Below, one piece after another: positions 1 to 39,745 of a DNA stretch of 39,745 bases. How positions within the stretch are numbered: position 1 is the stretch's first letter; every line of letters starts with the position of its first letter. Made by a program: the position numbers and the translations under genes. The stretch lies in IMG/VR virus record IMGVR_UViG_3300031466_000008. One strand, written 5' to 3'. The notes below the pieces were generated by a model that was not told the DNA's origin, did no database searches, and saw nothing but the letters and a program-made list of their open reading frames with translations. The DNA is from a virus.

Positions 1-127
1 CGGAAGTATGCCGAAGCCTATATCGCGGCTCCACGGTCAAAAGAAGCGCATGCAGAGTTGGCTGTCGTCGAACTGCGGGAGAAGGAAGCACAGGCATACG
101 AAGACAGCAGGCGGTGGCGGAATGCGC
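1..127. repeat. Contig-end direct repeat, copy 1 (identical to 39619-39745)
   Basis: 127/127 identity read directly at the two window ends. This implies a circular or circularly permuted molecule with 39618 bp of unique sequence. Confidence 0.95.
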
Positions 128-234
128 TGGACAGTCTGACGGAAGAAATTCATGCCCTCAAACTCAAAATGCGGATCGACTTCGCGGCGGAGGTGACGGG
201 GTATGGAATGGCGTCCCGTCCCGAAACCGAGTAA
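1..234 (+). CDS. 3' part of a wrap-around hypothetical coiled-coil protein (continues the ORF that starts at 39436)
   Basis: Frame 1 is open from base 1 to TAA 232-234. Base 1 equals base 39619, which is codon position 1 of the ORF starting at ATG 39436. Confidence 0.75.
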   Translation, partial: RKYAEAYIAAPRSKEAHAELAVVELREKEAQAYEDSRRWRNALDSLTEEIHALKLKMRIDFAAEVTGYGMASRPETE

Positions 235-529
235 ACACAAGCGTGTGAAACTGACGCAGCGGCAATTGGGGGACATAAGCCCATCCGCAGACCGCGAGCT
301 GAAGGAACGATCAATGGGCATCTGCGAGCTCTGTGGACGCGCCAAGGCAACCGAGAGGGCGCACTTGACCGGGCGAAGGCATATCGACCACAAAACCACA
401 GCGCTTGACCTGGTGCATGTATGCACGCCTTGCCATAGATGGCTGGACGGGACACCCGAGGGAATACGCTGCCGGCGAATGATCGCCATGCTCATTGACT
501 ACGCCATAACATTGTTGACGGGGAGGTGA
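203..529 (+). CDS. Zn-finger nuclease-like protein (HNH / YbcO-NinG-like pattern)
   Basis: ICELCG...AHL..RRH....T...VHVCTPCHRWLD gives a CxxC...H...CxxCH arrangement. The position beside the recombination and replication genes fits. Confidence 0.55.
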   Translation: MEWRPVPKPSKHKRVKLTQRQLGDISPSADRELKERSMGICELCGRAKATERAHLTGRRHIDHKTTALDLVHVCTPCHRWLDGTPEGIRCRRMIAMLIDYAITLLTGR

Positions 530-536
530 TACCGAA

Positions 537-1271
537 ATGGCAGAACGGCGAATGGTCGGTAAGGTCATCAGTATCTCGGAAAAAGTGAATAGCCTGTCAT
601 TGTTCGGGCGCCTCCTGTACACGTGGATGATTCCGCATGCTGATGACTTCGGCCGTCTGCCTGGATCTCCTGCGAAGGTTCGTGCTCTTGTTGTCCCGAT
701 GGCCGATGAGACGGTGAAAGACGTCGAGCAAGCCCTTGCTGACATGCATGAACGCGGCCTCATTATCTGGTACGAAGTGAACGGCGAGAGGTTCATCCAG
801 ATTACCAACTTCGAGAAGCATCAGCAAGGACTTCATAAGCGCACCAAATCGAAATTCCCGGAACCACCCGACGAATTCCGGGAAATTCCCGGAAACTCCG
901 AAGAATTCCCTTTAGAACTAGAAGGGAATAAGAACAGAACTGAATATACACCTACTACTACTAATAACGCGCGAGACGAAGAAAAAGACGCGCAAGTGTT
1001 CCGGGTGTTCGAGCAAGAAGGGTTTGGGACTCTTTCGTCCGTCCTTGTTGACGACTTACGAGACATGATCGACACGTACAGCGCGGAATGGGTGATCCGC
1101 GCGATGCACGAAGCGGTGCGAAGCGGAAAGCGGAATTTGAAATACGTCGGCGCCATCTTGAAGCGCTGGAAAGCAGAAGGTGTTGACACTCCTTGGGAGG
1201 TGACGAAGGATGCAAAGCCTCGGGGAAGCCCTCAAAGGCGCATGGGCGAATTTGACTTCCTCTCCCTCTGA
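537..1271 (+). CDS. Replisome organizer / DnaD-domain replication initiation protein
   Basis: The C-terminal FEQEGFGTLSSVLVDDLRDMIDTYSAEWVIRAMHEAVRSGKRNLKYVGAILKRWKAEG looks like a DnaD/DnaB_2 domain. The N-terminus is phage replisome-organizer-like. Confidence 0.85.
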   Translation: MAERRMVGKVISISEKVNSLSLFGRLLYTWMIPHADDFGRLPGSPAKVRALVVPMADETVKDVEQALADMHERGLIIWYEVNGERFIQITNFEKHQQGLHKRTKSKFPEPPDEFREIPGNSEEFPLELEGNKNRTEYTPTTTNNARDEEKDAQVFRVFEQEGFGTLSSVLVDDLRDMIDTYSAEWVIRAMHEAVRSGKRNLKYVGAILKRWKAEGVDTPWEVTKDAKPRGSPQRRMGEFDFLSL

Positions 1272-2076
1272 TCAAGTGCATGTTTGCCCTTATTGCAATC
1301 AGGTGGTGCCGAAAAAGCGCCTTGTCGTCCTCGGTATCGAGAAAATCGTGCAGCCTGTCTGCCAGTGCGAAGTCGAAGCCTGGGAACGCGAGCAGGACGA
1401 AATGCAGGAGCGCTACCGGAAAGCCGAGGTTGAACGTAAGTTTGCGATCTCGTCACTCGGCGAACGATTCGAAAATTGCCGGTTTGAGACGTTTGCGAAA
1501 CGACCGGGGACAGAAAAAGCGTTCCGCCTTGCCTATGATTACGCTGAGCGGTTTGAACTGTACGGCGCTGAATCCCTCTTGATCTGGGGTGATCCGGGGA
1601 ACGGCAAGAGTCACCTTGCGGCGGCCGTCTGCCATGTTCTCAAGGCGCGTGGGAAAATCCCGGTGTTTCAAACGATGACGGAGCTGCTCGAAAGAATCAG
1701 AGCGACGTTCGGCCGGCAGGCGAAAGAGCATGAACGCGAGATCATGACCGCTCTCCAAGACTGCGACCTGCTGGTGCTGGACGATCTCGGGGCCGAGAAA
1801 GTGAGCGATTGGACGCTGGATGTGCTGTTCCGGATCATCGACGGTCGGTACAGGGCGAAAAAGCCGACGCTGTTTACGACGAACTTCTCGCCAACGGAAT
1901 TGCTGCACAGGTTTATGCCGGACAAGTCTTTGACGGAGCATGAGATCGCGGCCAGACGTATACACGATCGAATTTTGGAGGTGTCCGTGATCGTCGAGAA
2001 CAAAGCAACCAGCTACCGTCTCGAAGTCGCGCAGAACCGTGCAAAGCGAGCAGACCAACGGAGGCAATGGGCGTGA
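1210..2076 (+). CDS. DnaC/DnaI-like AAA+ helicase loader
   Basis: Walker A GDPGNGKSHL, Walker B LLVLDDLG and an N-terminal CPYC...CQC Zn motif. It follows the DnaD-like gene. The start may lie downstream of 1210. Confidence 0.9.
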   Translation: MQSLGEALKGAWANLTSSPSDQVHVCPYCNQVVPKKRLVVLGIEKIVQPVCQCEVEAWEREQDEMQERYRKAEVERKFAISSLGERFENCRFETFAKRPGTEKAFRLAYDYAERFELYGAESLLIWGDPGNGKSHLAAAVCHVLKARGKIPVFQTMTELLERIRATFGRQAKEHEREIMTALQDCDLLVLDDLGAEKVSDWTLDVLFRIIDGRYRAKKPTLFTTNFSPTELLHRFMPDKSLTEHEIAARRIHDRILEVSVIVENKATSYRLEVAQNRAKRADQRRQWA

Positions 2077-2321
2077 TTTACATTGCTTGCGAGGACATGG
2101 ACTTCCTGTGGAAAGAGCACGAAGTAGTCATGTTCGAAGAGATGTGGGTGCGCGGAGTACCGATTACCGAAATGGCGAAGATTTTCCGACGCAGTACAGA
2201 CGAGGTTTTCCTGCTCGCACTAGACCGAGCAAGGGCAGGAGCGATCCAAAAGCGAAGGGGTGGCATCTTTGGGGCAGATGGTCAGTCTGACAATATACGG
2301 CGAGCCCGTCGCACAAGGTAG
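2067..2321 (+). CDS. Small HTH-like protein
   Basis: ATG overlaps the loader stop. GVPITEMAKIFRRSTDEVFLLALDRA looks like a helix-turn-helix. The 3' end overlaps the rusA start. Confidence 0.5.
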   Translation: MGVIYIACEDMDFLWKEHEVVMFEEMWVRGVPITEMAKIFRRSTDEVFLLALDRARAGAIQKRRGGIFGADGQSDNIRRARRTR

Positions 2322-3000
2322 ACCGCGTTTTACAACGGCCGGCGGGTTCGTGCGGGCTTACGACCCAGCAAAGTCGCGGAATTACAAGGACTATATCAAA
2401 TTGGTCGCGAGCGAACACAAACCGGACAAGCCTCTTGAGGGTGCGCTTGAACTGCATGTTACGGTGTGTCGGTCGATCCCGAAGAGTTTCAGCCGACGCA
2501 AAGCAGAGGCGGCGGAACGCGGCGAAATCAGGCCCACCACAAAACCGGACGTTGACAACTACCTCAAGGGTGTCAAGGACGCACTCAAGGGCATCATTTG
2601 GTGGGATGATTCGCAAATCGTGCGGGTTGTGGCGGATAAGTTTTATAGTTTTAATCCACGCATTGAAATCGACGTAAGGGAGTTGGGAGGATGTGCAGAT
2701 ACACCACAGTCAAAGTTTGGCAGCTTACGCCGGAGCAGATCGCAAATTACAAGCCCGGCATGGACCTGGGCGAGCCGGATCGGATTGAATTCGCGCGATG
2801 TGTTGATCCCGAGTGGGCTGACTTTGACCCGCTCAAAAAACGCAAACGCAAAGGCATCCAGCTCGGAAGAAGGATCACGGAAGATGACTATCATCGGTTG
2901 CGTGAAGAAGGGTTGTTGGATTCGGAAATCGCGGACAGATTTAACATCGGGCTCGATACCCTCCACCGGTATAAAATGCTCTGGCGAAAGGAGCGGATAG
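2260..3000 (+). CDS. rusA: RusA-family Holliday junction resolvase (domain in the first ~140 codons; the ORF runs on ~110 codons without a stop)
   Basis: [16 protein letters not shown]...[27 protein letters not shown] are RusA motifs. The tail after ...[11 protein letters not shown] is S/R-rich and looks non-coding. Confidence 0.8.
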
Positions 3001-3008
3001 CCAGATGA
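2691..3008 (+). CDS. Hypothetical protein with a C-terminal HTH
   Basis: AAGGGAG lies 8 nt upstream of ATG 2691. The composition is protein-like ([21 protein letters not shown]). It overlaps the rusA tail in another frame. Confidence 0.6.
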
Positions 3009-3436
3009 ATCGTGTAATTCTGATCGGACGCCTGACCAAAGATCCGGAAATGAGATATTCCCCGCAAGGAGTAGCCTGCACTACCTTCGCTCTCGCCGTG
3101 GACCGACCGTTCACGAACGGAAACGGAGAGCGAGAAGCAGACTTCATCTCCATCGTCGTCTGGCGCAAACTGGCCGAGAATTGCGCGGAATATCTCCGAA
3201 AAGGCCGTCTGTGCGCCGTAGAAGGTAGAATCCAGGTGCGGCACTACGACAACAACGAAGGCAAAAGGGTGTACGTGACCGAGGTTGTGGCGGACAATGT
3301 GCGGTTTCTGGAACGGGCGCAAGAGAACAGCGGAAAGCAGAGCAAAAGCAACAACAGCATGAATTTGTACGGTGACGATTCGTTCCGGGGTGACGGGAAG
3401 CCAATTGAGATTTCGGAAGACGATCTGCCGTTTTGA
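3005..3436 (+). CDS. ssb: Single-stranded DNA-binding protein
   Basis: [18 protein letters not shown]...[13 protein letters not shown] is an OB fold, and the acidic C-terminal tip is DDLPF. Confidence 0.95.
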
Positions 3437-3448
3437 TGGGGTGATAGA

Positions 3449-3700
3449 GTGAGAACTATCACTTTCCAAGAATCCGTCCAATTGGTCCAAGAAATCCTAT
3501 CTCAACCCCCCGGAAACTGGACACACCTTCTGAAAGGTAAGCCTGTTCGGGAAGTGGAGCGTTGCATCGTAAGTAGTCATGGGTTTGAGATTGTATTTTT
3601 CCGAGCGGAAGATTATTGCGGACGGTGGAATGCGGATCAATTCGACAAATATGCGGTTCCGTATGTTCCGCCTCCGGAACAACTGGAGATGCAGTTTTGA
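3449..3700 (+). CDS. Hypothetical protein
   Basis: GTG start, fills the gap, no recognisable motif. Confidence 0.55.
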   Translation: MRTITFQESVQLVQEILSQPPGNWTHLLKGKPVREVERCIVSSHGFEIVFFRAEDYCGRWNADQFDKYAVPYVPPPEQLEMQF

Positions 3701-3712
3701 GGGGGGTGTGAC

Positions 3713-4123
3713 ATGACCGCACCACGCATATTGCACTACCCCGGATCCAAATGGAGCATGGCTGAATGGATCATATCGTTCATGCCGCCGCATCAGACAT
3801 ATTTGGAACCGTACTTTGGATCCGGGGCGGTGTTCTTCTCGAAGGAGCCGAGCCCACTGGAAACCATCAACGACATCGATGGCGACGTGGTCAACCTGTT
3901 CCGCGTGATCCGCGACCGTCCCGAAGAGCTGGCGCGGCTGGTGTACTGGACGCCGTATAGCCGCGAAGAATATTACAACTCCTACCAAGCGGGGGGGGGG
4001 AGTTGGACGAGATGGAGAGAGCGCGGCGTTTTCTGGTGCGGTGCTGGATGGCGCGTGGCACAAAGACAAGCGATCGGACGGGATGGCGGCACATCATCGA
4101 CCACAGTGGGCCTAGCGTGGTGA
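3713..4123 (+). CDS. dam: DNA adenine methyltransferase (D12/Dam class), N-terminal fragment ending after a frameshift
   Basis: HYPGSKW and EPYFGSGAVF (motif I). The frame leaves sensible sequence right after the G10 run at 3991-4000. Confidence 0.85.
   Translation: MTAPRILHYPGSKWSMAEWIISFMPPHQTYLEPYFGSGAVFFSKEPSPLETINDIDGDVVNLFRVIRDRPEELARLVYWTPYSREEYYNSYQAGGGSWTRWRERGVFWCGAGWRVAQRQAIGRDGGTSSTTVGLAW
3991..4000 (+). repeat. G10 homopolymer at the dam frameshift point
   Basis: Ten consecutive G read directly. The N- and C-terminal dam frames meet here. Confidence 0.95.
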
Positions 4124-4524
4124 AGGCGTGGAACGAGCTGCCCGGGAAGATTGCAGAAATTGCGGAACGACTCAAAAACGTCCAGCTGGAGCAACAACCG
4201 GCGATACAACTGATTCAGCGTTACAAGCGGCCTGACGTGCTGATCTACGCCGATCCGCCTTATCCGCTCGAAACGCGCAGCGGCCGCATGTACAAGCACG
4301 AAATGACCGACGCTGACCACGCCGAGCTGCTCGACGTGTTGGACGAGCATCCCGGCCCGGTGCTGCTATCCGGGTATGCGAACGAACTGTACGACACCCG
4401 GCTGCGGCATTGGCACCGGGAAGAACGGAAAGCTTTGGCCGAGGCTGGGCGGATCCGTACTGAAGTCCTCTGGATCAATCCGATTGCAGCGGAACACTGC
4501 GGCCGGCAACTGACTTTATTTTAG
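4003..4524 (+). CDS. dam: DNA adenine methyltransferase (D12/Dam class), C-terminal fragment
   Basis: ERARRFLV..., catalytic DPPY in LIYADPPYPL, and LLSGY. It sits in the -1 frame (frame 1 versus frame 2) relative to the N fragment. Confidence 0.85.
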   Translation: MDEMERARRFLVRCWMARGTKTSDRTGWRHIIDHSGPSVVKAWNELPGKIAEIAERLKNVQLEQQPAIQLIQRYKRPDVLIYADPPYPLETRSGRMYKHEMTDADHAELLDVLDEHPGPVLLSGYANELYDTRLRHWHREERKALAEAGRIRTEVLWINPIAAEHCGRQLTLF

Positions 4525-4537
4525 TCGAGGTGGTTGA

Positions 4538-5074
4538 ATGAAAAACGTATTCGAGATTCGAGGTGATATAACCACCATAATTCTAAAAAGTCCAAAATAC
4601 GGGATTATGGAAACCTTGATAAGTACAAGCAAACTTGAAAGAGCGATGATGTTTCCTGGAACGTGGGGTGTTGCGAAGAATAAGAGTGGTTTTTATGTAC
4701 AAGGTCAAAGTTATGAAAACGGCAAGGAAAAGACAATTTATCTTCATCGTTTTATTACCAACGCTCCTCCCGGTTATTCTGTCGATCACATTAACCGTAA
4801 CCCACTCGACAATAGGGATGAAAATTTGAGAATTGTGACACATGCAGAGAACTTGCAAAACCAAAAAGTCAGAGTTGACAACAGAACAGGATATCGGGGC
4901 GTTACGTACATGAAGGAATTTAACAAATACCGCGCGAGGATAAGGGTTAACGGTGAATACATCTATTTGGGGTATTACGATACAGCAGAAGAGGCCGCAG
5001 AAGTCGCATCGCAAGCAAGATCGAAAATGATGCCTTTTTCACAAGATGCGAATTACAGAGGGAAAATGGCATGA
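4538..5074 (+). CDS. HNH homing endonuclease with a C-terminal AP2 DNA-binding domain
   Basis: LHRFI...VDHINRNPLDNRDENLRIVTHAENLQN (HNH_3) followed by GYRGVTY...YRARIRVNGEYIYLGYYDTAEEAA (AP2). The gene is visibly AT-richer than its flanks. Confidence 0.9.
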   Translation: MKNVFEIRGDITTIILKSPKYGIMETLISTSKLERAMMFPGTWGVAKNKSGFYVQGQSYENGKEKTIYLHRFITNAPPGYSVDHINRNPLDNRDENLRIVTHAENLQNQKVRVDNRTGYRGVTYMKEFNKYRARIRVNGEYIYLGYYDTAEEAAEVASQARSKMMPFSQDANYRGKMA

Positions 5075-5096
5075 AATTTTGATGGAGGGAAAACCA

Positions 5097-5327
5097 ATGG
5101 GCGACTATCGACGCGAGATCGAATATTTCCACCGCATGTGGGCGAAAAACACGCCCAAATGTCCCGGATATGGGGAAGCGGCGGGAAGGTGTGACGGCAT
5201 ACCTCTGGATGGTCGAAGATACTGCTTTGACTGTGCTGTTCGGGAGCGTGAAGACGAACGGCGCAAATTGCCCGACGAACAACAAGCATACGGCAACGAT
5301 TGCCGGGACGGGCGGTGTGAGGTGTGA
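5097..5327 (+). CDS. Small Cys-rich protein
   Basis: GGAGGG RBS before ATG 5097. CPGYG...C...CFDC. Ends in YGNDCRDGRCEV. Confidence 0.5.
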   Translation: MGDYRREIEYFHRMWAKNTPKCPGYGEAAGRCDGIPLDGRRYCFDCAVREREDERRKLPDEQQAYGNDCRDGRCEV

Positions 5328-5330
5328 GCA

Positions 5331-5600
5331 ATGACGCTGGAAGAGATCATCAAGAAATGTGATCAGCAGATAAGTATCGTCGGCGAAAATGCGTCGGTTG
5401 GCCTCCTGATTCCGTGTCGATGGGGAAAGGCGAGTACTCGGCGACTGTGGGGCGGACCTGTTGGGAAGATCGTCATGGAATTGGAAGGATTGGTCTACGT
5501 CGTGTTTTCGGCGGTGGAACTCAAAGAGGCGGTGCAGAAGATTTTGGACGAATCCACCGTCTACGGCATCGACTGCCGGGACGAGAAATGTGAGTGGTGA
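5331..5600 (+). CDS. Hypothetical protein
   Basis: ATG 5331. Ends in YGIDCRDEKCEW, the same C-terminal motif as the preceding ORF. Confidence 0.55.
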   Translation: MTLEEIIKKCDQQISIVGENASVGLLIPCRWGKASTRRLWGGPVGKIVMELEGLVYVVFSAVELKEAVQKILDESTVYGIDCRDEKCEW

Positions 5601-5604
5601 AACA

Positions 5605-5766
5605 ATGAGTAAAAAATGCGAGTGCGGACGGACGTTGTGCGATCTGTGCGAAGAAAAAGCGGCACGGTTTGTGATGGAGAACCGATATAACGGGAACACG
5701 CTGAACGTTTGCGTCGAGTGCTACATGGAGATTTGGGGCGAGAAAGGAGCGAATCCAAGTGAGTGA
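5605..5766 (+). CDS. Small Cys-rich (Zn-ribbon-like) protein
   Basis: MSKKCECG..CDLC....CVEC. The internal ATG of the 5461 ORF lies just after the previous stop. Confidence 0.45.
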   Translation: MSKKCECGRTLCDLCEEKAARFVMENRYNGNTLNVCVECYMEIWGEKGANPSE

Positions 5767-6064
5767 ATACCTGAGCAAGAAAGCGGTGTTGGAGTGGCTA
5801 AAAAAACGCCTTGATGAAACGCAGTTTGTGAGAGAAGCATATGCGTTGGCTGAGATTATTGCCAAGATCGAGTGCGGCCGTTTCGACGACGACCAAACCG
5901 AAGTCCAGCGGCTTCGGGATGCGTTGGATTGGGTGAAACGGCGATTTGAAGAAGAATGGACGTATGAACTTGGAACCGGTGAAGTAGTAGAAGAAATCAT
6001 AGTGAAATTTGAAGAAGCCCTCTCCGGGGCGCGGGAAAAGGAGGAACCGAACCATGACACGTGA
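5759..6064 (+). CDS. Hypothetical acidic protein
   Basis: GTG start overlapping the previous stop. Helical composition. Confidence 0.55.
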   Translation: MSEYLSKKAVLEWLKKRLDETQFVREAYALAEIIAKIECGRFDDDQTEVQRLRDALDWVKRRFEEEWTYELGTGEVVEEIIVKFEEALSGAREKEEPNHDT

Positions 6065-6131
6065 TGAAGTGTTGGAACTGAAGCCGGGGCGAGAGTTGGA
6101 TGTGCTGGTTATCTTCTGGCGGTGATGGATA

Positions 6132-6494
6132 TTGAATAGAGCAGGAGAGCGGAATTACGAGCGATTCCCGTACCGATACGACGAGGACGGAATGCCCCTT
6201 TGCCGCATGTGCGGGAAACGATTGGACCACAAACTGCGGACATTCTGCGGCCAACGTTGTGTTCGTGACTTCAAAATGAAAACGGATTGGCAAAGAGTGC
6301 GGCGTGTAGTTTACGAACGAGACGGCGGAATCTGTATGAAGTGCGGAAAACGGGTTGATCGGAAAAACTATCACGTTGATCACATTGTCCCGATCAAAGC
6401 TGGCGGGGATGAATGGGATCTGGACAACCTAGAGTTGTCTTGTCCGGAATGCAATCTGAAAAAAGGAGCGAAAGTGGAAGTGGTGGAGGGATGA
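6132..6494 (+). CDS. HNH endonuclease
   Basis: CRMCGK...FCGQRC then ERDGGICMKCGK....HVDHIVPIKAGGDEWDLDNLELSCPECNLKKG. Confidence 0.85.
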   Translation: MNRAGERNYERFPYRYDEDGMPLCRMCGKRLDHKLRTFCGQRCVRDFKMKTDWQRVRRVVYERDGGICMKCGKRVDRKNYHVDHIVPIKAGGDEWDLDNLELSCPECNLKKGAKVEVVEG

Positions 6495-6901
6495 CCATGG
6501 ACAAGGAAAAGAAGATCGAGGAGATTAGGGGAGCGTTGAAAAAGATCGACCGTGGCGATTTTTCCGAGATCGCAGGGGCGCATGGGAAAGCAGGCGAATG
6601 GCTTCGGTTCCTGCTGGACGAACTGATAAAGACGCGCAATAGTTGGCTTTCTCCTGATACATCACAAAGGCTGATTGAAGACCTCATAGACAAAGTCGAG
6701 CGGATCAATAAGATGACGGAGGAACGAGACAAGCTGATCGAGGTGTTGCGGTGGTATGGGGATAGAGAAACATACGATGGGAACGTTGAATGGGATGATG
6801 ATGGAAATATTATTTGTGCAGAGTGGCCGCCCATTAACGTTGACAACGGACAACGCGCACGCGACATCCTGAAAGAAATCGGGGTGACGGTAGATGCCTG
6901 A
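6491..6901 (+). CDS. Hypothetical protein
   Basis: ATGA start/stop overlap with the HNH gene. GGAGGG RBS. Confidence 0.55.
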   Translation: MTMDKEKKIEEIRGALKKIDRGDFSEIAGAHGKAGEWLRFLLDELIKTRNSWLSPDTSQRLIEDLIDKVERINKMTEERDKLIEVLRWYGDRETYDGNVEWDDDGNIICAEWPPINVDNGQRARDILKEIGVTVDA

Positions 6902-7100
6902 ATTTACCCAGTTGCAGAAAGAAATCATCCGGTATATCCGCCGTGAACGTATCGCCATGCGCGAGGACATCATTCGTGATGTTTCGTATGACGCCTGCTG
7001 CACGAGGAAAGAAGTACAAGAACAGTTGTCCTATCTGCGAAAACACGGTTATGTTTGGCGGATTCCGGAGGGCTGGTATGAGACGGACGTTGACATTTAA
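6894..7100 (+). CDS. Hypothetical small (winged-helix-like) protein
   Basis: Tightly packed ORF. KEVQEQLSYLRKHGYVWRIPEG. Confidence 0.55.
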   Translation: MPEFTQLQKEIIRYIRRERIAMREDIIRDVSYDACCTRKEVQEQLSYLRKHGYVWRIPEGWYETDVDI

Positions 7101-7294
7101 TGATGCGGGGTGACGGTGGAATGACCATCAGAACACCGTGGTTTGAGATTCGCATTCTGTCGCGCCGGAGCGCGATCATGGACGAATACCGAAGAAACGG
7201 AAAGCTGGCGGCGGTGGGACTGGCCCGCCGCTGGCTCCGGCTATCACCGGGTGATGCGGTGGAATACGTGAACAAATTGGAAGGGGAAAGGTGA
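7100..7294 (+). CDS. Hypothetical protein (alternative start ATG 7121)
   Basis: Fills the gap. No motif. Confidence 0.45.
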   Translation: MMRGDGGMTIRTPWFEIRILSRRSAIMDEYRRNGKLAAVGLARRWLRLSPGDAVEYVNKLEGER

Positions 7295-7301
7295 CGGTGG
7301 A

Positions 7302-7523
7302 ATGAACTGGATCAGCGTCAATGAGCGACTACCTGAAATCGGCGATACTGTGTTGGTGTACTATCGGCGCGGCGACTATAGGGGAGCGGATATCATGCGA
7401 TACATTGGCCGCTGGCTGACTGTTGACCCATTGGTGGAGGTCACCCACTGGATGCCGCTACCGGAGCCGCCGAAGGAGAGCGGGAGGGAGAAAACGGATG
7501 AAAATGGACGTAACAACCGCTAA
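7302..7523 (+). CDS. DUF551-domain protein
   Basis: WISVNERLPE......VTHWMPLPEPP signature. Confidence 0.8.
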   Translation: MNWISVNERLPEIGDTVLVYYRRGDYRGADIMRYIGRWLTVDPLVEVTHWMPLPEPPKESGREKTDENGRNNR

Positions 7524-7836
7524 TAAGCTGAAGGAAATGTACAACCAATATGTTGGATCGGATGACAGCAAATCTCGCGGTGTTGCGATGGGGATTATGT
7601 TGGCTGCTGAAGTGCTCGGAATAGACGTTAAGGAGCCGATCATAGACCCGGTGATTAAACCCGGTGACGTTGTACGGCACAAGAAGGATCACAACCTTGT
7701 CCTCGGGGTGGTGCGCAGAATCGCGAAAAACGGATTAAGGGCATACGTCACATGGGATCAAACAGATAACCCCAAATTGTTGTGGTCTGTTAGTGCTTAT
7801 TACCGCCTTGATCTGCTAGAGAAAGTGGAGGGGTGA
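7498..7836 (+). CDS. Hypothetical protein
   Basis: GGGAGGGAG RBS before ATG 7498. Confidence 0.55.
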   Translation: MKMDVTTANKLKEMYNQYVGSDDSKSRGVAMGIMLAAEVLGIDVKEPIIDPVIKPGDVVRHKKDHNLVLGVVRRIAKNGLRAYVTWDQTDNPKLLWSVSAYYRLDLLEKVEG

Positions 7837-7978
7837 GACGTGCGAATGCCTCTTGTTGATTATATTCGATACTTTCCGATGGCTCTAAAAGCATGGTTGA
7901 GGCGGTGAGGACATGGCGTGGATTGAATTACATCAGAGTCTTTGGACGCACAAGAAGACATTTAAGGAGCGGTGAAGC

Positions 7979-8311
7979 GTGAACGAACAACAAGCCATTG
8001 AGCTGCTCTCCAGCTACCGCCAGAAGCAGGCCCGGCTGCAGGTGCTGTCGACGTACAGTGTCGGCGCCGGAATCACCGTCAGCCGCCTCAACGAGGACGA
8101 TCACCTGCAGGAGCTGCATCGCAAGCTGCGCGGGCTGCCGAGCTACATGTACCTGAGCAAGCGAGAACAACAGCTGGAGACCGTGGCACATGCCTATCTC
8201 GAGCGCTACCCGGCCGGCACCCGGTCGCAGCTGGCGGCGGTGCCGCGTGAGGGCGCGGACGTCACCCACTGGATGCCGCTGCCGGAGCCGCCGGACGCAA
8301 AAGACAGATAA
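7979..8311 (+). CDS. Hypothetical protein with a DUF551-type C-terminal tail (chimeric)
   Basis: GTG start. The C-terminus DVTHWMPLPEPP is encoded by a 33-bp repeat of 7440-7472. Confidence 0.55.
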   Translation: MNEQQAIELLSSYRQKQARLQVLSTYSVGAGITVSRLNEDDHLQELHRKLRGLPSYMYLSKREQQLETVAHAYLERYPAGTRSQLAAVPREGADVTHWMPLPEPPDAKDR

Positions 8312-8328
8312 AAGAGGGGTGACGGGGA

Positions 8329-8757
8329 GTGGGTGCGACCGTAAAACTTCACAAAAGCACGTTTCAGCATGTCGAAGCCGAATTGTACCGGTACCATGAA
8401 ACGAAAAGAGAAATCACCAGGATTAAAAACGACATCCTCTACGGGACAAGCCCGCCCGATGAGAACGTTGGTGGTGGTAGGAGTAACATTCCTGGTGATC
8501 CTACGGGGCGGGCCGGTACGCTACTTGCCTCATACCGACTTCTCCAACACATGGTAAGGGTAGTTGATGCGATCGAGACAATTTACAATCAACTTCCCGA
8601 AGAGAAAAAGAAACTGATAGAACTAAAATATTGGACCAAGTCTCAAGAATTAAGTTGGGACGGAATCGCCATGCAACTTCATGTTAGCAGGAACACGGCT
8701 ATTAACTGGCGCGACGAGATTGTACAAGCCATTGCTGAGCATCTTGGGTGGTGGTGA
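8329..8757 (+). CDS. RinA/ArpU-family late transcriptional activator (sigma region-4-like)
   Basis: VEAELYRYHETKREI... plus a C-terminal HTH, SWDGIAMQLHVSRNTAINWRDEIV. The position upstream of the late genes fits. Confidence 0.75.
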   Translation: MGATVKLHKSTFQHVEAELYRYHETKREITRIKNDILYGTSPPDENVGGGRSNIPGDPTGRAGTLLASYRLLQHMVRVVDAIETIYNQLPEEKKKLIELKYWTKSQELSWDGIAMQLHVSRNTAINWRDEIVQAIAEHLGWW

Positions 8758-8855
8758 TTTGTACTAATTTTGGACGCACAAAAAGAAAAAAATTTTAAAA
8801 TCTTATAATAAAGGGGGCGAAGCCCCCGAGGGCCAAACCCAAGGGGGCGCACCAC

Positions 8856-9536
8856 ATGGACAACGAATATAACGAAGTATATTTCTTCCCGTGTTGGAAG
8901 TGCGGTACGCCCGTTTCTTTAATGACCAGATACCCCATCCTCCGGGTGTTTTGCCCCGATTGCAAGGATGAGCATTTGGCAGAGAAAGAAGAAACATTGA
9001 AGCAATATATCAGACTCAAGACTTTGGTGATGCATGAAAGGGCCTTGCGGATTCTGGAAAAACAGGAAGCTCACTTATTCAAATACAAAGACGCTTCCGA
9101 AGCTGTGTTGGAATTTGCCCTGGATGATCCGGAGAAATTTGCTAGCTCCCACGAAATGATTGCCGCAATGGAATTGATCCGCAATGGCGTAAAGGTTAAG
9201 GTTCAGCAGAAAATCGGCAAACACCGCGTTGATTTCGTAATACCTGGGTTTAAAGTCGTGTTGGAAATAGACGGTTATATGCACGATTACCACAAGATCA
9301 AGGATAGTAAACGCGACATCGAATTGAGAAACGAGCTTGGTCCGGAGTGGGAAGTTGTCCGCATCCCGACCAAGTATATCGAACAAAACGCGGGTGCGCT
9401 TATATCAGCTATCAAGGCTGTCTACAAGTTCAAGCAAGACGCAAGAAAGGCGAACAATGGTGTTTTGCCAGAATGGTATTCAAGCAGGGAGAAAATGCAT
9501 TACGCTAAGCTCCTTGGCTCAAAGGCTAAGGCTTAG
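8856..9536 (+). CDS. Zn-ribbon plus DUF559/Vsr-like (PD-(D/E)xK) endonuclease-domain protein
   Basis: N-terminal CWKCG...CPDC. The C-terminal HRVDFVIPGFKVVLEIDGYMHDY...RDIELRNELGPEWEVVRI is typical of DUF559. The cassette is AT-richer than its surroundings. Confidence 0.7.
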   Translation: MDNEYNEVYFFPCWKCGTPVSLMTRYPILRVFCPDCKDEHLAEKEETLKQYIRLKTLVMHERALRILEKQEAHLFKYKDASEAVLEFALDDPEKFASSHEMIAAMELIRNGVKVKVQQKIGKHRVDFVIPGFKVVLEIDGYMHDYHKIKDSKRDIELRNELGPEWEVVRIPTKYIEQNAGALISAIKAVYKFKQDARKANNGVLPEWYSSREKMHYAKLLGSKAKA

Positions 9537-9740
9537 ATAAAAGAAGGCGTGCGCGGGAGTAAGCCGGTTGGCTCCCGCACGGGTAAAGTCTCCATGGATG
9601 CCTAGGGTGGGAGGCGGAGACTGAAACTGATCCGATTGGTGATTCTCCCGCCGCATCGTCCACGGCACTCTGTCCACGGATGGCGTGCAGGACGATATCC
9701 GGAGCGGCGGGAACATGAGGGATCGGGGATAGCCCGGTCG

Positions 9741-9856
9741 GGGATGCGGTGGCGAAATGGTGTAGACGTACAATGGGCACTAACGGACACGGTAAGGGTG
9801 CAGCCCCATGATTACCGCCCGTGTCATGCGGGGTGCAAATCCCTGCCCGCATCCCA
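9741..9856 (+). ncRNA. tRNA-like domain inside the RNA locus (not a canonical tRNA)
   Basis: GGGATGCGG 9741-9749 pairs with CCGCATCCC 9847-9855, and the strand ends in CCA. There is a T-arm-like hairpin GCGGGG-TGCAAAT-CCCTGC (9828-9846) and a D-loop-like AATGGTGTAG. The domain is 116 nt, too long for a tRNA. Confidence 0.4.
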
Positions 9857-10210
9857 ATATCGGTGATTCGCTCGTCTGACGCGCAACAATCGGCGCTAAT
9901 CCTAGGTTCAGACGGGCATCACATATAGCGACATGCGCCGGGTAACAGCAAGGTCAGCGTAAGGCTGGCAGCGTCATTCGGACGTGGGATCCTTGCTCCG
10001 GGGGTCGCAATCGCCGCCACTATATCCCGAAACCATGACCTCTTCGGTCGTGAGGAAATCCTTCCTTCCAGCGTGGGAGTAGGATAGGGAATAGGGCGGT
10101 GAAATCGGTGATTCTCCCGCCACAGACTCGTTTTTCCGTTCGTGTAGACGATGTGACAATTCGGGCGCATTTGTCGCCAGTGGCGGGGATCACATACAGA
10201 ACATACCACA

Positions 10211-10233
10211 GTCCGCATATCGCGGGCTTTTTT
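10211..10233 (+). terminator. Intrinsic terminator
   Basis: GTCCGC-ATATC-GCGGGC followed by TTTTTT. Confidence 0.75.
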
Positions 10234-10255
10234 ATTTGGAAAAGGGGGTGAGCGT

Positions 10256-11302
10256 GTGCAACGCAATTGGACAGATGATGAATACCAATACCTTCTTGAG
10301 TTGATGGAAAGATATCAAGATTGGACATACGCCCAATATGCGGAGGCGCTCGCCCATAGATTCGGGCGTGATTTCACAAGCGAGAGTGTCCGGAAAAAAT
10401 TGAAACGTGCCGGAGACCGGAAGGGTGCAGCGAGCTTCATCGACCGAAAAAACGCCGAGGAACACGATCCGGAAAGACTCTTGTTCGTGATGATCCGCGC
10501 CCAAAAAGAGTTCCAGGAAATCGATGACCGGCAGACGGCCGTGACGATTGACATTCAAGACGATAAGCCGATCGGTATATGCTTCTCGGGTGACTGGCAC
10601 ATCGGGGGATTATACACGGATCACGAGCAGTTGCTTCGAGACAGCGAATTGATCCGAGATACAGACGGTGTGTACAACATCCTCATGGGCGACTACTGCG
10701 ACAACTACATCACGCGTAGTCATGCTGGCGGCTCATTTGAGCAAGTTGTCACGGCAGACAAGCAGCGCGAGCTGTGCGAGTTCTTTTTCGTGCGCTACTA
10801 CAAACGCGGCAATTTGGCGGTACTCAAAGGTAACCACGACAACTGGGAGTACAAAGAAACAGGCGAAGACTTCATCAAGTATTTGGCGCGCCGCATCGAG
10901 TCTCCGTATTTGTGGTACGGCGGCCGGATTACGTTGCGTTTCGGAGATGCGACGTACAGGATCCAGGCGCACCACTCGTACCGGTACAACTCCAGTCTGA
11001 ACACGACGAACAGCCAACGGAACCTGTTCAACGCAACGCATGCGGACATCATCGCTCTGGGGCACGTACATACCAATGAGACGCATGCAAAGACGGTGGG
11101 TGGAATTGACACCGTCTGGATGCGGACGGGCAGCTACAAGATCACGGATGACTATTCTCAATGGCTCGGCGGTCTCAAGAGCGATGCGCGTGTGCCGATG
11201 TGCGTGCTGTTCCCGGATCGGAAGAAAATCGTGGACTTCCGCGATTTTCGAGATGGCATTGAGTATTTGGCGATGAAACGAGCGAATCTAGCGATGGCGT
11301 GA
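10256..11302 (+). CDS. Calcineurin-like metallophosphoesterase with an N-terminal Myb/SANT-like helix bundle
   Basis: GDWH, GDYCDN, GNHD and GHVH motifs in the canonical order. GTG start with an AAGGGGG RBS. Confidence 0.85.
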   Translation: MQRNWTDDEYQYLLELMERYQDWTYAQYAEALAHRFGRDFTSESVRKKLKRAGDRKGAASFIDRKNAEEHDPERLLFVMIRAQKEFQEIDDRQTAVTIDIQDDKPIGICFSGDWHIGGLYTDHEQLLRDSELIRDTDGVYNILMGDYCDNYITRSHAGGSFEQVVTADKQRELCEFFFVRYYKRGNLAVLKGNHDNWEYKETGEDFIKYLARRIESPYLWYGGRITLRFGDATYRIQAHHSYRYNSSLNTTNSQRNLFNATHADIIALGHVHTNETHAKTVGGIDTVWMRTGSYKITDDYSQWLGGLKSDARVPMCVLFPDRKKIVDFRDFRDGIEYLAMKRANLAMA

Positions 11303-11315
11303 GGAGGGATGAGTA

Positions 11316-11681
11316 ATGAACGGGCATCAACCGGATTACATGTCAGTTGGTAAACCGCCGAATTGCGGCAGCAGTATTATCAGAGGTATCGGCCCGGATA
11401 CACCAAAGGTCGTAAACAAAGAAGGCGGCTCACAATCGCATTTGCCATATCGTTTTGACTTGATCGACCCACAAGCAATCTTTGCACTTGCAGAGGTGCT
11501 TTATCAAGGATCGGAAAGACACGGAGAAGACAACTGGCGAAAGATACCGATCAATGACCATTTGAACCACGCACTCGCGCATATCTACGCATACATGGCC
11601 GGGGATGAACAGGACGATCACCTCGGCCATGCGTTTTGTCGGATGATGTTTGCGGTGGCGCTGGAGCGCGGGAATAAATAA
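11316..11681 (+). CDS. DUF5664-like / dNTP pyrophosphohydrolase N-terminal-like protein
   Basis: YGEDNWRK...HLNHALAHIYAYMAGDEQDDHLGHAFCRMMF resembles the all-alpha phage family. Assigned from memory only. Confidence 0.5.
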   Translation: MNGHQPDYMSVGKPPNCGSSIIRGIGPDTPKVVNKEGGSQSHLPYRFDLIDPQAIFALAEVLYQGSERHGEDNWRKIPINDHLNHALAHIYAYMAGDEQDDHLGHAFCRMMFAVALERGNK

Positions 11682-11687
11682 TCGATT

Positions 11688-13799
11688 TTGGAGAGTGGCG
11701 CGGCTTTGCGCTGCGATTTAAAGGTGGGGAGCGGAGAAGTGACATACAAGTTAATACATGGAGATTGTTTGGAAGAATTAAAAAAAATGCCTGATCATAG
11801 CGTTGATTCGGTTGTCACTGACCCGCCGTATGGCCTTTCGCAAGAACCGGATATCCGCGAAGTCTTAGAAAAATGGCTCGCGGGCGAAGATTATCACCAT
11901 CGTGGTGGCGGGTTTATGGGCAAAACGTGGGATTCGTTCGTGCCGGGTCCGGCGATTTGGCGGGAAGTCTACCGCGTGCTGAAACCTGGCGGCCATGCGC
12001 TTGTATTCGCCGGGACACGGACGCAGGATCTGATGACAACAGCGCTACGGCTGGCGGGTTTTGAGATTCGGGACGTCGTCGAATGGCTGTATTTCTCCGG
12101 CTTCCCGAAGTCGCTCGACGTAGGCAAGGCGTTCGATAAGCGAAAAGGCGGGGCGTCTTTCGTCCATGAGTTCGCGAAGCTGATAAAGAAAAAACGCCTA
12201 GAAAAAGGGTATTCGCTGGCATTTATGGATAAGGAGGTGTGCGGCGGAACGACAAATTATTCGTGGTTCGAGGGCAGACCGGCGGGTGTAAGGCTACCGC
12301 AATTAAAAGAGTATTACAAGATAAAGGAGCTATTAGACCTAGACGATACGTATGACGAAATGATGGAGGAAGCCGAGCGCGAGAAAATCGGCGAACGACA
12401 AAAGTTAGATACATTCGTTCGGAAGGGCGGTTATGTAGCGGGAGAAGCAGACGCGAGCCAATATGATAAAAAAGTGATCGACATCACCGCTCCCGCTACC
12501 GACCTTGCCAAAAAGTGGAGCGGATGGGGAACTGCTCTGAAACCGAGCCACGAGCCAATAATATATGCTCACAAACCATTTAATTCCGTTCCGTTTTCAG
12601 GTATAATGGAGGAGACAACAAGTCTCCTGGAGGTAGCGTTATGCCTGTTACTGTCAAGTGTGAATGGTGCGGAAAGGATTTTCAGGTTAAGCCCAAGCGA
12701 GTTAAACGGGGAGTCAGATTTTGCAGTTATGAGTGCCGCACTGCTTCATGGGGAAAGATCCGGCGAGTTAAAAGAGCTGATGGTTACATTCAACTCACCG
12801 GAAACGGTCTTAACGTGCTTGAACATCGCTACATTATGGAACAACATCTTGGAAGAAAGCTTGAAAAATGGGAGCATGTTCACCACAAAAACGGAGACAA
12901 GTCTGACAACCGCATTGAAAACCTTGAAATCCTTGTTATTTCCGATCACGCAAGAACCCACCATCAAGGCCGTGATGACAGCGCATGGGTTCGGCTTGAA
13001 TGTAAGCAGTGCGGAAAGGAATTTGAACGACGAAGGAAGGAATACGAGCGATATCCTGAAGCGTTTTGTAGCCATGAGTGCTACCTTGAGAACCGGAGAA
13101 AATGGTACACCTGCGAATATTGCGGTGAACGCTTTACGACTAATAACCCCAAGCGTCGTTTCTGTTCTCAAACATGTGCTAACCGAAATACAAACCAACA
13201 ACGCCGAAAAAAGTCCACTTGAACCCGCCCACGAACCCATCATCATGGTCCGCAAGCCGCTTGACGGAACCGTAGCGGACAACGTAGAGCGGTGGAGAAC
13301 GGGTGCGATTAATATCGATGCGTGTAGGGTGGGTGACGAGGAGCGTATCAATCAACCGGCTGCGAATAAACCGGGCGGAAATGCGTTAATGATGAGCGCG
13401 AAGGGTATGCCGCAGAACGCGGAAGCGCGGTTAGCTGTTGGCCGTTTCCCCGCGAACTGCGTCACGACGGAGCCGGACGCCTTTTTCTCGCCATATTTCA
13501 ACGTAACCCCGGAACACCTTTGTAAAAAGGCGAGCAAACGAGATCGAAACAGCGATTGGCGCGGTGAAGAAATCGGCGCGACCAACCGTCACCCCACCGT
13601 CAAGCCGACCGACCTGATGGCGTGGCTGGTGCGGTTGGTGACGCCGCCGGGCGGAGTCGTTCTCGACCCGTTCGCAGGCAGCGGTTCGACATTAGTAGCG
13701 GCACGGCGCGAGGGGTTCGGCTTTATCGGTATTGAGCGAGAAGCCGAATATATCGAGATTGCGGAAGCACGGACTGTCATCAAAGAGTCGTTCAAATGA
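11688..13799 (+). CDS. N6/N4 DNA methyltransferase (beta class) with a ~0.68-kb in-frame insertion; likely real start GTG 11739
   Basis: DPPY (VVTDPPYGL) near the N-terminus and HPTVKP...[11 protein letters not shown] near the C-terminus. The conserved LKPxHEPII..KP motif occurs twice (12537-12581 and 13218-13262). Confidence 0.85.
12641..13222 (+). CDS. HNH homing endonuclease nested in the -1 frame of the methyltransferase ORF
   Basis: Own GGAGG RBS 8 nt upstream. [43 protein letters not shown], flanked by CxxC Zn-ribbon repeats. Confidence 0.85.
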
Positions 13800-13895
13800 C
13801 CGGCTTATTTTTGGAGCGCGGCATAAAGCCGACGGGAAACGTCCCATAGATGCAGAGGCGGGGGCAGGGGCGATATAGGTCAGGAGGGAAAATCC

Positions 13896-14105
13896 ATGTT
13901 AAAGGCGCATCTTGCGATTGTCATATTTGGCGCTGCGATTGCATTCGGTATTTGGTATGGCATCGGTTGGGGAGTCGGTTGGTTGCTTGACGCAGGGGTA
14001 AGTGCCGACGTCAACAGGCGAGCGTTCGAGAAAGCAGGTCTAGTGATTGGTGGCGCTCACGGAGGCCTGATCCTTTTGATTGGTATCGCACAAACATCGC
14101 ACTGA
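13896..14105 (+). CDS. Small membrane protein (two predicted TM helices)
   Basis: Hydrophobic stretches AIVIFGAAIAFGIWYGIGWGVGWLL and GLVIGGAHGGLILLIGI. Confidence 0.55.
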   Translation: MLKAHLAIVIFGAAIAFGIWYGIGWGVGWLLDAGVSADVNRRAFEKAGLVIGGAHGGLILLIGIAQTSH

Positions 14106-14172
14106 GAAAACGAGTGTGATATGTCCGGCAGAATGCTGGGCCTTTTTTATTTTCCGAAAGGAGAAAGGAGAT

Positions 14173-14460
14173 ATGGACATTGACACGATCCAAATACGGA
14201 TAACCCACCATGCCTACCAGCGATATTGTCAAAGGGTTGGACAGATTGAAAAGCGAGACCTTGTAACGCTGGTAAGATGTCATCTGGCGAGAGGTTATCG
14301 CATGACAAAAGGTTACCTTTATGCGGGAGGCTTATGGTGGCGGGCAACGCGCAAGGACAACGTATTGACGCTGCATACTTGCTATGGCGAGACGCACATC
14401 GACATACCGGATGCAGTTAGATGGGCGAAGCGGTACAAAGACAGGATAGCGCTGGGGTGA
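14173..14460 (+). CDS. Hypothetical protein
   Basis: AAAGGAGAAAGGAG RBS before ATG 14173. Confidence 0.6.
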   Translation: MDIDTIQIRITHHAYQRYCQRVGQIEKRDLVTLVRCHLARGYRMTKGYLYAGGLWWRATRKDNVLTLHTCYGETHIDIPDAVRWAKRYKDRIALG

Positions 14461-14464
14461 CGAC

Positions 14465-14866
14465 ATGCCGAGCAAACCGCGCAAACCCTGCAACAAACCG
14501 GGATGCAGGAACCTGACAACGGAACGATACTGCACAGAGCATCAGCACTTGCAGGAAGAGCAAGAACGAGCGCGACACCGGTATTATGACACATACCAAA
14601 GGGACAAGCGGGCAGCAGCGTTTTACAAGTCTGTACCGTGGCGCTTGTTACGTGAGCAGCGATTGATGAAGGATCACGGCCTTTGTCAAATGTGCCTGAA
14701 GGAACAAAGGATCACGCCAGCAACCGAGGTCGACCACATCATACCGATTCGGGTGCGGTGGGATTTGAGGTTGAGGTTGGACAATCTTCAGTCACTTTGT
14801 CATAGGCACCATATGAGTAAGACGGCTGAGGATGCACGAAGACATGAGGTGCCCGGTGGAGGTTGA
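14465..14866 (+). CDS. Terminase-associated HNH endonuclease
   Basis: C..GC...YC..H; GLCQMC; EVDHIIP...L.NLQSLCHRHH. Sits immediately upstream of cos/terS, as in HK97-like cos phages. Confidence 0.9.
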   Translation: MPSKPRKPCNKPGCRNLTTERYCTEHQHLQEEQERARHRYYDTYQRDKRAAAFYKSVPWRLLREQRLMKDHGLCQMCLKEQRITPATEVDHIIPIRVRWDLRLRLDNLQSLCHRHHMSKTAEDARRHEVPGGG

Positions 14867-15204
14867 CCGACGGAAACCCGAACACACATTCTCAACATCG
14901 CTTTAACGCGATGAAGTATGACGCTTTAACGCGGTAAAGGGGTGGGGTCAAAAGTTTCAAGGCCCTTCCGAGGGACCGCTCCCCCACCCACACGCAAATT
15001 TTTTTCCCGAAATGAAAAGTTTTAAACTGGAGGATACGTAACTTGAGGAAGTTTTTAACAAGAATCATATGTGCCTTGGCCGGACATAAATGGGTTTTGA
15101 TGTGGCCGGCTTTGGGGCGGAGTAATTGTCAGAGATGCGGGGTTTTCAAAAAATGATGTGGTAATCGGATAAACAAACATATACGCCACTTAGGAGGTGA
15201 GCTC
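14867..15204 (+). other. Candidate cos / terminase recognition region
   Basis: 338-bp non-coding gap between the HNH gene and terS. CGCTTTAACGCG occurs twice, 23 bp apart (14899-14910 and 14922-14933). There is a GGGGTGGGG/CCCCCACCC inverted repeat and TGGCCGG twice. Confidence 0.4.
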
Positions 15205-15651
15205 ATGGCGGGCAGACCATCCAAACCGGTCCAATTGCTAAAAATCGAGGGAAAGAGTCACCGTACAAAGAAGGAACTGGAACATCGCGAGAAAATGGAG
15301 AAGGCCCTTTACACCGGGACAACGTTCAAAGAGTCTCCCGCCGTGAAGGCCGATCCTGTTGCGCATAAGGAATTCTTGCGGCTTAAAAAGCTGTACAAAA
15401 ACATCCAATTTGTTGACGGTCTGGACGAGCAGATGATTAACCGGTATTGCCTGCTAATCAGCCAAGAGCAAAAGCTGATGGAGTCCGACGACTTCCTAGC
15501 GCTTCACAAGACGCGGGAAATGATCCTGAAGCTGGAGGATCGGTTGTTCCTGAACCCAGTATCCCGCATCAAGGCGATTCCGAAGAAGCCGCCTGAGGAA
15601 GAAAAAGAGTCGCCAATGGCGCAGTTTTTGAAGCGCCGGGCGGGTGGTTGA
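15205..15651 (+). CDS. terS: Terminase small subunit (P27 family-like)
   Basis: MAGRPSKP...LKIEGKSHRTKKEL at the N-terminus. Size and position fit. Confidence 0.8.
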   Translation: MAGRPSKPVQLLKIEGKSHRTKKELEHREKMEKALYTGTTFKESPAVKADPVAHKEFLRLKKLYKNIQFVDGLDEQMINRYCLLISQEQKLMESDDFLALHKTREMILKLEDRLFLNPVSRIKAIPKKPPEEEKESPMAQFLKRRAGG

Positions 15652-17221
15652 GATGCCGCATGATAAGCAGCGAGCATTGGAGCCAATCGAATTTATCCAA
15701 ATGCTCAAGGCCGTCGATGACTTCTACGGCCAACCTTTTAAACTGCTTGACTGGCAATATCAAGTCCTTTGGGACGTTTACGGCACCGTCAAGGACGACG
15801 GTTACAGGCAGTACCGTTACGCATATCTGGAGATCCCGAAAAAGAACGGGAAAACGTCGCTCATCGCTGCGATCGCGCTATACCATCTGGTTTGCGATGG
15901 CCCCGGCGGGCAGATTTATTGCTGCGCGGCGGACCGTGGGCAGGCCGAGCTAGTGTACAAAGCCGCGCTCGGAATGATCGAGCAGGAGCCGGAATTCGAC
16001 GGCGTGCTCAAGGTACTGGACAGCCGGAAGGAGATCAAAAACAAGCACACCGGGACGACGTTGAAAGTCCTTTCGGCCGAAGCATACACCAAACACGGGA
16101 TTAACCCGACCGTGGTAATCTTCGACGAGCTGCACGCACAGCCGAACCGCGATCTGTGGGACGTCATGACGTTCGGGGCCGGTGCAGCCCGTAAAGAGCC
16201 GATCTGGTGGGTCATTACTACGGCCGGCGATGACCCAGACCGAAAGTCAATCGGGTGGGAAATCCACGAACAGGCGACCAAGATCGCGGCGGGAGAACTG
16301 AATGACCCGTACTGGTATGTGAAAATCTACAGTGCGCCCGAGGACGCGGATATCTTTGACGAAGCGACCTGGTATCAGGCGAACCCATCACTGGGGCACA
16401 CGATCAGCATAGAGAGCGTAAGACAAGAGGCGCTAGCTGCTCGCAATAGCGAGTCTGCGGAGCGCCTTTTTCGTTGGCTACGTCTGAACCAGTGGGTATC
16501 GCTCAAGCGCACCGGATGGCTGCCGCTCTCATTATGGGATCAGACGGTTGGCAAGTGGGACCTTTCCGAACTCGTCGGGAAGAAGTGCTATGTCGGCCTC
16601 GACCTCTCCAGCACGACGGATATCACGGCTGCCGTTTATCTGTTCCCGCCGCAGGAAGGGATTCCGGATTGGCGGTTTATTCATGAGGCGTGGATACCCG
16701 AGGATAATATGCGGGAGCGAGTGCAGCGCGACAAAGTTCCCTATGACCGCTGGGTGAACTCGAAACACCTGTACGCAACACCTGGGAATGTCGTCGATTA
16801 TGATTTTGTCGAGGCTCGTCTGGTAGCAGCCAGCAAACAATATGATCTGCGCACGGTAGGCGCCGACCAGTGGAACAGCCGAATGCTCACGCAGCGCCTG
16901 ATGCGGCAGGGCATAGACGTTGTTGAAATTGGTCAGGACATGAAAAACATGTCGCCGGCCATGAAGTTGATCGAGCAGCTATTGAAACGCGGTTTGATGA
17001 CCCATGAGGCGAATCCGGTCGCTCGATGGTGCTGGGGCAACGTCGTGGTTGCGGTGGACGGCAATGAAAACATCAAGCCTATGAAAAACAAATCGAAAGA
17101 CCGCATCGACCTTACCGTTGCGTTAATTGACGCGATGGCAACGGCGATGCTGTTTGAGGAAATCAGCTTGGACGTGAGCGAATTTGCGGATGAAGACTTT
17201 TTGAACAAACTTTGGGGGTGA
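15644..17221 (+). CDS. terL: Terminase large subunit (Terminase_1 family)
   Basis: YAYLEIPKKNGKTSL (Walker A-like), VIFDELH (Walker B). 525 aa. Confidence 0.95.
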   Translation: MVEMPHDKQRALEPIEFIQMLKAVDDFYGQPFKLLDWQYQVLWDVYGTVKDDGYRQYRYAYLEIPKKNGKTSLIAAIALYHLVCDGPGGQIYCCAADRGQAELVYKAALGMIEQEPEFDGVLKVLDSRKEIKNKHTGTTLKVLSAEAYTKHGINPTVVIFDELHAQPNRDLWDVMTFGAGAARKEPIWWVITTAGDDPDRKSIGWEIHEQATKIAAGELNDPYWYVKIYSAPEDADIFDEATWYQANPSLGHTISIESVRQEALAARNSESAERLFRWLRLNQWVSLKRTGWLPLSLWDQTVGKWDLSELVGKKCYVGLDLSSTTDITAAVYLFPPQEGIPDWRFIHEAWIPEDNMRERVQRDKVPYDRWVNSKHLYATPGNVVDYDFVEARLVAASKQYDLRTVGADQWNSRMLTQRLMRQGIDVVEIGQDMKNMSPAMKLIEQLLKRGLMTHEANPVARWCWGNVVVAVDGNENIKPMKNKSKDRIDLTVALIDAMATAMLFEEISLDVSEFADEDFLNKLWG

Positions 17222-17228
17222 GGGGGAC

Positions 17229-17456
17229 GTGGCCATTTCTTCATACTCTCGCGGGCACCTTATTGTTTACATGAATGGCCAGTGGGTTTACCAAGACGAC
17301 CGTTCGCCCGCGGACAGAGAAAGACCGTGTGTAAAATGCGGGCTCCTCCCAACACCGGAAGGGTTTGACGCTTGCATAGGGTACGTGCCTGGTGCAATCA
17401 GCGCTTGTTGCGGCCATGGTGTCGAGAAGGGGTATGTGATTCACGAAAGGCGGTGA
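17229..17456 (+). CDS. Small Cys-rich hypothetical protein
   Basis: GTG after a GGGGTGAGGGGG RBS. CVKCG...ACCGHG. Confidence 0.5.
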   Translation: MAISSYSRGHLIVYMNGQWVYQDDRSPADRERPCVKCGLLPTPEGFDACIGYVPGAISACCGHGVEKGYVIHERR

Positions 17457-17460
17457 GAAT

Positions 17461-18792
17461 TTGGGAATCAGAGACTACGCTAGGCGCTGGCTCGGAATAG
17501 AAGAAAAGCGCGAGACGCTGGAATTGAACAAGGATGACCGACGGCTCGCGGAACTTCTCGGAATCAACCTTGACGGCATCAATGTCCGAGGGAAAGGCGC
17601 TCTCAAGATTGACACGGTTTATGCTTGCATCCGAATCCGTTCGGAGTCTGTTGCCAAACTTCCGTTCAAAGTGTATCAGGAAGATGATTTTGGCGTCCGC
17701 AAGCACAGCAAACATCCCGTTGCGAAACTTCTACGCCTTCGACCGAATCCGTTCATGAGCGCATTTGATTTCTGGAAGGTCACGGAAGTGCAGAACTGTC
17801 TCTACGGGAACGCATTCATAAACATCGAATTCGACCGCAGGACGGGGCAACCTATTGGACTTTGGCCCATCGACGCATCCAAAGTGACGATCTACGTGGA
17901 TGATGATACCGGGTTATCCGGTGTTATGCGACCGCGTTCGAAACTTTGGTATGTCGTCGATCTGGGCTATGAAAAGCGCAAAATCCCGGAAGACGAAATG
18001 CTGCATTTCCGAGGCGGACTGACGCTGAACGGGATCGTTGGCCTGTCGCCCATTGAACAACTCAAACTTTCAGTTGAAAATAATGCCCATGCCAATGAGT
18101 TTGTAAACAAGTTTTTCCGGCAAGGACTCCAGGTCAAAGGATTGGTGCAATATGTTGGTGATTTGAACGAAAAAGCAAAAGAGGAATTCCGGCGTAAATT
18201 TGAGGAAATGTCCAGCGGGCTCAAGAATGCCCATCGGATCGCGCTCATGCCAATCGGGTATAAATTTGAACCGATTTCCTTGAGTTTGCAAGATGCCCAA
18301 TTCCTTGAGAACACGCAACTTACAATCCGTCAAATCGCGGCGGCATTTGGTATCAAAATGCACCAATTGAACGATCTTAGCCGAGCAACGTATCACAACG
18401 TAAGCGAACAACAACGGGAATTCTACACCGATACACTCCAACCGATTCTGACGGCGTATGAACAAGAAATGACATATAAGCTGTTCCTTGATGAAGAAAT
18501 CGAGGACGGCTTTTTTATTCGCGCAAATGCGGATGCAATCTTGCGTGCGGACATCAAATCCAGGTATGAGGCGTACAGAACCGCGATACAATCCGGCTTC
18601 AAGACGCCGAACGAGGTTCGGGCGCTGGAGGAAGATCCACCCTTGCCGGGCGGGGACCAACTCATTGTCAACGGCAATATGGTGCCTCTGACAGACGTTG
18701 GTGCTGCATATCGCTCGAAAGGGGGTGATGGAGATCAACAAGGAGAAGACGATGCCGGAGAAGGAAATTCGAGCGATGCCGACGACAATTGA
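17461..18792 (+). CDS. Portal protein (HK97 family)
   Basis: 443 aa, position after terL, HK97-type portal sequence character (…GNAFINIEFD…, …FYTDTLQPIL…). Confidence 0.9.
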   Translation: MGIRDYARRWLGIEEKRETLELNKDDRRLAELLGINLDGINVRGKGALKIDTVYACIRIRSESVAKLPFKVYQEDDFGVRKHSKHPVAKLLRLRPNPFMSAFDFWKVTEVQNCLYGNAFINIEFDRRTGQPIGLWPIDASKVTIYVDDDTGLSGVMRPRSKLWYVVDLGYEKRKIPEDEMLHFRGGLTLNGIVGLSPIEQLKLSVENNAHANEFVNKFFRQGLQVKGLVQYVGDLNEKAKEEFRRKFEEMSSGLKNAHRIALMPIGYKFEPISLSLQDAQFLENTQLTIRQIAAAFGIKMHQLNDLSRATYHNVSEQQREFYTDTLQPILTAYEQEMTYKLFLDEEIEDGFFIRANADAILRADIKSRYEAYRTAIQSGFKTPNEVRALEEDPPLPGGDQLIVNGNMVPLTDVGAAYRSKGGDGDQQGEDDAGEGNSSDADDN

Positions 18793-19357
18793 GATTCGGG
18801 CCGCCGAAGGCGAAGACGGAAAACGAACCATCACCGGGGCGATCAAGTACAACACCGAGAGCCAAGTCATGCGTGATTTTTGGGGTGATGAATTCGTCGA
18901 GGTCATCGACAAAGAAGCGTTCAAAGACAGCCTCGCCTCGCGCAACGTCGTCGGGTTGTGGAGCCATGACACGTCCCAAGTGCTCGGGAATACGAAGTCC
19001 GGAACGCTAAGGCTCACTAACATGGAAACCGAATTGCGGTTCGAACTCGACATCCCGAACACGAGCGTCGGCAACGATGCTTGGGAACTGATCAAGCGTG
19101 GTGACGTGGATGGCGTGTCGTTCGGTATGCGGGTGTTAAAAGACAGGTGGTCAAGCGAGAAACGCGGGGATGAACGGATCTACAAACGGCAGATTCTCGC
19201 AGCAGAACTGTTCGAGATCAGCCCAGTCGCATTCCCGGCCTACCCTGCGAACGAAGTCAGTGCGCGCGGTTTGGAAGAATTTAAAGCGACCGAGAAACGC
19301 GCTGCCGATCAGTACGAAAAAGAAAAATTGTTCCTTGAACTCGACCTTTACGGTTGA
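18728..19357 (+). CDS. Prohead maturation protease (HK97 / S78 family)
   Basis: IEIRAAEGEDGKRTITG...WSHD...VDGVSFGM. AAGGGGG RBS before ATG 18728. Confidence 0.9.
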   Translation: MEINKEKTMPEKEIRAMPTTIEIRAAEGEDGKRTITGAIKYNTESQVMRDFWGDEFVEVIDKEAFKDSLASRNVVGLWSHDTSQVLGNTKSGTLRLTNMETELRFELDIPNTSVGNDAWELIKRGDVDGVSFGMRVLKDRWSSEKRGDERIYKRQILAAELFEISPVAFPAYPANEVSARGLEEFKATEKRAADQYEKEKLFLELDLYG

Positions 19358-19399
19358 GTTTTTGTTTTTCCCAAAAATCAATAGGAGTGTGAATCCAAA

Positions 19400-20587
19400 G
19401 TGACAAAAGAACTGAGAGCAATGCTCCAAAAATTGGAGCAAGCAAAGCAAGAAGTTCGGTCCCTGCTGGCCGAAGACAGGACAAACGAAGCAAAGGCAAA
19501 AATGGAGGAAGTCCGGGAGCTGCAAGCGAAAGTCGATCTGCAACGCGAACTGGAAGAAACCGAAGCACGCAGCCTCGGCGGTAAGGAACTGGACGATAAC
19601 GGCAACGTCGAAGAGCGCGACATGAAGGAGCTTGAATCGGAGTATCGCAGCATTTTCCTGCGCGGCATTCGACGTCGCCCGATCACGTCTGAACAGCGCT
19701 CGATCATCGCCGAATATGAGCGCCGAGCCGTGATGAATGAGGGTGAAACCAATCCGGCTATCCCGGACGGCGATGTCGGCATGGTCGTACCGCAGGATAT
19801 CCAAACGCAAATCTATACGCTGATGCGCGAATGGAACGACCTGTCGCAGTATGTGACGGTTGAAAACGTCTCTACGCTGTCGGGCTCGCGTGTGCTGGAG
19901 ACTGACGCCGATATGACGCCGTTTGCGGTTGTGGACGAGTATGGACAAATCCAGGAAACCGACAACCCGAAATTCACGACCGTCACGTACAAGGTCAAAA
20001 AGCGTGCCGGATACCTGCCGCTGACGAATGAACTGTTGGCGGACAATGACGCGAACCTGCTCAACTACGTGACGAACTGGATTGCGCGGAAGGCTGTGCA
20101 CACGCGGAACACGCAAATCATTGCACTGCTCCGCACGCTCACGCCGAAGGCGCTGGACGACGTGAAGGCGATCAACAAGGTTCTGAACGTCGATCTGGAC
20201 CCGGCAATCAGCCTTTCCTCGATCATCCTGACGAACCAAGACGGCTTCAACTGGCTGGACAACCAAGTGGACGGTATCGGCCGCCCGATCCTGCAAGAAG
20301 ACATCACCCAGCCCGGCCGCAAGCTGTTCAAGGGCCGTCAGATTGTCGTGGCATCGAACCGCCATCTGCCGACGGTCGACGACAAGGCTCCGTTCTTCAT
20401 CGGCAACCTGAAGCAGTTCATGGTGTTGTTCAATCGCCGGTTCTTCGAGCTCGCTTCCACGCGCGAAGGCGGCGACGCATGGCGTCGTGACACCACGGAG
20501 CTTCGCACCATCATGCGCGACGACTACGTGAAATGGGACGAAGCGGCTGCGGTGTTCGGCGAAGTCGATCTTACTCCTTCGGTGTGA
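19400..20587 (+). CDS. Major capsid protein (HK97 fold) with an N-terminal coiled-coil delta domain
   Basis: 395 aa after the protease. The N-terminal LQKLEQAKQEVRSLLAED...ELQAKVDLQRELEE looks like a scaffold domain. Confidence 0.95.
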   Translation: MTKELRAMLQKLEQAKQEVRSLLAEDRTNEAKAKMEEVRELQAKVDLQRELEETEARSLGGKELDDNGNVEERDMKELESEYRSIFLRGIRRRPITSEQRSIIAEYERRAVMNEGETNPAIPDGDVGMVVPQDIQTQIYTLMREWNDLSQYVTVENVSTLSGSRVLETDADMTPFAVVDEYGQIQETDNPKFTTVTYKVKKRAGYLPLTNELLADNDANLLNYVTNWIARKAVHTRNTQIIALLRTLTPKALDDVKAINKVLNVDLDPAISLSSIILTNQDGFNWLDNQVDGIGRPILQEDITQPGRKLFKGRQIVVASNRHLPTVDDKAPFFIGNLKQFMVLFNRRFFELASTREGGDAWRRDTTELRTIMRDDYVKWDEAAAVFGEVDLTPSV

Positions 20588-20592
20588 TGAGG

Positions 20593-20620
20593 GGCGGGGT
20601 TATCCCGCCTCTCTCCTTTA
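20593..20620 (+). terminator. Weak terminator-like hairpin after the capsid gene
   Basis: GGCGGG-GTTAT-CCCGCC followed by a T/C-rich run. Confidence 0.3.
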
Positions 20621-20636
20621 TGGGAGGTGATCGAGA

Positions 20637-20834
20637 GTGGCGAAGGTGATTCGGGCTTTTCGGGACCGAACACAGAATCTGAAGCGCTATGATGTTGGCG
20701 ATGATTATCCGGAAGACAACAAAGAGCGCGTGGCCTATCTCGTGAAAGAGGGATTCCTTGCAGCGCCGGAGCCCGAAAAGACCAAACCGAAGCGCAAGAA
20801 AGGCGCTGATGTCGATGGCGATCCTGACGCTTGA
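20637..20834 (+). CDS. Hypothetical small protein
   Basis: GGGAGGTG RBS before GTG 20637. Confidence 0.55.
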   Translation: MAKVIRAFRDRTQNLKRYDVGDDYPEDNKERVAYLVKEGFLAAPEPEKTKPKRKKGADVDGDPDA

Positions 20835-21126
20835 GGAAACGAAAACGTGGCTCCGGGTGGATGGTGACGCCGAAGATAGCCTGATCGAGATATTGATCGG
20901 TGCCGCTGAAACCTACCTCCACAACGCGACGGAAGTGCAGTTTGACAGCGAGAATCAGCTTGCAAAACTGTTCTGCCTCGTCCTTTGCGCCGACTGGTAC
21001 GAGAATCGCGATTTGATCGGCCAACAGCCGAGCGACAAGGTGCGGTACACGATACAATCCATCATGGCGCAACTCCAACACGCCTACTCTCTGGCAGAGT
21101 CAGAAGATGGTGGCGGCGATGTCTGA
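20815..21126 (+). CDS. Head-tail connector (gp6-like)
   Basis: LTLEETKTWLRVDGDAEDSLIEILIGAAETYL is the typical N-terminus of this family. Confidence 0.8.
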   Translation: MAILTLEETKTWLRVDGDAEDSLIEILIGAAETYLHNATEVQFDSENQLAKLFCLVLCADWYENRDLIGQQPSDKVRYTIQSIMAQLQHAYSLAESEDGGGDV

Positions 21127-21466
21127 CAAGCTGCTCGTAAATCGTTTGAGACATCGCGTAACCATATGGCGACCGCGCGGACCTGACGATCCTCCACCTC
21201 AGCGCGATGAATATGGCGAGCCAATTAATGAGCCGATCAAGGTTGCTACTGTCTGGGCCGCCATAGAGCCGTTTCGGGGGCGTGAATATCATGCGGCGGG
21301 GGCGAATCAAGTCGAAGTTACCACGCGCATTCGAATCCGATATCGTGACGGTATCGACCGGACGATGATTGTGAGGCACGGGAACACGGAGTTTGAAATC
21401 CTGCACATCATTCGCCCCGAGTTTGGCAAGAAGGAACTCCAACTCATGTGCAAGGAGCGTCAATGA
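21107..21466 (+). CDS. Head closure / head-tail adaptor protein
   Basis: LRHRVTIW...DEYGEP......VWAAIEP..GREY...G......TRIRIRY. Confidence 0.8.
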   Translation: MVAAMSDKLLVNRLRHRVTIWRPRGPDDPPPQRDEYGEPINEPIKVATVWAAIEPFRGREYHAAGANQVEVTTRIRIRYRDGIDRTMIVRHGNTEFEILHIIRPEFGKKELQLMCKERQ

Positions 21467-21930
21467 TGGCGCGCAGGGATACGATTATCGGATTTAACGA
21501 TCTGATGCGTGACTTTGAACGCCTCGGCAAGGTACCGCAAACAGCAGCCACAAGAGGCGCACAAGCAGGCGGCAGAATCGCACTTAGGGCGGCAAAGGCG
21601 CTTGCCCCCGTCGATACCGGAGAACTTCGGGATGGAATTATTCTCAAGGGCGAAAAGAACCGGGTACGCGGGAAAAAGGTCTACGACGTGATGATGGATC
21701 CTGCGAAGAATCACATATTCGTGAAAACGACCAAAGAAGGCAAGCGCTACTATTACCCGGCTTCTCAAGAATATGGCTTTCTAACGGTCGATGGTCAATA
21801 CATCCCCGGTTATGGTTTCTTGCGCCGATCCGTGGATGACAACGCCGAAGCGATAGAGCGAAAAATCCTCGAAGTCGCTGGTAAAGAGGTGGATAAGGCG
21901 CTGCGGAAAGGTCAAACGAAAGGACGGTGA
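21463..21930 (+). CDS. HK97 gp10-family tail-completion protein
   Basis: ATGATG overlap with the previous stop. AKALAPVDTGELRDGI motif. Confidence 0.75.
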   Translation: MMARRDTIIGFNDLMRDFERLGKVPQTAATRGAQAGGRIALRAAKALAPVDTGELRDGIILKGEKNRVRGKKVYDVMMDPAKNHIFVKTTKEGKRYYYPASQEYGFLTVDGQYIPGYGFLRRSVDDNAEAIERKILEVAGKEVDKALRKGQTKGR

Positions 21931-21934
21931 GCGG

Positions 21935-22336
21935 ATGGATTTTGAGCCGGCGTTGGTGCAAGAACTCAACACAATTACGGCGCTGGGCGGTCGAATCTAT
22001 CCGCTCTTCGCGCCGGAAGCGACAAAGCATAACGGTGTGCCGTATCTTGTTTACGCATCCAGCGAAGGGGTGCGGGACAAGACGCTCGGTGGTTATCTTA
22101 AAAGCAAGGAAGTCCGTGGTGAACTGAATATCATTACCGAGCGCTACAGCGATCTCAAGGCGATCACTAAACAGGTGGTCGCCTTACTTATTTCGTTCGA
22201 AGGTCGGCGAATTGGCACGAATGGACCTTTTATTGAGGAAGTCGCCTATCAAATGCCAATGGAATTTTACGAGGCTCAACCAGATCTCCGCCGTTGTTTG
22301 GTGGAGTTTTCGGTTTATTTTGCAGAGGAGGATTGA
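21935..22336 (+). CDS. Tail terminator-like protein (DUF3168-like)
   Basis: GGRIYPLFAPEATKHNGVPYLVY motif, plus synteny. Confidence 0.6.
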   Translation: MDFEPALVQELNTITALGGRIYPLFAPEATKHNGVPYLVYASSEGVRDKTLGGYLKSKEVRGELNIITERYSDLKAITKQVVALLISFEGRRIGTNGPFIEEVAYQMPMEFYEAQPDLRRCLVEFSVYFAEED

Positions 22337-22342
22337 TGCAAA

Positions 22343-22765
22343 GTGACGGTAAAAGCAACGCGATCCATTGGTACGCAGTTTAAAGTCAACGACATTGTAG
22401 TTGGCGATCTGCGCAGCATTGGCTCGCCGAGTATGACGCAGGAGGAGCTTGACGTAACCACGCTGGACAGCGTTGGCGGGTACCGTGAATTTATCGCAGG
22501 CTTTAAAGACCCGGGGGAAGTGAGCCTCACGGGCTTTTTTGTGCCTGACGATGAAGGTCAAGTCGAACTGTACAACGTGTACGACACTGGCGCACTGGCA
22601 AACTTCGTGATTGAATTCCCGGCATCTATGGGTGCTAAGTGGGAATTTCAAGGTTTCGTCACCGCGTACAGCACTCCGGCTGATTCGGAAGAAGCGGTCG
22701 GGTTCGAGGTTACCATTCGCGTGTCTGGCAAGCCGACGCTGACGCTTCCGACGCCTACGCCTTAA
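22343..22765 (+). CDS. Major tail protein
   Basis: 140 aa, ELDVTTLDSVGGYREFIAGFKDPGEVSL motif. Followed by a hairpin and then the chaperone genes. Confidence 0.85.
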   Translation: MTVKATRSIGTQFKVNDIVVGDLRSIGSPSMTQEELDVTTLDSVGGYREFIAGFKDPGEVSLTGFFVPDDEGQVELYNVYDTGALANFVIEFPASMGAKWEFQGFVTAYSTPADSEEAVGFEVTIRVSGKPTLTLPTPTP

Positions 22766-22775
22766 TTATCATATC

Positions 22776-22807
22776 GGCCCGGGGTTGCAAACTCCGGGCC
22801 TTATTAT
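22776..22807 (+). terminator. Terminator / attenuator hairpin after the major tail gene
   Basis: GGCCCGG...CCGGGCC followed by TTATTAT. Confidence 0.55.
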
Positions 22808-22823
22808 GAAAGGAGACTAACTC

Positions 22824-23201
22824 ATGAGTGATGTTGTCGTTCTGAATCTTGACCGCCCGCGTGAACTGCGGTTCGGGCATAAGGCGTTGAAAACACTGAA
22901 ATCCCTGACGGGCATGACACTGCTGGACATTGAAAAACAACTAACGGAAGGTAACCTTGATCCCGATGTCCTTGAAAAAATGGTTTATGCCGGTTTGCAA
23001 CAGGACGCGCGGAACAACGGCGAAAGCCTGACGCTCGAACAGGTGGCCGATCTGCTGGATGAAATACCGGCCTACATCGATATTATCACCGCTGTCGCAC
23101 AAGCGTTTGTGAAGAGTTTCGCGGGCGACAATGCGGGAAACGCGGGGGAGCCGGAAGTTCCGGCGGGGAAAGACGAGAATACGATTTCGACGAAAGTTTA
23201 A
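22824..23201 (+). CDS. Tail assembly chaperone (gpG-like)
   Basis: Position between the major tail and tape measure genes, and acidic composition. Confidence 0.8.
   Translation: MSDVVVLNLDRPRELRFGHKALKTLKSLTGMTLLDIEKQLTEGNLDPDVLEKMVYAGLQQDARNNGESLTLEQVADLLDEIPAYIDIITAVAQAFVKSFAGDNAGNAGEPEVPAGKDENTISTKV
23135..23141 (+). promoter_or_regulatory. Candidate -1 programmed frameshift heptamer G GGA AAC
   Basis: X XXY YYZ in the zero frame of the chaperone gene. The -1 frame is open from 23063 to 23503. Confidence 0.55.
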
Positions 23202-23503
23202 AAGTTGCGTTGCGCTGCGGTCTGAGTATCAGAGACTACGAGTATATGACGCCATACGAGCTTATGCTTGCAGTCGAAGAATACCAGGACCGCATGCGGA
23301 TTGAAAACGAGGCGCGGATCGTACAGGCGTATATGACAGCCGCATGGCAAAGGGCTAAACGAATGCCGAGCCTCAAGAAAGTGTTGCGGGATGTACAGCC
23401 TAAACAGACGAGACAGCAGTCGCCAGAAGAAATGCTGGCTGTAATCATCCAAATGCACAAAGCGCTGGAGAAGGGAGGGGATCGAAATCGCGGTCGTTCG
23501 TAA
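23141..23503 (+). CDS. gpT-like extension of the tail chaperone, expressed as a G-T fusion by a -1 frameshift
   Basis: The -1 frame has no upstream ATG or RBS of its own but reads sensibly (…DFDESLKVALRCGLSIRDYEYMTPYELMLAVEEYQDR…). Confidence 0.65.
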   Translation, partial: RGGAGSSGGERREYDFDESLKVALRCGLSIRDYEYMTPYELMLAVEEYQDRMRIENEARIVQAYMTAAWQRAKRMPSLKKVLRDVQPKQTRQQSPEEMLAVIIQMHKALEKGGDRNRGRS

Positions 23504-23507
23504 TCTG

Positions 23508-24190
23508 ATGGTGCGTGTCGGTGCGGATTTTTCCGAAGCCCGTAGAGGACTTCAAGGTGCAACACGCGAACTGAACCGATTTAAGCGTGACACTGACCGC
23601 ACGGTGCGCGGTATAACCGGCAGAACGGGACTCGGAAAGATTGGCGCAGAATTTACCGATGTGAGCAAATCAATCGTCTCCGCCCTGTCTCAAATCCGGG
23701 GAGCAAAGGGCGTTGGTGGAGTGGCGTCTGCTCTCGGATCGTTACGCCCAGCCCTTTCGAGTGCGGCGGCAGGATTCCTGGGATTAGGTGCGGTGGCTGG
23801 TGGGGCTGCTGCTGCGCTCGGACCGGTTGGCATTGGCCTCGGTGTTTTGACTGCTGCACTTGCTGCGGCAACGGTCGGAATATATCAAGCATCACAAGCT
23901 GCTGTCCAGTACGAGGCCGATCTTGGCCGTTTACAAATGCAGCTGAAAGGCAATACGCGCGAGTTCGTGGATTGGGCGCGGTCTCTGGGACTGGCACGCA
24001 CAACCGCCGTGCAAATGGGGGCAACGTACAGCACGTTGCTCTCGTCGTTTATACGCGACAATGACGAGTTGGCGGAATCCACTAAGCAGCTCTTGCAAAC
24101 GACTCGTGTTGTCGCATCTGCAACTGGTCGGAGCATTGATGACGTAATGGAGCGTATGCGGTCTGGTCTCTTGGGTAATACCGAGGCGAT
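23508..24190 (+). CDS. Tape measure protein, exon 1
   Basis: The TMP-like sequence ends at ...RSGLLGNTEAI. The downstream in-frame stop at 24213-24215 lies inside the intron. Confidence 0.85.
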
Positions 24191-24490
24191 AAATTCTTCT
24201 GTCGCCGCAGCGTAGAAATATGCTGCTAGAAAATCGGGGAAAATCGGTAAAGGCTCAGCACGTCATGGTGGTGCTAATACCGAGGTAACCGGGAACACCA
24301 CCCGGCACCGTAACGCGTAGCGGGTGAGCGTTAAGGGAGCAATAATCCCGCCAAGAGTCCCCGACCCCTAACGTAAAGTCGAGGGTGAAAATGTACGCTG
24401 AACCGGGCTGGAATCGACCGGCAGTAGCCTAATGGCGATGGGGGAAACCCCCGGAAGCAGAAGATAAAAAGCTTCTGCGATAACATAATG
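24191..24490 (+). ncRNA. Group I self-splicing intron (ORF-less, 300 nt)
   Basis: P1 is exon GGCGAT (24185-24190) paired with GTCGCC (24201-24206), with a U.G wobble at the splice site. P10 is TCTTCT (24195-24200) paired with exon 2 AGAAGA (24491-24496). The terminal G is 24490. Removal restores ...NTEAI-EDLGIFVNVSMIEST.... Confidence 0.8.
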
Positions 24491-26369
24491 AGAAGACCTC
24501 GGAATCTTCGTGAACGTCTCCATGATCGAATCGACCAATGCGTTCCGCCGATTCGCAGGTGACAAGAGCTGGGACCAACTCACGTTCCAGCAACAACAGC
24601 AAATCAGGTTGGCTGCGATCCTCGAACAGGCGTATGCGCGGTATGGCGACAAGTTGCAGAACAACGTTATGACCAAACAAGAACGGCTCATGGAGCAGCT
24701 CAAAGACATCAAGCTCAACCTGTCGCAGGCGTTTTTACCAATCTGGGACACCATCCTCCCGGCGCTGACCCGCCTTGCTGAGTGGATCGCTGATGTGACT
24801 GAGCGGATCGCCCGGTTCGCGTACTGGCTGCGCGGGTGGGACTACGACGAGCGGACGCGCGGGATCGACGAGACTACCGATGCAATTCAGGGCGAAGGCG
24901 ATGCATATGACGATCTGGCGGATTCGGCCAAGAAAGCACGAAAAGAAATTGCCGCATTCGACCGGCTGAACCTGATCGGATTCGGCTCCGGCGGCGGAGG
25001 TTCGGGAGGCTCTGGCGGCGGAACCGGCGGCATTGGTCAGCCTGACACACCGGGAGGTGGTAGGGGCGACTGGCAACTCCCCGAACTTCCGTCGATTCCG
25101 CGTCTGCAACTGCAATTTGATCCGCCGAGTCCTCCGGACGCTGGGATCGGTGCCGTTGCAACGGCTGTCGTCAATACGATGACCGCTCTGACTGCACAAA
25201 TTCGCGCACAGTGGCAGCAAACGCTTGAAAATCTGCGGGTGGGAGTTGTCGCCGCTGCTCCGGCAATTGTGACGGCATGGCAAGCGATGCTCTCCGGGGT
25301 GGTGGTCGCCATCCAGTCCGCTATGTCGCAGACGCAGATGACATGGCAGACCGCTCTCTCCGGGATGCTGGAGCGTATCGGAGTGATCCGACCGTCCATC
25401 GCAAACGAATGGAGTCTGATCCAATCAGCCGCCAGGTTGACAATCCCGGTCATGGGTGAAGTTGCTGCGGCATGGACGCAAAAGCTAGCCGAGATGCTGG
25501 CCCGGCTCAAAGCAGCCAGCCCACAGTTCGAAAGCGACTGGTATTTGATCCGTTATGCCGCTCGCCTCACGGTGACGACGGTTGGCGACGTTGCGACCGC
25601 GTGGGGTCAAAAACTCGGCGAGATGCTCTCCACTCTCAAGGTTGCCCGGCCGCAATTTGAGTCCGAGTTGTGGGCGATACGGTACGCTGTGCGCCTCGTG
25701 ATCCCGGCCGTTACAGACACCGAGGACGCGTGGTCGGCAGCGATGCAGGGGATGGCGTCAGCAGCCACGGCCGCCGCCGCGAGCATCGCGTCGGTCATCA
25801 ACGACGCGATTACCGCGATCAATAACCTCCGGTCGGCGATGGAGCTGCCGAAGATCAACCTGCCGAGTGTGTCGATCCCTCAACCGGTGCAAGATTACTT
25901 TTCGCGGACTTTCAGCAAGGAAAACGCGCAGGAGACATGGGATCGATTTGTCGAGAATGTCAAGGGTATCCCGACATCGCTGGAGAGCCAGCTCGCCTTG
26001 ACAATGCTCGGCGGCGGGGCGGTCAAGGGCGGACAAGCAGCGCTGAAGGGTCTCGCCGAATTGCTCAAGCGCGTCGGTATCGCGGTCCCGACCTTTGCAT
26101 CCGGCGCTGTCGTGAGCGGCCCGACGCTCGCGATGGTGGGAGAATACGCGGGGGCGCGGACAAACCCCGAAGTCATCGCTCCGCTGTCGGATCTCGAGTC
26201 GATGCTCGACACCGGCCGCACGAATGATCTTCTCGCGCAGATCCTCCGGGCGATTGAGCGCGGGCAGAACGTCACAGTCACGATCAGCCAGGATGCTGTC
26301 GGCCGGGCTGCTACATCGTACATCAACAGCGAGGCGCGGCGCGGTCGAAACCCGCTACCCACGCTATGA
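24491..26369 (+). CDS. Tape measure protein, exon 2
   Basis: Continues in the same frame with EDLGIFVNVSMIESTNAF...; contains a Gly-rich linker and three 43-aa tandem repeats. Confidence 0.85.
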
Positions 26370-26380
26370 GGTGATCGGAC

Positions 26381-26740
26381 ATGTATCTCGCAATCAATGG
26401 ACAGGAGATCGCCCACTATCCGAGCGAATTCAAGGTCACAGTTATGGACCTCGATAACGCGGAGACGACCAAACGGACTGCGAATGGGGAGCTTACGCGG
26501 GACAGGATCGCCGTAAAGCGACAGATCGAAATGAGGTTCGCCCCGATGGTGTGGGCGGACCTTTCTGCTATTCTGACCGCGATGAAAGACGAGTTTTTTC
26601 AATTCACATATCCCGATCCCATGTCCGGGCAGCAAGAAACCCGGACTTTTTATGTATCGGATCGTGAAGCGGCCATAGCCATTGAACGCGCTGGAACATA
26701 TTGGTGGACCGGCCTTGCGTTTACGTTGACGGAAAAGTAG
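26381..26740 (+). CDS. Small tail component (distal tail protein position)
   Basis: Synteny after the TMP gene. GAGGTG RBS. Confidence 0.55.
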   Translation: MYLAINGQEIAHYPSEFKVTVMDLDNAETTKRTANGELTRDRIAVKRQIEMRFAPMVWADLSAILTAMKDEFFQFTYPDPMSGQQETRTFYVSDREAAIAIERAGTYWWTGLAFTLTEK

Positions 26741-28885
26741 GTGGTCAGCTTGTATCCCGTTTCGCAATTGTATGACCAATACCTCCGAGAACGAGCCCGC
26801 CAGTGGGCCGTGAAGGTGGACATCGCCGGGACCGAATATGGGACGGACTCGCTGATCGATTTCAGCATCGAAAACAACCTGACGAGCGCTGACGATTTCG
26901 AAATCGGCACGGCCATCCCGTCTAAATTGGTTCTCCGGCTCAAGACGACCGACGAGATCCCGCCCAACGCACGCGTTGTGCCATATGTTGCGCTGATCCT
27001 GCCGCCCGAATACGAGGGCAACGCAGGCCTAGCGTGGCAGGACAACGAGGATACCTGGGAGACGGCAAATTACCTTTGGGGCGGCGCTATCACGGAGTAC
27101 ATGCCGCTCGGCGAATTTTTTGTGGATCGGCGCGAGAAGATAGGCCCGGGAACGTGGGAGTTTGTGGCCTATGACAAGCTCGTCTACGCGGATGTCCAAT
27201 ATGTCTCTCAGCTCTCGTATCCCACGACCATGAAAGCAGTGTGGGACGAGATATGCGCCCAGCTCGGCTACACCTACGACGACACGGTGGTGATCGGCTC
27301 GTACACGCTCCCCGTAGCTCCCACGGGCTACACCTGCCGGCAGGTCATGGCGCACATCGCCGGCGCGAATGGTGCGAGCGTGTACGTCGCGAAGGATGGT
27401 ACGATCCGCTTCCGCCGCTACTCAGCCAGCGACGCCCCCGTGATGGAGGTACCAGACTCCGAATACATCGCCGTGACCGAGACCGGTCCGGTCAAGACGT
27501 ACACGCGGGTTGTCGTGGTGTACGACCCGGACGAGGGGCTCGCCTATGAGGCAGGCAGTGGCGACGAAAATCATACGCTTTACGTCGAAATCCCGTTCGG
27601 AACGCAGACCATGGCGGACGCGCTGCTCGTGCAGCTCAGCGGGTTCTCTTTTACACCGATTCAAATGGATATGCGCGGCTATCCGCAGATCGAGGCTGGC
27701 GACCACATTCGCTACGGTCGCGCTGCGCCTGATCTCACCTGGGGCGGCGCTGACGTTGCGTGGCAGGACGCTGATTTTTCGTGGGACAGCTACTATGACG
27801 GTGCTCAATCGTTGGCGCTCAATATGACGTTCGGCTTTAAGGGCGGTTTGTCTCTCCAAATCGACGCGCCTGCTAAGTCCGAACAGGAGTCCGAGTTCGG
27901 CGTAGACGGCATCTTGACAGCAGCAATAAATAGACTGAACCGAAATTCCGTGAAGAAAGGCAAAACGTACTACGGACTCACGATTACGGATGATGAGGGG
28001 CTTGTCGTCGAGCGCAGCGATCACAAGTCCAAAATCACGCTCAACTCCGACACCATGCGTTGGGACGTGGATGGATCGGCAGCCCTCGAATATGATGCAC
28101 TCGCCGGAAAACTCCGGTATCGTGGCGACATCATCATGGAGGGCGGCTCCATCTCGTGGTCGAATGTCAACGCGCCTGATATAGACGACATTCCTAACCT
28201 GAGCGGGCGTCTGACGTATATCGGGCCGACAGGTATTTACTCTGGGACGATCAAAACCGACCAACTGATTGCCGGTACCGCCAAAATCAGCAGCGCGCTC
28301 ATTGATACGATCAAGGCCAATCAAATTGTCGTGGGAGACAACGGCGAGAAAATCGGTGACGGCTTGATCGCCAGTGCGGCCAACTGGAATGGAAAGACGA
28401 CGCTGCTTACACCGACTGGTATTTACACAGGTACCATAGAGGCCAATCAAATCAACGCAGCGTCGCTCTCGGCGATCAGCGCAAACCTTGGAACGGTGAC
28501 GGCTGGGGTAATACAAGGTGTCACTATCCTTGGTGGTGTAATCAGCGGCCCGACGATCACCGGTGCGTCGATCACAGGGGGTACGATTCAAACTAGTGCT
28601 CCGGGATTTTACCCAAGAATTGAGCTTTCCGAGGGCAATAAATGGCTTAATTTCGAAGCTTCTGCAACTCGGTACTTCCGCATTTATCCGGCCGGCGGAT
28701 TATTTACGATGGACATGGTGTATGACGGGAGTATGCTTCAGATCGGTAAGAGCATGTCGGCGTCTACTATTCAGGCCAACGACAATTTATATCTATCAAA
28801 TGGCGCATGTTATATACAGCTCGTTGGAAACGCATTGTACATCGTGGCCCCTGGTGGTGCTTTCCTCAATGGGAACCCACTTTGA
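26741..28885 (+). CDS. Tail-associated / tail fibre protein (Tal-like N-terminus, repetitive fibre C-terminus)
   Basis: 714 aa after the distal tail gene. C-terminal repeats TGIYSGTIKTDQLIAGTAKIS / TGIYTGTIEANQINAASLSAIS. Confidence 0.7.
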   Translation: MVSLYPVSQLYDQYLRERARQWAVKVDIAGTEYGTDSLIDFSIENNLTSADDFEIGTAIPSKLVLRLKTTDEIPPNARVVPYVALILPPEYEGNAGLAWQDNEDTWETANYLWGGAITEYMPLGEFFVDRREKIGPGTWEFVAYDKLVYADVQYVSQLSYPTTMKAVWDEICAQLGYTYDDTVVIGSYTLPVAPTGYTCRQVMAHIAGANGASVYVAKDGTIRFRRYSASDAPVMEVPDSEYIAVTETGPVKTYTRVVVVYDPDEGLAYEAGSGDENHTLYVEIPFGTQTMADALLVQLSGFSFTPIQMDMRGYPQIEAGDHIRYGRAAPDLTWGGADVAWQDADFSWDSYYDGAQSLALNMTFGFKGGLSLQIDAPAKSEQESEFGVDGILTAAINRLNRNSVKKGKTYYGLTITDDEGLVVERSDHKSKITLNSDTMRWDVDGSAALEYDALAGKLRYRGDIIMEGGSISWSNVNAPDIDDIPNLSGRLTYIGPTGIYSGTIKTDQLIAGTAKISSALIDTIKANQIVVGDNGEKIGDGLIASAANWNGKTTLLTPTGIYTGTIEANQINAASLSAISANLGTVTAGVIQGVTILGGVISGPTITGASITGGTIQTSAPGFYPRIELSEGNKWLNFEASATRYFRIYPAGGLFTMDMVYDGSMLQIGKSMSASTIQANDNLYLSNGACYIQLVGNALYIVAPGGAFLNGNPL

Positions 28886-28958
28886 CAAACGCATGGAACT
28901 CCCGACCCATTTTGTCGTACAATACCTAGTAAAGGATTTTATAGGGAGGTTTCATACC

Positions 28959-29513
28959 ATGAAGCGATTTGCACTCGGATTTATCTGCGGTGCGCTGCTG
29001 TTCGGGGGAACGGCTGTTTTGGCTGAAGGTGTATCGCTAGTAGGTAAAAGGGTCGATGGGGAGATTCCGGTGATTTACAACGATGAACCTCTAGTCGCCA
29101 AAGCTATCACTGTCGAAGGAACCAGCTACCTTCCGGTCCGCACAGTGGGGAATACACTTGGGGCCAAGATCGAGTACAAGGATGGGGCGGTGTACGTGGA
29201 GAAGGCAGACGAATACGAAGCGCTGAAAGAAAAAATCCTGAACGATCTGAAGTTTGAGGCGCAAAAAGAAGAGCTGCAAAAGGAAATCTCCAAGCTTCAG
29301 ACTGCGATCGAAAATTCCAGGAGGAACATAAGCGAGCTGGAAAAACAGATTGCTGCTATCGAGTATCCGGACGATCCCGTTAGAGAGGCATTGCTTCGGA
29401 CCAAGGCGAGCGTAGAAAACATAATCCAACAGCATGAGGCAAAAATCCGGGAACTACAAGTCCATCTCGCCGCGCTCGAGCAACAACAATCTAATCCCGA
29501 ATCCGAAGAATAA
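28959..29513 (+). CDS. Secreted or anchored protein: signal peptide, copper-amine-oxidase-N-like beta domain, then coiled coil
   Basis: MKRFALGFICGALLFGGTAVLA, then VIYNDEPLVAKAITVEGTSYLPVRTVGNTLGAKIEYKDGAVYV, then heptad-rich LKEKILNDLKFEAQKEELQKEISKLQ.... GGGAGG RBS. Confidence 0.7.
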   Translation: MKRFALGFICGALLFGGTAVLAEGVSLVGKRVDGEIPVIYNDEPLVAKAITVEGTSYLPVRTVGNTLGAKIEYKDGAVYVEKADEYEALKEKILNDLKFEAQKEELQKEISKLQTAIENSRRNISELEKQIAAIEYPDDPVREALLRTKASVENIIQQHEAKIRELQVHLAALEQQQSNPESEE

Positions 29514-29520
29514 CCATCAC

Positions 29521-29570
29521 ACGCCCCACTCCGGGGCGTTTTCTCTTACCCTCCCATCGCGGAGGGTTTT
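29521..29570 (+). terminator. Tandem intrinsic terminators
   Basis: CGCCCC-ACTCC-GGGGCG-TTTTCTCTT, then CCCTCC-CATCGC-GGAGGG-TTTT. Confidence 0.75.
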
Positions 29571-29595
29571 ATAATTCCACGAAAGGATGATCCAA

Positions 29596-29766
29596 ATGGA
29601 ACCAATCAAATCGAGCGCGACCCACGGAGAGCTGATTGAGGACCGCATTCGCCAGATTGTACGGGAGGAAATTGCCGCCCACGAGGAGCGGCGGCATGAA
29701 GAAGTCAGGGAGTTTCTTGCTGCGACTGAAGGACTTGTTCGTGGTACTTCTGAATCGCGATTGTAG
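29596..29766 (+). CDS. Possible 56-aa helical protein
   Basis: AAAGGA RBS, ATG 29596. Overlaps the convergent ORF on the - strand, so only one of the two may be real. Confidence 0.35.
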   Translation: MEPIKSSATHGELIEDRIRQIVREEIAAHEERRHEEVREFLAATEGLVRGTSESRL

Positions 29767-29884
29767 CGGCTCTTGCGGCAATTTTGACTACATCCATTGG
29801 GTAAACCGTCTTTCCAAAACGCTTGTTTTCGCCTTGAAACTCTTCAACAACGCGTCTTTCTAACTGCTTGAAATCGATGTCCAA
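29705..29884 (-). CDS. Possible 59-aa protein on the minus strand
   Basis: Strong GAAGGGAGG RBS 8 nt before TTG (29884). Sensible sequence DIDFKQLERRVVEEFQGENKRFGKTVYPMDVVKIAARAATIAIQKYHEQ. Confidence 0.5.
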   Translation of the reverse strand: MDIDFKQLERRVVEEFQGENKRFGKTVYPMDVVKIAARAATIAIQKYHEQVLQSQQETP

Positions 29885-29980
29885 TGAACAAACCTCCCTT
29901 CTCTCGAAAATAGGCCGTGCAGCCTATCCATTCGACAGCATGGGGGTTTTTCCTTGCAAACAAACGTTTGGAGGTGCGAA

Positions 29981-30199
29981 ATGCCCAACATCACACACAT
30001 TCTACGGGCCGAAATCGACCTGTCGCAACCTGTGCCGGAGATCTGCGGTGTCATCGCCCACGTGCTGCAGGCGTGGCCGGGACGGGAACGGGAAGTGTTG
30101 TCGAAGCTGCGTGAGGCGATCGACGATTATCTGAAAGTATTGGAGAAAGGAGAAGGAGAACGTGGCAAACCGTTACGCGAATCTGGTCGGGGCAAATAA
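29981..30199 (+). CDS. Hypothetical small protein
   Basis: GGAGGTG RBS before ATG 29981. Confidence 0.5.
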   Translation: MPNITHILRAEIDLSQPVPEICGVIAHVLQAWPGREREVLSKLREAIDDYLKVLEKGEGERGKPLRESGRGK

Positions 30200-31169
30200 G
30201 ATCAAAGACGAGTGGCAAAAGATTAACGCCGGTTTTGATGCGGTTCAGGAGGACATCGACAATCTGCCTGTAGGCCTCTACCGCAACGCCATCATCAACG
30301 GCAACTTCGATGTGTGGCAGCGGGGGACGAGTTTTACAAAGCCGAACTTCGCCTACACGGCGGATAGGTGGAAGGTAACAAACATCGTCGATGACAAGGT
30401 TCTCGTTTTCCGAAGTCCCGATGCCCCCAATAAGCAGAGCCTTTATTCACTTCGCGTCGAAGCGACCGAATCTAATTCCGGCGCAGGAGCATCTACGGAT
30501 ATTTCTCAGTCGATTGAACACTATCAACTATTCCGCGGGAAGACAGTCACATTTTCCGGATACGTCTATTGCGACCCGGGGGCAAGTTTCGTCCCGAATA
30601 TCTACGACGGAATTGCGAATACACCGGGTGAGACCTATACCGCTGCCGCGTGGACGAAATTCTCGGTTACGAAGCCGATTGGCGAATCGGCAACCATGTT
30701 GATTCCTTACGGCCGATTCTTGCGGTCTGGGCTGTCGCCCGGAAAGGGGATATATCTCGCTCAACTGCAACTGACCGTGAGCGACACCGCACTCCCTTTC
30801 CAACCGCGCAGCTTTGCGGAGGAATTAGCGTTGTGTCAACGCTACTACGAAAAATCATACAACATCGATACTCCGCCCGGAGCCACCACAGATACGGGGG
30901 TCATCTACGGCAAAACAGAAGACGGAGCTCCCGGATCCGCACACGTTGACACTGTACAATTCAGGGTTCGGAAGCGTTCCACACCGACTGTCATCATATA
31001 CGGGACAGGTGGCACACCAAACGCCGTAAACGATGAAACGGCGGATCGGAGTATTGGGGCCGGGTCGTTTGCAATGCCTAGCGAAACGGGATTCCTTATG
31101 AACTACACTCTGCAAAACGCAACGAGCGGCAGAAGATGGTTCCATTATATCGCCGACGCCGAATTGTGA
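30162..31169 (+). CDS. Second tail-fibre / receptor-binding-like protein
   Basis: N-terminal ANLVGANKIKDEWQKIN... and the NGNFDVWQRGTSF...YTADRW motif common in phage fibre tips. AAGGAG RBS before GTG. Confidence 0.65.
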   Translation: MANRYANLVGANKIKDEWQKINAGFDAVQEDIDNLPVGLYRNAIINGNFDVWQRGTSFTKPNFAYTADRWKVTNIVDDKVLVFRSPDAPNKQSLYSLRVEATESNSGAGASTDISQSIEHYQLFRGKTVTFSGYVYCDPGASFVPNIYDGIANTPGETYTAAAWTKFSVTKPIGESATMLIPYGRFLRSGLSPGKGIYLAQLQLTVSDTALPFQPRSFAEELALCQRYYEKSYNIDTPPGATTDTGVIYGKTEDGAPGSAHVDTVQFRVRKRSTPTVIIYGTGGTPNAVNDETADRSIGAGSFAMPSETGFLMNYTLQNATSGRRWFHYIADAEL

Positions 31170-31180
31170 GGTGTTTTTTC

Positions 31181-31513
31181 ATGAAAACCGGATACAACCA
31201 CTACATTCGAACCAACGAGGCCGGGATCGTGATTCACGGCTTTTCTGACGCGTTCGAGCAGCCGCAGGACGGCGACATCCTCGTGCTCGAAAATGGGCCG
31301 CGTCACTTTCACGAGGCGTGGCCGGAACCACTGCGGAACGAGCGCGGGCAGTATCTGTTCCGGTGGATCGACGGCCAGTGCGTCGAGCGGTCGCAGGAAG
31401 AACTGGACGCCGAATGGGCGCAGCGGCCGCCGGGTCCTCCGACGCTCCAGCAAAGGCTTGAGGCAGCCGAACAGGCCCTGATCGCGCTCATGGAGGCGAT
31501 GTCCGGTGTATAG
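31181..31513 (+). CDS. XkdW-like protein
   Basis: Size and position before XkdX and the holin. C-terminal EELDAEWAQRPP...LQQRLEAAEQALIALME. Confidence 0.6.
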   Translation: MKTGYNHYIRTNEAGIVIHGFSDAFEQPQDGDILVLENGPRHFHEAWPEPLRNERGQYLFRWIDGQCVERSQEELDAEWAQRPPGPPTLQQRLEAAEQALIALMEAMSGV

Positions 31514-31649
31514 CTTCATCCTCAACATGTGGATCATGCGCAAGGTTGATGCAGCATGGGTTCAGGCTCAGGTACCGCGCTGGATCACGAAGGAACAGGC
31601 TGATACGATTCTGGCGACATCGCAGATTCCGGAGGGCTCTGCCGAATAG
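31506..31649 (+). CDS. XkdX-family small protein (47 aa)
   Basis: GTG 31506. YSFILNMWIMRKVDAAWVQAQVPRWITKEQADTIL. Below the 60-aa cutoff of the ORF track. Confidence 0.65.
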   Translation: MYSFILNMWIMRKVDAAWVQAQVPRWITKEQADTILATSQIPEGSAE

Positions 31650-31678
31650 GCGGGGCCTTTTGTATTGGAGGGGATACC

Positions 31679-32080
31679 GTGGAAAACTGGTTCAAACCTG
31701 TTGTAGCTGTGAGCGGCGCGGCCGCTTCGTACTTGTTCGGGGGGTGGTCGTCGTTGCTGTCGATTCTGCTTACGTTTGTTGTGCTCGATTATGTAACTGG
31801 ATTCGCGGCAGCGGCGAAGGAAGGGAAGCTGAACAGCGAAATTGGCGCATGGGGTATCGCGAAGAAGGTCGGCATTTTCGCCATTGTCGCTGCGGCCCAT
31901 ATGGTCGATTCGGCGCTGGGTGACGCACATCTATTCCGGGACGCGGCGATTTTCTTTTTCCTCGCCAACGAACTGCTTTCAGTGATCGAAAATGCAGGTC
32001 GGATTGGCGTGCCGATCCCGCCTGTACTCCAGCAGGCGGTCGAAGTGCTGCGCGGCAAGTCGGAGGGTGATGCGAAATGA
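31679..32080 (+). CDS. Holin (phage_holin_4_1-like)
   Basis: LLTFVVLDYVTGFAAAAKEGKLNSEIGAWGIAKKVGIF...LANELLSVIENAGRIGVPIP. Confidence 0.9.
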   Translation: MENWFKPVVAVSGAAASYLFGGWSSLLSILLTFVVLDYVTGFAAAAKEGKLNSEIGAWGIAKKVGIFAIVAAAHMVDSALGDAHLFRDAAIFFFLANELLSVIENAGRIGVPIPPVLQQAVEVLRGKSEGDAK

Positions 32081-32715
32081 CCCGCACCGAATTCTTTGCC
32101 ACGTTGGCGCCGCACGCGATTCGTGCTCGGAAGGAAGGATCGCCGCTGTTCGTCTCGGTCCGGCTGGCACAGAATTTGCTCGAAACCGGGGGCAAAATCC
32201 ATTCGTGGAACAACCTCGGAGGTATTAAGGTCGGGTCGGGTAAGCCAAACGAGTGGTGGGACGGCAGCAGCGTCAAGAAAGGCACATGGGAAGTAATTAA
32301 TGGCCAGCGCGTTGATACGACGGCCAACTTCCGCGCGTACAAGTCCGTCTATCACTTTTACAAGGATCAAGACTTGCTGTTCCAAAACAAGCGCTATGAG
32401 CGCGTCAGGACTGCCAAAACACCGGAGGAACAAGCGGAAGCGCTGCGGCTGTGCGGATACGCCACAGACCCGGAGTATGACCTTAAAATCTGCAACATCA
32501 TCAGCATGTACAACCTCAAAAAATACGATCAGGAGGCGGATGTGATGCTCAACCTGAGCAACTATCAATGGCAGCGGATCGAGACCGGGGTTAAGTCACT
32601 GCTCGACCGGAAGATCATCTCTGATCAAGGGTGGCTTGAAAAAGCCCAAAAACGGACGCTCACGCGGGACGAGTTGGCATGGCTCACCTTTGAGCTTGTA
32701 GCAAACCCGCGCTAA
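32077..32715 (+). CDS. Endolysin, GH73 N-acetylglucosaminidase-like
   Basis: LAQNLLETGGK....NNLGGIK...FRAY.S....F.D...L....RY. ATGA overlap with the holin stop. Confidence 0.85.
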   Translation: MTRTEFFATLAPHAIRARKEGSPLFVSVRLAQNLLETGGKIHSWNNLGGIKVGSGKPNEWWDGSSVKKGTWEVINGQRVDTTANFRAYKSVYHFYKDQDLLFQNKRYERVRTAKTPEEQAEALRLCGYATDPEYDLKICNIISMYNLKKYDQEADVMLNLSNYQWQRIETGVKSLLDRKIISDQGWLEKAQKRTLTRDELAWLTFELVANPR

Positions 32716-32722
32716 TAACGAC

Positions 32723-32759
32723 ATCCCCGCTCAGCTATGCGCTGGGCGGGGATTTTTTG
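32723..32759 (+). terminator. Strong intrinsic terminator ending the late operon
   Basis: CCCCGCTCAGC-TATGC-GCTGGGCGGGG followed by ATTTTTTG. Confidence 0.85.
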
Positions 32760-32793
32760 CTTTGGGCATGGGACTGGGCCTAGCCCTGCTCAA

Positions 32794-33036
32794 TCAAACG
32801 CGAACAACCCCATTAATAACCCCGAATTCTTCGAGCCGCCATTCCGACATCTCGAAGATGGGTCCGAGACGTCCGGCGTCGTCGATCGGCTGAAATGCAA
32901 ATTTGTAACGGTCGAATGCTTCGTCATAAAACATCCCCTCGAATACGACAGGAATGTGTTTCCCGCGCGATGAAACAAGCGTGTACCGTCTCCCCTCTTT
33001 CCAATCAACCCATGCAGCATCTTGCACTTTCGCCAT
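32794..33036 (-). CDS. Hypothetical protein (moron)
   Basis: AAAGGAG RBS 6 nt before the ATG. No recognisable motif. Confidence 0.6.
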   Translation of the reverse strand: MAKVQDAAWVDWKEGRRYTLVSSRGKHIPVVFEGMFYDEAFDRYKFAFQPIDDAGRLGPIFEMSEWRLEEFGVINGVVRV

Positions 33037-33127
33037 CGCTGACTACTCCTTTTTTTTGTGTGTGCGGCTTCCCGCGACCATCGCCCCTGTAGGGGCTAGG
33101 TTTCGGCAGCTTGCCGGGCTGCCATCG

Positions 33128-33511
33128 TCAGGCGGGATTGATATTCACCCCGCGCCGGCGGAGCTCCGCGATCAGTTCCTCCGTGCTGAACTTCGCCAGC
33201 GGGGATTCCGGCTCCTTCCGACCTTCCCAGTGTTCCAGGGCGGCGACCTTGTCTACCATCTGAACCGTCCCGTCTTCCTGCACGACATACAGTTTATTCT
33301 CGGTGTTTCCGCCCCGGCCGTCCCGCTGCCCGGTGGCGACGATGTCACCCGGCTCGCACTCGATGTAGACTTTGCCGCCATCGCTGTCCCCGAGGTATGT
33401 ACCGGCCTTGAAATCGTACACCATCTTCGCGCCCTCGAATTTCACTATCGCGCCCCACGGTCTGCCGTACCGCCGTGCGTTATAGGGTGGGTACCTAAAT
33501 TCGACTCTCAT
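33128..33511 (-). CDS. Hypothetical protein (moron). The ORF extends to 33520, but RBS spacing favours ATG 33511.
   Basis: AGGAGG abuts the first ATG and lies ~10 nt from the second. No recognisable motif. Confidence 0.6.
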   Translation of the reverse strand: MRVEFRYPPYNARRYGRPWGAIVKFEGAKMVYDFKAGTYLGDSDGGKVYIECEPGDIVATGQRDGRGGNTENKLYVVQEDGTVQMVDKVAALEHWEGRKEPESPLAKFSTEELIAELRRRGVNINPA

Positions 33512-33544
33512 TGTTTTCATTCCTCCTTTGTTCTTTCTGACTTA

Positions 33545-33618
33545 ATTATACAGCATTATAAATGCTTTTGCAATACCTTTTTTATAGTGTTGCAAAAATA
33601 TTTTTAATGCTTTATTAT
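33545..33618. promoter_or_regulatory. Back-to-back divergent sigma-A-type promoters
   Basis: Minus strand: TTGCAA (33573-33568), 17-nt spacer, TATAAT (33550-33545). Plus strand: TTGCAA (33590-33595), 17-nt spacer, TATTAT (33613-33618). The spacer region is AT-rich. Confidence 0.6.
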
Positions 33619-33639
33619 TGTAGCAAAGGAGTGATTGAT

Positions 33640-33816
33640 ATGGCAGGACGTCCGCCGAAACCGCCAACCGAGAAAAAGATTCGCGAGGCGATCTACTTCG
33701 AGCCGCACTTGCTGGAGTGGCTTCGCTGGCTGGCCACCGAGCAAAAGGTGACGGTCAGTGTCATCGTGAACAGGCTGATCGAGAGAGCGAAGGAGGCGCA
33801 TAACGATGCGATATGA
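33640..33816 (+). CDS. Small DNA-binding-like protein (possible ribbon-helix-helix)
   Basis: AAAGGAG RBS. MAGRPPKPPTEKKIREAIYFEPHLLEWLRWLATEQKVTVSVIVNRLIERA. Confidence 0.55.
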   Translation: MAGRPPKPPTEKKIREAIYFEPHLLEWLRWLATEQKVTVSVIVNRLIERAKEAHNDAI

Positions 33817-34324
33817 GGTAGGCGGCATGTGGCCGGGGCCGGTGCCATCGTTCGAACAGTGCACAGCCCAGCTCGTCGGAAGTAGCTTCGATCTGCTCAC
33901 CTTCGTCAACGGCCCGACGGCGAAGGAAGTGAAGACGTTCCGCGATGCCTTCATGCGGCTTCATATTTCGGTCATCGACTCCATCCCGCTGATCGCGGTG
34001 TCGTATCTCGGCAGCCGCTGGACGTGGGACGCTTCCCTGAACGTGGTCGGCATCAGCGAGCGGGACGCGGCGGCGTTTTTCGCCCCGGGGAACGCGGTCA
34101 CGCTGTTCCTGGTTGACCGGCCGAAGCGCGTAATCAAGGCGATGCGGATGGTCGGTCTGCCGGAAACAGCAGAGCGCTTGATCAAGGCCGCGCTGCGTGA
34201 GCAGCTGACGCGATACCGCGGCCGCGCAGAGTTTGATGCGGCGCTGAATCGCATATACCAGCAATACAGCACAGACGACCTGATCCAGCGGGCGGATCTG
34301 GTGTGCGAGTTCAAAGGTAGGTAG
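33806..34324 (+). CDS. Hypothetical 172-aa protein, translationally coupled to the preceding small gene
   Basis: 11-nt overlap with the upstream stop. No recognisable motif. Confidence 0.6.
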   Translation: MRYEVGGMWPGPVPSFEQCTAQLVGSSFDLLTFVNGPTAKEVKTFRDAFMRLHISVIDSIPLIAVSYLGSRWTWDASLNVVGISERDAAAFFAPGNAVTLFLVDRPKRVIKAMRMVGLPETAERLIKAALREQLTRYRGRAEFDAALNRIYQQYSTDDLIQRADLVCEFKGR

Positions 34325-34356
34325 ACGACTCTGGAAGAACGTGGTATATTTGATAT

Positions 34357-34389
34357 GGCCGTGAGCGGAAGCACCGCCGCGGCCTTTTT
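34357..34389 (+). terminator. Intrinsic terminator
   Basis: GGCCGTG(A)GCGG-AAGCA-CCGCCGCGGCC gives about 11 bp with one bulge, followed by TTTTT. Confidence 0.8.
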
Positions 34390-34398
34390 GCGCTGGAG

Positions 34399-34590
34399 GT
34401 GGTGACTGTGCGGCCGTATATCGGCCCGATCCCGACGTGCCGCTGCAAAGCTCTCATGCGGCCGCGCTGGACCCGTGACCAGTGGCCACAGGCGTACGTC
34501 TGCACGCGGTGCAGCCGTCCGGTGCCGGGGTATGAGCGGATGTGGCTGCGGCGGCAGCGGGCGATCGAAAAAGGAGAGAAGCGCGGATGA
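34399..34590 (+). CDS. Small Zn-ribbon-like protein
   Basis: GGAGGTG RBS before GTG. CRC...CTRC. Confidence 0.45.
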   Translation: MVTVRPYIGPIPTCRCKALMRPRWTRDQWPQAYVCTRCSRPVPGYERMWLRRQRAIEKGEKRG

Positions 34591-34616
34591 GACCGGCTGC
34601 TCTCCTATTTTTTTGT
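34573..34616 (+). terminator. Intrinsic terminator
   Basis: GGAGAGAAGC...GCTGCTCTCC followed by TATTTTTTTG. Confidence 0.7.
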
Positions 34617-34666
34617 GTACGTTCCACCGTATAGGCCATTGAGCCGGTATATACGTAAGAGCGTAC
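34617..34666. other. Candidate attP core (speculative)
   Basis: 50-bp imperfect inverted repeat: GTACGTTCCACCGTATA (34617-34633) versus the reverse complement of 34650-34666 (13/17 match). It abuts the 3' end of the serine integrase gene. Confidence 0.25.
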
Positions 34667-36075
34667 TACGCCAATATTATCTGTGTGATGGACCATGCGT
34701 CATCTTTGCGAATCGTTATTGACTTGAATACAGACTGAACGACTTGCTTCCGGGTTGTTTGACTGAGCATATCCCAGTTTTGTTCTAACTGATTCAATAT
34801 CTCTCGCGCCTCGTCAGCCGAAATAGAGGAGGGTGTGGCTGTCGGAAGTTCGGTTAGCCTCTTTTCCAACTCAGCTGCTCGCTCCATTTCTTCCCTCATG
34901 AGCTTCGCGAAATCCTCATATGGCATGTTGCCGTCGCCAAAAGCCATCTGCCATCGGTTACGACGCATCTCGCTCTGTTGGAGTTGGCGAAGAATCTCCT
35001 CGCGTTCAGTCGAGGGTTCCTGTTTATCATCCCAGGATAAAAGCTCGGGGATCAGGTGGATTGAGTTAAAAATCAGCTTTGTTAAGTTTCGCTCAGAAAT
35101 ACCAGATTGATCGCACGTCCCGTACTTCGCATTGTTTGTGCATTCATACCCGCGATATAACTGGTTTCCGCGCTTCTTGTTGTATTTGCCTTTATAATTC
35201 CCTCCGCACTTCCCGCATCGTATGATGCCGCTAAAGACATAATCATACGACGTTTTGGATGCCATTCCAGCTTTTCGCCGTTCCAGGAGTCGTTGAGCAG
35301 CTTCGAAAGTTTCAACGGATATGATCGGTTCGTGGCTTCCGTCAACTATGATCCGTTCATCGTCAGGTTTGCTCGCGTCCTTCCAATGTACCCGGCCGAC
35401 ATAGTGCCAGTTCGTCAGCGTCATCATCACCTTGTGCTGATCCCACTTAGCGCCCCGGTTGCGTCGCACTCCCATCTCGTTTAGCCGTTTGGCGATGTTC
35501 GTCGATCCGATCCCGGCGAGGTATTGATCAAATATCCACCGCACCCATTTGGCCTCATCCGGCTTCACAATCAGTTTCCCGTCTTCCGCTCTCTCGTATC
35601 CGAATAGGGGGACAGTGATGTTATGCAGACCCTTCTTTGCTCTAGTGCTCATGCCTTTTTTGACTTCCTCGCTCAGATTTTCGCGATACCATTGGGCGAT
35701 TATTCCGAGCATGAAAACGAACATACGTCCCATAGCCGAAGAAGTGTCGAGGTGTTCTGTAACTGAAATGAACTTTATGTTGTGCTTTTCAAACAATTTC
35801 ATGAGCTTGTGGAGATCGCCGACATTTCGCGTTAAACGGTCCAACTTATGAACCACGACTGCATCAATATTCCCCTGCTCGATCTCCGCAATGAGTTTCT
35901 GAATACCGGGACGTTTCAGATTTTTGCCGGAATAACCGGGGTCATCAAAATATCCAACAAGCGTCCAGCCTTCCTCCTGAATGCGTTTCAAGTTCCTTTC
36001 GCGTTGGGCATCCAACGAATGCCCTTCATTGGCTTGTTCCTCTGTGCTGACGCGACCATAACCTACGGCCCTCAT
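34666..36075 (-). CDS. int: Large serine recombinase (integrase)
   Basis: MRAVGYGRVSTEEQ...SLDAQ...DRLTRN resolvase domain, then a recombinase domain and a CGKCG Zn-ribbon. AAGGAGG RBS before ATG 36075. Confidence 0.95.
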   Translation of the reverse strand: MRAVGYGRVSTEEQANEGHSLDAQRERNLKRIQEEGWTLVGYFDDPGYSGKNLKRPGIQKLIAEIEQGNIDAVVVHKLDRLTRNVGDLHKLMKLFEKHNIKFISVTEHLDTSSAMGRMFVFMLGIIAQWYRENLSEEVKKGMSTRAKKGLHNITVPLFGYERAEDGKLIVKPDEAKWVRWIFDQYLAGIGSTNIAKRLNEMGVRRNRGAKWDQHKVMMTLTNWHYVGRVHWKDASKPDDERIIVDGSHEPIISVETFEAAQRLLERRKAGMASKTSYDYVFSGIIRCGKCGGNYKGKYNKKRGNQLYRGYECTNNAKYGTCDQSGISERNLTKLIFNSIHLIPELLSWDDKQEPSTEREEILRQLQQSEMRRNRWQMAFGDGNMPYEDFAKLMREEMERAAELEKRLTELPTATPSSISADEAREILNQLEQNWDMLSQTTRKQVVQSVFKSITIRKDDAWSITQIILA

Positions 36076-36079
36076 TATC

Positions 36080-36691
36080 TCATGCCTCCTTTTCCGGTCT
36101 GAAATGACCCAAATATACGCCACATATCGTCATTTGATTGGGTTGGACCTCAATTGCTTCGTAGTTGTCGTTGGCTGGTTCCAGTCTGATCATTGGGGAT
36201 TCAAGGGACCAGCGAATCCGTTTTAGCGTCCCTTCTTCTTGATCATTGATAAGGGCCGCTACAATCTGTCCGTTGTAGTCGGCCCAGGATGCTTTCTTGA
36301 AGTATACAATGTCTCCGTCCTCGATCCCGGCGCCGATCATGCTGTCGCCCTTCACTCGGAGCGCAAAATCTGGCTGCCGTTTTCCCATCAGCGGATACCT
36401 TACGTATTCCTCAATATTTTGCTCCGCGAGCAGGCCGTCGCCCGCACATATCGTCCCAACGACAGGTATGTCTTCTGAGGACCTTCCGATCCCTAAAATG
36501 CGTTCGATAGTAGTATCCAAAGCATCTGCATAGAGACCGATATCGTTTATAGGGAATTCTCTTTGCCCGTTTTCATATCTGGATAGTGTGGATTTGGCCA
36601 CGCCAACCCTGCGCGCAAGCTCGTCAAGCGACCAGCCTTTAGCTTCACGCAATTTCTTAATTTCCAAAATAACTTCCTTCGAACTTCTCAA
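36080..36691 (-). CDS. cI: CI-like repressor (XRE HTH plus S24 LexA-like peptidase)
   Basis: WSLDELARRVGVAKSTLSRYENG (HTH); VKGDSM and TLKR (the Ser/Lys dyad context). The start is TTG 36691 or GTG 36700; the long ORF extends to 36829. Confidence 0.9.
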   Translation of the reverse strand: MRSSKEVILEIKKLREAKGWSLDELARRVGVAKSTLSRYENGQREFPINDIGLYADALDTTIERILGIGRSSEDIPVVGTICAGDGLLAEQNIEEYVRYPLMGKRQPDFALRVKGDSMIGAGIEDGDIVYFKKASWADYNGQIVAALINDQEEGTLKRIRWSLESPMIRLEPANDNYEAIEVQPNQMTICGVYLGHFRPEKEA

Positions 36692-36723
36692 CTCGATCAC
36701 CTCGGGAACGATTTTATCATAAT

Positions 36724-36794
36724 TGTTCCAAATAGGCAACAAAAATATACGTTCGAATTTATCTGTTGACAAACGGGAACAAAAACGATAATAT
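36724..36794. promoter_or_regulatory. Lysogeny switch: two operator-like 18-mers plus divergent promoters
   Basis: O-like TGTTCCAAATAGGCAACA (36724-36741) and TGTTGACAAACGGGAACA (36764-36781). Rightward promoter: TTGACA (36766-36771), 17-nt spacer, TAATAT (36789-36794). Leftward promoter: TTGCCT (reverse complement of 36734-36739), 17-nt spacer, TGATAAAAT (reverse complement of 36711-36719). Confidence 0.6.
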
Positions 36795-36815
36795 AGGCTC
36801 ACGAGGAGGTGAACA

Positions 36816-37055
36816 GTGGTGCAATTCAACCTGCAGAAGCTCCGTTACGAAAGACTGTCCCGCCAGGTCTCACAAGAAGAAATCGCTTCCGCACTCAATA
36901 TCTCTCGCTCTTATTATCATAAAAAAGAGACTGGCAAAGCGAAAATGACGGTCGATGAGTTCGCCAAAGTCGTTGAGGTCCTCGGAATCCCGGAAAATGA
37001 GATCCGAAATTTTTTTACCCTCAATGTTCCCAAACGGGAACAAAACACGGCATGA
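36816..37055 (+). CDS. cro: Cro/XRE-family HTH regulator
   Basis: SQEEIASALNISRSYYHKKETG. Divergent from cI. GAGGAGG RBS. Confidence 0.8.
   Translation: MVQFNLQKLRYERLSRQVSQEEIASALNISRSYYHKKETGKAKMTVDEFAKVVEVLGIPENEIRNFFTLNVPKREQNTA
37025..37042. promoter_or_regulatory. Perfect palindromic operator-like site TGTTCCCAAACGGGAACA
   Basis: 7-bp arms are perfectly complementary. Same family as the two sites at 36724-36781. Confidence 0.5.
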
Positions 37056-37065
37056 GGTGGGCCGC

Positions 37066-37206
37066 ATGACTGATAAGCAAGCAGAACGCGGAGCGGATGG
37101 GAAGTTCGTCATTAGGTTCTCGCTTCCGGATTGGCTGGTTCGAAAAATCGTCCTTGAAGTGCGAGCGGCAAAAGAAGCTGCTGGAAAGGAGGTGACCACC
37201 GCATGA
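37066..37206 (+). CDS. Hypothetical small protein
   Basis: GAGGTGG RBS before ATG 37066. Confidence 0.5.
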   Translation: MTDKQAERGADGKFVIRFSLPDWLVRKIVLEVRAAKEAAGKEVTTA

Positions 37207-37439
37207 ACAAAACCAGAACCGTCGAGGAGATCATGGATCAGCTCCGCACACGCATAGCAGACGGCGTCGTCGATTGGGCGTATGTGCTCGGTATGATTGA
37301 GTTCTACGCCCACGATACCGGCGATCCGGAAATCAGGCTGCAAAACATCCAAAACGCGATCAAGGCATTCGACCGGCTGCGGGCGGAGCGACAGGGGCAA
37401 ATTTTCGAGGCTGATTTCAGGGAGGTGAACAACCGATGA
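37203..37439 (+). CDS. Hypothetical protein
   Basis: ATGA overlap with the previous stop. Confidence 0.6.
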   Translation: MNKTRTVEEIMDQLRTRIADGVVDWAYVLGMIEFYAHDTGDPEIRLQNIQNAIKAFDRLRAERQGQIFEADFREVNNR

Positions 37440-37636
37440 TCAAGCGAATCCTTCGCGCATTGGGTCGCACCCGAGCGAAGCGCACCAAACCGCCGTACCG
37501 CCCCGGCACGCTCGGCGTATCCGCTGTGTCCGAGGCGATCCGCCACGACTACGGCGTGATCCTGAGCCGCCGGGAGCGCCGGCAACTGGCAAGGCGAGGC
37601 GGGCCGGCATTCCGCCCCTACTGCAATGAGAGGTGA
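37436..37636 (+). CDS. Hypothetical basic protein
   Basis: ATGA overlap. Arg-rich. Confidence 0.5.
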   Translation: MIKRILRALGRTRAKRTKPPYRPGTLGVSAVSEAIRHDYGVILSRRERRQLARRGGPAFRPYCNER

Positions 37637-37860
37637 TCAAGATGCCGCAAACGGCCGGTACAGAAGGAGGTGACGACGTGACCACTCACGACGAATACCG
37701 CGCCGCGCTCGCTGAGCATCAGGCTGCGCAGACGATGTTCGATCAGGCCGAGCCCGACCGAGTGGACGAGGCGGTGTACCGGCTGCGGGCGGCGGAGCTC
37801 AGGGTGGGGACGGTGATCCGTGCATTGAAGGAGGTGACAACCAATGAACGTATGGCGTAG
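37633..37860 (+). CDS. Hypothetical protein
   Basis: Packed ORF with start/stop overlap. Confidence 0.5.
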   Translation: MIKMPQTAGTEGGDDVTTHDEYRAALAEHQAAQTMFDQAEPDRVDEAVYRLRAAELRVGTVIRALKEVTTNERMA

Positions 37861-38023
37861 CCCTCTGTCCATCTGCCCGGACCAGAGGATCGAAATCGCG
37901 CTGGTCTGTGACGGCGATCTCTATAGCTCGGGATGCAGCCTCGCGCGGTATGGTCGCGAAACGATCACAATCGAAAAGTGTCTGCAGGTGTATGAAGCAG
38001 AAAAAGAAAAAGCCGCCCAATGA
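37844..38023 (+). CDS. Hypothetical 59-aa protein (not in the ORF track)
   Basis: GGAGGTG RBS 7 nt before ATG 37844. MNVWRSPLSICPDQRIEIALVCDG.... Confidence 0.45.
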   Translation: MNVWRSPLSICPDQRIEIALVCDGDLYSSGCSLARYGRETITIEKCLQVYEAEKEKAAQ

Positions 38024-38173
38024 GAGCGGCACAAACAAAAACACATCAAGTCCATCATATCACAGATGGGAACGGAGGGGAAGCATGAACAAGCACAAGA
38101 AACCCAATCTCCAAGCGTTGGCTGCTGCAGTAACGGTCCTCATGATCGTAAGCCAGATGGGGGTGAAGCGGAA

Positions 38174-38365
38174 ATGACCGAACTTCACATCGAAGGCCAC
38201 ATCTCCAAGAAATTCGACATATTGATCGAGCCTTCGCCGATCCCTACACTATGCATCTACACCGACCACCTGACACTCTACTTCGAGGCCGCTGATTGCC
38301 AACTCATAGACGTTTACACCGCGCTGAAAGAACACCTTGAGAGTCGGGGGATGCTCGATGATTAG
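38174..38365 (+). CDS. Hypothetical protein
   Basis: Internal ATG 38174 of the 38066 ORF, preceded by GGGGTGA. Confidence 0.45.
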   Translation: MTELHIEGHISKKFDILIEPSPIPTLCIYTDHLTLYFEAADCQLIDVYTALKEHLESRGMLDD

Positions 38366-38567
38366 TTTTGATCGGTTCGCGCATGGTCTGCCCGATCCAC
38401 AGGAACGGCCGGCTGCCCGAGTCGGGGAATGCACTTACGAAAAGTGCCAGTCGGCCATCTACCTCGGGGACGAGGTTGTGGAGCTGGACGGAGACCTCTA
38501 CTGTGACGCTTACTGCCTCATGAAACATCTCGGCGGCAGGTACGTGGCCGCTGGAATGGAGGATTGA
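38358..38567 (+). CDS. Hypothetical Cys-containing protein
   Basis: ATG 38358. C..C......DGDLYCDAYC. Confidence 0.5.
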   Translation: MISFDRFAHGLPDPQERPAARVGECTYEKCQSAIYLGDEVVELDGDLYCDAYCLMKHLGGRYVAAGMED

Positions 38568-38571
38568 AGGC

Positions 38572-38817
38572 GTGTCTGACATCAAGGTGCGGTTGGTCCT
38601 CAAGCATGAGGACGGAAGGTACCTGAGCTGGAACCCTGACCGTTACCCTTTATCTCCGAAACTCTCGGACGCTAGACGTTTTGTCAGCGCGGAGGAAATC
38701 GCGCTGTTTCTTGAGACAAGCCCCTACAGACCGGAAGAAGTAGGGTTGTCTGCGAGTGAGTTCGAGGTTCGGGAAATCGAAATCGAATATCGGGAGCGTG
38801 AAGAGGGTGGAAACTGA
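38572..38817 (+). CDS. Hypothetical protein
   Basis: GTG start, packed ORF. Confidence 0.5.
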   Translation: MSDIKVRLVLKHEDGRYLSWNPDRYPLSPKLSDARRFVSAEEIALFLETSPYRPEEVGLSASEFEVREIEIEYREREEGGN

Positions 38818-39439
38818 ACGCAAGCTTGTATCAAAGCTGGCGGAGGTCATGAAGCGTGTTCGGTACATCCAAAAGACTGGCGTAAATGATTTCCACCGCT
38901 ACAAATACGCCACGGAAGCAGACGTAAACGAACACGTCCGGGAAGTCCTTGCTGAACTCAACGTCGTCATGATTCCCAACGTTGTCAGCCATTCGGTCCG
39001 CGAACATATCAACGCGAAAGGCAAGACCGAGTACATCGTGACGGTAGGAGTAGACTTTACTTTCCACGACGGCGAAACGGGCGAAACCATTACGTTTCGC
39101 ACATACGGAGAGGGTCAAGACGCAGGCGACAAGGGGACGTACAAGGCCATCACAGGCGCGCAAAAGTACGCCTTGATGAAAGCCTTCATGATCCCGACTG
39201 GCGACGATCCAGAAGGCGACAACGGCGTTGACGAGCGGAATAACGCGCAAACCGAGATTCCCGCGACGTTAAAGGCCAAGTACCAGCTCGGAGCAGGATC
39301 GCTTGACGGGTTCGAGGAGTGGGTTAACGCCCAACTTGCCAAAGGTTACACATACGCCCAGATGGAGCGTTACCTGACCGAACGCCTCAACAAGCGGAAG
39401 GAGGGCGCGGGTGACAAGCAGCCCGCCAAAACGACATGA
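38807..39439 (+). CDS. ERF-family single-strand annealing recombinase
   Basis: FHRYKYATEADVNEHVREVLAELNVVM and GDKGTYKAITGAQKYALMKAFMIPTGDDPE. The start is uncertain; the ORF is open from 38756. Confidence 0.75.
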   Translation: METERKLVSKLAEVMKRVRYIQKTGVNDFHRYKYATEADVNEHVREVLAELNVVMIPNVVSHSVREHINAKGKTEYIVTVGVDFTFHDGETGETITFRTYGEGQDAGDKGTYKAITGAQKYALMKAFMIPTGDDPEGDNGVDERNNAQTEIPATLKAKYQLGAGSLDGFEEWVNAQLAKGYTYAQMERYLTERLNKRKEGAGDKQPAKTT

Positions 39440-39745
39440 ACCTTGAACAGCACTTGAAAGAAATAACACGTCTTCGCCGGGAGGCGGACAGCCTCCCCGA
39501 AGACAACCCTGCCGGGCTGATCAGAAAGATCGAATTGCTGGCGAAGTGCATGGTTTATGTCGGTCGCGTCTCAAGCGCCCTAGACGGCGAATACAAGCGC
39601 ATCTACGCCGAGCGCAAGCGGAAGTATGCCGAAGCCTATATCGCGGCTCCACGGTCAAAAGAAGCGCATGCAGAGTTGGCTGTCGTCGAACTGCGGGAGA
39701 AGGAAGCACAGGCATACGAAGACAGCAGGCGGTGGCGGAATGCGC
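39436..39745 (+). CDS. 5' part of the wrap-around hypothetical coiled-coil protein (continues at 1-234)
   Basis: ATGA overlap with the ERF stop. Open to the window end. Confidence 0.75.
   Translation, partial: MNLEQHLKEITRLRREADSLPEDNPAGLIRKIELLAKCMVYVGRVSSALDGEYKRIYAERKRKYAEAYIAAPRSKEAHAELAVVELREKEAQAYEDSRRWRNA
39619..39745. repeat. Contig-end direct repeat, copy 2 (identical to 1-127)
   Basis: Same 127-nt string, cggaagtatgccgaagcc...ggtggcggaatgcgc. Confidence 0.95.

What the first reader, a model, noticed from the sequence alone, without database searches (positions are those of the whole stretch)
9537..10255. 0.7-kb ORF-free, highly structured RNA locus with an embedded tRNA-like domain
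Nearly every other gap in this genome is under 100 bp. Here about 720 bp separate the DUF559-like nuclease gene from the phosphoesterase gene, and all six frames give only short R/P/G-rich junk ORFs.

The stretch ends in a clean + strand intrinsic terminator (10211-10233). It is full of helices that I could pair by eye:
- a hairpin at 9548-9583
- AGTCTCC 9587-9593 with GGAGACT 9616-9622; this competes with GGCGGAGA 9613-9620 paired to TCTCCCGCC 9644-9652, so the two helices are mutually exclusive
- ATCGTCC 9655-9661 with GGACGAT 9690-9696
- CGTCTGA 9873-9879 with TCAGACG 9908-9914
- AGCAAGG 9947-9953 with CCTTGCT 9991-9997

Short modules recur. AT[TC]GGTGATTC occurs at 9635, 9859 and 10104. 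GGTGATTCTCCCGCC occurs at 9638 and 10107. GTGTAGACG occurs at 9760 and 10142.

Positions 9741-9856 form a tRNA-like module:
- a 9-bp terminal helix ending in CCA
- a T-arm-like hairpin with loop TGCAAAT
- a D-loop-like AATGGTGTAG
- an oversized 57-nt core containing crossing, pseudoknot-like pairings (ATGGG 9773-9777 with CCCAT 9805-9809; GACACGG 9786-9792 with CCGTGTC 9819-9825)

Large ornate phage-borne RNAs such as GOLLD and ROOL are known to sit near or to include tRNAs, but I cannot assign this sequence to any family by eye.
Basis: partly seen in the sequence, partly recalled or inferred. Interest (0 to 1): 0.85.

Follow-up and report, generated by a model that had tools for sequence, protein, structure and literature searches.

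The report
Shuffling array of phage small RNAs
The 0.7-kb gene-free stretch is not one giant RNA but a string of about nine independent, well-folded small-RNA modules at the head of a phage's late genes; one is a tRNA look-alike with a swappable middle, and two are the usual RNA partners of a candidate bacterial defence nuclease (DUF3800) that this phage does not encode.

Summary
Window 9537-10255 is non-coding, strongly structured on the + strand, and ends in an intrinsic terminator. The "one large ornate RNA" reading does not hold.

- **Mosaic structure.** Related phage and metagenome loci carry the same pieces at 90-100% identity, but in different orders and combinations. The region is a concatenation of autonomous modules.
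- **Position.** It lies downstream of a RinA-family late activator gene. In relatives it sits directly upstream of terS, so it is the late-operon leader.
- **Known module.** 9926-10015 is DUF3800-VII (Rfam RF02967, 67.5 bits).
- **"M8" (10011-10102).** Rfam does not match this module. Elsewhere, in 7 of 7 lineages examined, it is a stand-alone RNA gene convergent with a DUF3800 gene (PADLOC PDC-M04A). Those cassettes lack the usual protein partner, PDC-M04B.
- **tRNA-like element (9741-9856).** The acceptor, D and T arms covary. The core is replaced by about 16 unrelated inserts in different phages.
- **Other modules.** Two "GGUGAUUC...AUCACAUA"-clamped hairpins and several conserved hairpins.
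- **No DUF3800 gene** was found in the window.

Best reading: a processed multi-sRNA array. Its DUF3800-partner RNAs plausibly act as decoys or antidotes against DUF3800 defence. That last step is inferred, with a probability of about 0.3.

The parts
8329..8757 (+). RinA-family late transcriptional activator gene (context: defines the start of the late region)
   Evidence: NCBIfam TIGR01636 phage_rinA, 87.6 bits against a cut-off of 31.9. PHROG 36 transcriptional regulator.
8758..8855 (+). Putative activator-dependent late promoter (TATAAT 8804-8809) followed by a 5' hairpin at 8813-8827. Inferred, not shown.
   Evidence: Sequence read. In relatives L012, L082, L011, L013, L031 and L001/L080, the array begins a few nt after an AT-rich stretch with direct repeats and a -10-like box just downstream of the rinA/arpU gene.
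8856..9536 (+). DUF559-like endonuclease gene, inserted between the promoter region and the first RNA module. It is absent at this position in L012 and L082.
   Evidence: Pfam DUF559 E=1.5e-9. L012 and L082 go from the promoter-like stretch straight into the GAAGGYGTGCGCGGGAG module.
9547..9584 (+). Module M0: the 5'-proximal hairpin of the array
   Evidence: Fold. 96-97% identical in L012 and L070. Present in L082 with a change that improves pairing.
9587..9622 (+). Module M1: hairpin AGUCUCC...GGAGACU
   Evidence: Fold. Conserved together with M0 in L012, L070 and L082. There is no covariation, because the sequence is invariant.
9646..9712 (+). Module M3: long hairpin with outer helix CCCGCCGC/GCGGCGGG and inner helix AUCGUCC/GGACGAU
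   Evidence: z = -4.6. 10 distinct variants in 10+ loci keep both helices through wobble or compensatory changes. It is present without the upstream GGCGGAGA.
9721..9739 (+). Module M4: short hairpin GAUCGGG-GAUAG-CCCGGUC. It usually precedes the tRNA-like element.
   Evidence: Found in front of the tRNA-like element in window, L003, L008, L012, L023, L024, L029, L031 and L033, and separated from it in L044.
9741..9856 (+). tRNA-like scaffold. It has a 9-bp acceptor-like helix (9741-9749 with 9847-9855), a class-II-type D arm, a T arm with loop UGCAAAU and a discriminator A at 9856. The hypervariable core (about 9770-9825) takes the place of the anticodon and variable arms.
   Evidence: Scaffold alignment A3: 18 pairs, 96.8% paired, 6 pairs with compensatory changes, 0/500 shuffles. 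About 16 unrelated cores sit in the same scaffold. The L062 core is homologous to the window core and carries a compensatory change. ARAGORN and the Rfam tRNA/tmRNA models do not call it.
9863..9922 (+). Module M6: clamped hairpin (GUGAU-UC-helix ... helix-AUCAC, followed by AUAUAG)
   Evidence: z = -3.5. A homologue is in L082. Same clamp architecture as 10108-10193 and as modules in L003, L013, L049 and L077 whose inner helices are unrelated but complementary.
9926..10015 (+). DUF3800-VII RNA (Rfam RF02967)
   Evidence: 67.5 bits against gathering 36.2, model positions 1-90 of 90, E=5e-12. Also found in L003, L008, L010, L011, L053, L082 and L173.
10011..10102 (+). Module M8: three-way-junction RNA with conserved junction CCGAAACCAUGACC...GGUCGUGNGGAA...AUAGGG. 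Elsewhere it is the RNA partner of a DUF3800 gene.
   Evidence: z = -5.2. Alignment A6: 24 pairs, 94.7% paired, 9 pairs with compensatory changes, 0/500 shuffles. The covariance model scores the window copy at 91.3 bits. No Rfam match. Adjacent to and convergent with DUF3800 genes in L083/L079/L198, L081 and L200-L204.
10108..10193 (+). Module M10: second clamped hairpin (GUGAU-UC-UCCCGCCAC ... GUGGCGGGG-AUCAC, followed by AUACAG)
   Evidence: z = -2.6. 98% identical in L044, L070, L053 and L056; 84% in L049. L070 joins 9542-9655 directly to 10104-10196, which is recombination at the repeated GGTGATTCTCCCGCC.
10210..10235 (+). Intrinsic terminator closing the array. The next gene's RBS and start codon follow within 20 nt.
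   Evidence: Terminator scan. The same sequence, CAGTCCGCATATCGCGGGCTTTTT, closes arrays of different content in 8 viral contigs and is followed directly by RBS plus terS in L008, L011, L012 and L013.

Best explanation
Window 9537-10255 is the non-coding leader of the phage late transcription unit. It is built as an array of about nine autonomous structured small-RNA modules.

**Shown**
- Each module is a separate family with its own conserved fold.
- Modules are exchanged, deleted and re-ordered between related phages. Short conserved boundary sequences (GGUGAUUC..., ...AUCACAUAYAG) mark at least one recombination junction (seen in L070).
- The array follows a RinA/ArpU-type activator gene. 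It ends at a conserved intrinsic terminator that abuts the next gene.
- Two modules (DUF3800-VII and M8) belong to RNA families that elsewhere accompany DUF3800 genes. This phage has no DUF3800 gene.

**Inferred**
1. The array is transcribed from the activator-dependent late promoter at about 8800, through the inserted DUF559 gene.
2. Most transcripts stop at 10235, and some read through to express the downstream late genes.
3. The precursor is cut into stable small RNAs. RNase P and RNase Z would cut at the tRNA-like element, as for the genuine tRNAs that flank it in sister phages. Other nucleases would cut at the conserved clamps.
4. The released RNAs act in trans as protein ligands.

**Most likely job of the DUF3800-type modules.** They mimic the resident RNA partner of DUF3800 (RNase-H-like, PADLOC PDC-M04A) defence or addiction cassettes carried by hosts and rival prophages, and so neutralise them. 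This would be an RNA antidote or decoy. The swappable cores and the module shuffling would then reflect an arms race.

**Layered confidence**
- Modular array of independent structured RNAs: about 0.9.
- Late-leader transcript processed into trans-acting sRNAs: about 0.55.
- Anti-DUF3800 decoy function: about 0.3.
For: **Mosaicism**
- BLAST tables give these examples:
  - L003 has 9923-10119 before the 9707-9757 segment.
  - L008 has DUF3800-VII, then M4, then a tRNA-like element with another core, then the same terminator.
  - L070 fuses 9542-9655 to 10104-10196.
  - L012 is 97% identical over 9542-9740 and 9824-9862 but has an unrelated core in between.

**Module folds**
- DUF3800-VII scores 67.5 bits.
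- tRNA-like scaffold covariation.
- M8 covariation and covariance model.
- M3 variants and clamp family.
- Invariant or frequent G-U pairs fit the + strand only, for example M8 columns 27/41 U-G in 11 of 11 sequences.

**Setting**
- A RinA-family gene lies upstream.
- In relatives the terminator is followed directly by terS.
- Genuine tRNA genes flank the tRNA-like element in L033, L055 and L078.

**Autonomy of M8.** It has its own -35/-10 and T-run in L081 and L200-L204.

**DUF3800 link**
- M8 lies immediately 3' of, and convergent with, a DUF3800 gene in 7 of 7 distinct lineages. These are Kyrpidia, Pseudalkalibacillus, Halobacillus, Paenactinomyces and Laceyella genomes plus two prophage types.
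- These proteins hit PADLOC PDC-M04A at E=1e-42 to 1e-44.
- Canonical PDC-M04 loci in defence islands have an A+B protein pair and no M8.
- The M8 cassettes have no B homologue.
- No DUF3800 (A) homologue is found in the window or in any array locus.
- The protein-facing conserved junction of M8 is identical in cassette copies and phage-array copies.
- An M8-carrying array phage (L024) and an M8-DUF3800 prophage (L081) come from the same metagenome, 3300025530.
Against: **Missing data**
- There is no expression or processing data. The promoter, the readthrough and the RNase cuts are all inferred.
- The host of this phage is unknown, so it is not shown that it meets DUF3800 systems.

**Limits of the DUF3800 link**
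- Only 2 of about 9 modules have a DUF3800 link.
- The tRNA-like element was not found next to DUF3800 genes in the four distant loci checked (L072, L076, L077, L078).
- Whether the partner RNA inhibits, activates or guides DUF3800 is unknown. If it activates, a phage would not benefit from carrying it.

**Points that favour other readings**
- Late expression is an odd time for an anti-defence factor.
- A terminator with no promoter between it and the late genes also fits a purely cis-regulatory leader.

**Statistical limits**
- Much of the family sampling comes from a few related compost-type metagenomes. Several modules are nearly invariant, so their helices are supported by conservation and energy rather than by covariation.
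Confidence: 0.5

Rival explanations
1. **Cis-acting late-operon leader.** The structured RNA and its terminator form an attenuation or antitermination device, comparable in layout to lambda PR'-6S RNA-tR' read through by Q (from memory). It would time or dose expression of the packaging and morphogenesis genes. The modules would be RNA elements that modify RNA polymerase or recruit an antiterminator.
For: - The array sits between a RinA/ArpU activator gene with its promoter-like stretch and the late genes.
- The same terminator closes arrays of different content. It is followed within about 20 nt by the RBS of terS, or here of the phosphoesterase gene, with no room for a promoter.
- The first modules, M0 and M1, are constant among arrays that share this RinA type.
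Against: - Module content between M0/M1 and the terminator is highly variable and re-ordered. That is hard to reconcile with one cis mechanism.
- M8 works as a free-standing gene with its own promoter, next to DUF3800 genes in chromosomes and on a plasmid-like contig.
- DUF3800-VII is an Rfam family defined outside this context.
- Genuine tRNA genes occupy the same leader in sister phages. This shows the leader is a parking place for trans-acting RNA genes.
- This reading is not mutually exclusive with the best explanation for M0/M1 and the terminator.
Confidence: 0.25
2. **Reverse direction (bait model).** The modules serve the phage's own late functions, for example by binding a phage late protein. 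DUF3800 cassettes have copied one module (M8) as bait. A phage protein that binds the bait would release or activate the DUF3800 nuclease.
For: - The same evidence links M8 to DUF3800 cassettes and to phage leaders.
- M8 replaces the protein partner PDC-M04B. This fits a sensor or regulator role.
- M8 occurs in leaders of distant phages, such as Geobacillus phage PK3.6. A phage-intrinsic function would produce that pattern.
Against: - M8 is absent from many sister arrays (L008, L012, L029, L031), so it is not essential for the phage late programme.
- No candidate phage protein partner has been identified.
Confidence: 0.15
3. **One large ornate RNA** of about 0.7 kb (GOLLD/ROOL-like) that folds and acts as a unit.
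For: - The stretch is long, ORF-free and highly structured, and it is phage-borne.
- tRNA-related sequence is embedded in it, as is reported near GOLLD and ROOL (from memory).
Against: - No GOLLD, ROOL or other large-RNA model matches, even at E<=10.
- The centroid fold has only local hairpins.
- Segments occur independently, in other orders, and singly.
Confidence: 0.03
4. **Decaying remnant** of a phage tRNA gene cluster, or other non-functional filler. Alternatively, a short protein-coding gene that was missed.
For: - The tRNA-like element has lost its anticodon arm.
- Real tRNAs occupy the same place in relatives.
- ORFs of 76-115 aa exist in the stretch.
Against: - Compensatory changes keep the helices in the scaffold and in M8.
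- Modules are 90-100% conserved across contigs whose neighbouring cores are unrelated.
- The ORFs have no family hit, and public gene calls leave the gap empty.
Confidence: 0.04

Closest known systems
DUF3800-associated RNA motifs (Weinberg et al. 2017, PMC5737381; Rfam DUF3800-I, -VII, -IX ...)
   Same: - One module is a full-length DUF3800-VII.
- M8 shows the defining behaviour of the class: a structured RNA next to a DUF3800 gene, in either orientation, often followed by a terminator.
- The paper reports 11 dissimilar structures that share the DUF3800 association, as seen here.
   Different: - Here the RNAs are orphaned. No DUF3800 gene is in the 39.7-kb phage.
- They are strung together with unrelated modules in the late-operon leader.
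- M8 matches no Rfam 15 model. Whether it equals one of the published motifs that are not in Rfam could not be checked, because the supplement is not held.
Phage tRNA gene clusters and their tRNA-like stable RNAs (e.g. T4 species 1 and 2 RNAs; from memory)
   Same: - A tRNA-shaped element with an acceptor helix, D arm and T arm.
- It lies in a polycistronic non-coding stretch.
- Genuine tRNA genes flank it in sister phages (L033, L055, L078).
   Different: - There is no anticodon arm. ARAGORN and the Rfam tRNA model reject it.
- The acceptor-like helix is 9 bp, and the T loop is mostly UGCAAAU (G at position 55).
- The middle is replaced by about 16 unrelated structured inserts of 3 to about 150 nt.
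tmRNA and other tRNA-like structures (topology only)
   Same: The 5' and 3' ends form an acceptor/T-arm tRNA-like domain. A foreign body is inserted between the D-arm region and the T arm.
   Different: - No tmRNA call from ARAGORN or Rfam.
- No conserved tag reading frame. A 12-codon frame shared by the window and L062 is broken by an in-frame stop in a third variant preserved as a CRISPR spacer.
- G3-U70 is present only in some members.
GOLLD and ROOL large phage-associated RNAs
   Same: Phage-borne, long, non-coding, structured, and near tRNA-type sequence.
   Different: No model match. The region is not one conserved architecture but an array of exchangeable modules.
RNA antidotes and decoys used by phages: pseudo-ToxI against ToxIN, and RNA anti-CRISPRs (solitary repeat units). 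From memory; this is a functional analogy only.
   Same: A phage carries, without the protein, copies of the RNA partner of a host defence or toxin protein.
   Different: - Nothing is known about how DUF3800 uses its RNA.
- The modules here are complex folded RNAs, not short repeats.
- The function is untested.
Lambda late leader (PR'-6S RNA-tR'; from memory)
   Same: An activator or antiterminator gene, then a promoter, then a non-coding transcript ending at a terminator directly before the late genes.
   Different: The leader here is 3-4 times longer, is made of exchangeable structured modules, and includes families that exist as independent genes elsewhere.

Membership tests
DUF3800-VII RNA (Rfam RF02967) | Covariance-model score at or above the curated gathering score, over the full model | tested here: met
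   9926-10015 on the + strand: 67.5 bits against 36.2, model positions 1-90 of 90, E=5e-12.
DUF3800-VII RNA (Rfam RF02967) | A DUF3800 protein gene nearby (the association that named the motif; not required by the model) | tested here: not met
   No DUF3800 among the Pfam hits of the window proteins. tblastn with four DUF3800 proteins finds nothing in the window.
M8 / DUF3800-partner RNA (family defined here) | Three-way-junction fold with the conserved junction sequence, scored by a covariance model | tested here: met
   Window 10011-10102: 91.3 bits, full length. The window copy was in the seed alignment. Independent copies (L003, L053, L056, L080, L082) score 86-91 bits.
M8 / DUF3800-partner RNA (family defined here) | Lies convergent with a PDC-M04A-type DUF3800 gene | tested here: not met
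   Met in 7 of 7 cassette lineages. Not met in the window or in other phage arrays.
tRNA | Detected by ARAGORN or the Rfam tRNA model; cloverleaf with a 7-nt anticodon loop | tested here: not met
   ARAGORN finds 0 genes in the window. No tRNA hit at E<=10 in 9000-10800. There is no anticodon stem-loop in the core.
tRNA | Acceptor helix, D stem with a GG-containing loop, and T stem with a 7-nt T loop (U54...A58, C56) | tested here: met
   Alignment A3 and pair counts. The T loop is UGCAAAU in most members, UUCAAGU in L024 and UUCGAUU in L044.
tmRNA | tmRNA call with a tag peptide frame | tested here: not met
   ARAGORN finds none and Rfam finds none. The candidate 12-codon frame is not conserved.
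GOLLD / ROOL / other large ornate RNAs | Match to the family covariance model; one conserved multi-domain architecture | tested here: not met
   No hit at gathering or at E<=10. Relatives show a mosaic arrangement.
   All 4227 Rfam families were scanned. Apart from three sub-threshold chance-level hits, only DUF3800-VII is reported.
Rho-independent terminator | GC-rich hairpin followed by a U-run on the transcribed strand | tested here: met
   10210-10228 (7 bp, 5 of them GC) followed by TTTTTTATTT. Conserved in 8 viral contigs.
Type III toxin-antitoxin-like or RNA-antidote system (functional analogy) | The RNA binds and inhibits the partner nuclease | not testable with these tools
   Only the genomic association is shown.

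The most novel reading that the evidence does not exclude
The locus would be an RNA-based anti-defence island: a recombining cassette array in the phage late leader.

- It stockpiles orphan copies of the RNA partners of DUF3800 (RNase-H-like, PDC-M04A) defence nucleases.
- It also carries a tRNA-derived display scaffold whose core is swapped among phages.

If true, the enigmatic DUF3800 RNA motifs would be antitoxin-like regulators that can stand in for the PDC-M04B protein. Phages would counter whole families of RNA-dependent defences with modular RNA decoys.
Probability: 0.25. Interest if true: 0.9.

Novelty: new variant of a known kind. Interest (0 to 1): 0.74.

Why it matters
**An open question becomes testable.** The DUF3800 RNA motifs have had no function since they were described in 2017. 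The DUF3800 domain keeps turning up in retron, Cas12a2/a3 and defence-island contexts (PMC7736814, PMC10910872, PMC13594972).

This locus adds three concrete handles:
1. An RNA not matched by Rfam (M8) occupies the place of the protein partner in a PDC-M04-type DUF3800 cassette.
2. Phages carry that RNA and DUF3800-VII without the protein. This gives a direct genetic test of whether the RNA is an inhibitor.
3. Phage late leaders can be exchangeable arrays of structured RNA cassettes. One of them is a natural tRNA scaffold that carries about 16 unrelated inserts, the same design used artificially to express recombinant RNAs.

**Cultured material exists.** Geobacillus phage vB_GthS_PK3.6, Gordoniibacillus kamchatkensis VKM B-2647 and Laceyella sacchari all carry relevant elements.

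Tried and rejected
- **Single large RNA.** No Rfam large-RNA match and mosaic relatives.
- **Protein coding.** The internal ORFs have no Pfam hit. Public gene calls leave the gap empty.
- **Genuine tRNA or tmRNA.** Rejected by ARAGORN and Rfam. A 12-codon frame shared by the window and L062 cores looked tag-like. A third variant, preserved as CRISPR spacer sp_7153, has an in-frame stop.
- **Antisense regulator of phage genes.** No complementarity beyond chance elsewhere in the window.
- **DUF3800 gene hidden in the phage.** None found. Caveat: the batch Pfam summaries list only the top 25 families, so the array-locus check rests mainly on tblastn.
- **tRNA-like element next to DUF3800 genes.** Not seen in L072, L076, L077 or L078.
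- **PDC-M04B partner next to M8 cassettes.** None found.
- **Looser DUF3800-VII pattern scan.** It returned 119 mostly chance loci. Only L173 was a new true member.
- **Phage GenBank search.** It gave only a 47-nt match, to Geobacillus phage PK3.6. That match later proved to be M8.
- **Literature.** No description of these arrays, of the tRNA-like scaffold or of PDC-M04 was found. The Weinberg supplement is not held, and one 2026 preprint that mentions DUF3800 could not be read.
- **Host identification by exact protein look-up.** It gave only metagenome sources.
Full report
**1. Observation**

- The stretch 9537-10255 lies between a DUF559-like gene (8856-9536) and an HTH-metallophosphoesterase gene (10256-11302).
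- Its internal ORFs have no family hit. Independent gene calls on public copies of the same phage leave the gap empty.
- It folds better than shuffled controls: z = -3.8 on the + strand and -2.9 on the - strand.
- It ends in a clean terminator at 10210-10235.
ATYGGTGATTC occurs 3 times in the window, all here, against 0.09 expected.
- ARAGORN finds no tRNA or tmRNA.
- Rfam finds exactly one family: DUF3800-VII at 9926-10015 (67.5 bits, gathering 36.2). Nothing else turns up even at E<=10.

**2. Setting**

- The window is a temperate siphovirus of Bacillota. It has a serine integrase, an S24 repressor, ERF, SSB, RusA, HNH, terS, terL and a portal protein.
- It is probably JGI metagenome contig 3300033752 Ga0373396_001143, which has the same length and the same gene order around the locus.
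- The gene at 8329-8757 is a RinA-family late activator.
- In close relatives (L012, L082) the array starts a few nucleotides after an AT-rich, repeat-bearing, -10-containing stretch that follows rinA.
- In the window, a DUF559 endonuclease gene has been inserted between that stretch and the first module.
- In relatives the same terminator is followed within about 20 nt by the RBS of terS.
- The array is therefore the leader of the late operon. The promoter and the readthrough are inferred.

**3. It is a mosaic, not one RNA**

I retrieved related loci from IMG/VR, JGI metagenomes and GTDB genomes by pattern scans. They share segments of the region at 90-100% identity, but in different orders and subsets.
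- L003 has DUF3800-VII plus M8 upstream of the M4/tRNA-like segment.
- L008 has DUF3800-VII, M4, a tRNA-like element with another core, and then the terminator.
- L012 equals the window over 9542-9740 and 9824-9862, with an unrelated core in between.
- L070 joins 9542-9655 directly to 10104-10196, exactly at the repeated GGTGATTCTCCCGCC.
- L011 has an HNH gene in front of the terminator.
- The centroid fold contains only local hairpins.

**4. The modules**

(a) **M0 and M1** (9547-9584 and 9587-9622) are 5' hairpins. They are constant among arrays that share this RinA type.

(b) **M3** (9646-9712) is a long hairpin with z = -4.6. Ten sequence variants keep both helices.

(c) **M4** (9721-9739) is a short hairpin that usually precedes the tRNA-like element.

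(d) **The tRNA-like scaffold** (9741-9856).
- Across 14 distinct scaffolds, 18 pairs are 96.8% paired. Six pairs have compensatory changes, for example:
  - acceptor GGGAUGCGG/CCGCAUCCC becomes AAUAUGCGG/CCGCAUAUU in an Alkaliphilus MAG;
  - D stem GCG/CGC becomes GAG/CUC or UCG/CGA;
  - T stem GCAGGG/CCCUGC becomes GCAAGG/CCUUGC.
- 0 of 500 shuffles reach the observed values.
- From memory, the D arm resembles bacterial class II tRNA-Leu.
- The T loop is a proper T loop except for G at position 55 in most members.
- The space for the anticodon and variable arms holds about 16 unrelated structured cores of 3 to about 150 nt.
- The window core recurs only in L062, with a compensatory change in GACACGG/CCGTGTC. 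The crossing helix ATGGG/CCCAT is only partly kept.
- In L033 an HNH ORF sits in the D loop.
- Real tRNA genes flank the element in L033, L055 and L078.

(e) **Two clamped hairpins**, M6 (9863-9922) and M10 (10108-10193).
- They share an invariant base (GUGAU...AUCAC), a 2-nt bulge, and an inner helix that differs completely between members yet is always complementary.
- They also share a conserved 3' tail, AUAYAG.

(f) **DUF3800-VII** (9926-10015).

(g) **M8** (10011-10102) has z = -5.2. It has 24 pairs that are 94.7% paired, 9 with compensatory changes, and 0 of 500 shuffles reach the observed values. The covariance model scores it at 91.3 bits.

(h) **The terminator** closes the array.

Invariant G-U pairs fit the + strand only.

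**5. The DUF3800 link**

- M8 also occurs alone, with its own -35/-10 and T-run. It lies immediately 3' of, and convergent with, a 240-276-aa gene that Pfam calls DUF3800 (33.6 bits in L083) and PADLOC calls PDC-M04A (E=1e-42 to 1e-44).
- I collected homologues of that protein and read their contexts in Kyrpidia, Pseudalkalibacillus, Halobacillus (a Rep3 plasmid-like contig), Paenactinomyces and Laceyella.
- Every one has an M8 gene in the same place. With the two prophage types, that makes 7 of 7 lineages.
- More distant PDC-M04A genes sit in defence islands, next to type I R-M, GmrSD and a reverse transcriptase. They are followed by an overlapping PDC-M04B gene and have no M8.
- The M8 cassettes have no B homologue.
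- M8 therefore occupies the place of the protein partner.
- Neither the A nor the B protein is encoded in the window or in any array locus.
- DUF3800-VII, which by its published definition is also DUF3800-associated (PMC5737381), again sits in a late leader in L173, upstream of HNH-terS-terL, with no adjacent DUF3800 gene.

**6. Mechanism**

- *Shown:* an array of autonomous, structurally conserved RNA modules in the late-leader position, closed by a conserved terminator. Two modules are orphan partners of DUF3800 proteins.
- *Inferred:* late-promoter transcription; partial termination; processing at the tRNA-like element by the tRNA maturation enzymes and at the clamps by other RNases; and trans action as protein ligands.
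- *Preferred function:* for the DUF3800-type modules, neutralising DUF3800 cassettes of hosts or rival prophages by mimicking their RNA partner (about 0.3).
- *Rivals:* a purely cis attenuation or antitermination leader (0.25; compatible with M0/M1 and the terminator), and a bait model in which the defence cassette copied a phage RNA (0.15).
- DUF3800 is described as RNase-H-like and is linked to retrons and Cas12a2/a3 (PMC7736814, PMC10910872, PMC13594972). Its use of RNA is unknown.

**7. Comparison and novelty**

- One module is a known Rfam family.
- M8, the clamp hairpins, M3 and the tRNA-like scaffold match nothing in Rfam 15.
- M8 might equal a published DUF3800 motif that is not in Rfam. 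I could not check this.
- The library searches turned up no description of three things: the array organisation, the orphan status of the DUF3800 RNAs, and the tRNA scaffold with swappable cores.
- I rate the locus a new variant of a known kind.

**8. Limits**

- There is no expression data.
- Sampling is biased to related compost-type metagenomes.
- Search patterns fixed parts of the scaffold sequence.
- Several helices are invariant, so they are supported only by conservation and folding energy.
- The host is unknown.

Noticed in passing
L066 (metagenome contig Ga0065720_1022139), whole locus: A CRISPR array of 125 repeats (GTTTGTATCGTACCTATGAGGAATTGAAAC) carries many spacers against this phage group. 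Targets include the tRNA-like 5' part (sense), its 3' part (sense), the window-type core (antisense), the late-promoter region, and window 10703-10723 and 10796-10821. Spacers in both orientations fit DNA targeting.
   Followed up: partly
L200-L204, L081, L083 compared with L211, L212, L214: The PADLOC candidate system PDC-M04 comes in two forms. The A+B protein pair sits in defence islands. A Bacillales form has A (DUF3800) plus a convergent structured RNA gene (M8) and no B.
   Followed up: yes
window 8856-9536: A DUF559/Vsr-like endonuclease gene sits exactly between the late-promoter stretch and the first RNA module. It is absent there in L012 and L082 and looks like a mobile-endonuclease insertion.
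   Followed up: partly
L033 924-1572: An AT-rich HNH-endonuclease ORF, apparently frameshifted, is inserted in the D loop of a tRNA-like element that otherwise has almost no core. Genuine tRNA-Met and tRNA-Thr genes flank it.
   Followed up: partly
L077 5556-5664 (Gordoniibacillus kamchatkensis NZ_JXAK01000003): The core of this tRNA-like scaffold itself contains a sequence that the Rfam tRNA model scores at 33.3 bits: a tRNA-like element nested in a tRNA-like element.
   Followed up: no
L003 1077-1147 (-) and L004 11397-11467 (+): A twister-sister ribozyme (Rfam RF02681, 61 bits) lies about 1.2 kb upstream of the RNA array, on the opposite strand, in a related phage.
   Followed up: no
window 14867-15204: A second sizeable non-coding gap (338 bp) lies between the HNH endonuclease gene and terS. 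It has a direct repeat of CGCTTTAACGCG (about 14900 and 14923) and a GC-rich palindromic stretch. It is possibly the cos/terS-binding region.
   Followed up: no
window 10256-13799: Directly after the terminator come three genes: a metallophosphoesterase with an N-terminal HTH, a protein with a dATP/dGTP diphosphohydrolase N-terminal domain (PF18909), and a 703-aa DNA methylase. The same trio follows the array region in L062-type loci and in Geobacillus phage PK3.6. It may be a nucleotide or DNA-modification moron block.
   Followed up: no
L082 about 6880-6990 of the reverse strand as displayed; L033 780-885: Another recurring module has a canonical T-arm-like hairpin (GGUUCGAGUUCC) enclosed by CCCGAU...AUCGGG. 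This suggests a second tRNA-derived module type in these arrays.
   Followed up: no
L024 and L081 (both from metagenome 3300025530): An array phage carrying orphan M8 and a prophage carrying the M8-DUF3800 cassette occur in the same sample.
   Followed up: no

Follow-up and report, generated by a model that had tools for sequence, protein, structure and literature searches.

A hidden HNH homing cassette most probably resides in the DNA methylase gene of a Paenibacillus-like phage, where it would be neither spliced nor excised but read through in the methylase frame. The cassette was found in the window, i.e., the whole stretch of viral DNA that was analyzed (39,745 nt, IMG/VR record IMGVR_UViG_3300031466_000008). 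Judged from its homology, the element is of the ShiLan type, which is rare but was already described in 2023–2025 (PMC9957025; PMC11855218), and the novelty assigned to it in the original prediction was therefore overstated. Beyond the published work, the present analysis adds a wide host range, statistics on the open methylase frame, selection on the motif copy carried by the cassette, mobility, and a nuclease start led by a Shine–Dalgarno (SD) sequence. The phage carrying the window is probably of the Paenibacillus type (Bacillota). A megablast search with the methylase gene and positions 14001–39000 against GenBank phages gave no match, and hence the window does not correspond to a deposited phage.

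The Methylase Gene and the Nested Nuclease Gene

The insert-bearing ORF, a beta-class N6/N4 DNA methyltransferase, extends over 11688–13799 on the plus strand (703 aa from TTG 11688) and matches PF01555 in two stretches (Pfam, E = 7.5e-31). Its true start is probably GTG 11739, which would yield a protein of 686 aa; this codon is preferred because it is used in the JGI gene call P0001 (100% identical, 686 aa) and because homologues start at M-x-YKIIHGDC. The DPPY, HPTVKP, and FAGSGST motifs are all intact, and the catalytic and AdoMet-binding motifs are kept in the methylase halves on either side of the cassette in diverse lineages. Insert-free relatives are approximately 450–485 aa long. True inteins are present elsewhere in the same methylase family (Starcevich, P0003), at WLY(G/F)|C. 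Downstream of the methylase, HNH, terminase, portal, and capsid genes lie on the same strand.

Inside this ORF, an HNH_3 homing endonuclease gene of 193 aa occupies 12641–13222 on the plus strand and ends with the stop codon TGA at 13220–13222. Its start falls in class 2 modulo 3 and that of the methylase in class 0, which places the nuclease in the −1 frame. The product matches PF13392 (HNH_3; E = 3.7e-12, 46.1 bits with a cut-off of 24.8) and PHROG HNH families (down to E = 4e-23), and carries FCS-type zinc fingers at both the N-terminus and the C-terminus; a PDB sequence search returned similarity to the FCS zinc finger only. Residues E61 H62 R63, E78 H79 V80 H81 H82, N84, D89 N90 R91, N94, H103, and H107 are invariant in the alignment of homologues, as are the zinc-finger columns. 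In a tblastn search, the nuclease matched sequence within genes annotated as methylases in Cylindrospermopsis phage Cr-LKS3 (53% identity) and in approximately 30 mycobacteriophages, ShiLan among them (44.2% identity over aa 3–148, E = 2e-27). All features listed in the original prediction (methylase ORF, HNH ORF, motif copies, TATAAT, hairpin, GGAGG, and stop codon) were recovered where it had placed them. Its central claim, an HNH cassette nested out of frame in a methylase frame that stays free of stops, is borne out by ORF analysis, the HNH_3 match, and 681 nt with 0 stops. A methylase–HNH fusion generated by programmed frameshifting was considered and rejected, as the nuclease has its own SD sequence and ATG and the HNH frame is closed 57 nt upstream of that ATG.

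Insertion Site, Motif Duplication, and Mobility

The mobile cassette, which is homologous to the ShiLan domain, spans 12546–13226 on the plus strand (681 nt, or 227 codons, without a stop in the methylase frame), with borders that are uncertain by a few nucleotides because of the motif duplication. The alignment with uninterrupted homologues that had been proposed as a check places a 227-aa insertion between ALKP and (A/S)HEPII. Five empty-site relatives (P0004, P0005, P0006, P0009, and P0010), approximately 80% (77–85%) identical to the window's methylase, read ...GWGTALKP|(A/S)HEPII..., and the window has 227 additional residues at this point. Alignment of Starcevich with Mindy and Phalconet, whose alleles are empty, reveals an insertion of exactly 603 nt between ALKP and AFEPIVVARKPL; the insertion begins with SYEPVCVAVKPY and terminates 1 nt past the HNH stop. 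In the window, the HNH stop ends 4 nt before the second motif copy, and across the family it ends anywhere between 8 nt inside that copy and 10 nt upstream of it, except in L031, an outlier at 34 nt.

The duplication had been described as a unit of 45 nt (15 codons). The 15-residue copies at 12537–12581 and 13218–13262, 681 nt apart, have 9 of 15 residues and 27 of 45 nt (60%) in common; according to the close empty-site relatives, however, the unit comprises only 12 codons, 12546–12581 (copy 1) and 13227–13262 (copy 2), both on the plus strand. The additional similarity between LKP and LEP stems from the cassette's own 3′ end, the insertion being located between ALKP and AHEPII. Copy 1 belongs to the cassette, with the methylase frame as the only one in which it is read, and copy 2 consists of the host's own codons directly after the insertion site. 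The first 12 codons of the insert are a diverged mimic of these 12 host codons, and such mimicry is found family-wide. In copy 2, residues H515, E516, P517, I518, R522, and K523 are invariant among 118 relatives.

The earlier suggestion that copy 1 arrived with the cassette is borne out by the comparison to two other loci, L003 and L004, which are near-identical to the window over 12538–13231 and show dense mismatches outside this block. Over these approximately 694 nt, a stretch that includes copy 1, the window and L003 differ at 9 positions (98.7% identity), while copy 2 differs at every third base, in third codon positions, as does the rest of the host gene. The contrast in codon composition drawn between an AT-rich insert and its host was overstated, since the composition profile shows part of the methylase upstream of the insert to be as AT-rich as the insert, and the cassette is not cleanly separated. 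Among carriers of a near-identical cassette, the methylase flanks are only 45–80% identical. Near-identical cassettes in diverged methylases, together with empty sites in close relatives, form a homing signature and show, at the level of sequence, that the cassette is mobile.

The element was detected at 74 loci from several phyla, including viral metagenomes, a cyanophage, proteobacterial MAGs, and Kribbella, and the −1 frame offset is identical in all 74. The two loci examined closely, Cr-LKS3 and Starcevich, have the same frame offset, an open host ORF, and the duplicated motif. No related phage with the same architecture but without the HNH gene, the case that the original prediction had set against itself, was seen; every insert-bearing relative carries HNH. 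When the insert peptide of the methylase frame served as the query in a capped protein search, nothing was returned although P0001 contains this peptide; the result is attributed to the word index or to composition filtering and is not taken to mean absence.

Selection on the Open Methylase Frame and on Copy 1

Within the nested loci, 0 methylase-frame stops occur in 11,270 overlapped codons (74 loci), compared with 95 stops in 2,146 codons of the same frame in 23 free-standing homologues. One further nested locus (L018) has a single methylase-frame stop, which is located in the spacer, so that 74 of 75 nested loci are open. The codon-preserving shuffle proposed earlier gave a divided answer. 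When the HNH gene of the window was shuffled synonymously, which keeps an already biased codon set, the methylase frame stayed open in 36% of cases, and the single-locus shuffle is hence a weak test. When the HNH protein was instead re-coded according to the codon preferences of the flanking methylase, 8.2 stops were predicted, and fewer than 1 in 2000 trials kept the frame open. For 47 non-redundant loci, this host-usage re-coding predicts 1.4 open frames, and 47 of 47 were observed. As far as codon statistics can tell, it is the comparison across the 74 related loci that provides the decisive evidence for selection on the open methylase frame.

Copy 1 also bears marks of constraint. Among its 48 unique variants, Glu3 is kept in 48, Ala8 in 45, Lys10 in 48, and Pro11 in 47, and the pairwise differences at codon positions 1, 2, and 3 are 0.41, 0.36, and 0.67, respectively. 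Given that its key residues are invariant and that variation is greatest in third codon positions, copy 1 appears to be translated in the methylase frame, and the substitution pattern shows it to be under purifying selection in that frame. Retention of these residues with synonymous variation points to selection on the protein and not just on an open frame. In the AlphaFold model of the 703-aa protein (mean pLDDT 63; below 50 for copy 1 and the insert), copy 2 is taken as the strand (518–522) and a structural role of copy 1 is unsupported; the input alignment assigned the family motif to copy 2, which biases the model, and it cannot tell which copy is used.

Initiation Signals of the Nuclease Gene

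The nuclease gene is preceded by the SD sequence GGAGG at 12629–12633 (plus strand), 7 nt before its ATG. An SD-like motif lies 4–11 nt upstream of the HNH start in 25 of 31 non-redundant relatives, mostly in the form TGGAGG-N7-ATG. Further upstream, a −10-like TATAAT hexamer is found at 12602–12607 (plus strand; −39 to −34 from the HNH ATG). With regard to this hexamer, the original prediction was right in part: it is present and its offset is conserved, with at least 5 of 6 matches in 13 of the 31 relatives (9 exact), and this is the sole offset with a mean score above 3. A consensus-based sigma-70 promoter and terminator scan of 12300–13500 was empty and revealed no −35 partner for it. The hexamer may thus be regarded as a candidate internal promoter element, its conserved position being the support.

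The hairpin AGGAGAC-AACAA-GTCTCCT, also highlighted before, is present at 12610–12628 (plus strand) and is enclosed by a longer stem (12598–12608 with 12637–12647) in the minimum-energy fold, in which the HNH start codon is paired. The fold of the start region has an MFE of −22.9 kcal/mol (z = −2.9), and 2 of 200 shuffles were equally good. RNAalifold detected no conserved RNA structure in 17 spacer regions. The window's hairpin is lineage-specific and not conserved in relatives, so its importance had been overstated, and the notion of a conserved regulatory hairpin was dropped.

The published start of the ShiLan nuclease is a GTG located 18 nt into the insert, without an RBS, for which leaderless initiation was proposed (PMC11855218). 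In Bipolar, OwlsT2W, Pollywog, and Starcevich, an HNH-frame TGA lies between this GTG and the nuclease domain, and a GGAGG-N4-GTG arrangement is conserved. The conserved SD-led start of the nuclease, often accompanied by a TATAAT box, argues against the leaderless-GTG proposal.

Alternative Explanations

Phage group I introns often contain HNH ORFs, and the insert might be an unconventional self-splicing intron, group I-like or of another kind, whose removal would delete one motif copy from the mRNA; the similarity between the 5′ end of the insert and the 3′ exon would then reflect guide pairing. This similarity was also weighed as a possible intron signature in PMC11855218, and Rfam models can overlook introns that are broken by long ORFs. 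Even so, an intron is very unlikely. The cmscan check suggested earlier (Rfam 15, 12200–13600, E up to 10) revealed no intron core, its sole match being a chance sRNA (E = 6.8), and the non-HNH sequence of approximately 59 nt upstream and 4 nt downstream is too short to accommodate one. The spacer lacks conserved RNA structure, and RNAweasel and MFannot returned nothing for ShiLan (PMC11855218). Moreover, an open host frame, as seen in 74 of 75 nested loci, is needless for an intron, and copy 1 is constrained as protein in the host frame, the two copies being more alike as protein than as DNA, as was also reported for ShiLan (PMC11855218). Post-translational removal, whether the insert is an atypical intein or a loop cut out by proteolysis, would fit an in-frame insertion between conserved residues, its disjunct distribution, and its first residue (Ser), and true inteins do occur in this methylase family; nevertheless, it is hardly credible. 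No Hint or intein domain was found by Pfam in the 703-aa protein, and the methylase-frame insert has no Pfam or PHROG match. The insert ends with ...SPLEP, without a terminal His-Asn, and the +1 residue is Ala instead of Cys, Ser, or Thr. In addition, its host-frame sequence, modeled with low confidence by AlphaFold, is dictated by the HNH frame, and neither intein blocks nor an intein-like fold were found in ShiLan (PMC11855218). The earlier statement that the arrangement fits neither a classical intron nor an intein is upheld by the lack of an Rfam intron match, of a Hint/intein match, and of a terminal His-Asn.

Another explanation assumes that the methylase is inactivated and dispensable, the frame being open merely for ribosomes to run through, which would prevent premature termination and transcriptional polarity affecting downstream genes or unfold the structured HNH start region. 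Retention of Glu3, Ala8, and Lys10-Pro11 in copy 1 with synonymous variation among the 48 unique variants makes this unlikely, as does the retention of catalytic and AdoMet motifs in the cassette-flanking halves across diverse lineages. It is true that polarity could be costly with HNH, terminase, portal, and capsid genes downstream on the same strand, that passing ribosomes could expose the start codon paired in the predicted fold, and that the close relatives of ShiLan lack this methylase altogether, so that it may be dispensable (PMC11855218); however, the start-region structure is not conserved. Translational bypassing was also considered and rejected, since no known hop comes close to 681 nt and a stop at a take-off site is lacking.

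Comparison with Known Systems

The ShiLan domain is a hidden, out-of-frame HNH endonuclease in mycobacteriophage DNA methylases (PMC9957025, 2023; PMC11855218, 2025; Applejack, PMC12613952). Arsenault, Gosselin, and Gogarten interpreted it in 2025 as is done here, i.e., as a hidden, splicing-free HNH element, and their BLASTP search with the methylase-frame insert gave 9 hits only, all of them in phages (PMC11855218). The ShiLan element and the window share a PF01555 host gene, the insertion site GWGTALKP|AxEPI(xxARKPL), the frame offset, the absence of host-frame stops, first 11–12 insert codons that mimic the post-site codons, an HNH stop at or within a few nucleotides of the insert's 3′ border, a disjunct distribution with empty-site alleles, and the lack of an intron or intein signature. 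On the other hand, the ShiLan element occurs in actinophages, whereas the window belongs to a Paenibacillus-like (Bacillota) phage. The insert is also longer (227 aa versus 201–202 aa in the ShiLan type), because the window's HNH protein has an extra C-terminal zinc finger, and its nuclease gene has an ATG start preceded by a TATAAT box and a canonical GGAGG.

Free-standing homing endonuclease genes split or invade phage genes without an intron or intein, such as mobE in nrdA of Aeromonas phage Aeh1 and the seg and mob genes of T4. As in the window, an HNH-type nuclease gene with its own start is placed in a conserved gene; such genes spread by cleavage of the cognate allele and recombinational repair, in which the flanks may be co-converted. 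In these systems, however, the host gene exists as two separately translated pieces or the endonuclease gene is intergenic, whereas in the window the host ORF continues without a break across the nuclease gene, which is read in a different frame, and the element brings a motif copy with it. HNH-encoding phage group I introns, such as those of I-HmuI in SPO1 and I-TevIII in T-even nrdB, likewise have an HNH homing nuclease at a conserved coding site of a conserved phage gene, but the window has no intron core, no Rfam match, and no conserved RNA structure; it has an open host frame and a flanking copy under protein-level constraint. Inteins with non-canonical, out-of-frame, or antisense homing endonucleases have also been reported (bioRxiv 10.1101/2025.01.02.630785). 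They resemble the window in that the endonuclease lies in frame 3 relative to an open host or intein frame and the host-frame translation has no recognizable fold; yet they keep the Hint splicing domains that excise the segment, of which the window's insert has none.

Proposed Mechanism and Implications

The mobile unit consists, in order, of a re-coded 12-codon copy, a spacer of approximately 60 nt (with TATAAT and GGAGG), and the HNH_3/zinc-finger gene in the −1 frame. The nuclease would be translated from its own internal start and would probably cut insert-free methylase alleles at ...ALKP|AHEPII.... The predicted target DNA is the insert-free site as in the P0004/P0005 alleles, ...CTGAAACCG|GCCCACGAACCCATCATC..., and repair after the cut would copy the cassette into the empty allele (homing). 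The cassette would be excised from neither RNA nor protein; its length is divisible by three, and its codons are such that no stop is left in the host frame. The methylase would then be made, and may be active, with 227 extra residues, probably loop-like, where its variable region begins, and the cassette-borne motif copy may help the interrupted enzyme to stay foldable.

A bolder reading, offered tentatively and rather doubtful as it stands, is that the cassette provides a self-sufficient, splicing-free home for a homing nuclease across phyla, equipped with its own −10 and SD elements, linker-making codons, and a "prosthetic" motif copy. If this is true, host-frame translation of approximately 190 overlapped codons would yield a linker that does no harm. 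The invariant Glu of copy 1 would stand in for the host Glu, the host copy being often overwritten by the 3′ end of the nuclease gene, and an active interrupted methylase would combine a cassette-derived first half of the motif with the host's own second half (ARKPL).

For genome annotation, the locus serves as a warning, in that gene callers report one long "DNA methylase" and overlook the nuclease gene. The element is not confined to mycobacteriophages, and its occurrence in a Paenibacillus-like phage with textbook bacterial signals (TATAAT, GGAGG, and ATG) would make splicing, methylase activity, and nuclease expression easier to test in standard hosts. Homing nucleases have been considered able to persist in essential or useful genes only when concealed in a self-splicing intron or an intein. 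A third way is suggested by the ShiLan-type cassette, which remains in place, is translated through in a different frame, and brings along a spare copy of the disrupted motif.

The Nested Nuclease Gene and Its Relatives

The methylase open reading frame (ORF) of the window (11688-13799, + strand; 703 aa) matches the Pfam family N6_N4_Mtase (PF01555) in two stretches (E = 7.5e-31) and probably starts at a GTG at 11739, where the JGI gene call P0001 (686 aa, 100% identical) and the homologues begin. Nested in it in the -1 frame is an ORF of 193 aa (12641-13222, +), which carries an HNH_3 domain (PF13392, E = 3.7e-12) and FCS zinc fingers, matches HNH families in PHROG (best E = 4e-23), and ends with a TGA at 13220-13222. 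The methylase motif occurs twice (12537-12581 and 13218-13262, +; spacing 681 nt), and a TATAAT (12602-12607, +), an AGGAGAC/GTCTCCT hairpin (12610-12628, +), and a GGAGG (12629-12633, +) precede the nuclease. The nested HNH ORF, duplicated motif, and upstream signals of the original prediction were thus all recovered, at the same coordinates, in the ORF list and sequence. An antisense ORF of 201 aa (12746-13351, -), whose frame is also open in Cr-LKS3 and Starcevich, runs exactly opposite the HNH codons. Most likely it does not represent a gene, being open because the HNH gene lacks TTA, CTA, and TCA codons.

In tblastn searches with the HNH protein, the closest relatives were found within annotated DNA-methylase genes, including those of Cylindrospermopsis phage Cr-LKS3 (53% identity) and about 30 mycobacteriophages (~44%), such as ShiLan, Bipolar, Starcevich, Mantra, OwlsT2W, and Pollywog. 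As in the window, Cr-LKS3 and Starcevich have the nuclease one frame off, an open methylase ORF, and a duplicated motif (LKPALETVTFASKPY and VKPNLDPCIMARKPL in Cr-LKS3, LKPSYEPVCVAVKPY and AFEPIVVARKPL in Starcevich). The window element is the already described "ShiLan domain", which was first reported in 2023 as a cryptic in-frame insertion (PMC9957025) and later identified as a hidden HNH endonuclease lying out of frame, apparently homing (Arsenault, Gosselin & Gogarten 2025, PMC11855218). In ShiLan, the methylase frame has no stops, the nuclease occupies the third frame, the first 11 insert residues resemble the 11 residues after the site, intron and intein signals are absent, and the insert is predicted by AlphaFold to be loop-like (PMC11855218). 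The published work is all computational and covers mycobacteriophages only (PMC9957025, PMC11855218).

Insertion Borders and Mobility

Alignment with uninterrupted homologues defined the borders. Five methylases about 80% identical to that of the window (P0004, P0005, P0006, P0009, and P0010; 444-485 aa) read ...GWGTALKP|(A/S)HEPII(L/V)ARKPL..., so the window insertion comprises 227 aa (nt 12546-13226), lies between GWGTALKP and (A/S)HEPII, and ends in ...KSPLEP. Similarly, the empty alleles of Mindy and Phalconet match Starcevich at ~93-95% nucleotide identity to the left and right of an insertion of exactly 603 nt between ...GWGTALKP and AFEPIVVARKPL...; this inserted DNA starts with a diverged copy of the motif and extends 1 nt past the HNH stop.

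The same cassette was detected on two metagenomic viral contigs, L003 and L004 (methylases P0002 and P0003). The window and L003 differ at just 9 positions over 12538-13231; beyond this block mismatches are dense, and the methylases are only 45-80% identical. Since the block includes the first motif copy, while every third base differs in the second, the first copy is cassette-borne, as had been suspected, and the second is host sequence. The cassette has passed from one diverged methylase allele to another in the recent past, as would be expected of homing. The same methylase family also contains a LAGLIDADG-type intein at WLY(G/F)|C...N|SGFPKS, both in Starcevich gp66 (L002:1169-4213) and in P0003, a relative of the window methylase; at least two mobile elements have therefore inserted independently at conserved sites of this gene family.

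Evidence for Read-Through of the Host Frame

The 12 codons of the first copy lie upstream of the nuclease start and are therefore constrained by the methylase frame only. Among 48 unique variants, Glu3 and Lys10 are conserved in 48/48, Pro11 in 47/48, and Ala8 in 45/48, and mean pairwise differences at codon positions 1/2/3 are 0.41/0.36/0.67, a pattern that indicates purifying selection on the translated peptide and does not readily fit an intron. Rfam gave no intron match over 12200-13600 even at E up to 10, the host frame is open, and too little non-coding sequence is present for an intron; an intein lacks its Hint blocks and terminal His-Asn here, and the +1 residue is Ala. The original view that the element is neither intron nor intein is therefore supported. 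It is possible in principle that the methylase is dead and that its frame stays open just to avoid polarity on the terminase, portal, and capsid genes, which come next on the same strand, but this would leave the residue-specific conservation of the first copy unexplained.

The motif His, Glu, Pro, Ile, Arg, and Lys are invariant in insert-free relatives. In the second copy of nested alleles, Arg9 (41/44) and Pro4 (39/44) are retained, and position 3 is Glu in 24/44, Asp in 13, and other residues in 7; in many lineages the 3' end of the nuclease gene, stop included, extends over the first three host codons. On one reading, the half of the motif with Glu would come from the cassette copy and the ARKPL half from the host. 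In an AlphaFold model of the 703-aa protein (mean pLDDT 63), the second copy forms strand E518-522 (pLDDT 62-81), a placement that is not independent evidence, as the input alignment had already assigned the family motif to this copy; the first copy and the insert fall below pLDDT 50.

Family Breadth and the Open Host Frame

Scans with an HNH alignment yielded 80 loci in IMG/VR and 21 in GTDB genomes. Wherever a close homologue was full-length, its HNH ORF sat inside a long ORF at an identical +1 codon offset, and most of these long ORFs showed recognisable DPPY and F.GSG motifs. Together with the window, Cr-LKS3, and Starcevich, 74 nested loci were compiled, including a Betaproteobacteria MAG, a Deltaproteobacteria MAG, and Kribbella. 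Over their 11,270 overlapped codons, the methylase frame contains 0 stops and the third frame 627; the corresponding frame of 23 more distant free-standing homologues contains 95 in 2,146 codons. When each nuclease was re-coded according to codon usage in the methylase flanking it, the window gene was expected to contain 8.2 stops and left the frame open in <1/2000 trials, and 1.4 open frames were expected among 47 non-redundant cassettes (below 80% identity), compared with 47/47 observed. A codon-preserving shuffle, proposed originally as the gauge of selection, is less telling: with the window's own codons the frame was open 36% of the time, so stop avoidance is built into codon choice. The sole nested methylase locus with a methylase-frame stop (TAG, L018:2469-2471, IMGVR_UViG_3300033068_002116) has it in the spacer that separates the first copy from the HNH start, at a position occupied by Ser in relatives; this could reflect decay of the host gene or an error in sequencing.

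Other nested arrangements were also observed. Two IMG/VR loci carry HNH_3 at a different offset (+2) within open ORFs of 575 aa (L080:1309-3033, HNH 2357-2908, E = 4e-9) and 625 aa (L082:1156-3030, HNH 2486-2917, E = 9e-14); neither long ORF has a Pfam match, and both loci may represent additional cases of a nuclease hidden in an unknown host gene. In addition, large terminases of a Prevotella sp. MAG (L100:1020-3176, JAFZUS010000033.1) and an uncultured Bacteroides (L102:972-3173, CASEYC010000030.1) contain inteins (Hint_2 and Intein_splicing) whose endonuclease slot holds HNH_3 in another frame (L100:2336-3010, E = 4e-18; L102:2324-3025, E = 1.5e-16), with the intein frame open and the same frame offset as in the methylase cassette.

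Nuclease Start and Expression Signals

With regard to initiation, a leaderless GTG 18 nt into the insert, with no ribosome-binding site, has been proposed for ShiLan (PMC11855218). This GTG does open a 195-aa ORF (L106:223-810), as annotated in the literature, yet the ORF depends on a single ACC codon: in four close relatives, Bipolar, OwlsT2W, Pollywog, and Starcevich (L057, L058, L068, and L002), ACT takes its place, a silent change for the methylase that introduces an HNH-frame TGA after the GTG and before the nuclease domain; a GGAGG-N4-GTG start is conserved downstream of this stop. Upstream of its ATG, which lies 7 nt after GGAGG, the HNH frame of the window is closed. A Shine-Dalgarno-like motif occurs 4-11 nt upstream of the start in 25/31 non-redundant cassettes, usually as TGGAGG-N7-ATG, and the start codon is nearly fixed at 92-95 nt past the KP anchor. 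These comparative data point away from a leaderless GTG.

A TATAAT-like hexamer is found exactly at -39..-34 in 13/31 cassettes (9 exact, the window included), the sole upstream offset with a raised TATAAT score (3.68 vs. a background of 1.52). Because the hexamer spans methylase third codon positions, the constraint is at the nucleotide level, which suggests a candidate internal -10 element; no -35 partner was found for the window TATAAT. The window hairpin and a longer stem pairing the HNH ATG are thermodynamically unusual (z = -2.9), but no conservation of either was found in relatives. GGAGG and TATAAT are thus recurrent signals, whereas the hairpin, predicted alongside them, is not.

Genome Context and Host

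The large terminase of the window is 82% identical to Paenibacillus larvae phage terminases, and among named methylases the closest come from Paenibacillus, Oceanobacillus, and Cohnella, similarities that point to a host that is probably a Bacillota species. A second, unrelated HNH endonuclease gene (14465-14866, +; PF01844, E = 6e-10) is located ~0.8 kb upstream of the large terminase gene (15644-17221), a common arrangement in cos-type phages. Two genes immediately precede the methylase (10256-11681, +): one is a calcineurin-like metallophosphoesterase (PF00149), and the other matches the dATP/dGTP diphosphohydrolase N-terminal domain (PF18909, E = 2e-17). The second family has been linked to pathways for base modification in phage DNA, and the window genome may therefore carry modified purines.

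Conclusions

The nested homing endonuclease is real and was correctly interpreted; it belongs to a recently described kind of element, here in a new host phylum. The present analysis adds to the published work the breadth of the family, quantitative evidence of selection on both frames, evidence for the first motif copy as part of the mobile unit, and a revised model of nuclease initiation.

Follow-up and report, generated by a model that had tools for sequence, protein, structure and literature searches.

Why does the tape measure protein (TMP) gene of this phage fall into two open reading frames? The window, by which we mean the whole 39,745-nt stretch of viral DNA analysed here (IMG/VR record IMGVR_UViG_3300031466_000008), belongs to a temperate siphophage of the Paenibacillaceae type. 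In the ORF list its two TMP ORFs, 23508-24215 and 24510-26369, share one frame. An earlier note on this DNA had explained the split by an ORF-less group I intron, and anatomy, covariation and uninterrupted homologs agree on that point. We conclude that a self-splicing group I intron, subgroup IA in type, very probably occupies 24191-24490. The assignment to group I is based on the P1, P10 and terminal-G arrangement, on covariation of the core, on the homologous sequence that excision restores, and on relatives that carry endonuclease genes. The exons and splice signals are as follows.

23508-24190, plus strand: TMP exon 1, 227 codons plus two nucleotides of the Ile codon AT/A; taken from the ORF list, with homologs colinear
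24185-24190, plus strand: exon strand of P1, GGCGAU, which pairs with 24201-24206; U24190 is the 5' splice-site U
24191-24490, plus strand: predicted group I intron, 300 nt, no ORF; identified by the R1 covariance model, covariation and uninterrupted homologs
24195-24200, plus strand: guide strand of P10, UCUUCU, which lies in the loop of P1 and immediately precedes the P1 guide; perfect complement of 24491-24496
24201-24206, plus strand: internal guide, the intron strand of P1, GUCGCC, with a U24190·G24201 wobble
24491-26369, plus strand: TMP exon 2, whose first six bases, AGAAGA, form P10

Do these boundaries obey the rules of group I splicing? The guide at 24195-24206 is a contiguous 12 nt that pairs with both exon ends, through P1 and P10, and the last base of the intron is G24490. 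The motifs on which the earlier note had built its case, GGCGAT (24185-24190), TCTTCT (24195-24200), GTCGCC (24201-24206), G at 24490 and AGAAGA (24491-24496), are all exact. From the sequence alone the junction can be shifted by one base, 24191 and 24491 both being A; we placed the cut at 24190/24191 because group I rules (U at position -1, G at the 3' end) favour only that one. P1 with its U·G pair, P10, a terminal G and an open ligated frame were also found by script in seven relatives; the scripted P1/P10 finder yielded the eight clean cases used here, and missed many relatives in which the 5' part is found on the far side of an inserted ORF. The placement of the P10 strand 5' of the P1 strand recurs in CBP1, TPWB06, L054, L059 and L101. 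The length of 300 nt, which the earlier note had counted in favour of an intron as a multiple of three, is correct; as support it is a coincidence, since relatives measure 254, 288 and 298 nt, and neither 254 nor 298 is divisible by three.

Excision of 24191-24490 leaves an open frame of 853 codons that reads ...LLGNTEAI/EDLGIFVNVSM... across the junction. The insert itself contains stops in all three frames, among them an in-frame TAG at 24213-24215, with further stops in each frame. The rebuilt AT/A codon and the continuous ...LLGNTEAI... sequence foreseen by the earlier note are thus borne out by the 853-codon frame and by protein profiles that cross the junction: the spliced protein matches the PHROGs TMP profiles phrog_1535 and phrog_31409 in a single stretch spanning it. 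The only Pfam match on the two half-ORFs, HeLo, is spurious and was set aside; TMP identity was confirmed through PHROGs instead. In at least 24 TMP homologs that have no insert, the alignment runs on colinearly through the junction; they come from Paenibacillus ginsengarvi, P. sedimenti, a Gorillibacterium MAG and IMG/VR contigs. The junction sequence itself was examined in 13 intron-less alleles and in L057, a sister TMP gene, and all of them carry the peptide LLGNTEAIEDLG[I/V]FV. The earlier note had called for just such a comparison with homologs, and the 13 intron-less alleles read as its predicted ligated sequence: AIEDLGIF, the ligated product, is a contiguous peptide in them, and excision restores the frame. 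The split Ile codon is ATA in all intron-bearing alleles and ATT or ATC in 13/13 of the intron-less alleles read. In more than 20 uninterrupted homologs the GTG at 24510 corresponds to an internal Val codon, so that its listing as a start is an artefact of ORF calling. Neither promoter-like nor terminator-like sites were seen in the insert, which fits co-transcription of both exons. A corrected annotation would merge the two "TMP" ORFs into one gene, joined at 24190/24491 and encoding an 853-aa tape measure protein, and estimates of tail length for this phage should be based on 853 aa.

Does the insert fold as a ribozyme? Its elements, in order, are these.

24207-24226, plus strand: P2 hairpin, GCAGCGUA-GAAA-UAUGCUGC, with a GNRA tetraloop; a GAAA-loop P2 also occurs in TPWB06 and L057
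24234-24240, plus strand: 5' strand of P3, UCGGGGA, pairing with 24358-24364; 7/7 pairs covary
24244-24283, plus strand: P4, 24244-24249 with 24278-24283, showing U-A to A-U covariation and enclosing the A-rich J4/5 and J5/4
24253-24274, plus strand: P5/P5a, inside P4; P5 pairs covary, and the endonuclease ORF of L128 sits in the P5 loop
24284-24309, plus strand: P6 (GGU/ACC) and P6a (CCGGG/CCCGG); 9/9 pairs covary in alignment A3
24313-24319, plus strand: 5' strand of P7, A-(bulged C)-GCGUA, pairing with 24394-24399; the presumed guanosine-binding helix
24320-24351, plus strand: P7.1 (GCGGG/CCCGC, 24320-24324 with 24347-24351) with an inner loop or hairpin, between P7 and P3'; 5/5 pairs covary in A3
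24358-24364, plus strand: 3' strand of P3, UCCCCGA, with an invariant CCAAGAG just before it
24366-24385, plus strand: P8 hairpin, from fold and alignment
24386-24399, plus strand: J8/7 UGAAAAUG and the 3' strand of P7, UACGCU; the most conserved stretch of the family, invariant in alignment A1, which served as the search motif
24403-24454, plus strand: P9 domain with an outer CCG/CGG helix, P9a, P9b and P9c (GGGG-GAAA-CCCC), from comparison with CBP1 and other relatives; P9 pairs covary
24457-24478, plus strand: final hairpin GCAGAAG-AUAAAAAG-CUUCUGC with a conserved loop; 6/6 pairs covary
24479-24490, plus strand: 3' tail GAUAACAUAAUG, with an invariant GAUAACA and ending in the terminal guanosine G24490; junction confirmed by homologs

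The hairpins listed in the earlier note all exist, and can be identified as P2, P5a, P6a, P9c and the final hairpin. The insert RNA folds at -114.9 kcal/mol (z = -3.9), and 0/100 shuffles folded equally well. RNAalifold, run on a seed alignment of 25 relatives, independently recovers P3, P4, P5, P6, P7.1, P8, P9 and the last hairpin, with compensatory changes in 34/43 pairs. When P7 is added, 96.7% of the cells in these 25 relatives are paired, as compared to 33-46% with the partners slid, and 0/500 shuffles match this value. In a set of 86 distinct relatives the paired fraction of pair cells is 94.6%, versus 34-47% when slid, and 45/49 pairs show compensatory changes, those of P3 and P7 included. 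P7 had been left out of the model that built the 86-sequence alignment, and is 99.6% paired in it. P7 crosses P3, which produces a pseudoknot; its outer pair is G-C in 41 sequences and A-U in 40. In sequence pattern only, P7 reads A or G, a bulge and GCGUA, opposite UACGC followed by U or C, with a G-C pair invariant in alignment A1. The inner hairpin of P7.1 is optional, occurring in some family members. Extra pairings of the P7.1/P7.2 type near P7 are a trait of subgroup IA (PMC3984707, PMC2248736).

The window itself scores 187 bits against the R1 family covariance model over 24229-24492, and agrees with the consensus at 104/105 of the columns that are at least 80% conserved. Where its helices differ from those of L011, L062 and L128 the changes compensate each other, as in GCGGG/CCCGC versus GUGGG/CCCAC and GCAGG/CCUGC. 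Such compensation implies that the fold is still under selection. One family member, L029, looks degenerate, without P4' and P5, so dead copies of this intron family do occur.

How does this picture relate to curated models? The check with the Rfam group I model that the earlier note had suggested came back negative: RF00028 (Intron_gpI) has no match in the whole window at gathering score, nor in 24100-24600 at E <= 10. The other Rfam families give no real match to the insert either, the lone one at E <= 10 being noise. RF00028 misses every true relative tested; at gathering score about a dozen true members of the family go undetected, as do CBP1 and Javan355. Because such clear relatives are missed too, we discount this failure and read it as a sensitivity limit of the model, not as evidence against an intron. 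RF00028 scores the intron of Staphylococcus phage Lacachita at 60.9 bits, and the R1 model finds no match to that RF00028-positive intron. The two models are thus mutually blind, and it is architecture and splice-site rules, not a database match, that tie the family to canonical group I introns. A tentative and rather doubtful extension would be that the family represents a large, coherent group I lineage, marked by P7 GCGUA/UACGC and the conserved J8/7, that current curated models do not see and that has recently been retargeted in Paenibacillaceae. If the lineage is general, annotations present many phage genes for TMP, polymerase, terminase and helicase as split or hypothetical ORFs.

Where else is this intron found, and how did it get there? 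Nucleotide similarity to unrelated phages is confined to the insert, and the same core splits genes for TMP (CBP1, TPWB06, Javan355), DNA polymerase (MMB025), terminase (CpeS-1181) and helicase (PJN02). With the R1 model we obtained 108 matches in 100 IMG/VR contigs; the family was also found in about 60 species genomes, of Bacillota and cyanobacteria. A motif scan had given a wide spread over phyla, which was rejected: 58/120 of its matches have no other core motifs, about the chance expectation in 596 Gb. As judged by those motifs, the spread over many phyla is mostly spurious, and the true members are Bacillota plus some cyanobacteria. Relatives encode homing endonucleases of the GIY-YIG type (L128, L152, Javan355) or, in MMB025, a LAGLIDADG enzyme. 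No homing endonuclease ORF is present in the window intron, whose 300 nt have stops in every frame, as the earlier note had recognized. The window holds free-standing HNH genes at 4538-5074 and 14465-14866, and no GIY-YIG gene.

The intron of L011 is 98.7% identical to that of the window, and exon identity, 94% and 92% over the first 50 nt, drops to ~55-65% farther out. Together with the endonuclease ORF of L128 at the identical site and the ATA codon of the intron-bearing alleles, this forms a signature of homing. The sister TMP gene of L057 bears a near-identical core 24 nt upstream, with a different guide, so that in the Paenibacillaceae clade a ~99% identical core occupies two TMP sites 24 nt apart. 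This arrangement is a natural example of retargeting through replacement of P1/P2. Enzymes of the I-TevI type, which belong to the GIY-YIG class, have a cleavage offset of about this 24-nt spacing, which hints at endonuclease-mediated shifting of the site.

P1 and P10 pairing, guanosine attack and exon ligation are standard group I chemistry, and splicing of this gene would proceed accordingly. A late transcript would run across the intron, whose guide (24195-24206) would form P1 with the last bases of exon 1 (U24190·G24201 included) and P10 with the first bases of exon 2. P7 would bind a free guanosine, which would attack after U24190; the freed exon 1 would then attack after G24490, and the joined exons would encode a single 853-aa TMP, ...NTEAIEDLGI.... 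The intron itself is probably a selfish element that spread by endonuclease-driven homing, given that same-site relatives carry a GIY-YIG gene in the P5 loop. The window copy would have lost the endonuclease gene, or never had one, and would now be carried passively. We infer that the intron is catalytic and that it is neutral for the phage.

Could the insert instead be a decayed relic that no longer splices, leaving either a TMP pseudogene in a defective prophage or a TMP made as two polypeptides? Splicing here is a prediction, no endonuclease ORF is present, the degenerate L029 provides a precedent for decay, and a second polypeptide might in principle begin at GTG 24510. Yet the window has kept 104 of the 105 conserved core columns, its helices have changed in compensatory fashion, both exons are open and conserved, the remainder of the phage genome appears complete, and that GTG is an internal Val in the homologs. 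A relic is thus improbable, and two independent TMP genes, which we also considered, were rejected. Still less credible, to the point that we give it next to no weight, is the idea that the insert belongs to another class, be it group II intron, intein, translational bypass element or a gene for a small non-coding RNA lying between two others. The insert is highly structured, in frame and a multiple of three in length, as some of these might be; but stops in all frames speak against an intein or read-through, no Rfam family matches, the 254- and 298-nt relatives break the rule of three, and none of these alternatives predicts a guide complementary to both exons and covarying helices in group I order with the P3/P7 pseudoknot. 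Group II introns have six domains, including domain V, span at least ~600 nt and usually carry a reverse transcriptase ORF; an insert of 300 nt with group I helix topology and no Rfam group II match led us to reject that candidate.

The earlier note had also speculated that splicing couples tail assembly to the physiological state of the host, which would make the intron a domesticated regulator and not a selfish element. Group I splicing does need guanosine and Mg2+, although nothing in this is specific to the locus, and there is a known allosteric group I ribozyme in Clostridioides difficile (reviewed in PMC3984707). Against regulation, most close TMP homologs (at least 24 loci) have no intron, the same core lies in unrelated genes and also in TMP at another site, 24 nt distant, a ligand-sensing domain is absent from the intron, and family members encode homing endonucleases. 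A patchy intron that occurs in unrelated genes and is linked to endonucleases is what one expects of a mobile parasite rather than a conserved regulator. We regard regulated splicing as very improbable; nothing supports it, and the data fit a selfish, phenotypically neutral group I intron.

How does this intron compare with known ones? CBP1 (Caldibacillus), TPWB06 (Arcanobacterium) and Javan355 (Streptococcus) belong to the same sequence family, at 120-205 bits against R1, and their introns all split TMP genes, as in the window. CBP1 and TPWB06 share with it a U·G-containing P1, a P10 and an intron that begins with AAA. The three differ from the window in insertion sites and guides, with lengths of 288 nt and 254 nt given, and Javan355 carries a GIY-YIG endonuclease ORF that the window intron lacks. 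In their records the gene is entered as two TMP or hypothetical ORFs, with no intron marked, a recurrent error that a dedicated covariance model would mend. The prophage of P. ginsengihumi DSM 21568 (L128) has the identical TMP insertion point (GGCGAU/AAA ... AAUG/AGAAGA), guide and core; its intron measures 1181 nt and holds a 243-aa GIY-YIG+NUMOD3 ORF in the P5 loop, where the window has an 18-nt hairpin.

Classical IA introns (T4 td and Twort, represented here by the Lacachita endolysin intron) share the helix order P1-P10 with the P3/P7 pseudoknot, a hairpin between P7 and P3', a bulged P7, an A-rich J4/5 and GNRA tetraloops. Window positions 24364-24385 are identical, 22/22, to the P5 hairpin of the Lacachita intron, and the position of P7.1 matches an extra hairpin of that Rfam-aligned intron. 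P7 differs by two swapped pairs, GCGUA/UACGC in the window versus GACUA/UAGUC in Lacachita and the RF00028 consensus.

The earlier note held an intron in a TMP gene to be uncommon; this does not stand, as the annotated relatives found here interrupt TMP more often than any other gene, and the TMP group I introns TMP-IVS1, IVS2 and IVS3 were reported in 2008 from prophages of the Bacillus cereus group (Tourasse & Kolsto, PMC2504315). TMP group I introns are established biology, to which the window adds no new principle and a well-documented example. Compared by description, the B. cereus TMP-IVS introns differ from that of the window in host genus (the window being of Paenibacillaceae type) and in the TMP family, of >1200 aa versus 853 aa. 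They are alike in host gene class, in residing in Bacillota prophages and in conserved parts of TMP, in belonging to subgroup IA (IA1 or IA2; the window intron is also of IA type), and in that some copies have no complete endonuclease gene (PMC2504315). Homologous cores in that group have been retargeted to other TMP sites by a changed P1 (PMC2504315), and likewise in the window and its sister TMP gene.

The two open reading frames of the tape measure protein (TMP) gene, 23508-24215 and 24510-26369, share a common reading frame, and removal of 24191-24490 leaves an open frame of 853 codons that reads ...LLGNTEAI|EDLGIFVNVSM... across the junction. An earlier note, made from the sequence alone, had rejoined the gene in this way, and its positions are all exact: GGCGAT at 24185-24190, TCTTCT at 24195-24200, GTCGCC at 24201-24206, G at 24490 and AGAAGA at 24491-24496. 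The insert has stop codons in each of the three frames, and its RNA fold is much more stable than that of shuffled versions (z = -3.9). No promoter-like or terminator-like site was found in it, in agreement with a single transcript over both exons. Bases 24191 and 24491 are both A, which leaves the junction ambiguous by one base on sequence alone; group I rules settle the matter. The spliced TMP is matched by phrog_1535 (residues 127-578) and phrog_31409 (residues 110-377), both crossing junction residue 228 unbroken, and its nearest genomic relatives lie in Paenibacillus and Gorillibacterium prophages. Two other PHROGs of 'unknown function' match residues 121-229 (phrog_15193) and 239-338 (phrog_31167), the former stopping and the latter starting at the intron site; both resemble sets of intron-split TMP halves.

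The window appears to be the entire genome of a temperate siphophage.

Gene order in the window
Replication genes, RusA, HNH genes, methyltransferase
Small and large terminase, portal, protease, capsid
22343-22765, major tail protein, then two chaperone-like ORFs
Split TMP, distal tail genes
Endolysin, serine integrase, CI-like repressor, Erf

The two small ORFs (22824-23503, plus strand) between the major tail protein and TMP genes occupy the tail assembly chaperone position; the first has its match in a tail-protein family and the second in one whose function is unknown. A DUF3800-VII RNA motif (RF02967, 67.5 bits) lies at 9926-10015 (plus strand), and the ORF that follows, 10256-11302, is a Metallophos/'DNA repair exonuclease' and not a DUF3800 protein.

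How would the exons be aligned for splicing? The guide at 24195-24206 complements the ligated exon junction across 12 contiguous bases, including a U·G wobble. P1 and P10 form in an equivalent manner, and the ligated frame is likewise open, in phages CBP1 and TPWB06 and at five further related loci (L011, L038, L054, L059 and L101). Introns of this family measure 254, 288, 298 and 300 nt, so that the multiple-of-three length, earlier listed as fitting an intron, is a coincidence. The proposed junction peptide is borne out by at least 24 TMP homologs that are colinear there and free of the intron motif; all 13 intron-less homologs examined at this point read LLGNTEAIEDLG[I/V]FV. The ~90% identical TMP of L057 reads on without a break, GCTATTGAAGAC (A-I-E-D), where the window is interrupted, and is itself split by a 298-nt intron at a point 24 nt upstream, where the window is uninterrupted. 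The two genes thus serve as reciprocal controls.

We aligned 25 relatives without an ORF and folded them with RNAalifold, which found P3, P4, P5, P6/P6a, P7.1, P8, P9 and the final hairpin, with compensatory change in 34 of 43 pairs. P7, added by hand afterwards, pairs [A/G]-bulge-GCGUA (24313-24319) with UACGC[U/C] (24394-24399) and crosses P3; its outer pair varies between A-U (13 sequences) and G-C (12). With P7 included, 96.7% of pair cells are standard, versus 33-46% after the partners have been shifted by 1-3 columns, and none of 500 shuffles matched the observed pairing values. Among 86 distinct sequences found with a family covariance model, 94.6% of cells are paired and 45 of 49 pairs covary; in P7, though it was absent from that model, 99.6% of cells are paired and three pairs covary. 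The helices follow the group I order (P1, P2, P3, P4, P5, P6, P7, P7.1, P3', P8, P7', P9), the P7.1 hairpin being an extra between P7 and P3'. J4/5 and J5/4 are rich in A, and GAAA tetraloops cap L2 and L9c.

The Rfam Intron_gpI model (RF00028), proposed earlier as a check, gave no match to the window, neither at the gathering score nor at E <= 10. It also misses the clear relatives CBP1 and Javan355 as well as true family members among 18 loci scanned, and scores the annotated Staphylococcus phage Lacachita intron at 60.9 bits. We read the negative as a limit of the model's sensitivity: RF00028 is blind to this sequence family, which published genomes carry unannotated.

That the insert is another type of element is far less likely than a group I intron, given the covarying core with its P3/P7 crossing and the 12-base guide, and the ORF-less intron of the earlier note remains the best explanation. 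Of the 105 strongly conserved columns, the window matches the consensus in 104, and its core thus seems to be intact; a dead relic that leaves the TMP split is likewise far less likely, as is an intron with a regulatory role. We are thus highly confident that the insert is a group I intron lacking an endonuclease gene, a passive passenger of the phage, and somewhat less so in its predicted splicing competence.

In a blastn search of the TMP region against 50,697 phage records, similarity to unrelated phages was confined to the insert, with none in the exons; the related inserts sit between two halves of one gene.

Genes split by related inserts
TMP: Caldibacillus phage CBP1, Arcanobacterium phage TPWB06, Streptococcus phage Javan355
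DNA polymerase: Alicyclobacillus phage MMB025
Large terminase: Clostridium phage CpeS-1181
RecD-like helicase: Bacillus phage PJN02

Several relatives contain an endonuclease ORF (GIY-YIG+NUMOD3 in Javan355, LAGLIDADG in MMB025). The conserved 18-mer TGAAAATGTACGCNGAAC is present in at least 119 IMG/VR contigs and has a single copy in the window, and the covariance model finds 108 copies in 100 viral contigs. Seven single IMG/VR contigs (L007, L039, L041, L066, L072, L086, L090) hold two family introns within a few kb, and one copy (L029, 9045-9248, minus strand), with P4' and P5 deleted, is probably inactive. Of 120 genome_contigs matches to a 17-base motif (L158-L277), 58 had no other core motif and were set aside as chance matches in a 596-Gb collection; those with other core motifs come from Bacillota and several cyanobacteria, including Chamaesiphon, Calothrix and Prochlorothrix. 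A Faecalibacillus contig with a family intron also encodes a ROOL RNA (316 bits; L166, 3024-3588, plus strand) adjoining three tRNA genes.

Three other loci carry introns at the window's exact site, and L057 carries one nearby.

Related TMP introns
L011: 300 nt, window's site, 98.7% identical to the window's intron
L062: 298 nt, window's site, host TMP only ~46% identical
L128 (Paenibacillus ginsengihumi prophage): 1181 nt, window's site, GIY-YIG+NUMOD3 ORF in the P5 loop
L057: 1826-2123 (same as L151, L153); endonuclease-bearing form, L152 981-2215

The exons of the window and L011 are 94% and 92% identical in the 50 nt flanking the intron and ~55-65% further out; in alleles that lack the intron and are about equally diverged overall, these flanks are 68-84% identical. 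The split Ile codon is ATA in all intron-bearing alleles and ATT or ATC in all 13 intron-less alleles examined at the junction. Both patterns fit co-conversion during homing, and the flank conservation is partly due to the conserved peptide. Between the window and L057, the P3-P9a core is ~99% identical, P1/P2 are wholly different, and the insertion sites lie 24 nt (8 codons) apart, which suggests recent retargeting. Both sites also have a GIY-YIG-bearing intron form, the two enzymes being 38% identical; the cleavage offset of I-TevI-type enzymes resembles the 24-nt spacing. The window has free-standing HNH genes at 4538-5074 (plus strand; HNH_3+AP2, a domain combination typical of homing enzymes, whether intron-encoded or free-standing) and at 14465-14866 (plus strand), the latter immediately ahead of the terminase genes. 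Since neither encodes a GIY-YIG enzyme, they are not of the type that would be cognate to the TMP intron.

How does this intron compare with known ones? The earlier view that a TMP intron is uncommon is unsupported, since group I introns of prophage TMP genes were already described in 2008: they belong to subgroups IA1 and IA2 and occupy three sites, some copies lack a full endonuclease gene, and homologous cores have been retargeted via P1 changes (PMC2504315). A family unseen by RF00028 and the recent window/L057 retargeting are mildly interesting by-products. P7.1/P7.2 pairings are among the features used for group I class assignment and appear in the drawn structure of a subgroup IA intron from the B. 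cereus group (PMC3984707, PMC2248736). The Rfam-aligned Lacachita endolysin intron has its extra hairpin at the same place as the window's P7.1. It is otherwise unrelated to the window's intron, apart from a 22-nt hairpin: the window's P8 hairpin ACCCCUAACGUAAAGUCGAGGG (24364-24385) is identical at 22 of 22 positions to the Lacachita P5 hairpin (L003, 2001-2022), which may represent a portable tertiary-contact module.
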